Positions 1-64,000 of a stretch of 64,000 bases of DNA are shown one piece after another. Within the stretch, counting starts at the first letter, position 1. Every line of letters begins with the position of its first letter. The notes beneath the pieces were generated by a model. That model saw only the letters and a program-made list of their open reading frames with translations, ran no database searches and was not told the origin of the DNA. The stretch lies in NCBI RefSeq assembly GCF_055900595.2, contig NZ_CM148325.1, one strand, 5' to 3'. The position numbers and the translations under genes were made by a program.

Positions 1-510
1 TTTTTAGATGCATAACCTACGAGTTGAATGGGGAACTGAACAATCAACTCAGAATCTCATATGAAAACCAGTATTAACTTCGCATAAAATTCATAAAAAA
101 TACTGATTGTTAGTTAATTTATATTAAGCAGGGCTAATAGATTTAATAATCCATAATCATTTAGAGGCTTTTCTTAATTATTTGCGGTAATTCTTTATTC
201 ATTCATCGGTTATTACGACATATTCAGAGCATTCCTGGTATTAGTGTGACCAATTTCATCTGGCGATAATCCTGAAATGTTATGAACAGTTCGAGCAAAC
301 TGCTTTTACCTGCAGCGGGTTGGTGCTAGTATGAAAAAGTGAGTCCTATCCCGCTTCCTTCCTATTTGTAATTTTTCGTAATAATGCGATGAAAACCTGC
401 AAAGAGTGGCTTATAGTTAAGCTAACAAACGAGAGGGCAAGTCCAGGTCAGTAAGTTTTTTCCATCCCGAAAGGTGTCCGTTAGTTCAACCGCTAAGAAG
501 GGGACGCGTT

Positions 511-885
511 ATGGATGAATACTCACCCAAAAGACATGATATCGCACAGCTTAAGTTTCTCTGTGAAACCCTGTATCATGATTGCCTTGCAAACCTTGAA
601 GAAAGCAACCATGGCTGGGTTAACGACCCAACCTCGGCGATCAACCTCCAGTTGAATGAACTGATTGAGCATATTGCGACCTTCGCACTTAATTACAAAA
701 TTAAGTATAATGAAGACAATAAGCTCATTGAGCAGATCGACGAATATCTGGATGACACCTTTATGTTGTTCAGTAGTTATGGTATTAATATGCAGGATCT
801 TCAAAAATGGCGGAAGTCAGGTAATCGACTATTCCGTTGTTTTGTCAATGCGACGAAAGAGAATCCTGCGAGTTTATCTTGTTAG
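511..885 (+). CDS. tomB: Hha toxicity modulator TomB (YbaJ), 124 aa
   Basis: ATG at 511 with upstream AAGAAGGGG RBS; 124-aa product recognised as TomB; immediately upstream of hha as in E. coli. Confidence 0.9.
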
Positions 886-910
886 AATTATTACAACCAT
901 GGGTAGAAGT

Positions 911-1129
911 ATGTCCGAAAAACCTTTAACGAAAACCGATTATTTAATGCGTTTGCGTCGTTGCCAGACAATTGACACGCTGGAGCGTGTTATCGAGAAA
1001 AATAAATACGAATTATCAGATAATGAACTGGCGGTATTTTACTCAGCCGCAGATCACCGCCTCGCCGAATTGACTATGAATAAACTGTACGACAAGATCC
1101 CTTCCTCAGTATGGAAATTTATTCGCTAA
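911..1129 (+). CDS. hha: Haemolysin expression modulator Hha, 72 aa
   Basis: Internal ATG at 911 of the 665..1129 frame gives [72 protein letters not shown], recognised as Hha. Confidence 0.93.
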
Positions 1130-1300
1130 TAAATAATTGGCTTTCGGAGCTATAACCAGCTGTTTATTAATAATTTTATACTTTATCGCCATGAAGGCGC
1201 ACCCTATGTGATCTTCATCACACAGACGTAATGGGAACGTTCTCTTCACTGACTTTTCGTCTTACTGTGTTGCCGCATTTTCAGCAACCGGAGGTCAGTA

Positions 1301-1852
1301 ATGAGCACAGAAAAAGAAAAGATGATTGCTGGTGAGTTGTATCGCTCGGCAGATGAGACGTTATCTCGCGATCGCCTGCGCGCTCGTCAGCTTATTCACC
1401 GATACAATCATTCCCTGGCGGAAGAGCACACATTACGCCAGCAAATTCTCGCTGATTTATTCGGTCAGGTGACAGAGGCTTATATTGAGCCAACGTTTCG
1501 CTGTGACTATGGCTATAACATTTTTCTCGGCAATAATTTTTTCGCCAACTTCGATTGCGTGATGCTTGATGTCTGCCCTATTCGCATCGGTGATAACTGT
1601 ATGTTAGCGCCAGGTGTTCATATCTACACAGCAACACATCCCATCGACCCTGTAGCACGTAATAGCGGTGTTGAACTGGGGAAACCCGTCACCATCGGTA
1701 ATAACGTCTGGATTGGCGGACGCGCAGTCATTAACCCTGGTGTGACCATTGGTGATAACGTCGTGGTAGCCTCAGGTGCAGTTGTCACAAAAGATGTCCC
1801 GGACAATGTTGTCGTGGGCGGTAATCCAGCCAGAATCATTAAAAAATTGTAA
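1301..1852 (+). CDS. maa: Maltose O-acetyltransferase (hexapeptide-repeat acyltransferase), 183 aa
   Basis: Full ORF; hexapeptide-repeat region ([20 protein letters not shown]); position after hha as in E. coli. Confidence 0.9.
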
Positions 1853-1967
1853 CCTGTTTTTCGCAACTGTTATGCAAAATCGTGGCAAATCTGTTACTTT
1901 CCCTCTACTATTCCCACGTTAAAATAGGGTGTTCCCTGGAAAGTTGCAGATACCACGAAGGCAAACG

Positions 1968-2438
1968 ATGACCGAAATACAACGCCTGCTGACCGAAACG
2001 ATTGAGTCTCTGAATACCCGCGAAAAACGCGACAACAAACCCCGCTTTAGTATCAGTTTTATCCGTAAACATCCGGGGCTGTTTATCGGTATGTACGTTG
2101 CTTTTTTTGCCACCCTGGCGGTGATGTTGCAGTCCGAAACGCTGTCAGGCTCTGTCTGGCTACTGGTTGTATTATTTATCCTGCTTAATGGTTTCTTCTT
2201 TTTCGATGTCTACCCACGCTACCGCTATGAAGATATCGACGTGCTGGATTTCCGCGTTTGCTATAACGGCGAATGGTACAACACGCGCTTTGTACCTGCC
2301 GCGCTGGTTGAAGCCATCCTGAACTCTCCGCGTGTCGCGGATGTTCATAAAGAACAACTGCAAAAAATGATCGTCCGTAAAGGTGAACTGTCTTTTTACG
2401 ATATTTTTACCCTCGCTCGCGCCGAATCAACATCTTAA
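1968..2438 (+). CDS. ylaC: Inner membrane protein YlaC, ~156 aa
   Basis: ATG at 1968 within the 1929 frame ([15 protein letters not shown]...); two hydrophobic segments; synteny. Confidence 0.8.
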
Positions 2439-2595
2439 GTTAGGGTTACATACCAGGCGTAAAGCTCTACGCCTGGTCAAATGACAACGATCGTTTCCAC
2501 CCATCGCTTCATGAAATACCAGCTCTACCTCCTTATCTCCTGCCTGCCTTTTTCCACAATCAGATATACTTTCCCTACACTGTGTTAATAAGGAT

Positions 2596-4152
2596 ATGCT
2601 GGTGAGAACACGACATCTGGTCAGCCTGATTTCGGGAGTACTGATTCTTTCAGTATTACTGCCTGTCGGCTTAAGCATCTGGCTGGCCCATCAGCAAGTA
2701 CAAACATCGTTTATTGAAGAGCTGAATACTTATTCCTCCCGCGTCGCTATTCGGGCCAATAAGGTGGCGATACAAGGGAAAGATGCTCTGCAGGAGCTGG
2801 AAAGGTGGCAAGGTGCGGCCTGTAGCGCAGCCCATCTCATGAAAATGCGTCGGGTATCTTACAGTTATCGCTATATTCAGGAAGTGGTCTATATCGATAA
2901 CAACGTTCCCCAGTGTTCGTCTCTGGAGCATGAAAGCCCACCCGATGCCTTCCCCGAGCCAGGTAAAATTTCGAAAGATGGTTATCGGGTCTGGTTAACA
3001 TCGCATAACGATTTAGGCATTATCCGTTACATGGTCGCCATAGGAACGGCACATTATGTCGTCATGATCGACCCCGCTTCCTTTATTGATGTCATTCCCT
3101 ATAGCTCATGGCAAATTGATGCCGCCATTATTGGCAATGCCCATAATGTTGTCATAACCAGCAGCGATGAAATTGCTCAGGGAATTATTACCAGGCTACA
3201 AAAAACACCCGGTGAGCATATCGAAAATAATGGAATTATTTACGATATCCAGCCCTTCCCGGAGATGAATATTTCGATCATCACCTGGGCTTCAACGAAA
3301 ATGTTGCAGAAAGGCTGGCATCGGCAAGTCTTTATTTGGTTACCGCTCGGGTTGGTGATTGGCCTGCTGGCAGCGATGTTTGTGCTGCGTATTTTGCGCC
3401 GTATCCAGTCACCGCATCATCGGCTGCAGGATGCTATCGAAAATCGTGATATTTGCGTGCACTATCAGCCGATTGTCTCCTTAGCCAATGGCAAAATTGT
3501 CGGTGCTGAGGCACTGGCGCGCTGGCCGCAGACAGACGGTAGTTGGTTGTCACCAGATAGTTTTATTCCGCTGGCACAGCAAACGGGGCTTTCTGAGCCG
3601 TTGACGCTACTGATTATAAAAAGTGTCTTTGAAGATATGGGCGACTGGCTGCGTCAGCATCCGCAGCAGCATATTTCGATCAATCTTGAATCCACCGTGC
3701 TCACCTCGGAAAAAATCCCGCAATTGCTGCGTGAAATGATCAATCACTATCAGGTTAATCCCAGACAGATCGCGCTTGAACTCACTGAACGCGAGTTTGC
3801 CGATCCGAAAACCAGCGCCCCGATAATTTCTCGCTACCGGGAGGCGGGCCATGAAATTTATCTCGATGATTTTGGTACGGGGTATTCAAGTTTAAGCTAT
3901 TTACAGGATCTGGATGTCGACATTCTGAAGATCGATAAATCTTTCGTTGATGCGCTGGAATATAAAAATGTCACGCCACATATCATCGAAATGGCAAAAA
4001 CACTGAAACTGAAAATGGTAGCGGAGGGAATCGAAACCAGTAAACAAGAAGAGTGGCTACGCCAGCATGGCGTGCACTACGGCCAGGGCTGGCTCTATAG
4101 CAAGGCATTACCGAAAGAGGATTTCTTACGCTGGGCCGAGCAACATTTGTGA
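2596..4152 (+). CDS. pdeB: c-di-GMP phosphodiesterase PdeB (YlaB): N-terminal membrane/periplasmic sensor plus C-terminal EAL domain
   Basis: 518-aa ORF; N-terminal TM segment, second TM near residue 250, EAL-domain motifs (EALARW, DDFGTGYSSLSYL, KIDKSF). Confidence 0.88.
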   Translation: MLVRTRHLVSLISGVLILSVLLPVGLSIWLAHQQVQTSFIEELNTYSSRVAIRANKVAIQGKDALQELERWQGAACSAAHLMKMRRVSYSYRYIQEVVYIDNNVPQCSSLEHESPPDAFPEPGKISKDGYRVWLTSHNDLGIIRYMVAIGTAHYVVMIDPASFIDVIPYSSWQIDAAIIGNAHNVVITSSDEIAQGIITRLQKTPGEHIENNGIIYDIQPFPEMNISIITWASTKMLQKGWHRQVFIWLPLGLVIGLLAAMFVLRILRRIQSPHHRLQDAIENRDICVHYQPIVSLANGKIVGAEALARWPQTDGSWLSPDSFIPLAQQTGLSEPLTLLIIKSVFEDMGDWLRQHPQQHISINLESTVLTSEKIPQLLREMINHYQVNPRQIALELTEREFADPKTSAPIISRYREAGHEIYLDDFGTGYSSLSYLQDLDVDILKIDKSFVDALEYKNVTPHIIEMAKTLKLKMVAEGIETSKQEEWLRQHGVHYGQGWLYSKALPKEDFLRWAEQHL

Positions 4153-4193
4153 ATTTTTGGGCTGACGGCACGCCGCACAGCCCGTCACGCTAC

Positions 4194-4547
4194 CTATTCG
4201 TCGATGATTGACTCGAATCCGCCATAGATCATTCGCTTGCCATCAAACGGCATGGACTCGCCGAACTCCTTCATCCGTGGGTCCGACATCATCTTTTGAT
4301 TAGCAGCGTCGCGGACCTCTTTTGAAGGGTATTCAATCCAGCTAAAGACAACCTCTTCATTCTCTTCCGCTTTCACCGCCATACGAAAATCGGTCACTTT
4401 GCCATCCGGTACATCGCTGGCCCAGCATTCGACAATACGAAGCGCGCCAAACTCTTTAAACAATGGCGCGGCCTTAGCGGCCATTTCCCGATAGGCATCC
4501 TTTTTATCGGCAGGAACGGCAACCACAAAACCATCAACATACTTCAT
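4194..4547 (-). CDS. ybaA: DUF1428 family protein YbaA, 117 aa
   Basis: Complete minus-strand ORF starting MKYVDGFVVAVPADKKDAYREMA; synteny next to ffs. Confidence 0.85.
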   Translation of the reverse strand: MKYVDGFVVAVPADKKDAYREMAAKAAPLFKEFGALRIVECWASDVPDGKVTDFRMAVKAEENEEVVFSWIEYPSKEVRDAANQKMMSDPRMKEFGESMPFDGKRMIYGGFESIIDE

Positions 4548-4657
4548 CAGACATACCTCCGAAGCGTACTGCGCAGCCAGACAATTCTTGCGACGTCAGT
4601 TGTGGTTAAAGTTTAGCCATGTTGGGATTTTTTGACGAAACGGGGGGAGGCAAAAAT

Positions 4658-4771
4658 GGGTGGGGGCCCTGCCAGCTACATCCCGGCACACGCGTCATCT
4701 GCCTTGGCTGCTTCCTTCCGGACCTGACCTGGTAAACAGAGTAGCGTTGCGGGAGAACCAACAGAGCCCCC
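4658..4771 (-). ncRNA. ffs: 4.5S RNA, the signal recognition particle RNA (114 nt)
   Basis: The plus-strand sequence gggtgggggccctgccagctacatcccggcacacgcgtcatctgccttggctgcttccttccggacctgacctggtaaacagagtagcgttgcgggagaaccaacagagccccc is the exact reverse complement of E. coli 4.5S RNA (GGGGGCUCUGUUGG...CCCCCACCC). Confidence 0.97.
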
Positions 4772-4847
4772 ATTGAGAGCGTTGAGAACCAACGCGCAGG
4801 CGCATTATCACTGCTGCCCCGGCTAATTGCAACCCATTGCGTGCCAG

Positions 4848-5237
4848 ATGCTGGTTTCTTGCGCAATGCGGCTTCACTCGGGCGTTTTTCCAGATTATGC
4901 TGAAAAATTACCTCAGGAAGAAAAGATGGAAAAAGAAGATTCATTTCCCCAACGCGTCTGGCAAATCGTAGCCGCTATTCCCGAAGGCTATGTCACCACT
5001 TACGGTGATGTGGCGAAACTGGCGGGATCGCCCCGCGCCGCGCGCCAGGTGGGTGGTGTGTTAAAGCGTCTCCCGGAAGGCAGCACCTTGCCCTGGCATC
5101 GGGTGGTTAATCGCCACGGCACCATTTCGCTAACCGGACCGGATTTACAGCGTCAGCGACAGGCATTACTGGCAGAAGGTGTGATGGTGTCAGGAAGAGG
5201 GCAAATCGACTTGCAGCGTTATCGCTGGAACTACTAA
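4848..5237 (+). CDS. atl: Alkyltransferase-like DNA base-flipping protein Atl (YbaZ), 129 aa
   Basis: ATG at 4848 (MLVSCAMRLHSG...) within a frame opened by a TTG at 4827; MGMT-like fold lacking the active-site Cys; synteny. Confidence 0.85.
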   Translation: MLVSCAMRLHSGVFPDYAEKLPQEEKMEKEDSFPQRVWQIVAAIPEGYVTTYGDVAKLAGSPRAARQVGGVLKRLPEGSTLPWHRVVNRHGTISLTGPDLQRQRQALLAEGVMVSGRGQIDLQRYRWNY

Positions 5238-5267
5238 CCCTCTCCGGGCGGAGAGGGTTAACTTCGC

Positions 5268-5840
5268 TTAATATTGCGTAGGAGCTGGAACTGCCGAAGA
5301 CGGATTCACCTGGGTTGGTGAAGTTGATGGTACGGTAGTCGTTGCGCCACCGCTGGCCTGAACCGGCACGGCGGTTTGCTGCACCGGCACCAATGTCAGG
5401 TCAGCTTTAGTTCCGCCCTGGTTGATCACCGGCTGAACGGTATCGGTAATAAATACCAGTTTGTCATTCACGGTAATCGCCGCACTCAACAGAATACGCG
5501 CGTTCGGCTGAACATCTGCCGGGTTAAATGGCAGAACAAAGCTGAATGGTGACTGTTTACCTTCAGTACGCACCGCTTTTTGAGCCAGCACTTTTGACGG
5601 TGCATCGGCTAATGATGCGTCAGAAAGTGTCACGGTCAGCACGGCATCAGGCGGCAGTGCGACTTTCTGACGGATCCAGACGGTACCGGAAACATTCGGT
5701 TGCTGGATAGCAGGTTGCTGTTTTGCTGAAATAGACGTATTTGCAGCCGGTGCTGGCGTCTGAATATCCGCGCTTTTATCTGCGCAAGCCGCCAACGCAA
5801 TCGCAACCGCTAAACCACTGGCCATGTGCACGAGTTTCAT
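5268..5840 (-). CDS. ybaY: Outer-membrane lipoprotein YbaY, 190 aa
   Basis: Signal peptide with lipobox (LAACADK), Pro/Thr/Ala-rich C-terminus; synteny with tesB. Confidence 0.85.
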   Translation of the reverse strand: MKLVHMASGLAVAIALAACADKSADIQTPAPAANTSISAKQQPAIQQPNVSGTVWIRQKVALPPDAVLTVTLSDASLADAPSKVLAQKAVRTEGKQSPFSFVLPFNPADVQPNARILLSAAITVNDKLVFITDTVQPVINQGGTKADLTLVPVQQTAVPVQASGGATTTVPSTSPTQVNPSSAVPAPTQY

Positions 5841-6057
5841 TCACTTCTCCTTATTATCAATGCACCAGCGGGCTAACTTTCCTCGCCGGAAGAGTGGTTA
5901 ACAAAATAGTAACGTCAACAAGTGTGGCACACATCACGCATTTCTGCCTGTAATTGGCTAGTAATTCAGACTATTGCACCCATCGGACCAGTGGCAAATT
6001 TGCGTTATACTCAACTCACTTTGGCTTGCTGCGGCAGCTTTGTTACTGGAGAGTTAT

Positions 6058-6918
6058 ATGAGTCAGGCGCTAAAAAATTTACTGACATTGTTAAATCTGG
6101 AAAAAATTGAGGAAGGACTCTTTCGCGGCCAGAGTGAAGATTTAGGTTTACGCCAGGTGTTTGGCGGCCAGGTCGTGGGTCAGGCCTTGTATGCTGCAAA
6201 AGAGACTGTCCCTGAAGAGCGGCTGGTCCATTCGTTTCACAGCTACTTTCTTCGCCCAGGCGACAGTAAGAAGCCGATTATTTATGATGTCGAAACGTTG
6301 CGTGACGGTAACAGCTTCAGCGCCCGCCGGGTTGCTGCTATTCAAAACGGTAAACCGATTTTCTATATGACAGCCTCTTTCCAGGCTCCGGAAGCGGGTT
6401 TCGAACATCAAAAAGCTATGCCACCCGCACCCGCACCTGATGGCCTGCCTTCAGAAACGCAAATCGCCCAATCGCTGGCGCACCTGCTGCCGCCAGTGCT
6501 GAAAGATAAATTCATCTGCGATCGTCCGCTGGAAGTCCGTCCGGTAGAATTTCATAACCCACTGAAAGGGCATGTCGCAGAACCACATCGTCAGGTGTGG
6601 ATCCGCGCAAATGGTAGCGTACCGGATGATCTGCGTGTTCATCAGTATCTGCTCGGTTACGCTTCTGATCTTAACTTCCTGCCGGTAGCTTTACAGCCGC
6701 ACGGCATCGGTTTTCTCGAACCAGGGATTCAGATAGCAACCATCGACCATTCCATGTGGTTCCATCGCCCGTTTAATTTGAATGAATGGCTGCTGTATAG
6801 CGTGGAGAGCACCTCGGCGTCCAGCGCACGCGGCTTTGTGCGCGGTGAGTTTTATACCCAGGACGGCGTGCTGATTGCCTCGACCGTTCAGGAAGGGGTA
6901 ATGCGTAATCACAATTAA
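6058..6918 (+). CDS. tesB: Acyl-CoA thioesterase II, 286 aa
   Basis: ATG at 6058 ([42 protein letters not shown]...) recognised as TesB; the upstream part of the 5974 frame is a non-coding extension. Confidence 0.92.
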
Positions 6919-6957
6919 AAAAAAAGCCGGAGGTGAAAACCGTCCGGCTGTTTTTTG
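6917..6957. terminator. Bidirectional intrinsic terminator between convergent tesB and amtB
   Basis: A-run, GC hairpin gccggaggtgaaaaccgtccggc, then T-run tgttttttg; lies between the tesB stop (6918) and the amtB stop (6967). Confidence 0.75.
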
Positions 6958-6966
6958 CAGTGCTTA

Positions 6967-8253
6967 TTACGCGTTATAGGCATTTTCGCCGTGGCTGTTG
7001 ACGTCCAACCCTTCTCGCTCCTGTTCTTCCGGTACACGCAGACCAACCGTCAGATCCGCCAGTTTGTAGCCAATAAACGCCACCACACCGGACCAGACAA
7101 TCGTAATGGCAATGCTTTCCAGCTGTACCAGCAACTGATGGCCCATCGTCACACCTTCAGCGAAGCCCACTCCGCCCAGCGAACTGGCGGCAAAAATCCC
7201 AGTCATGATACAGCCGACAATGCCACAAACGCCGTGCACACCGAAGACATCACAGGGATCATCCACCCGCAGCAAGCGTTTGAGCATGGTAACGCCCCAC
7301 AAGCCCGCCAGACCAGCGACTACGCCGATAATCAACGCGCCGCCAACACCAATGTAGCCACAGGCTGGCGTCACGCCGACCAGACCGGCAATCGCGCCTG
7401 AACACGCTCCCAGCAGTGAAGGCTTACCACGCAGCGCCCATTCACCGAAGATCCAGCCAAGAATTGCCGCCGCAGTTGCGACCACAGTATTCACAAATGC
7501 CAGTGCTGCAATTTCATTCGCCGTGCCCGCTGACCCGGCATTAAAGCCAAACCAGCCGATATAGAGAATGGCAGTGCCGGTAAAGACCATCGGCAGGTTG
7601 TGCGGTTTAAACGCCTCTTTGCCGAAGCCCACGCGTTTACCAATTAGATATGCGCCCACCAGACCTGCAATAGCGGCGTTAATGTGCACCACCGTGCCAC
7701 CCGCAAAATCCAGCGCACCGTGAGAAGCCAGCAAACCGCCGCCCCAGACCATATGCGCAATCGGAATGTAAGAAAGCGTCAGCCACACCACCACGAAAAT
7801 CAGCACAGCTGAGAAGCGGATCCGTTCCGCCAGCGCCCCGACGATCAAGCCTACGGTAATGCAGGCAAACGATCCCTGAAACGCCACGTGGATATACTGA
7901 TAAATGCTGCCCATCACCGCCGTCAGTTCGATGTTTTTCAGCATCAACCAGTTAATGTTGCCAAAGAAGTTGTTGCCCTCACCAAACGCCAGCGAGTAAC
8001 CGTAAACCACCCAGAGAATACAGACCAGTGCAAACGTCACCGTCACCTGCGTCAGCATCGACAGCACGTTTTTGCCGCGAATTAACCCACCGTAAAACAG
8101 GGCAATACCCGGAATAGTCATAAACAGCACCAGCGCAGTACAAATCATCATAAACGCATTGTCAGCTTTATCGGCCACCGCAGGTGCAGCCATTACCAGT
8201 CCCGGCAGCATCGCCAGTGAAGCAAGCCCAGTTTTTATCGTCGCTATCTTCAT
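6967..8253 (-). CDS. amtB: Ammonium channel AmtB, 428 aa
   Basis: Complete ORF with signal peptide and multiple TM helices; directly downstream of glnK (glnK-amtB operon). Confidence 0.95.
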   Translation of the reverse strand: MKIATIKTGLASLAMLPGLVMAAPAVADKADNAFMMICTALVLFMTIPGIALFYGGLIRGKNVLSMLTQVTVTFALVCILWVVYGYSLAFGEGNNFFGNINWLMLKNIELTAVMGSIYQYIHVAFQGSFACITVGLIVGALAERIRFSAVLIFVVVWLTLSYIPIAHMVWGGGLLASHGALDFAGGTVVHINAAIAGLVGAYLIGKRVGFGKEAFKPHNLPMVFTGTAILYIGWFGFNAGSAGTANEIAALAFVNTVVATAAAILGWIFGEWALRGKPSLLGACSGAIAGLVGVTPACGYIGVGGALIIGVVAGLAGLWGVTMLKRLLRVDDPCDVFGVHGVCGIVGCIMTGIFAASSLGGVGFAEGVTMGHQLLVQLESIAITIVWSGVVAFIGYKLADLTVGLRVPEEQEREGLDVNSHGENAYNA

Positions 8254-8282
8254 TTTTCGTTCCTGTTGCTGTGTGCCAGAGA

Positions 8283-8621
8283 TTACAGCGCCGCTTCGTC
8301 GGCTTCGCCGGTACGAATACGAATGACGCGTTGCAATTCAGCGACGAAGATTTTGCCGTCGCCAATTTTTCCGGTGTAAGCCGCTTTGCTGACGATATCG
8401 ATCACTTCATCGAGTTGGTCATCAGCAATCGCCACATCAATTTTTACTTTTGGCAGAAAGTTGACGCTGTATTCCGCCCCCCGGTACAGCTCGGCATGCC
8501 CTTTCTGACGCCCGAAACCTTTCACTTCGGTGACGGTCAGGCCCTGAATACCAATGGAAGATAACGCTTCACGAACGTCTTCCAGCTTGAATGGTTTGAT
8601 TATCACGGTCACCAGCTTCAT
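8283..8621 (-). CDS. glnK: Nitrogen regulatory protein PII-2 GlnK, 112 aa
   Basis: Internal ATG at 8621 gives MKLVTVIIKPFKLEDVREALSSIGIQGLTVTEVKGFGRQKGH...; the upstream 46 codons of the tool ORF are non-coding. Confidence 0.93.
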   Translation of the reverse strand: MKLVTVIIKPFKLEDVREALSSIGIQGLTVTEVKGFGRQKGHAELYRGAEYSVNFLPKVKIDVAIADDQLDEVIDIVSKAAYTGKIGDGKIFVAELQRVIRIRTGEADEAAL

Positions 8622-8672
8622 AGATCCCCTCCGGTCAGAATTCGGTAATGGTTCTGCTACACGAATAAGGTA

Positions 8673-8689
8673 TTGCAAGCGGTGTGCCA
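8673..8689 (-). promoter_or_regulatory. sigma54 (RpoN) -24/-12 promoter of glnK-amtB
   Basis: Minus-strand sequence TGGCAC-ACCGC-TTGCA matches the sigma54 consensus TGGCAC-N5-TTGCW exactly, about 50 nt upstream of the glnK start. Confidence 0.8.
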
Positions 8690-8801
8690 GAAATGAAAAA
8701 CGAGAAAGAGAGCAGGAAGTTAAGAAGATTGAAAACAAAAACGCACTATGACAGTGCACAGTGCGTTACATTTTTGCACCAACGATGAAATATTGCGCTA
8801 T

Positions 8802-12348
<3,547 letters not shown>

Positions 12349-12377
12349 GCGTAGTGTCCTGACCTGATTCTGGATAT

Positions 12378-12836
12378 TTATTCGATGGGTAAAGAAGTGG
12401 TGTATTTAATCTGTTCCATCGCGAAGCTGGAAGTGACGTCCGACAGCCCCGGCACGCTGTTTACCAGACGCTTATAAAACTCGTCGTAGCGTTTCATATC
12501 GGCAACCTGGACGCGCATCAGATAATCGTATTCCCCGGCCATGCGCCAGAACCCCAGCACTTCTGGCATTTCAGTAACCACCGTGACAAAGCGGCAATAC
12601 CATTCGCTGCTGTGATGTTGCGTTTTTATCAGCACAAAGGCGGTCAGACCGAGGCCAATTTTTTCCGGGTCCAACAGGGCGACTTTGCCGATAAGGATAC
12701 CGTCATCCTCCAACCGTTTCAGTCGCTTCCAGCAAGGCGTGGTTGTCAGATTAACGGCTTCAGCCAGTGCCTGCAAAGAGAGGGTGCAATCCTGCTGTAG
12801 TAAGGCCAGCAGCTTACGGTCAATTTTATCTAACAT
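12378..12836 (-). CDS. decR: Lrp/AsnC-family transcriptional regulator DecR (YbaO), 152 aa
   Basis: ATG at 12836 ([47 protein letters not shown]...) with AsnC-type HTH; the upstream 76 codons of the tool ORF are not part of the gene. Confidence 0.85.
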
Positions 12837-12988
12837 AACCCTTCCACAGAGAAATTTTTTCTCTTTTAATTCTATTTTAAAGGTGAAATCGCGACAATTT
12901 ATTCTGTGCGGTTTAAACACCACGGCACAAAATGACAAATTCAACGCAAAAAAAACCGGGCAATTGCCCGGTGCTGGAAGGGATCTCG

Positions 12989-13807
12989 TTATTCGGGGGA
13001 ATAAGGTAGATGTGGATAGTCCAGCCAGTGCGTCAAATAGTGAGAGACCGCCTGATTTCGGCAATGTCCAATCACCGGTAAATGAGGGAGCTCCGCGCGC
13101 AGTTGCGGCATCGCATTGCCCATAATAAAGCCGCTACCGACGCTGCCTAACATTTCGCGATCGTTCATCGCATCACCAAAGGCCATGCAATCGCGCAACG
13201 ATAAACCTAAATGTTGGGTCAGCACCGTCAATGCAGCGCCTTTATTGCAGCCCACCGGGAGCACTTCGAGGCAATCCGTCGCGGAAAAACACAAATGTGC
13301 ACGCTCGCCTAATGCTTCGTGTAGTTGGATCTGCAAGCGTGTAAGATCGTCGTGATCGCCACAGAAGCAGATCTTGGTGACGCGATCGAGTGGCATTTTT
13401 TTAACATCGATTATCTGATAACGAAAACCGCTATAGACAAATGCCTGCAACAACGCAGGGATCTCTTTTCCGGTAAACCAACCATCGTCATTGAAAATAT
13501 GCATGCTAGCTCGGGTATCCCATTGCTGATACAGCACCAGCTCTGCCACATCCGCAGGTAAATCATCACGATGTAAAAGTTCACCTTCCAGAGAATGCAC
13601 GCGCGTTCCGTTGCCGGTAATCAAATACGCATCCAGCGATAGTGCCCCGAGAATATGCTGCATCTCCAGCGCATGACGACCTGTGGCGAAAGTGAGGGTA
13701 ATGTCGCGTTCACGCAGTCGTGCCAAAGTAGAGAGTGTTTTCTCACCTAAATGATGGTCAGGCATCAATAAAGTGCCGTCCATATCAAATGCTGCCAGAC
13801 GAGCCAT
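12989..13807 (-). CDS. cof: HAD-family phosphatase Cof (HMP-PP phosphatase), ~272 aa
   Basis: [14 protein letters not shown] with the HAD DxDGT motif; synteny. Confidence 0.88.
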
Positions 13808-13906
13808 TTCTTTCTCCACTCTGTGACACGGTTAATAGCGATTGAGTATCACCTGATATATACGGAAGTAATAGTGAATAGTTAAATAATATTGTTCCGG
13901 GTTTAT

Positions 13907-15607
13907 ATGCGACTGCTCAACCGTCTTAACCAGTATCAACGTCTGTGGCAACCTTCTGCCGGAAAGCCGCAAACCGTCACCGTCAGCGAACTGGCCGAAC
14001 GCTGTTTTTGCAGCGAACGCCATGTTCGTACGCTGTTACGCCAGGCACAGGAGGCGGGATGGCTGGAGTGGCAGGCGCAGTCAGGACGCGGAAAGCGCGG
14101 TCAACTACGCTTTCTGGTCACGCCAGAATCGCTACGCAATGCGATGATGGAACAGGCGCTGGAAACCGGAAAGCAGCAAGATGTGCTGGAGCTGGCGCAA
14201 CTGGCCCCAGGTGAGCTGCGCACTCTGTTACAGCCGTTTATGGGCGGACAATGGCAAAACGATACGCCCACGTTGCGTATTCCCTACTATCGCCCGCTCG
14301 AACCGCTACAACCGGGCTTTTTGCCCGGCCGTGCCGAGCAGCATCTCGCCGGACAGATATTTTCCGGCCTGACCCGCTTCGATAATCATACCCAGCGCCC
14401 GATTGGCGATTTAGCGCATCACTGGGAAACCTCTGCTGACGGGTTACGCTGGGACTTTTATCTTCGTTCAACCCTACACTGGCATAACGGCGATGCAGTA
14501 AAAGCCTCACACTTACACCAGCGGTTATTGATGCTGTTACAACTGCCAGCACTGGATCAATTATTTATTAGCGTGAAGCGTATTGAAGTCACCCATCCGC
14601 AGTGTCTGACCTTCTTTTTACATCGCCCTGATTACTGGCTTGCACACCGACTGGCGAGCTACTGCAGCCATCTGGCGCATCCGCAATTCCCCCTGATCGG
14701 CACTGGTCCTTTTCGCTTAACACAATTCACAGCGGAACTGGTGCGCCTGGAGAGCCATGATTATTACCATTTACGTCATCCGCTGCTTAAAGCGGTTGAG
14801 TACTGGATAACTCCGCCGCTTTTCGAAAAAGATTTGGGAACCAGTTGTCGGCATCCCGTGCAAATCACCATCGGCAAACCGGAGGAGCTGCAACGGGTCA
14901 GCCAGGTCAGTAGTGGCATCAGTTTAGGTTTTTGCTATTTAACGTTGCGCAAAAGTCCCCGACTGTCCCTCTGGCAGGCGCGAAAAGTGATCTCCATTAT
15001 TCATCAATCCGGTTTATTACAAACGTTAGAAGTCGGAGAAAACCTGATCACCGCCAGTCATGCATTACTGCCAGGCTGGACTATTCCGCAATGGCAAGTA
15101 CCGGATGAAGTCAAACTACCGAAAACCTTGACGCTGGTTTACCACCTGCCGATAGAACTTCATACCATGGCAGAACGCCTACAGGCGACACTGGCCGCGG
15201 AAGGCTGTGAACTCACAATTATTTTTCATAACGCAAAAAACTGGGACGACACGACCCTACTGGCACACGCAGACCTCATGATGGGCGACAGGTTAATTGG
15301 CGAAGCACCGGAATATACCCTGGAGCAATGGCTGCGTTGCGATCCACTGTGGCCACATGTTTTCGACGCTCCAGCATATGCACATTTGCAATCGACACTG
15401 GACGCGGTGCAAGTAATGCCTGATGAGGAAAACCGATTTAATGCCCTGAAAGCGGTTTTTAGCCAATTAATGGCAGATGCGACGCTGACGCCGCTGTTCA
15501 ACTATCACTATCGCATTAGCGCCCCTCCCGGCGTGAACGGTGTGCGACTGACACCGCGAGGCTGGTTTGAATTTACCGAAGCCTGGCTTCCCGCGCCGTC
15601 GCAATGA
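13907..15607 (+). CDS. ybaE: Uncharacterised protein YbaE (solute-binding-protein-like), ~566 aa
   Basis: ATG at 13907 (MRLLNRLNQYQRLWQ...); synteny between cof and queC. Confidence 0.8.
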   Translation: MRLLNRLNQYQRLWQPSAGKPQTVTVSELAERCFCSERHVRTLLRQAQEAGWLEWQAQSGRGKRGQLRFLVTPESLRNAMMEQALETGKQQDVLELAQLAPGELRTLLQPFMGGQWQNDTPTLRIPYYRPLEPLQPGFLPGRAEQHLAGQIFSGLTRFDNHTQRPIGDLAHHWETSADGLRWDFYLRSTLHWHNGDAVKASHLHQRLLMLLQLPALDQLFISVKRIEVTHPQCLTFFLHRPDYWLAHRLASYCSHLAHPQFPLIGTGPFRLTQFTAELVRLESHDYYHLRHPLLKAVEYWITPPLFEKDLGTSCRHPVQITIGKPEELQRVSQVSSGISLGFCYLTLRKSPRLSLWQARKVISIIHQSGLLQTLEVGENLITASHALLPGWTIPQWQVPDEVKLPKTLTLVYHLPIELHTMAERLQATLAAEGCELTIIFHNAKNWDDTTLLAHADLMMGDRLIGEAPEYTLEQWLRCDPLWPHVFDAPAYAHLQSTLDAVQVMPDEENRFNALKAVFSQLMADATLTPLFNYHYRISAPPGVNGVRLTPRGWFEFTEAWLPAPSQ

Positions 15608-15671
15608 ATAGCTGGTCCGGGTTAATCGCAGGCGTTACCATAACGCTTTTATTGTTCAAGCAGGATTATCT

Positions 15672-16367
15672 ATGAAACGTGCTGTCGTTGTGTTCAGTGG
15701 AGGCCAGGATTCCACCACCTGTCTGGTGCAGGCATTACAACAATATGATGAAGTCCATTGCGTGACGTTCGATTACGGTCAGCGACATCGCGCAGAAATC
15801 GACGTGGCACGCGAACTGGCGCTGAAACTGGGCGCTCGTGCACATAAAGTGCTGGATGTAACGCTGCTCAACGAACTGGCGGTCAGCAGCCTGACGCGTG
15901 ACAGCATTCCGGTGCCTGATTATGAACCTGAAGCTGATGGCATCCCGAATACGTTTGTCCCTGGGCGTAATATTTTGTTCCTGACACTGGCGGCAATATA
16001 TGCGTATCAGGTAAAAGCAGAAGCCGTAATTACCGGCGTCTGCGAAACGGATTTCTCCGGCTACCCAGATTGCCGCGATGAGTTTGTGAAAGCACTAAAC
16101 CATGCTGTCAGTTTAGGCATGGCGAAAGATATTCGTTTTGAAACGCCGCTGATGTGGATTGATAAAGCGGAAACCTGGGCGCTGGCTGATTATTACGGCA
16201 AACTAGATTTAGTCCGTAACGAAACGTTGACCTGCTATAACGGCATTAAAGGCGACGGTTGCGGTCATTGTGCGGCGTGTAATTTACGCTCCAACGGTTT
16301 GCATCATTATCTGGCCGATAAACCGACGGTGATGGCAGCGATGAAGCAGAAAACCGGGTTGAAGTAA
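15672..16367 (+). CDS. queC: 7-cyano-7-deazaguanine synthase QueC, 231 aa
   Basis: [19 protein letters not shown]-loop ATPase motif and C-terminal zinc-binding cysteines (CGHCAAC). Confidence 0.92.
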
Positions 16368-16375
16368 TTATTCCG

Positions 16376-16410
16376 GGTGTCGCCGGATGCGGCTTGAGCA
16401 TCCGGCACCA
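16376..16410. repeat. REP palindromic element between convergent queC and fadM
   Basis: gccggatgcggcttgagcatccggc palindrome with the REP core GCCGGATGCGGC. Confidence 0.7.
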
Positions 16411-16418
16411 CAAAACGT

Positions 16419-16817
16419 TTACTTAACCATCTGCTCCAGCTTTTCGCGCAATTCCCCTTCCAGAGCTAATGCTTTCTGCGTTTTAAGATCAATACAAACA
16501 AACGTAATAAGCGCATCCGCGACCACCTGCCCTTCCGGCTCCAGTGTAATGACCTGGCTTAAGATGCCGCTTTTACCGTTTAATTGCTGCAACTGACTGG
16601 TAATGGTTAACAGGTCGCTTAATACCGCCGGGCGACGATAGTTAATATTGATATTGACCACGACGAAGGCGATGTTATGGGCCGTCATCCACTGAAAACT
16701 GTCGCTATTTTCCAACCCATCCCAGCGGGCTTCTTCGAGAAACTCAAGGTAGCGGGCGTTGTTTACGTGCTGGTAAACGTCGAGATGATATCCACGAACT
16801 TTGATTTGTGTTTGCAT
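16419..16817 (-). CDS. fadM: Long-chain acyl-CoA thioesterase III FadM (YbaW), 132 aa
   Basis: Complete ORF MQTQIKVRGYHLDVYQHVNNARYLEFLEEARW (hotdog-fold thioesterase). Confidence 0.88.
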   Translation of the reverse strand: MQTQIKVRGYHLDVYQHVNNARYLEFLEEARWDGLENSDSFQWMTAHNIAFVVVNININYRRPAVLSDLLTITSQLQQLNGKSGILSQVITLEPEGQVVADALITFVCIDLKTQKALALEGELREKLEQMVK

Positions 16818-16870
16818 AGCGCAATAACCTTACGTTGTTGTTATAAGAACTGTTATAAGTGCAGAGGTCA

Positions 16871-16902
<32 letters not shown>

Positions 16903-16903
16903 T

Positions 16904-17336
<433 letters not shown>

Positions 17337-17350
17337 ACAGTGAAAACAGG

Positions 17351-19316
<1,966 letters not shown>

Positions 19317-19507
19317 GGTGTAACAACACTCCGCTGTAGATGACTGTGTACCTCACGCAACGTATCGATGCGCGCAAAGGCCTATTGTGACAAGAAACGG
19401 GGGCAATTGTCAGCCCACAAGACGCAGAAAGTCACCGAATACAAATAAAAAAGGCACATCAGTAGATGCGCCCTTGAACTTCGTCACATCCCCACTGGGG
19501 ACAACGC

Positions 19508-19780
19508 TTAGTTTACCGCGTCTTTCAGTGCTTTACCTGCACGGAAGCTCGGTACTTTAGCGGCAGCGATGGTGATCTCTTTACCGGTCTGCGGGTTGCG
19601 GCCAGTACGGGCAGCACGCTCTTTAACGGCAAAAGTACCAAAACCTACCAGTGCTACATCATCCCCTTCTTTCAGAGATTCAGTTACGGAAGCAATAATA
19701 GCATCTAACGCACGGCCAGCCGCAGCTTTAGAGATATCAGCCCCTGCAGCAATCTTGTCGATCAATTGAGATTTATTCAC
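19508..19780 (-). CDS. hupB: DNA-binding protein HU-beta, 90 aa
   Basis: [50 protein letters not shown] recognised as HU-beta. Confidence 0.96.
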
Positions 19781-19918
19781 TCTTCTCTTCCTCTTTATAA
19801 TTTATATCGCACTTGAATCCTTCAAGGTACGAACGCGCAGCAGTTATATCAGGCCAGCCATCCCCTTACAACACCCCTTAATAAGGGCAAGCCCAATCCG
19901 CCATCTAACTTAGCGAGA

Positions 19919-19956
19919 CAAAAAAAGGCTGGCAAGTCCGAATTAGCCTGCCAGCC
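19919..19956 (-). terminator. Intrinsic terminator downstream of lon
   Basis: On the minus strand, hairpin ggctggcagg-cttgccagcc followed by a T-run, about 30 nt after the lon stop. Confidence 0.75.
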
Positions 19957-19988
19957 CTGTTTTTATTAGTGCATTTTGCGCGAGGTCA

Positions 19989-22343
19989 CTATTTTGCAGT
20001 CACAACCTGCATGCCAGACGGTTCATTTTGCAGCGCAAGAGTCAGAACTTCCTCAATGCGTTTCACAGGATGAATGTCCAGATCAGCAATTACGTTGTCA
20101 GGAATCTCTTCCAGATCGCGTTTATTTTCGAACGGAATTAACACTGTTTTAATCCCGCCGCGATGCGCTGCCAGTAGTTTTTCTTTCAAACCACCGATCG
20201 GCAGTACCTGACCACGCAGAGTGATCTCACCAGTCATTGCCACATCGGCACGAACCGGGTTACCGGTCAGGCAAGAAACCAGCGCGGTGCACATAGCAAT
20301 ACCGGCACTCGGACCATCTTTCGGCGTCGCACCTTCCGGTACGTGGACGTGGATGTCGCGTTTTTCGTAAAAATCAGGGTTGATCCCCAGTTTTTCCGCA
20401 CGCGCACGAACCACCGTTAACGCCGCCTGAATGGACTCCTGCATCACTTCGCCGAGCGAACCGGTATAGGTCAGTTTGCCTTTACCCGGAACGCACGCGG
20501 TTTCAATGGTAAGTAAGTCACCGCCCACTTCCGTCCACGCCAGACCGGTTACCTGACCGACACGGTTTTCGTTATCCGCGCGTCCATAGTCGAAACGCTG
20601 AACACCGAGATAGTCATGCAGGTTATCGCCGTTAATTTCGATATGTTTTAATGACTTATCGAGCAGTAACTGCTTAACCGCTTTGCGACACAGTTTGGAG
20701 ATTTCACGCTCCAGGCCACGCACGCCCGCCTCACGGGTGTAGTAACGAATAATGCCGATAATGGCGCTATCGTCGACGGTCAGTTCACCTTTTTTCAGTG
20801 CATTACGTTCAATCTGCTTCGGCAGCAGGTGACGTTTGGCGATGTTCAGTTTTTCATCTTCGGTATAACCGGAGAGGCGAATCACTTCCATACGATCCAG
20901 CAGTGGTGCCGGAATGTTCATGGAGTTTGACGTCGCGACAAACATCACGTCGCTAAGGTCGTAATCCACTTCCAGGTAGTGGTCGCTGAACGCTACGTTC
21001 TGCTCTGGATCCAGCACTTCAAGCAGTGCGGAAGCCGGATCGCCACGCATGTCAGAAGACATTTTGTCGATCTCATCGAGCAGGAACAGCGGGTTTTTCA
21101 CGCCCACTTTCGCCATTTTCTGGATCAATTTACCCGGCATAGAACCGATGTAAGTACGGCGGTGACCACGGATTTCCGCTTCGTCACGCACGCCGCCCAG
21201 CGCCATACGAACATATTTACGTCCGGTAGCTTTGGCGATGGACTGACCCAGGGACGTTTTACCTACCCCCGGCGGCCCAACCAGGCAGAGGATCGGTCCC
21301 TTGATTTTGTTGACACGGCTTTGAACCGCAAGATACTCAAGGATACGATCTTTAACGCGCTCCAGACCATAATGGTCGGTATCAAGGATTTCTTGCGCCT
21401 GACGCAGATCTTTTTTGACCTTGCTACGCGCATTCCACGGCACCTGCACCATCCAGTCGATATAACCACGCACCACGGTCGCTTCTGCCGACATCGGAGA
21501 CATCATTTTCAGCTTCTGCAGTTCTGCTTCCGCTTTCTCTTTTGCCTCTTTCGGCATTTTCGCCGCGTCGATTTTCCGCTTCAGGGCTTCGTTTTCGTCC
21601 GGCGCGTCGTCCATTTCACCGAGTTCTTTCTGAATAGCTTTCATTTGCTCGTTCAGATAGTACTCACGCTGGGATTTCTCCATCTGCTTTTTAACGCGGT
21701 TGCGAATGCGTTTCTCAACCTGCAGCAGATCGATTTCCGATTCCATCATTGCCATCAGATATTCCAGACGTTCGTTAACGTCGGACATCTCCAGAACGGA
21801 CTGTTTGTCAGCCAGTTTCAGCGGCATATGTGCAGCAATGGTATCCGCCAGACGCGCCGGATCGTCGATGCTATTCAGCGACGTCAGCACTTCTGGTGGA
21901 ATTTTTTTGTTCAGCTTGATGTAGCCTTCGAACTGGCTGATTGCAGTACGCACCAGCACTTCCTGTTCCCGCTCATCAATGGTCGGCGACTCCAGATACT
22001 CCGCCTTCGCAGAAAAGTGTTCGCCATTGTCAGAGAGCGCAGAAATACGCGCGCGCTGTAACCCCTCGACCAGCACTTTGACGGTGCCGTCAGGCAGTTT
22101 CAGCATCTGCAATATAGAGGCCACGGTCCCGACGGTGAAAAGATCGTTTACACCCGGCTCATCCGTTGAAGCTTCTTTCTGCGCGACCAGCATAATTTTT
22201 TTATCATGGTCCATCGCCGCTTCCAGACAACGGATAGATTTTTCCCGCCCGACAAATAAGGGGATGACCATGTGCGGATAAACCACCACATCGCGCAGCG
22301 GCAATACGGGGATTTCAATGCGTTCAGAACGCTCAGGATTCAT
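19989..22343 (-). CDS. lon: ATP-dependent protease Lon, 784 aa
   Basis: ATG at 22343 ([37 protein letters not shown]...); Walker [10 protein letters not shown]; protease-domain serine in [17 protein letters not shown]. Confidence 0.97.
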
Positions 22344-22426
22344 AGAGCTCTCTCTTAGTTTAATTTCCGCCAGGTAATCAGATGACACGACTGTGCTTCA
22401 CGCCATCTATTAACATGTACGTCAGT

Positions 22427-22453
22427 ATATGGGGATGTTTCCCCCACATTCAA
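22427..22453 (-). promoter_or_regulatory. sigma32 heat-shock promoter of lon
   Basis: Minus strand reads gcgTTGAATgtgggggaaacatCCCCATATact; matches the sigma32 -35 (CTTGAA) and -10 (CCCCATNT) elements with ~13 nt spacing, upstream of the lon start. Confidence 0.7.
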
Positions 22454-22468
22454 CGCCGAGAATAGAGG

Positions 22469-22505
22469 AAAAATTAAAGGGGAGATAAAATCCCCCCTTT
22501 TTGGT
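22469..22505 (-). terminator. Intrinsic terminator downstream of clpX
   Basis: Hairpin ggggag-ataaaa-tcccccc flanked by A/T runs on both sides, about 25 nt after the clpX stop. Confidence 0.65.
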
Positions 22506-22530
22506 TAACTAATTGTATGGGAATGGTTAA

Positions 22531-23805
22531 TTATTCACCAGATGCCTGTTGCGCTTCCGGCTTGCCATAAATCAGCAACGGCTTGCTTTGACCATCAATT
22601 ACCGATTCGTCGATAACCACTTTTTCGACGTCTTCCATGGACGGCAGATCGTACATGGTATCGAGCAGTGCGGCTTCTACGATGGAACGCAGGCCACGGG
22701 CACCGGTTTTACGCGCCATCGCTTTCTTAGCGATAGCATCCAGCGCCTCGTCACGGAATTCCAGATCCACGCCTTCCAGATTAAACAGCGCCTGATACTG
22801 CTTGGTCAGGGCGTTTTTCGGCTCTTTGAGGATCTGAATCAGAGCTTCTTCGCTCAGTTCATTCAACGTTGCGACAACCGGCAGACGACCAATGAACTCA
22901 GGGATCAGACCAAACTTGATCAGATCTTCCGGTTCAACCTGCGCCAGCAGCTCGCCTTCACTTGCTTTGTCAGATTTCGCTTTTACCGTCGCGCCAAAAC
23001 CAATGCCGGAGCCTGTTTCTACACGATGGGAAATCACTTTATCCAGACCGGCAAACGCACCGCCACAGATAAACAGGATCTTAGAGGTATCAACCTGCAA
23101 GAATTCCTGCTGCGGATGTTTACGCCCACCTTGCGGTGGAACAGCAGCTACCGTACCTTCGATCAGTTTCAACAGTGCCTGCTGTACGCCTTCACCGGAA
23201 ACGTCTCGGGTAATGGACGGGTTGTCTGACTTACGAGAAATCTTGTCGATTTCATCGATGTAGACAATCCCGCGCTGCGCTTTCTGTACGTCGTAATCGC
23301 ACTTTTGCAACAGCTTCTGAATGATGTTTTCAACGTCTTCGCCCACATAACCGGCTTCGGTCAGCGTGGTTGCATCGGCCATGGTGAACGGGACGTCCAG
23401 CAGGCGCGCCAGCGTTTCGGCCAGCAGCGTTTTACCGGAACCGGTCGGACCGATCAGCAGAATGTTACTTTTGCCCAACTCGACACCATTGCTGGTATCT
23501 CCGTTGCGCAGACGTTTGTAGTGGTTGTATACCGCGACCGCCAGCACTTTTTTCGCCTGTTCCTGACCGATAACGTAATCGTCCAGGTGGTTGCGAATTT
23601 CATGCGGCGTCGGTAGCGCACTGCGTTCACGATGCGGTGCAACTTCTTTAATCTCTTCGCGAATGATGTCGTTACATAAATCAACACATTCGTCGCAGAT
23701 ATACACGGATGGACCGGCAATCAGCTTGCGCACTTCATGCTGGCTTTTGCCGCAAAAAGAGCAATACAGCAATTTGCCTGAGCCATCTTTGCGTTTATCT
23801 GTCAT
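22531..23805 (-). CDS. clpX: ATP-dependent Clp protease ATP-binding subunit ClpX, 424 aa
   Basis: N-terminal zinc-binding CSFCGK...CDEC, Walker A GPTGSGKT; recognised as ClpX. Confidence 0.97.
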
Positions 23806-23930
23806 GGGTCAAAACCTCTTCTTTGTTCTTTGTGCCGCACACGACGACGCAAATGCCATTCTCAGGCGCAAGCCGCTTACAGCGTTGTGCCGCCCTGGAT
23901 AAGTATAGCGGCACAGTTGCGCCTCTGGCA

Positions 23931-24554
23931 TCAATTACGATGGGTCAGAATCGAATCGACCAGACCGTATTCCACCGCTTCAGGGGCGGAAAGGAAGCGA
24001 TCGCGCTCGGTATCACGTTCAATCTGTTCTAATGATTGACCCGTATGAAGCGCCATAAGTTCATTCATGCGCCCTTTAACTTTCAGAATTTCACGGGCAT
24101 GAATTTCGATATCGGTCGCCTGGCCCTGGTAGCCGCCCAACGGCTGGTGAATCATCACGCGCGAATTCGGCAAGCAGAAACGTTTACCTTTTGCCCCTGC
24201 AGTCAGCAAGAAAGCGCCCATCGAAGCCGCCTGGCCCATACAGATGGTGCTGACATCAGGCTTGATAAACTGCATGGTGTCATAGATAGACATCCCGGCA
24301 GTGATCACCCCGCCTGGGGAGTTAATGTACAGATAGATATCTTTTTCTGGGTTTTCTGCTTCCAGGAACAGCATCTGCGCCACAATCAGGTTAGCCATGT
24401 GGTCTTCAACCTGGCCAGTCAGAAAAATGACGCGTTCCTTAAGTAGACGAGAATAGATATCAAAAGAGCGCTCACCACGTGAGGTCTGTTCAATGACCAT
24501 CGGCACCAGCGCCATATGGGGTGCAAAGTTATCTCGTTCGCCGCTGTATGACAT
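23931..24554 (-). CDS. clpP: ATP-dependent Clp protease proteolytic subunit ClpP, 207 aa
   Basis: [47 protein letters not shown]...; active-site GQAASMGA. Confidence 0.97.
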
Positions 24555-24732
24555 TTCCGTCTCCTGGATAAAATTGAAAAAACCTGCTGTACCGATTGTA
24601 ACCTTATGGACGGATTATCAGCTAGTCCCTGTGTTATGGGTACGGCATCACCATATTTCAAGCATAACAATCTTTTGTTGTTACGCTAACACCGAAAGAG
24701 GCTTTTCGCACGGTTCCATGCAAAATTCATGA

Positions 24733-24767
24733 CAAAAAAAGGCCCACCACCTGGCGGTGATGGGCCT
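24733..24767 (-). terminator. Intrinsic terminator downstream of tig
   Basis: Minus strand: hairpin ggcccatcaccgccaggtggtgggcc followed by ttttttt. Confidence 0.75.
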
Positions 24768-24799
24768 TTGTGCGAATTTAGCGCGTTATGCTGCGTAAA

Positions 24800-26107
<1,308 letters not shown>

Positions 26108-26441
26108 TCAAAAAATCACAGTGCTCGGTCAACTCTTACCCCGCAAGCACAGGTTGTTGGCTTCGCGGAACCGGGATGTTCTTATAATCAATCACATTCC
26201 CTGTTACCAGAATCATCCCGAAAGCATTCAAATAGGACGCGGCATTATAGCGGCATCACTTTTATGAGTCGAGAACGGTTATTGCGCGCTGTCGCGTATT
26301 TTTTCACAATTCCCGGGCAATTTTCGTCTGAATGCTGGGCAAAAAGCGCAAAATCCAGACAAAACAAAACGGCCCGCAGGCCGTTTTTCATAAAATCTTT
26401 AGCAACATACTGGAAAAGCGCCGACAGTTGCAAATGCGTTT

Positions 26442-26759
26442 TTACGCGATGCTTCCTGCTCCACGACAGGGAGGAGAGGCAAAGACGGTGTCCTGCAACC
26501 CTTCCCACTCCTTAATAGTGTAAGTATGCAGAGCCAGCGCATGAACGGTAGTAGAGAGTTCCTCCGCTAAAGTACTGTAAATCATTCGATGACGATTCAG
26601 AAAACGTTCACCCGTAAAACGATCGCTGACCAGCACAACTTTAAAATGGCTTTCAGAGCCGGCTGGGACATTGTGACGATAGCTTTCATCCACTACTTCG
26701 AGGAATACGGGTTGGAACGCCGCCCTTAATTTTTCTTCTATCCGCTCACGTATCATCAT
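26442..26759 (-). CDS. bolA: Stress/morphogene regulator BolA, 105 aa
   Basis: ATG at 26759 ([48 protein letters not shown]...). Confidence 0.92.
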
Positions 26760-27063
26760 GAAATATCTCCTCCGACAACGCTGAGATGTCATCCATCCCT
26801 TTAAATACTAGCCGCTTTTACCGTTTCCATTGCAGCTTAACAACAAATATTTAGGTTTCGTCCTGGTTTTTCCGTCAAGCGTATGAAGTTTACTGATTTA
26901 AAGATTGAAACACAGGCCTCGCATCAGCGTTTCTTTTACCAGGGGCGATTATTTCGTCAACATGATGAATTTACATGCCTTACCCACTTCCCCTCGCCGT
27001 TGGCAATGTTATGATGGCGGGAATTTTTACCAAACACGCTTAAGAGTCTCTGAGAGCCCGAAC

Positions 27064-27642
27064 ATGTTCAAAAAAATCCTCTTCCCGTTAGTTGCTCTGT
27101 TTATGCTTGCAGGATGCGCAAAACCGCCAACAACTATTGAAGTTTCACCGACGATAACACTGCCACAGCAGGATCCAAGCCTGATGGGCGTCACCGTAAG
27201 CATTAATGGTGCCGATCAGCGTACCGATCAGGCGCTGGCAAAAGTCACCCGCGATAATCAAATCGTTACCCTGACTGCCTCCCGCGATCTGCGTTTCCTG
27301 CTGCAAGAAGTGCTGGAAAAACAGATGACCGCGCGCGGTTACATGGTTGGTCCGAATGGCCCGGTTAATCTGCAAATCATCGTTAGCCAACTGTATGCTG
27401 ACGTGTCCCAGGGCAACGTGCGCTATAACATCGCCACCAAAGCGGATATCGCTATCATCGCTACCGCGCAGAATGGCAACAAAATGACCAAAAACTATCG
27501 TGCCAGCTACAACGTTGAAGGTGCGTTCCAGGCCTCCAACAAAAATATCGCCGATGCGGTTAACAGTGTGCTGACCGATACCATCGCTGATATGTCTCAG
27601 GACACCAGCATCCACGAATTCATCAAGCAGAACGCGCGTTAA
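27064..27642 (+). CDS. yajG: Lipoprotein YajG, ~192 aa
   Basis: ATG at 27064 (MFKKILFPLVALFMLAGCAKPP) with lipobox; the upstream part of the 26905 frame is a non-coding extension. Confidence 0.88.
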   Translation: MFKKILFPLVALFMLAGCAKPPTTIEVSPTITLPQQDPSLMGVTVSINGADQRTDQALAKVTRDNQIVTLTASRDLRFLLQEVLEKQMTARGYMVGPNGPVNLQIIVSQLYADVSQGNVRYNIATKADIAIIATAQNGNKMTKNYRASYNVEGAFQASNKNIADAVNSVLTDTIADMSQDTSIHEFIKQNAR

Positions 27643-27685
27643 TTTCTGCCCTCTGGCCCGGTGCAAGCCGGGCCTGTAGACGCCC

Positions 27686-29161
27686 ATGTCCAGTCAATAT
27701 TTACGTATTTTTCAACAGCCACGTTCAGCCATATTGCTGATTCTGGGTTTTGCTTCCGGGCTACCGCTCGCCCTGACATCCGGCACCTTACAGGCCTGGA
27801 TGACGGTCGAGAATATCGATCTTAAAACCATTGGTTTCTTCTCTCTGGTAGGCCAGGCTTACGTTTTTAAATTCCTCTGGTCACCGCTGATGGACCGCTA
27901 CACGCCCCCATTTTTCGGGCGGCGGCGCGGTTGGCTGCTCGCCACGCAAATCCTGTTATTAGTCGCCATTGCGGCGATGGGTTTTCTCGAACCAGGCACC
28001 CAGCTCCGCTGGATGGCGGCACTGGCGGTGGTGATCGCTTTTTGCTCTGCCTCCCAGGATATTGTCTTCGATGCGTGGAAAACCGATGTGCTCCCGGCAG
28101 AAGAGCGTGGTGCGGGCGCGGCAATCAGCGTGCTGGGTTACCGTTTAGGGATGCTGGTTTCCGGCGGCTTAGCCCTGTGGCTGGCAGATAAATGGCTGGG
28201 CTGGCAGGGCATGTACTGGTTGATGGCGGCGCTGTTGATCCCCTGTATTATCGCGACGTTACTTGCACCAGAACCAACCGACACCGTTCCTGTGCCCAAA
28301 ACGCTGGAACAAGCGGTTGTTGCACCTCTGCGCGATTTCTTTGGTCGCAATAACGCGTGGCTTATTTTGCTTCTCATCGTGCTGTATAAGCTGGGCGACG
28401 CATTCGCCATGAGCCTGACAACCACTTTTTTGATTCGCGGCGTCGGATTTGATGCAGGTGAAGTAGGCGTGGTTAACAAAACGCTTGGCTTGCTGGCGAC
28501 CATTGTTGGCGCGTTGTACGGTGGGATTTTGATGCAGCGCCTGTCACTGTTCCGGGCGCTGCTGATTTTCGGTATTTTACAAGGTGCGTCTAACGCCGGT
28601 TACTGGCTGCTGTCGATTACTGATAAGCATCTCTACAGCATGGGCGCAGCCGTCTTTTTCGAAAACCTCTGTGGCGGGATGGGTACATCAGCCTTTGTCG
28701 CGCTGTTAATGACGCTGTGTAATAAGTCATTTTCCGCTACTCAATTTGCCCTGCTCTCAGCGCTTTCTGCTGTAGGGCGAGTTTATGTCGGCCCCGTGGC
28801 GGGTTGGTTTGTTGAAGCACACGGCTGGTCGACATTCTATCTGTTCTCCGTCGCCGCTGCCGTACCAGGGCTTTTTTTGCTGCTGGTTTGTCGCCAGACG
28901 CTTGAATATACACGAGTAAATGACAACTTTATCTCCCGTACTGAATATCCGGCAGGTTATGCCTTTGCCATGTGGACATTGGCGGCGGGCGTCAGCCTGT
29001 TGGCCGTGTGGTTACTGCTGTTGACGATGGACGCGCTGGATTTGACGCACTTCTCTTTCCTGCCTGCGCTGCTGGAAGTCGGGGTTTTAGTCGCCCTTTC
29101 TGGCGTCGTGCTTGGTGGTTTACTGGATTATCTGGCGCTACGAAAAACGCATCTGACGTAA
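27686..29161 (+). CDS. ampG: Muropeptide (anhydromuropeptide) permease AmpG, 491 aa
   Basis: Multi-TM MFS-type permease; recognised as AmpG; yajG-ampG arrangement. Confidence 0.93.
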   Translation: MSSQYLRIFQQPRSAILLILGFASGLPLALTSGTLQAWMTVENIDLKTIGFFSLVGQAYVFKFLWSPLMDRYTPPFFGRRRGWLLATQILLLVAIAAMGFLEPGTQLRWMAALAVVIAFCSASQDIVFDAWKTDVLPAEERGAGAAISVLGYRLGMLVSGGLALWLADKWLGWQGMYWLMAALLIPCIIATLLAPEPTDTVPVPKTLEQAVVAPLRDFFGRNNAWLILLLIVLYKLGDAFAMSLTTTFLIRGVGFDAGEVGVVNKTLGLLATIVGALYGGILMQRLSLFRALLIFGILQGASNAGYWLLSITDKHLYSMGAAVFFENLCGGMGTSAFVALLMTLCNKSFSATQFALLSALSAVGRVYVGPVAGWFVEAHGWSTFYLFSVAAAVPGLFLLLVCRQTLEYTRVNDNFISRTEYPAGYAFAMWTLAAGVSLLAVWLLLLTMDALDLTHFSFLPALLEVGVLVALSGVVLGGLLDYLALRKTHLT

Positions 29162-29174
29162 TCTGTAAATATTA

Positions 29175-29216
29175 TTTAGCCGTAGTAATCACTCGCCGTA
29201 ATTATTACGGCTAAAT
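29175..29216 (+). terminator. Long inverted repeat downstream of ampG (possible terminator or protein-binding site)
   Basis: tttagccgtagtaat ... attattacggctaaa: ~15-bp arms with one mismatch, not followed by a clear T-run. Confidence 0.4.

Positions 29217-64000: not shown

Follow-up and report, generated by a model that had tools for sequence, protein, structure and literature searches.

An Escherichia coli ffs (4.5S RNA) gene and two overlapping open reading frames that appear to be artefacts

Results

Organization of the ffs locus

The DNA analysed here is a 64-kb stretch (referred to below as the window), which carries ffs, the gene for 4.5S RNA, the SRP RNA, on its minus strand. The gene order around it, pdeB–ybaA–ffs–ybaZ–ybaY–tesB, is that of K-12. 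The features of the locus, in window coordinates, are as follows.

4194–4547, minus strand: ybaA (DUF1428), downstream neighbour of ffs; PF07237, E = 2.3e-48
4606–4944, minus strand: 112-aa open reading frame (ORF) with an ATG start, judged to be an artefact
4652–4657, minus strand: ATTTTT tail right after the mature 3′ end, at the conservation boundary
4653–4674, minus strand: empty attB-equivalent, ffs nucleotides 98–114 plus 5 nt, TGGCAGGGCCCCCACCCATTTT
4658–4771, minus strand: ffs, mature 4.5S RNA, 114 nt; 114/114 identity with K-12 b0455
4667–4763, minus strand: core matched by Rfam RF00169 (Bacteria_small_SRP), model positions 1–97 of 97
4695–4877, minus strand: 60-aa ORF with a GTG start, judged to be an artefact
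4772–4797, minus strand: 5′ leader of pre-4.5S RNA, placed from published 5′ ends; identical to K-12
4804–4832, minus strand: sigma-70-like promoter, −35 TTGCAA at 4832–4827, 17-nt spacer, −10 GATAAT at 4809–4804
4926–5237, plus strand: ybaZ/atl (alkyltransferase-like, MGMT DNA-binding domain), divergent upstream neighbour, in its 103-aa form; PF01035, E = 2.1e-27
5268–5840, minus strand: ybaY

Read on the minus strand from 4771 to 4658, the 114 nt of ffs start with GGGGGCTCTG and end with CCCCCACCC; the RNA is also quoted by its ends as GGGGGCTCTGTTGG...GGCAGGGCCCCCACCC. The sequence equals the curated ffs ncRNA of K-12 MG1655 (b0455, NC_000913.3 476448–476561) at 114 of 114 positions, and a previous sequence-only reading, which had claimed an exact ffs on this strand, was thus right to the base. 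That reading had named a covariance-model search over 4658–4771 as its check, with a failure to hit as the outcome that would speak against it. The search returned RF00169 at 4667–4763 on the minus strand, aligned from end to end of the model, with 68.1 bits against a gathering threshold of 40 (E = 5.5e-13, a value that refers to the whole 64-kb window searched against 4227 families), and no such failure occurred. The match sits within 4658–4771 and does not extend across all of ffs because the model is shorter than the mature RNA. For the same reason, the feature annotated by PGAP spans 97 nt compared with 114 nt in K-12: the Rfam/PGAP feature is 8 nt short at the 5′ end and 9 nt short at the 3′ end. 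No evidence against the identification of ffs arose in the analysis.

Beyond ffs, a permissive Rfam re-scan of 4150–5300 gave just one sub-threshold match, to rnk_leader at 5235–5272 on the minus strand (22.6 bits against a gathering threshold of 50, E = 0.4), which was treated as chance. Elsewhere in the window, the small RNA sraA (RF02029) was found at 22415–22510 on the plus strand (106.7 bits, gathering threshold 56), as is usual for this part of the E. coli chromosome.

Comparison with K-12 and copy number across E. coli

Between 4470 and 4920, the window differs from E. coli K-12 by five SNPs (4871, 4838, 4653, 4644 and 4470), all of them outside the RNA. Nothing differs within ffs itself, and the two genomes share the 114-nt sequence, the strand relation of the gene to ybaZ and ybaA, and the leader and promoter sequences.

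The 114-nt sequence occurs at one place per genome in 5424 of the 5426 complete E. coli genomes. Its identity is at least 99% in 5420 of the 5424 genomes with a match, and it is 100% in every E. coli record among the matches listed. The surrounding 1151 bp are 95–99% identical in 5405 E. coli genomes and at least 99% identical in 19, so ffs is far more conserved than its surroundings. Two of the 5426 complete genomes gave no ffs match, and two others carry the gene on a record labelled as a plasmid. Since ffs is essential, these four odd records probably reflect assembly or labelling problems.

Partial ffs copies are known in E. coli, in the form of 22-bp att-site duplicates beside an integrase island, and the window copy might accordingly be imagined as a pseudogene, an extra copy or a mobile-element fragment rather than a working gene. 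It is, however, full length, identical to K-12 and the sole copy in the window, with a conserved promoter and leader, native flanking genes and no integrase nearby, and E. coli genomes carry one ffs each (5424/5426), which leaves such a reading with a negligible probability. What the locus displays instead is conserved synteny, a single copy and orthology with the characterised E. coli 4.5S RNA gene.

Fold and structural conservation of the RNA

The minimum free energy fold of ffs is one long hairpin of −57 kcal/mol (z = −3.15 relative to shuffled sequences) with a GGAA tetraloop at nucleotides 53–56 and internal loops on both sides. The domain IV apex motif, GGUCAGGUCCGGAAGGAAGCAGCC, agrees with the conserved consensus residues of RF00169. 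An extended hairpin, a GNRA-type GGAA loop and symmetric as well as asymmetric internal loops, the structural hallmarks of small SRP RNAs, are therefore all present.

An exact-pattern scan with one genome per species yielded 29 loci, distributed over Escherichia, Salmonella, Citrobacter, Kluyvera, Pluralibacter, Intestinirhabdus and Pseudenterobacter. Conservation statistics were derived from the 25 orthologous loci among these 29 that have full flanks, which represent 7 genera. The proportion of variable alignment columns across the 25 loci was distributed as follows.

ffs: 7%
Leader: 20%
Promoter: 49%
Further upstream: 87%
90 nt downstream: 97%

The few substitutions within the RNA largely keep its pairing. 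Eight Citrobacter genomes have A:U in place of G27:C80, and Pluralibacter and Intestinirhabdus have the intermediate G:U; changes of U7 and U11 to C turn two U.G pairs into C:G; and in one Kluyvera genome the terminal G5:C5 helix has lost one G and one C, one from each strand. Across the 25 loci, one substitution lies at an unpaired position, and the single pair-breaking change, in E. whittamii, affects one predicted pair. We read this pattern, in a sample that is shallow (8 variable columns, closely related genera), as the signature of selection on RNA structure.

Promoter, leader and 3′ end

A promoter scan of 4150–5300 found TTGCAA-17-GATAAT as its sole site, against 0.8 sites expected by chance; the promoter is therefore called from its conservation and from published 5′ ends that fit it, and not from the scan result. 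The last base of the −35 hexamer varies in 1 of 25 loci, the first base of the −10 hexamer in 4 and the discriminator in 6, while the spacer and the region upstream of the promoter vary much more than the hexamers. The discriminator that follows the −10 element, GCGCCT, is G+C-rich and presumably resembles those of stable-RNA promoters. The −10 hexamer ends 7 nt ahead of position 4797, which corresponds to −26 relative to the mature RNA. In K-12, RNA-seq placed the main 5′ end of pre-4.5S RNA at −26, leaders of 22–24 nt have likewise been reported, and minor upstream 5′ ends lie near −127 and −153 (PMC5499578). From these data, we infer that 4832–4804 would function as the ffs promoter, with a start near 4797.

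The leader contains a potential 6-bp hairpin, formed by GCGTTG (4795–4790) and CAACGC (4784–4779) around a loop at 4789–4785. All interspecies changes in the leader of the 25 loci fall within the 5-nt loop and the stem is invariant, a distribution compatible with the hairpin forming or not. According to the literature, RNase P would remove the leader of pre-4.5S RNA at 4772|4771 (PMC5499578, PMC7049720). A terminator-like sequence, GCTCTCAATGGGGGC, at 4780–4766 straddles this cleavage site; with one match against 1.7 expected, it was set aside as chance.

On the other side of the gene, conservation among the 25 loci is kept through ACCCATTT and beyond it drops to 97% variable columns. The U-run at 4652–4657, with the 4.5S hairpin itself as the stem, is probably an intrinsic terminator. 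Position 4653 within this run is T in the window, C in K-12 and C, G or A in all 25 other aligned genomes. With this T, the TTT found in K-12 beyond the ffs 3′ end becomes TTTTT; the same base closes the 22-bp att core described below.

The open reading frames over ffs

The sequence-only reading had also listed ORFs at 4606–4944 and 4695–4877 as overlapping ffs and dismissed them as artefacts. Both exist as described, on the same strand as ffs, and their dismissal is borne out by the lack of a Pfam match, drifting boundaries, the lack of codon periodicity, frameshifting indels and their absence from the K-12 and PGAP annotations. A Pfam scan of the 112-aa and 60-aa products returned 0 families at E ≤ 1, and the same run recovered ybaA at 2e-48 and ybaZ at 2e-27 as controls. 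No CDS overlapping ffs is present in the K-12 annotation or in the PGAP annotation of a strain that is identical to the window over 4150–5300. The exact 112-aa sequence is absent from ~15 billion predicted proteins, and the protein cluster of the 60-aa ORF has 2 members, one of them named hypothetical.

The exact 60-aa sequence has been deposited once, in NCBI and UniRef, as the hypothetical protein EFER_2561 of Escherichia fergusonii ATCC 35469 (CAQ90056.1, UniRef100_B7LMC3). This is a spurious protein record, the product of one annotation pipeline.

The 112-aa ORF begins antisense inside ybaZ, upstream of the ffs promoter and of every reported ffs 5′ end. Its frame is open over ffs in all 25 loci, since the conserved RNA itself contains no stop there, while the start moves from −178 to +11 and the stop from +130 to beyond +204 (relative to ffs nucleotide 1); the ORF measures only 59 aa in E. 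albertii and 53 aa in Salmonella. Indels of lengths not divisible by three occur in its downstream part even within Escherichia: +2 in E. albertii, +1 in E. whittamii and −1 in two further genomes of the genus. Other E. coli are among the genomes with such indels in the ORF flanks. The 60-aa ORF stops at a UGA at ffs nucleotides 75–77, and its GTG start is kept within Escherichia only, the ORF being absent or shortened elsewhere among the 25 loci.

In the ORF flanks outside ffs, 29/31, 26/31 and 27/31 columns vary at codon positions 1, 2 and 3, compared with 10/16, 5/15 and 15/15 for the control codons of ybaZ in the same alignment. Neither ORF displays the third-position excess of a protein-coding gene, and in neither did we find a conserved frame, start and stop or homology to a protein family.

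A dual-function locus, in which a longer transcript with an upstream start is also translated into a young, Escherichia-specific protein of 60 aa (or 112 aa), was weighed against these data. Apart from MOD1-EC7003, the Escherichia loci retain an intact 60-aa ORF with an unchanged start, yet at ~2% divergence such intactness is expected regardless. The minor K-12 5′ ends at about −127 and −153 (PMC5499578) would cover its GTG at −106, and the ORF was once called as a protein (EFER_2561); still, both ORFs are missing from the curated K-12 annotation and match no family, and the 112-aa ORF, which begins upstream of all reported 5′ ends, is frameshifted by indels within Escherichia itself. The start of the 60-aa ORF is lost in most Citrobacter and Kluyvera loci, the ORF measures just 45 aa in Salmonella, and its variable columns (10/15, 12/15 and 12/14 by codon position) again lack a third-position excess. 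Moreover, more than half of it falls within the very stable hairpin of an abundant, processed RNA. We therefore consider translation of either ORF very improbable.

The reading of both ORFs as artefacts is the one supported by this comparison. They would exist because a constrained, G+C-rich RNA happens to have no stops in two frames. In this they resemble the spurious ORF calls known over rRNA, tRNA, RNase P RNA and SRP RNA: they occur in sense orientation over a conserved, G+C-rich RNA, they have no homologues of known function, and there is one deposit as a ‘hypothetical protein’; we see no difference from such cases. Overall, it is nearly certain that 4658–4771 on the minus strand is ffs, the single-copy essential 4.5S RNA gene, and that the same-strand 112-aa and 60-aa ORFs are not genes.

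The start codon of the neighbouring ybaZ/atl is annotated at 4848 (129 aa) in K-12 and at 4926 (103 aa) by PGAP. The 78-nt extension of the K-12 annotation (4848–4925, plus strand) has 24/26, 22/26 and 21/26 variable columns by codon position, with no periodicity. In other genera it contains indels whose lengths are not divisible by three. It also overlaps the sequence immediately upstream of the ffs promoter, and the Pfam domain starts at residue 7 of the 103-aa form. The start at 4926 is better supported than that at 4848.

Integrase islands at the ffs 3′ end in other strains

The genes ybaA, ffs and ybaZ do not lie in one piece in ~67 E. coli genomes. In FCI56, homology to the window breaks off precisely where the mature RNA ends, after ...CCCCCACCCA; ffs is followed there by a site-specific integrase gene and then IS1, and ybaA and pdeB are missing. 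The same foreign sequence lies downstream of ffs in Citrobacter werkmanii. In E. coli XJ34 (locus L033), a 9,856-bp island separates ffs from ybaA. Its two boundaries carry the 22-bp sequence TGGCAGGGCCCCCACCCATTTC as a perfect direct repeat, equal to ffs nucleotides 98–114 plus 5 nt (copies at L033 11345–11366 and 21201–21222). A tyrosine integrase gene (PF00589) of this island adjoins ffs, and the island also carries a resolvase-family gene. Further loci behind the observation of an integrase next to ffs are L032 (10834–12005), L003, L019 and L026.

The island integrase was found in 62 of 5426 E. coli genomes (~1%). The same integrase, with 99.4% amino acid identity, adjoins ffs in Citrobacter werkmanii, and relatives with ~46% identity adjoin ffs in Pluralibacter and Salmonella enterica arizonae. 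As at known attB sites, the 3′ end of the target is repeated directly, an integrase gene stands at the boundary, and both kinds of allele exist, empty in the window and K-12 and occupied in XJ34. No second copy of the ffs 3′ end that might represent an att remnant was detected in the window, even with 3 mismatches allowed. With a single core copy, the site in the window is empty, with no island scar.

The interior of the XJ34 island contains an inverted, complete attP-like junction, in which both island arms are joined at the 22-bp core (L033 19739–19993). Perfect inverted repeats of 139 nt surround the integrase gene and others of 138 nt surround 8.3 kb of cargo, with arms at L033 11345–11482 and 21084–21222 (together with 19739–19993). 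The attP-like duplication is seen in most genomes with this integrase. The junction and the inverted repeats may reflect integrase-driven invertible modules.

The arrangement is reminiscent of the islands and prophages at the 3′ ends of tRNA and tmRNA genes. The ffs 3′ end is duplicated in E. coli as a 22-bp direct repeat, an integrase gene lies beside ffs, and ffs would be intact again after integration by the predicted integrase. It differs in that the site of the window is empty and that the E. coli island holds an internal, inverted attP-like junction, which to our knowledge has not been described in classic tRNA-gene islands. In 2025, the attB of phage phiEf11 was placed in ffs of Enterococcus faecalis and described as novel (PMC12540744). 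The open-access part of the literature that was searched gave no account of integrase islands at ffs in E. coli. As a tentative proposal, which we consider possible rather than probable, 4653–4674 may work as an attB for a family of tyrosine-integrase islands that target ffs across the Enterobacteriaceae.

Discussion

Domain IV of SRP RNA binds the M domain of Ffh, and the RNA scaffolds the GTPase cycle of Ffh and FtsY. For the 4.5S RNA of K-12, which is identical in sequence to that of the window, Ffh binding, co-translational targeting and RNase P processing are established (PMC5499578, PMC7049720). From this literature we infer that ffs in the window shares with K-12 its promoter, its processing by RNase P, its termination and its binding of Ffh. 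The gene would be transcribed from the sigma-70 promoter at 4832–4804 as a precursor with a 5′ leader of ~22–26 nt, and cleavage by RNase P at 4772|4771 would then remove this leader. The 3′ end probably arises by termination at the U-run behind the long hairpin of the RNA itself, followed by exonucleolytic trimming. In the mature hairpin, domain IV, with its GGAA tetraloop and two internal loops, would bind Ffh, and the 4.5S RNA would then scaffold the Ffh–FtsY GTPase cycle by which ribosomes making membrane proteins are targeted.

The ffs of the window is an already known, textbook gene and no new biology arises from it. The integration-site observation concerns other strains, and the window itself shows nothing unusual. 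The practical value of the analysis is in annotation: ffs should be annotated as the 114-nt mature RNA, and the ORFs lying over it should be suppressed, a real concern given that public protein databases already list the 60-aa ORF as EFER_2561. The apparent use of ffs for integration, in ~1% of E. coli genomes, is of modest interest for the cataloguing of mobile elements and for the choice of integrase/attB pairs.

Follow-up and report, generated by a model that had tools for sequence, protein, structure and literature searches.

The glnK promoter of Escherichia coli, glnKp, was reportedly characterised in vitro by Atkinson et al. in 2002, and its late activation is said to have been ascribed there to an enhancer weaker than that of glnAp2. 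In strain K-12, sigma54 ChIP-seq peak OS03 (FAT 18) contains the motif CTGGCACACCGCTTGCA; its centre lies 61 nt upstream of the glnK ATG (position 8682 here), and transcription was predicted to start 42 nt from glnK (PMC4591121). The mdlB-glnK spacer was recovered by gSELEX with RpoN holoenzyme (61%) and also with NtrC (56%) (PMC8743547). ChIP-seq of NtrC in K-12 gave 39.7-fold enrichment at the glnK locus, and glnK mRNA is lost in an E. coli glnG deletion (PMC4066584). Activity of the orthologous glnK fragment from Salmonella requires rpoN and is switched on by DctD250 as well as by nitrogen limitation; it rises from 1.1 Miller units in rich nitrogen to 1778 when nitrogen is limiting (PMC3844500). 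The promoter has been described as relying exclusively on NtrC~P, and it has been proposed that glnK is switched on only after NtrC exceeds a threshold (PMC3870243). A first-pass annotation of the DNA studied here had expected nitrogen-regulated expression of glnK-amtB; the NtrC enrichment, the glnG-dependent mRNA and the Salmonella induction all agree with it.

Positions are those of the window, the whole 64,000-nt stretch of DNA analysed, and features are listed in Table 1. The region between mdlB and glnK is the already-known sigma54/NtrC control region of glnK-amtB, a textbook case. Mildly new are the cross-genus helical phasing of enhancer and promoter, and a predicted overlap of the enhancer with an mdlAB terminator.

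The glnK locus and its sigma54 core promoter

The genes are ordered mdlB, glnK, amtB on the minus strand, and 29 nt separate glnK from amtB. NCBIfam models identified the ORF at 8621-8283 as GlnK (NF007946, 236.8 bits, cut-off 181); the same ORF scores under the cut-off of the GlnB model. The neighbouring products were identified as AmtB (NF007947, 880.5 bits) and MdlB/SmdB (NF008056, 1184 bits). All three identities match those annotated in RefSeq for E. coli sequences that are identical or nearly so, K-12 included, and the earlier naming of glnK was correct, with amtB downstream and mdlB upstream. A 301-nt query (8560-8860) matched 5423 of 5426 complete genomes, and sequence comparison shows positions 8622-8801 to be the E. 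coli intergenic region between mdlB and glnK.

Identity to the query is at least 99% in only 11 of the 5423 E. coli genomes and 95-99% in the remainder, which places the window in an uncommon lineage of E. coli. Strain Z0117EC0005, a dog isolate, is among the best matches to 8560-8860.

Table 1. Positions of genes, promoter elements, NtrC dyads and predicted RNA elements at the mdlB-glnK locus
Feature	Coordinates	Strand	Description and basis
mdlB (smdB) stop codon TGA	8804-8802	minus	5' boundary of the intergenic region; ORF list
mdlB-glnK intergenic region	8801-8622	minus	180 nt
NtrC site I, candidate weak promoter-distal dyad	8778-8762	minus	TGCAAAAATGTAACGCA; centre 8770, about -107
Terminator-like element	8767-8730	minus	predicted; overlaps site II and the 3' end of site I
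NtrC site II, candidate strong promoter-proximal dyad	8758-8742	minus	TGCACTGTCATAGTGCG; centre 8750, about -87
CT-rich enhancer-promoter spacer ('distal' CT tract of the published glnKp insulator)	8728-8701	minus	sequence; Levy et al., 10.1101/086108
sigma54 core promoter	8690-8674	minus	CTGGCACACCGCTTGCA; sequence, identity to K-12, ChIP-seq motif OS03
Proximal CT motif	8670-8662	minus	CCTTATTCG (K-12: CCTTCTTCG); -7 to +2; predicted anti-Shine-Dalgarno, in read-through RNA only
Predicted +1	8663, within about 2 nt	minus	placed from the position of the -12 GC
glnK Shine-Dalgarno	8632-8626	minus	GGAGGGG, 4 nt before the ATG
glnK CDS	8621-8283	minus	PII-2 nitrogen regulator, 112 aa; ATG 8621-8619, stop 8285-8283
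amtB CDS	8253-6967	minus	ammonium transporter, second gene of the operon

A 158-aa, GTG-initiated ORF (8283-8759, minus strand) was rejected both as a gene and as a longer form of GlnK. It is an in-frame upstream extension of glnK through its own promoter and enhancer, and an artefact of the ORF list. A search of 8200-9000 against Rfam with E-values up to 1 returned nothing relevant, only a spurious snoRNA match inside glnK. Elsewhere in the window, gathering-level Rfam matches were obtained to the bacterial small SRP RNA (ffs; 4667-4763, minus strand, 68.1 bits) and to the sRNA sraA (22415-22510, plus strand, 106.7 bits). The 10-mer TCTGGCACAC of the glnK promoter (8691-8682) is repeated directly after the glnK stop codon (8280-8271, minus strand), and this spacer copy has no -12 TTGC element (TGGCAC-N5-AACAG). 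Citrobacter and Superficieibacter retain the stretch CTGGCACACAG of the glnK-amtB spacer, which has decayed in genera further away; it is probably no more than a conserved leader of amtB.

The first-pass annotation had placed TGGCAC-N5-TTGCA on the minus strand about 50 nt upstream of glnK and had read it as a sigma54 promoter. The element is present, with TGGCAC at 8689-8684, the spacer ACCGC and TTGCA at 8678-8674, and 52 nt lie between TTGCA and the glnK ATG. In the pattern YTGGCAC-N5-TTGCW, CTGGCACACCGCTTGCA carries a GG doublet at 8688-8687 (-25/-24) and a GC doublet at 8676-8675 (-13/-12, with C8675 set as -12), exactly 10 bp apart. The exact TGGCAC-N5-TTGCA string occurs once in the 64-kb window, against a mean of 0.06 in shuffles (found in 6 of 100), and it is still the single match when one mismatch is allowed (2.3 expected). 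Its reading as a sigma54 promoter is upheld by identity to the K-12 site known from ChIP-seq (OS03) and gSELEX.

The predicted start leaves a predicted leader of 42 nt (8663-8622). Counting 19 bp downstream from the motif centre, PMC4591121 predicted a start at the same position, 42 nt from glnK. The leader of the sigma54 transcript is predicted to be unstructured (z +1.7). Around the Shine-Dalgarno (SD) sequence, GGAG(G/A)G(G/A)AT(C/T)TATG is conserved in alignment A2. This alignment holds 10 sequences: the window, K-12, E. albertii, two Citrobacter, Superficieibacter, three 'Enterobacter' and one 'Klebsiella' sp.

A wider set of 15 other Enterobacterales loci was taken from a GlnK scan with one genome per species, and mdlB lies directly upstream of glnK in 14 of them. 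All 15 carry YTGGCAY-N5-TTGCW 59-104 nt upstream of glnK. The core stands in sense orientation, close upstream of glnK, and is conserved at orthologous loci. A sigma70 promoter scan of 8100-9100 detected none, in keeping with the published account of glnKp as simple and reliant on NtrC~P alone (PMC3870243).

A -24/-12 match may also be a non-productive or chance sigma54 site, with glnK transcribed from elsewhere. Many E. coli sigma54 ChIP sites are intragenic and of unclear function, and the EcoCyc status of this promoter in 2015 was 'predicted', according to Bonocora et al. (PMC4591121). We consider a chance site very improbable at glnK. The match is correctly oriented, its predicted start lies 42 nt from the start codon, the core is kept in every Enterobacterales locus, and the region has no sigma70-like promoter. 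The rpoN and nitrogen dependence of the Salmonella fragment (PMC3844500) and the glnG dependence of E. coli glnK mRNA (PMC4066584) also argue against it.

NtrC dyads and enhancer-promoter geometry

Upstream of the core lie two candidate NtrC dyads. Compared with the 17-bp dyad consensus TGCACCA-N3-TGGTGCA, site I matches at 9 of 14 positions and site II at 10 of 14 (scored by script); the right half of site II is AGTGCG (8747-8742). Their centres are 20 bp apart, or about two helical turns, and lie on the same face of the DNA. The first-pass annotation had proposed NtrC half-sites at about 8745-8790 and had quoted two strings for them. That region does contain the dyads, and only the right half of site II runs past its 8745 limit. 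The strings need redrawing, as they straddle the two 17-bp dyads: tttttgcaccaacg (plus strand, 8771-8784) holds the left half of site I, and cagtgcacagtgcg (plus strand, 8752-8765) holds the right half of site I together with the left half of site II.

A search of the window for TGCACC-N5-GGTGCA with at most three mismatches gave 31 matches against 32.6 expected; 8742-8758 is among them, and site I is too degenerate to be recovered in this way. NtrC motif matches are thus at chance level, and sites I and II rest on conservation, spacing and published occupancy. The published NtrC ChIP-seq interval maps to window 8702-8622, where it covers the core promoter and not the dyads; occupancy is therefore given to the intergenic region and not to individual dyads or bases.

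Conservation of the dyads is extensive. Alignment A2 contains an upstream conserved block, TGGTGCAAAAATGTAACGCACTnTGCACyGTCATrGTGCGTTTTT, equivalent to window 8781-8736. Within it the TGCAC...GTGCG arms of site II are invariant in all 10 aligned Enterobacteriaceae sequences, and the TGCA-N9-CGCA frame of site I is conserved. A homologous strong dyad is found in all 15 other Enterobacterales loci, with scores of 10-13 out of 14. The pair of dyads with 20-bp spacing also occurs in Citrobacter, Enterobacter, Yersinia, Rahnella and Acerihabitans. In the last three genera the strong dyad has the form (T/C)GCACT-N5-rGTGCG and is preceded, exactly 20 bp upstream, by a weak one; Photorhabdus has the strong dyad only. 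We infer that site II is the strong, high-affinity dyad and site I the weak one.

In several other Enterobacterales genera site I is itself preceded, at 42 bp, by a further NtrC-like dyad, the third, of the type TGCACCA-N3-TCAGGCG. It was seen upstream of glnK in loci L005 (2252-2268), L006, L007, L004, L010 and L013, and in the 'Enterobacter' spp. it begins at the mdlB stop codon. Escherichia is without it and has the shortest mdlB-glnK spacer, 180 nt vs 202-401 nt.

In A2, the dyads with their T-run form one conserved block and the sigma54 core a second, separated by a spacer of variable length. The distal CT tract lies in this spacer, and neither its sequence nor its length is conserved outside Escherichia. 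Geometry was measured from the centre of site II to the first T of TGGCAC. The distance is shortest in Escherichia (61 bp) and increases to 71 bp in Citrobacter, 92 bp in Superficieibacter, 104-105 bp in the 'Klebsiella' sp. and Photorhabdus, and 114-116 bp in the three 'Enterobacter' spp., Yersinia, Acerihabitans and Rahnella. The Enterobacterales distances fit 61 + n x ~10.6, with a Rayleigh R of 0.85-0.93 at a period of 10.5-11 bp. With each of the five distinct distance classes counted only once, 221 of 20000 random sets equal the phasing (p about 0.01). Phasing is weak in the non-Enterobacterales loci alone (R 0.49; equalled by 2445 of 20000 random sets).

No IHF consensus site with at most one mismatch was found in 8622-8801, and an IHF-assisted loop was rejected on this ground. 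Judged from these spacings, helical phasing is the best literature-independent evidence here that the dyads and the core promoter cooperate. Phased spacing with no IHF site would be the behaviour expected of a short NtrC-sigma54 loop unassisted by another protein.

The segment is almost certainly the glnK-amtB control region of E. coli in its entirety, built as a simple enhancer-dependent sigma54 promoter. Sequence and comparison show here that the motifs are present and conserved, that the dyads are spaced by 20 bp and that helical phase is kept. Occupancy by sigma54 and NtrC, and dependence on glnG, rpoN and nitrogen limitation, come from published work on the identical sequence in K-12 or on its Salmonella orthologue. 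The exact start site and the looping geometry are what we infer from these.

In the proposed mechanism, sigma54-RNA polymerase would wait on CTGGCACACCGCTTGCA in a closed complex. When nitrogen becomes limiting, phosphorylated NtrC would occupy site II and the adjacent site I and oligomerise over both on one face of the DNA. A short DNA loop, phase-constrained in its length given that there is no IHF site, would then bring NtrC to the polymerase. ATP hydrolysis would open the promoter, with transcription starting near 8663, and the unstructured 42-nt leader would leave a strong ribosome-binding site exposed.

Predicted terminator and anti-Shine-Dalgarno elements

The DNA of the enhancer can also be read as RNA transcribed from mdlB. 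A hairpin at 8767-8740 has an 11-bp stem (AACGCACTGTG/CATAGTGCGTT) and is followed by the T-tract TTTGTTTTC (8739-8731). The terminator scan and folding gave it -14.4 to -15.9 kcal/mol (MFE -15.9, z -3.47). The stem-loop with its T-run TTTTTGTTTT lies on the same strand as mdlB, 35 nt after the stop codon, and has the sequence features of an intrinsic terminator. Every Enterobacteriaceae sequence sampled has an equivalent hairpin of -11 to -19 kcal/mol with a T-run, and GTGCG followed by four or more T residues is invariant in the 10 sequences of A2. Both Yersinia and both Photorhabdus sequences have the homologous dyad with no T-run after it, and in Y. artesiana and Photorhabdus cinerea the scan gives a separate terminator-like hairpin. 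On these folding predictions, the hairpin and T-run at 8767-8730 are likely the mdlAB terminator, overlapping the enhancer.

As an addition to the main explanation, 8767-8730 may have been selected at least equally as an intrinsic terminator of mdlAB, with the palindromic NtrC dyad serving as the stem and the invariant T-run as the U-tract. We give this an even chance. The stability of the 11-bp stem, the position of the T-run after mdlB, the invariance of GTGCG with its T residues and the hairpin present in each sequence favour it, as do the Yersinia and Photorhabdus dyads, which are without a T-run, and the separate hairpin predicted in Y. artesiana and P. cinerea. Among stem cells of the alignment, 93.9% are paired, and the only two-sided change is UA-to-CG. 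This covariation is probably one event and coincides with a change toward the NtrC consensus; it is compatible with the hairpin and not probative. The NtrC half-sites could by themselves explain conservation of the stem, and the T-run could serve DNA bending instead. Both mdlB and glnK are absent from the Term-seq and long-read supplements of PMC7815308, PMC6131387 and PMC12207403, which thus give no mdlB 3' end; mdlB expression may be too weak.

A second element concerns transcripts that pass this hairpin. When transcription reads through a 50-bp glnKp fragment, the reporter downstream is silenced, in an orientation-dependent and rpoN-independent manner. Mutagenesis in a synthetic context attributed the silencing to CT-rich anti-SD motifs, chiefly a 7-nt motif centred at -4 (Levy et al., 10.1101/086108). 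In the native leader the counterpart is CCUUCUUCG (-7 to +2), with CGGAGGGG as its predicted pairing partner. The window differs from K-12 by a C-to-A change at 8666 (-3), reading CCTTATT here vs CCTTCTT in K-12. The allele is rare: the exact 61-mer 8705-8645 with A at 8666 occurs in 15 of 4912 matching complete E. coli genomes. The change weakens the predicted helix between anti-SD and SD by about 3.9 kcal/mol.

Folding gave the SD an unpaired probability of 0.54-0.67 in the sigma54 transcript vs 0.01 (K-12 allele) and 0.12-0.13 (window allele) in read-through RNA. The SD is less accessible in read-through RNA in 14 of 16 sequences. Masking exceeded that by random genomic extensions in 299 of 300 cases for the K-12 allele and in 282 of 300 for the window allele. 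Composition-matched shuffles equalled it in 14 of 300 cases (K-12) and 52 of 300 (window allele, which beats 248 of 300).

The CT-rich motif at 8670-8662 might act natively as an anti-SD insulator, silencing glnK translation on transcripts that read through from mdlB. The published silencing maps to the 7-nt motif centred at -4, and the low SD accessibility of read-through RNA, the masking by the K-12 allele beyond nearly all random extensions and its recurrence among sequences point the same way. Native insulation nevertheless seems rather unlikely. The published constructs combined a synthetic ribosome-binding site with a reporter and did not have the native glnK context (10.1101/086108). 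The masking is marginal against composition-matched shuffles for both alleles, and longer RNA of any kind tends to pair more. A working upstream terminator would leave little read-through to insulate, and conservation of the distal CT tract does not extend beyond Escherichia.

Added to NtrC-dependent activation as the main explanation, these predictions would supply two unproven layers. The site II region, when transcribed from mdlB, would fold as an intrinsic terminator, and read-through RNA would carry a CT-rich anti-SD that masks the glnK ribosome-binding site. Together the two could hold glnK-amtB expression strictly NtrC-dependent. A broader proposal is that in Enterobacteriaceae the promoter-proximal dyad was co-opted as the stem of the mdlAB terminator, with the anti-SD as a backup and with indels tolerated only in whole helical turns; we hold this to be plausible, at somewhat less than even odds. 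If it is true, one 40-bp block is a protein-binding site in DNA and a terminator in RNA, an anti-SD overlapping the start site silences any read-through past the terminator, and Escherichia carries the shortest enhancer-promoter version, at 61 bp.

Comparison with known systems

The locus serves mainly as a positive control, in which an unaided read of raw sequence recovered a textbook sigma54/NtrC control region. The added value is modest. The dyads now have exact boundaries, NtrC motif matches taken by themselves prove no commoner than expected by chance, comparison across Enterobacterales supports helical phasing of the glnK enhancer and promoter, and the enhancer is predicted to double as a terminator for the operon upstream. 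None of these results alters how nitrogen regulation is understood.

The closest known system is K-12 glnKp (b0450-b0451), which is the same locus and is identical at 226 of 231 positions around the intergenic region. Its sigma54 17-mer, both of its dyads, and its hairpin stem, leader and SD do not differ from those of the window. Of the five substitutions, one is in the mdlB CDS, three fall within the T-tract or immediately behind it (TTTTTGTTTTCAAT in the window vs TTTTCATTTTCAAA in K-12), and one is the C-to-A change at 8666. The promoter is also the founding example of the sigma54-promoter insulator (Levy et al., 10.1101/086108). The window has the CT motif centred at -4; the insulator system is known from synthetic constructs only, and the window allele CCTTATT weakens its predicted helix.

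The glnK-amtB promoter of Salmonella Typhimurium (STM0462) has the orthologous sigma54 site TGGCACATCCTTTGCAAT. Its dependence on sigma54 and nitrogen limitation is experimental (PMC3844500), and spacer bases within its core differ from those in the window.

The glnAp2 promoter of glnALG is alike in that upstream NtrC~P dyads on the same face of the DNA activate a -24/-12 promoter by looping. Its NtrC sites are centred at -140 and -108 (PMC1865078), compared with about -107 and -87 for glnKp. Governor sites and an overlapping sigma70 promoter, glnAp1, are found at glnAp2 (PMC3870243, 10.1101/086108), whereas glnKp here has one good and one weak dyad and no sigma70 promoter. This layout fits the published proposal that glnK is activated only above an NtrC threshold (PMC3870243).

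Follow-up and report, generated by a model that had tools for sequence, protein, structure and literature searches.

Antisense SraA of Escherichia coli spans the lon promoter and the hairpin of the clpX terminator

In Escherichia coli, lon is transcribed under the control of sigma32 and is induced by heat shock. The small RNA SraA (psrA, t15) belongs to the clpX-lon intergenic region and is represented in Rfam as family RF02029. The lon promoter is moreover an insertion hot spot, and the literature describes IS186 as transposing readily to a single site in it. The clpX terminator, the lon heat-shock promoter, SraA and the IS186 hot spot are thus all previously documented. The closest characterised analogue of SraA in layout is SraG, which is transcribed antisense between rpsO and pnp and ends at the bidirectional terminator of rpsO (PMC5029454). 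SraG shares a long overlap with the pnp leader and controls pnp through base pairing there; its true start lies 42 nt upstream of the annotated one (PMC5029454). A further likeness is offered by bidirectional intrinsic terminators (Ju et al. 2019, as cited elsewhere), which combine a GC hairpin with an A-run and a T-run; at this locus such a hairpin stands between the convergent units clpX and sraA.

In this study, we describe how these elements are arranged in the clpX-lon region of a 64,000-nt stretch of DNA (hereafter the window; assembly GCF_055900595.2, contig NZ_CM148325.1). The anatomy is almost certainly that of a clpX terminator, a lon promoter and an antisense SraA which shares the clpX hairpin. 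Taken as a whole, the locus is probably best explained by this anatomy together with an SraA that would be an antisense by-product of no demonstrated function.

The clpX-lon spacer

Both flanking genes lie on the minus strand, clpX at 22531-23805 and lon with its ATG at 22343, and enclose a spacer of 187 nt (22344-22530). The locus is the clpX-lon intergenic region of E. coli, with three overlapping signals within about 100 bp (Table 1). Several complete genomes contain a 301-nt stretch around the spacer with 100% identity, and 5,424 of 5,426 genomes match it. The interval proposed in the initial annotation, 22389-22530, took in the clpX-proximal three quarters of this spacer. For comparison we used 80 orthologous clpX-lon spacers from Enterobacterales, Vibrionales and Alteromonadales, which were retrieved via the Lon N-terminus. 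Their usual length is 110-200 nt, and unusually long spacers occur in Mangrovibacter (218 nt), Budvicia (391 nt), a Vibrio sp. (396 nt) and a Colwellia sp. (508 nt). The Mangrovibacter lon leader carries a 32-nt insertion, and a distance of 321 nt separates the sigma32 motif of Colwellia sp. 75C3 from the lon ATG.

Table 1. Features of the clpX-lon spacer (window coordinates).
Feature	Position	Strand	Basis
SraA as delimited by Rfam RF02029	22415..22510	+	cmscan; predicted 3' end at T-run 22498-22502
Candidate SraA sigma70-like promoter, TTAACA-18-GATGTT, 8/12	22410..22439	+	relaxed hexamer scan; weak
lon -35 region, CGTTGAATGT (TTGAA = 22449-22453)	22446..22455	-	conservation, sigma32 motif match
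lon sigma32 -10, CCCCATAT	22427..22434	-	motif match, 65/80 spacers
Sigma70-like -10 TATACT, overlapping the sigma32 -10	22424-22429	-	sigma70-type scan
lon transcription start site (A), 5' UTR of 73 nt	22416	-	Cappable-seq; Kim 2012
clpX intrinsic terminator hairpin	22476..22500 (GC core 22479-22497)	-	terminator scan, folding, covariation
U-tract of clpX terminator, UUUAAUUUUUCCU	22466..22478	-	Term-seq 3' end at 22473
Hairpin in lon mRNA leader (+9 to +37)	22380..22408	-	11-bp stem, covariation
G5-N6-C4 inverted repeat (GGGGG-AAACAT-CCCC) in lon promoter spacer	22431..22445	-	BL21(DE3) IS site

Signals of the lon and clpX strand

Sigma32 promoters combine TTGAA at -35 with CCCCATNT at -10 at a distance of about 13-15 nt, and the lon promoter shows this arrangement in the form TTGAATGTGGGGGAAACATCCCCATAT. 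Read on the minus strand it is GTTGAAT-GTGGGGGAAACAT-CCCCATAT, with a 13-nt spacer. The initial annotation had proposed a sigma32 promoter for lon, and this stands on three grounds: the motif is non-random, the pattern TTGAA-N12-15-CCCCATNT occurring once in the 64-kb window against 0.02 occurrences expected from shuffled sequences; its strict form recurs in 65 of the 80 spacers across Enterobacterales, Vibrionales and Alteromonadales; and a mapped start lies 10 nt downstream of it. Among 28 aligned Enterobacterales spacers the -35 core TTGAAT is invariant, and the remainder of CGTTGAATGT as well as ATCCCCATATACT is kept in at least 80% of them. A sigma70-type scan of the same strand finds TTGAAT-18-TATACT with 9 of 12 matches. 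By Cappable-seq, the lon start at U00096.2 458039 (score 188.9) is the strongest in the spacer. Kim et al. 2012 give the same start with a 73-nt 5' UTR, their promoter string ending at window position 22416. Measured from this position, CCCCATAT ends 10 nt upstream and TATACT 7-8 nt upstream, a spacing consistent with use of the promoter by both sigma32 and sigma70 holoenzymes. The resemblance to the E. coli lon heat-shock (RpoH) promoter thus consists of TTGAA-N13-CCCCATAT upstream of a mapped start, an arrangement found Gammaproteobacteria-wide, and the window shows no difference from the E. coli promoter. Minor Cappable-seq starts on the lon strand lie at 22451, 22399, 22372 and 22350 (scores 3-6.5).

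The spacer between -35 and -10 contains the G5-N6-C4 inverted repeat, which is at the same time the 5' hairpin that Rfam assigns to SraA. In BL21(DE3), an IS4-like element of the IS421 family sits at this repeat with GGGAAACATCC duplicated at both junctions (IS region at 1455-2830 of record L083). The element splits the lon promoter between its -35 and -10 and also interrupts the SraA span. The site corresponds to the IS186 hot spot of the lon promoter: the window keeps GGGGG-AAACAT-CCCC intact, exactly where BL21(DE3) carries its element, and unlike the strains with an insertion it is uninterrupted. Other strains of the B lineage also carry an IS at the repeat. A count of genomes with the BL21-type junction was dropped, as 305 records (at least 80% coverage) stood against at most 56 lacking a contiguous spacer.

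Within the lon leader, the hairpin listed in Table 1 shows compensatory changes in 5 of 11 pairs in a subset alignment of eight Enterobacteriaceae; 89% of its cells are paired, against at most 54% in slid controls. Owing to several G.U pairs, 74 of 83 cells pair when the stem is read on the lon strand, compared with 64 of 83 when it is read in antisense. No Rfam family matches this hairpin. At the same position Yersinia, Pectobacterium and Photorhabdus have another hairpin, formed by CTCGTGAAAC/GTTTCACGAG. We rejected a consensus structure of the entire leader across Enterobacterales, the variable part aligning poorly and only an invariant 4-bp stem being recovered. The lon initiation region, CCTGGCGGA..TAAACTAAGAGAGAGCTCTATG (22341-22375, minus strand), is near-invariant in the 28 Enterobacterales, far above the rest of the leader, and includes a palindrome, AGAGCTCT, beside the start codon. 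A search of the conserved segment CCTGGCGGA...TAAACTAAGAGAGAGCTCT-ATG against Rfam gave no match.

The clpX hairpin reads AAAGGGGGGAUUUUAUCUCCCCUUU from 22500 to 22476 on the minus strand and forms 11 pairs (-15.5 kcal/mol); it is preceded by CCAAAAA, an A-run, and followed by UUUAAUUUUU. Term-seq places an RNA 3' end at MG1655 458758(+) (Adams 2021, PMC7815308). The 61-nt context string given there is identical to the window, so that the 3' end, after CCCCUUUAAU, falls at 22473, seven nucleotides into the U-tract that starts at 22478, counting three stem-paired U's. Because of this mapped end we regard the hairpin as a working terminator, as had been supposed in the initial annotation, where it was taken to be able to terminate clpX transcripts. 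In 77 of the 80 spacers a GC hairpin is flanked by an A-run upstream and a T-run downstream. Among 21 Enterobacterales, 5 of the 11 pairs of the helix show compensatory changes, and in the SraA consensus structure 91.8% of its cells are paired. In three Colwellia species the clpX terminators, about 40-90 nt past the clpX stop codon, are unusually long hairpins rich in A and T; they measure about 52 nt and differ between the species by compensatory changes.

The 3' end at 22473 is flagged as bicyclomycin-sensitive (Adams 2021, PMC7815308). The same study reports a Rho-termination region at MG1655 458831(+), corresponding to window position 22400 (Rho score 1.78, p = 7.7e-8), at a point where 15 nt of the lon leader have been transcribed. 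Together, the bicyclomycin-sensitive clpX end and the Rho region suggest that Rho acts on read-through or leader transcripts here.

Flanked by an A-run and a T-run, the hairpin is shaped like a two-way terminator. It is more stable on the clpX strand (-15.5 kcal/mol) than on the SraA strand (-11.1 kcal/mol, with an A.C mismatch), and its helix pairs in 221 of 231 cells across species on the former strand versus 212 of 231 on the latter. The curated list of Adams 2021 contains 3' ends at the shared hairpin for the clpX strand only; a SraA-strand 3' end is absent from it under three conditions, a weak negative from one list. Compared with the bidirectional terminators mentioned above, termination at this hairpin is documented in the clpX direction only. 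We considered the upstream A-run as a marker of selected two-way termination and rejected it. Taxa without the Rfam sraA hit have 6.1 A per 10 nt upstream of their clpX terminators, versus 6.2 in taxa with it; the run is therefore not informative on two-way termination and is generic to clpX terminators (77 of 80 taxa) regardless of SraA.

Placement, detection and conservation of SraA

Rfam RF02029 matches the spacer over its full model (1-95 of 95) on the plus strand, with 106.7 bits (E = 8e-18) against a gathering threshold of 56 bits. The initial annotation had mentioned a small RNA of this name as reported from the clpX-lon region, and the match (22415-22510) confirms its presence. What had been missing is the placement: SraA lies on the opposite strand, over the lon promoter, and shares the clpX hairpin. 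By the strand of the match it is antisense to both clpX and lon. Within the Rfam limits it starts one base from the lon start site and crosses the lon -10 and -35, and its predicted terminator is the clpX inverted repeat read on the plus strand, that is, from its reverse face. Of 28 other Enterobacterales spacers, 20 have a match above threshold to this family, with position and strand unchanged, and these matches span four families of the order. It is below threshold in Photorhabdus, Providencia, Arsenophonus, Rosenbergiella, Budvicia, insect symbionts, vibrios and Alteromonadales. Locus, flanking genes and opposite-strand orientation are those of the described SraA, and no sequence difference was found. 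On the minus strand, weak matches to sraA (21.9 bits), DapZ (21 bits) and the L20 leader (19 bits), all with E >4, were dismissed as chance hits to a terminator shape.

Concerning the promoter of SraA, a stricter scan of the spacer yields none on the plus strand. A relaxed scan gives the candidate listed in Table 1, which predicts a start near 22446 and sits on top of the lon promoter. Weaker candidates are ACGACT-18-TAACAT (7/12, start near 22423) and CAGTAT (near 22435). In the alignment of 28 spacers no candidate is conserved beyond close relatives, TTAACA occurring only in the closest genera. The Cappable-seq entries examined are those of the MG1655 plus strand, the lon strand, and the list of Kim et al. 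2012 holds only the lon start over the spacer range. The ATG at the SraA start opens a 16-codon frame (MYVSIWGCFPHIQRRE), for which we considered a small protein or leaderless mRNA. This was rejected owing to a second-codon stop in relatives (Kluyvera, two Enterobacter-labelled genomes and Superficieibacter); the ATG itself is absent outside the closest genera.

The RNA is reportedly about 120 nt in its original description, and the EcoCyc gene reportedly has 57 nt, so that its 5' end would map to 22447. In the EcoCyc-based annotation of Adams 2021 (PMC7815308) sraA is gene G0-8861. There, positions 458758 and 458831 are labelled 'antisense to sraA' by a rule of lying within 50 bp of gene ends, which puts the annotated 5' end at or left of window position 22450.

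With respect to expression, the name SraA goes back to an experimental detection of the RNA (Argaman 2001, according to later papers). A study from 2025 detected it in all RNA-seq conditions, flat across nutrient conditions. Overexpression changed none of four traits in a screen of biofilm, motility and fimbriae, and in a Klebsiella hfq mutant the abundance of SraA was unchanged. In Salmonella, an sraA deletion had a phenotype in mice as part of a mutant pool, which was not reproduced individually. In Yersinia ruckeri, SraA is reportedly induced early in biofilm formation.

Conservation of SraA follows the signals of the opposite strand. In an alignment of 21 species, all 32 invariant columns fall in the lon -10, the lon -35, the A/T runs or the hairpin. 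The invariant block AGTATATGGGG is the complement of the lon -10 and ACATTCAA that of the -35, and the stretch between -35 and terminator varies freely. Since every invariant column is a sense-strand promoter or terminator signal, the conservation of SraA provides no independent evidence of function. We conclude that such sense-strand signals account for the high Rfam scores.

These observations bear on the question whether a discrete small RNA exists at all. If the Rfam match merely picked up the conserved lon promoter and clpX terminator from their non-coding side and the reported signals were pervasive antisense noise, one would expect the invariant columns to be sense-strand signals, as they are. 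The equal frequency of the A-run with and without an Rfam hit, the weak plus-strand promoter candidates and the lack of a SraA-strand end in the curated Term-seq list point the same way, and a sraA feature is absent from the current RefSeq annotations of MG1655, W3110 and BL21(DE3). We nevertheless consider this reading very unlikely: SraA owes its name to experimental detection (as far as citing papers relate Argaman 2001), it is retained as a gene in the annotation of Adams 2021, and the 2025 study reports it in every RNA-seq condition.

The Rfam consensus of SraA consists of three helices, and compensatory changes occur in the terminator helix only. That helix is also the sole one predicted by RNAalifold from the SraA alignment, the 5' helices not being recovered. 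Helix 1 is invariant because both its arms are promoter elements. Helix 2, the 5' helix in which GGGG pairs with pyrimidines of the promoter spacer, shows one-sided changes only. Its in-register pairing nonetheless reaches 84.8% of cells on the SraA strand versus 60% on the lon strand and 35-77% in slid controls, the advantage of the SraA strand arising through 26 G.U cells. This pairing may be a hint of RNA-level selection, which would speak against a by-product. Minimum-energy folds of SraA from single species are weak (-2 to -9 kcal/mol) and mutually different.

A trans-acting RNA with the two-hairpin fold of Rfam and targets elsewhere in the genome would fit the presence of RF02029 in four families of Enterobacterales, the better pairing of the 5' helix on the SraA strand, the detection in all RNA-seq conditions and the variation during Y. 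ruckeri biofilm formation. Several findings make it a highly doubtful reading: the 5' helices carry no both-sided changes, one side being the invariant lon -10, they are missing from the RNAalifold prediction, and the folds of individual species are weak and discordant. Moreover, the unpaired body between -35 and terminator, where the sequence varies freely, is not conserved. The RNA is Hfq-independent, without overexpression phenotype, and its deletion phenotype is unconfirmed.

Proposed role of SraA

Most likely, SraA is an antisense transcript of low abundance and without a demonstrated function. At this locus, clpX transcripts stop at the hairpin 22476-22500 and its U-tract, leaving the 3' end at 22473. 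Transcription of lon proceeds from the sigma32 promoter TTGAA-N13-CCCCATAT, overlapped by the sigma70-like TTGAAT-18-TATACT, and starts at 22416. On the opposite strand, SraA reads through the lon -10 and -35 and would end at the T-run of the clpX hairpin, its sequence conservation presumably being imposed by the overlapped lon promoter and clpX terminator. Any effect of SraA would most plausibly be local, through competition, as its candidate promoter shares DNA with that of lon. Alternatively, SraA might pair locally with the 3' UTR of clpX and with RNA reading through from clpX into lon, to both of which it is complementary. Whether SraA is hitch-hiking on these signals, and acts at most in cis, we judge to be about an even bet.

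In a stronger version of local action, SraA would regulate lon, or read-through from clpX into lon, as an antisense RNA acting in cis, after the manner of SraG. It could compete with the lon promoter, by being transcribed or by promoter occupancy, or a longer SraA could pair with the lon leader and alter its processing or translation. The layout recalls SraG, that is, an antisense RNA between co-directional genes which ends at an upstream bidirectional terminator, and the best promoter candidate of SraA lies on top of the lon promoter. As the true 5' end of SraG was 42 nt upstream of its annotation, a longer SraA is conceivable as well. We still find a regulator of this kind rather unlikely. 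With the lon start at 22416 and the Rfam 5' end at 22415, SraA and the lon mRNA overlap by 2 nt (22415-22416). In contrast to SraG with its extensive overlap and demonstrated effect on pnp, SraA thus covers lon promoter DNA but hardly any lon mRNA, and at the Rfam boundaries it lacks the substantial complementarity to the downstream leader that characterises SraG. Such complementarity would arise if the true 5' end of SraA lay further upstream. No strong plus-strand promoter is found upstream, pairing in the hairpin of the lon leader favours the lon over the antisense strand, and an effect of SraA on lon is not reported in the available literature.

More speculatively, the lon sigma32 promoter and the sigma70-type candidate promoter of SraA (22410-22439), lying on the same DNA on opposite strands and firing apart, might bind polymerase in a mutually exclusive way and form a switch governed by sigma-factor competition. 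We rate this as a long shot, with hardly any expectation that it is correct. If it were true, SraA synthesis would report and reinforce a 'lon basal' state, heat shock would flip the site to lon, and the weak in-register pairing of the 5' helix would reflect selection on a real RNA.

What is added here to the description of the SraA family is that the columns it conserves fall on elements of the lon promoter and of the clpX terminator, and that covariation is confined to the terminator helix. As a methodological point, the strong covariance-model match at this locus is not evidence of a functional RNA. Furthermore, a deletion or insertion 'in sraA' also hits the lon promoter, and sraA phenotypes therefore need controls for lon expression.
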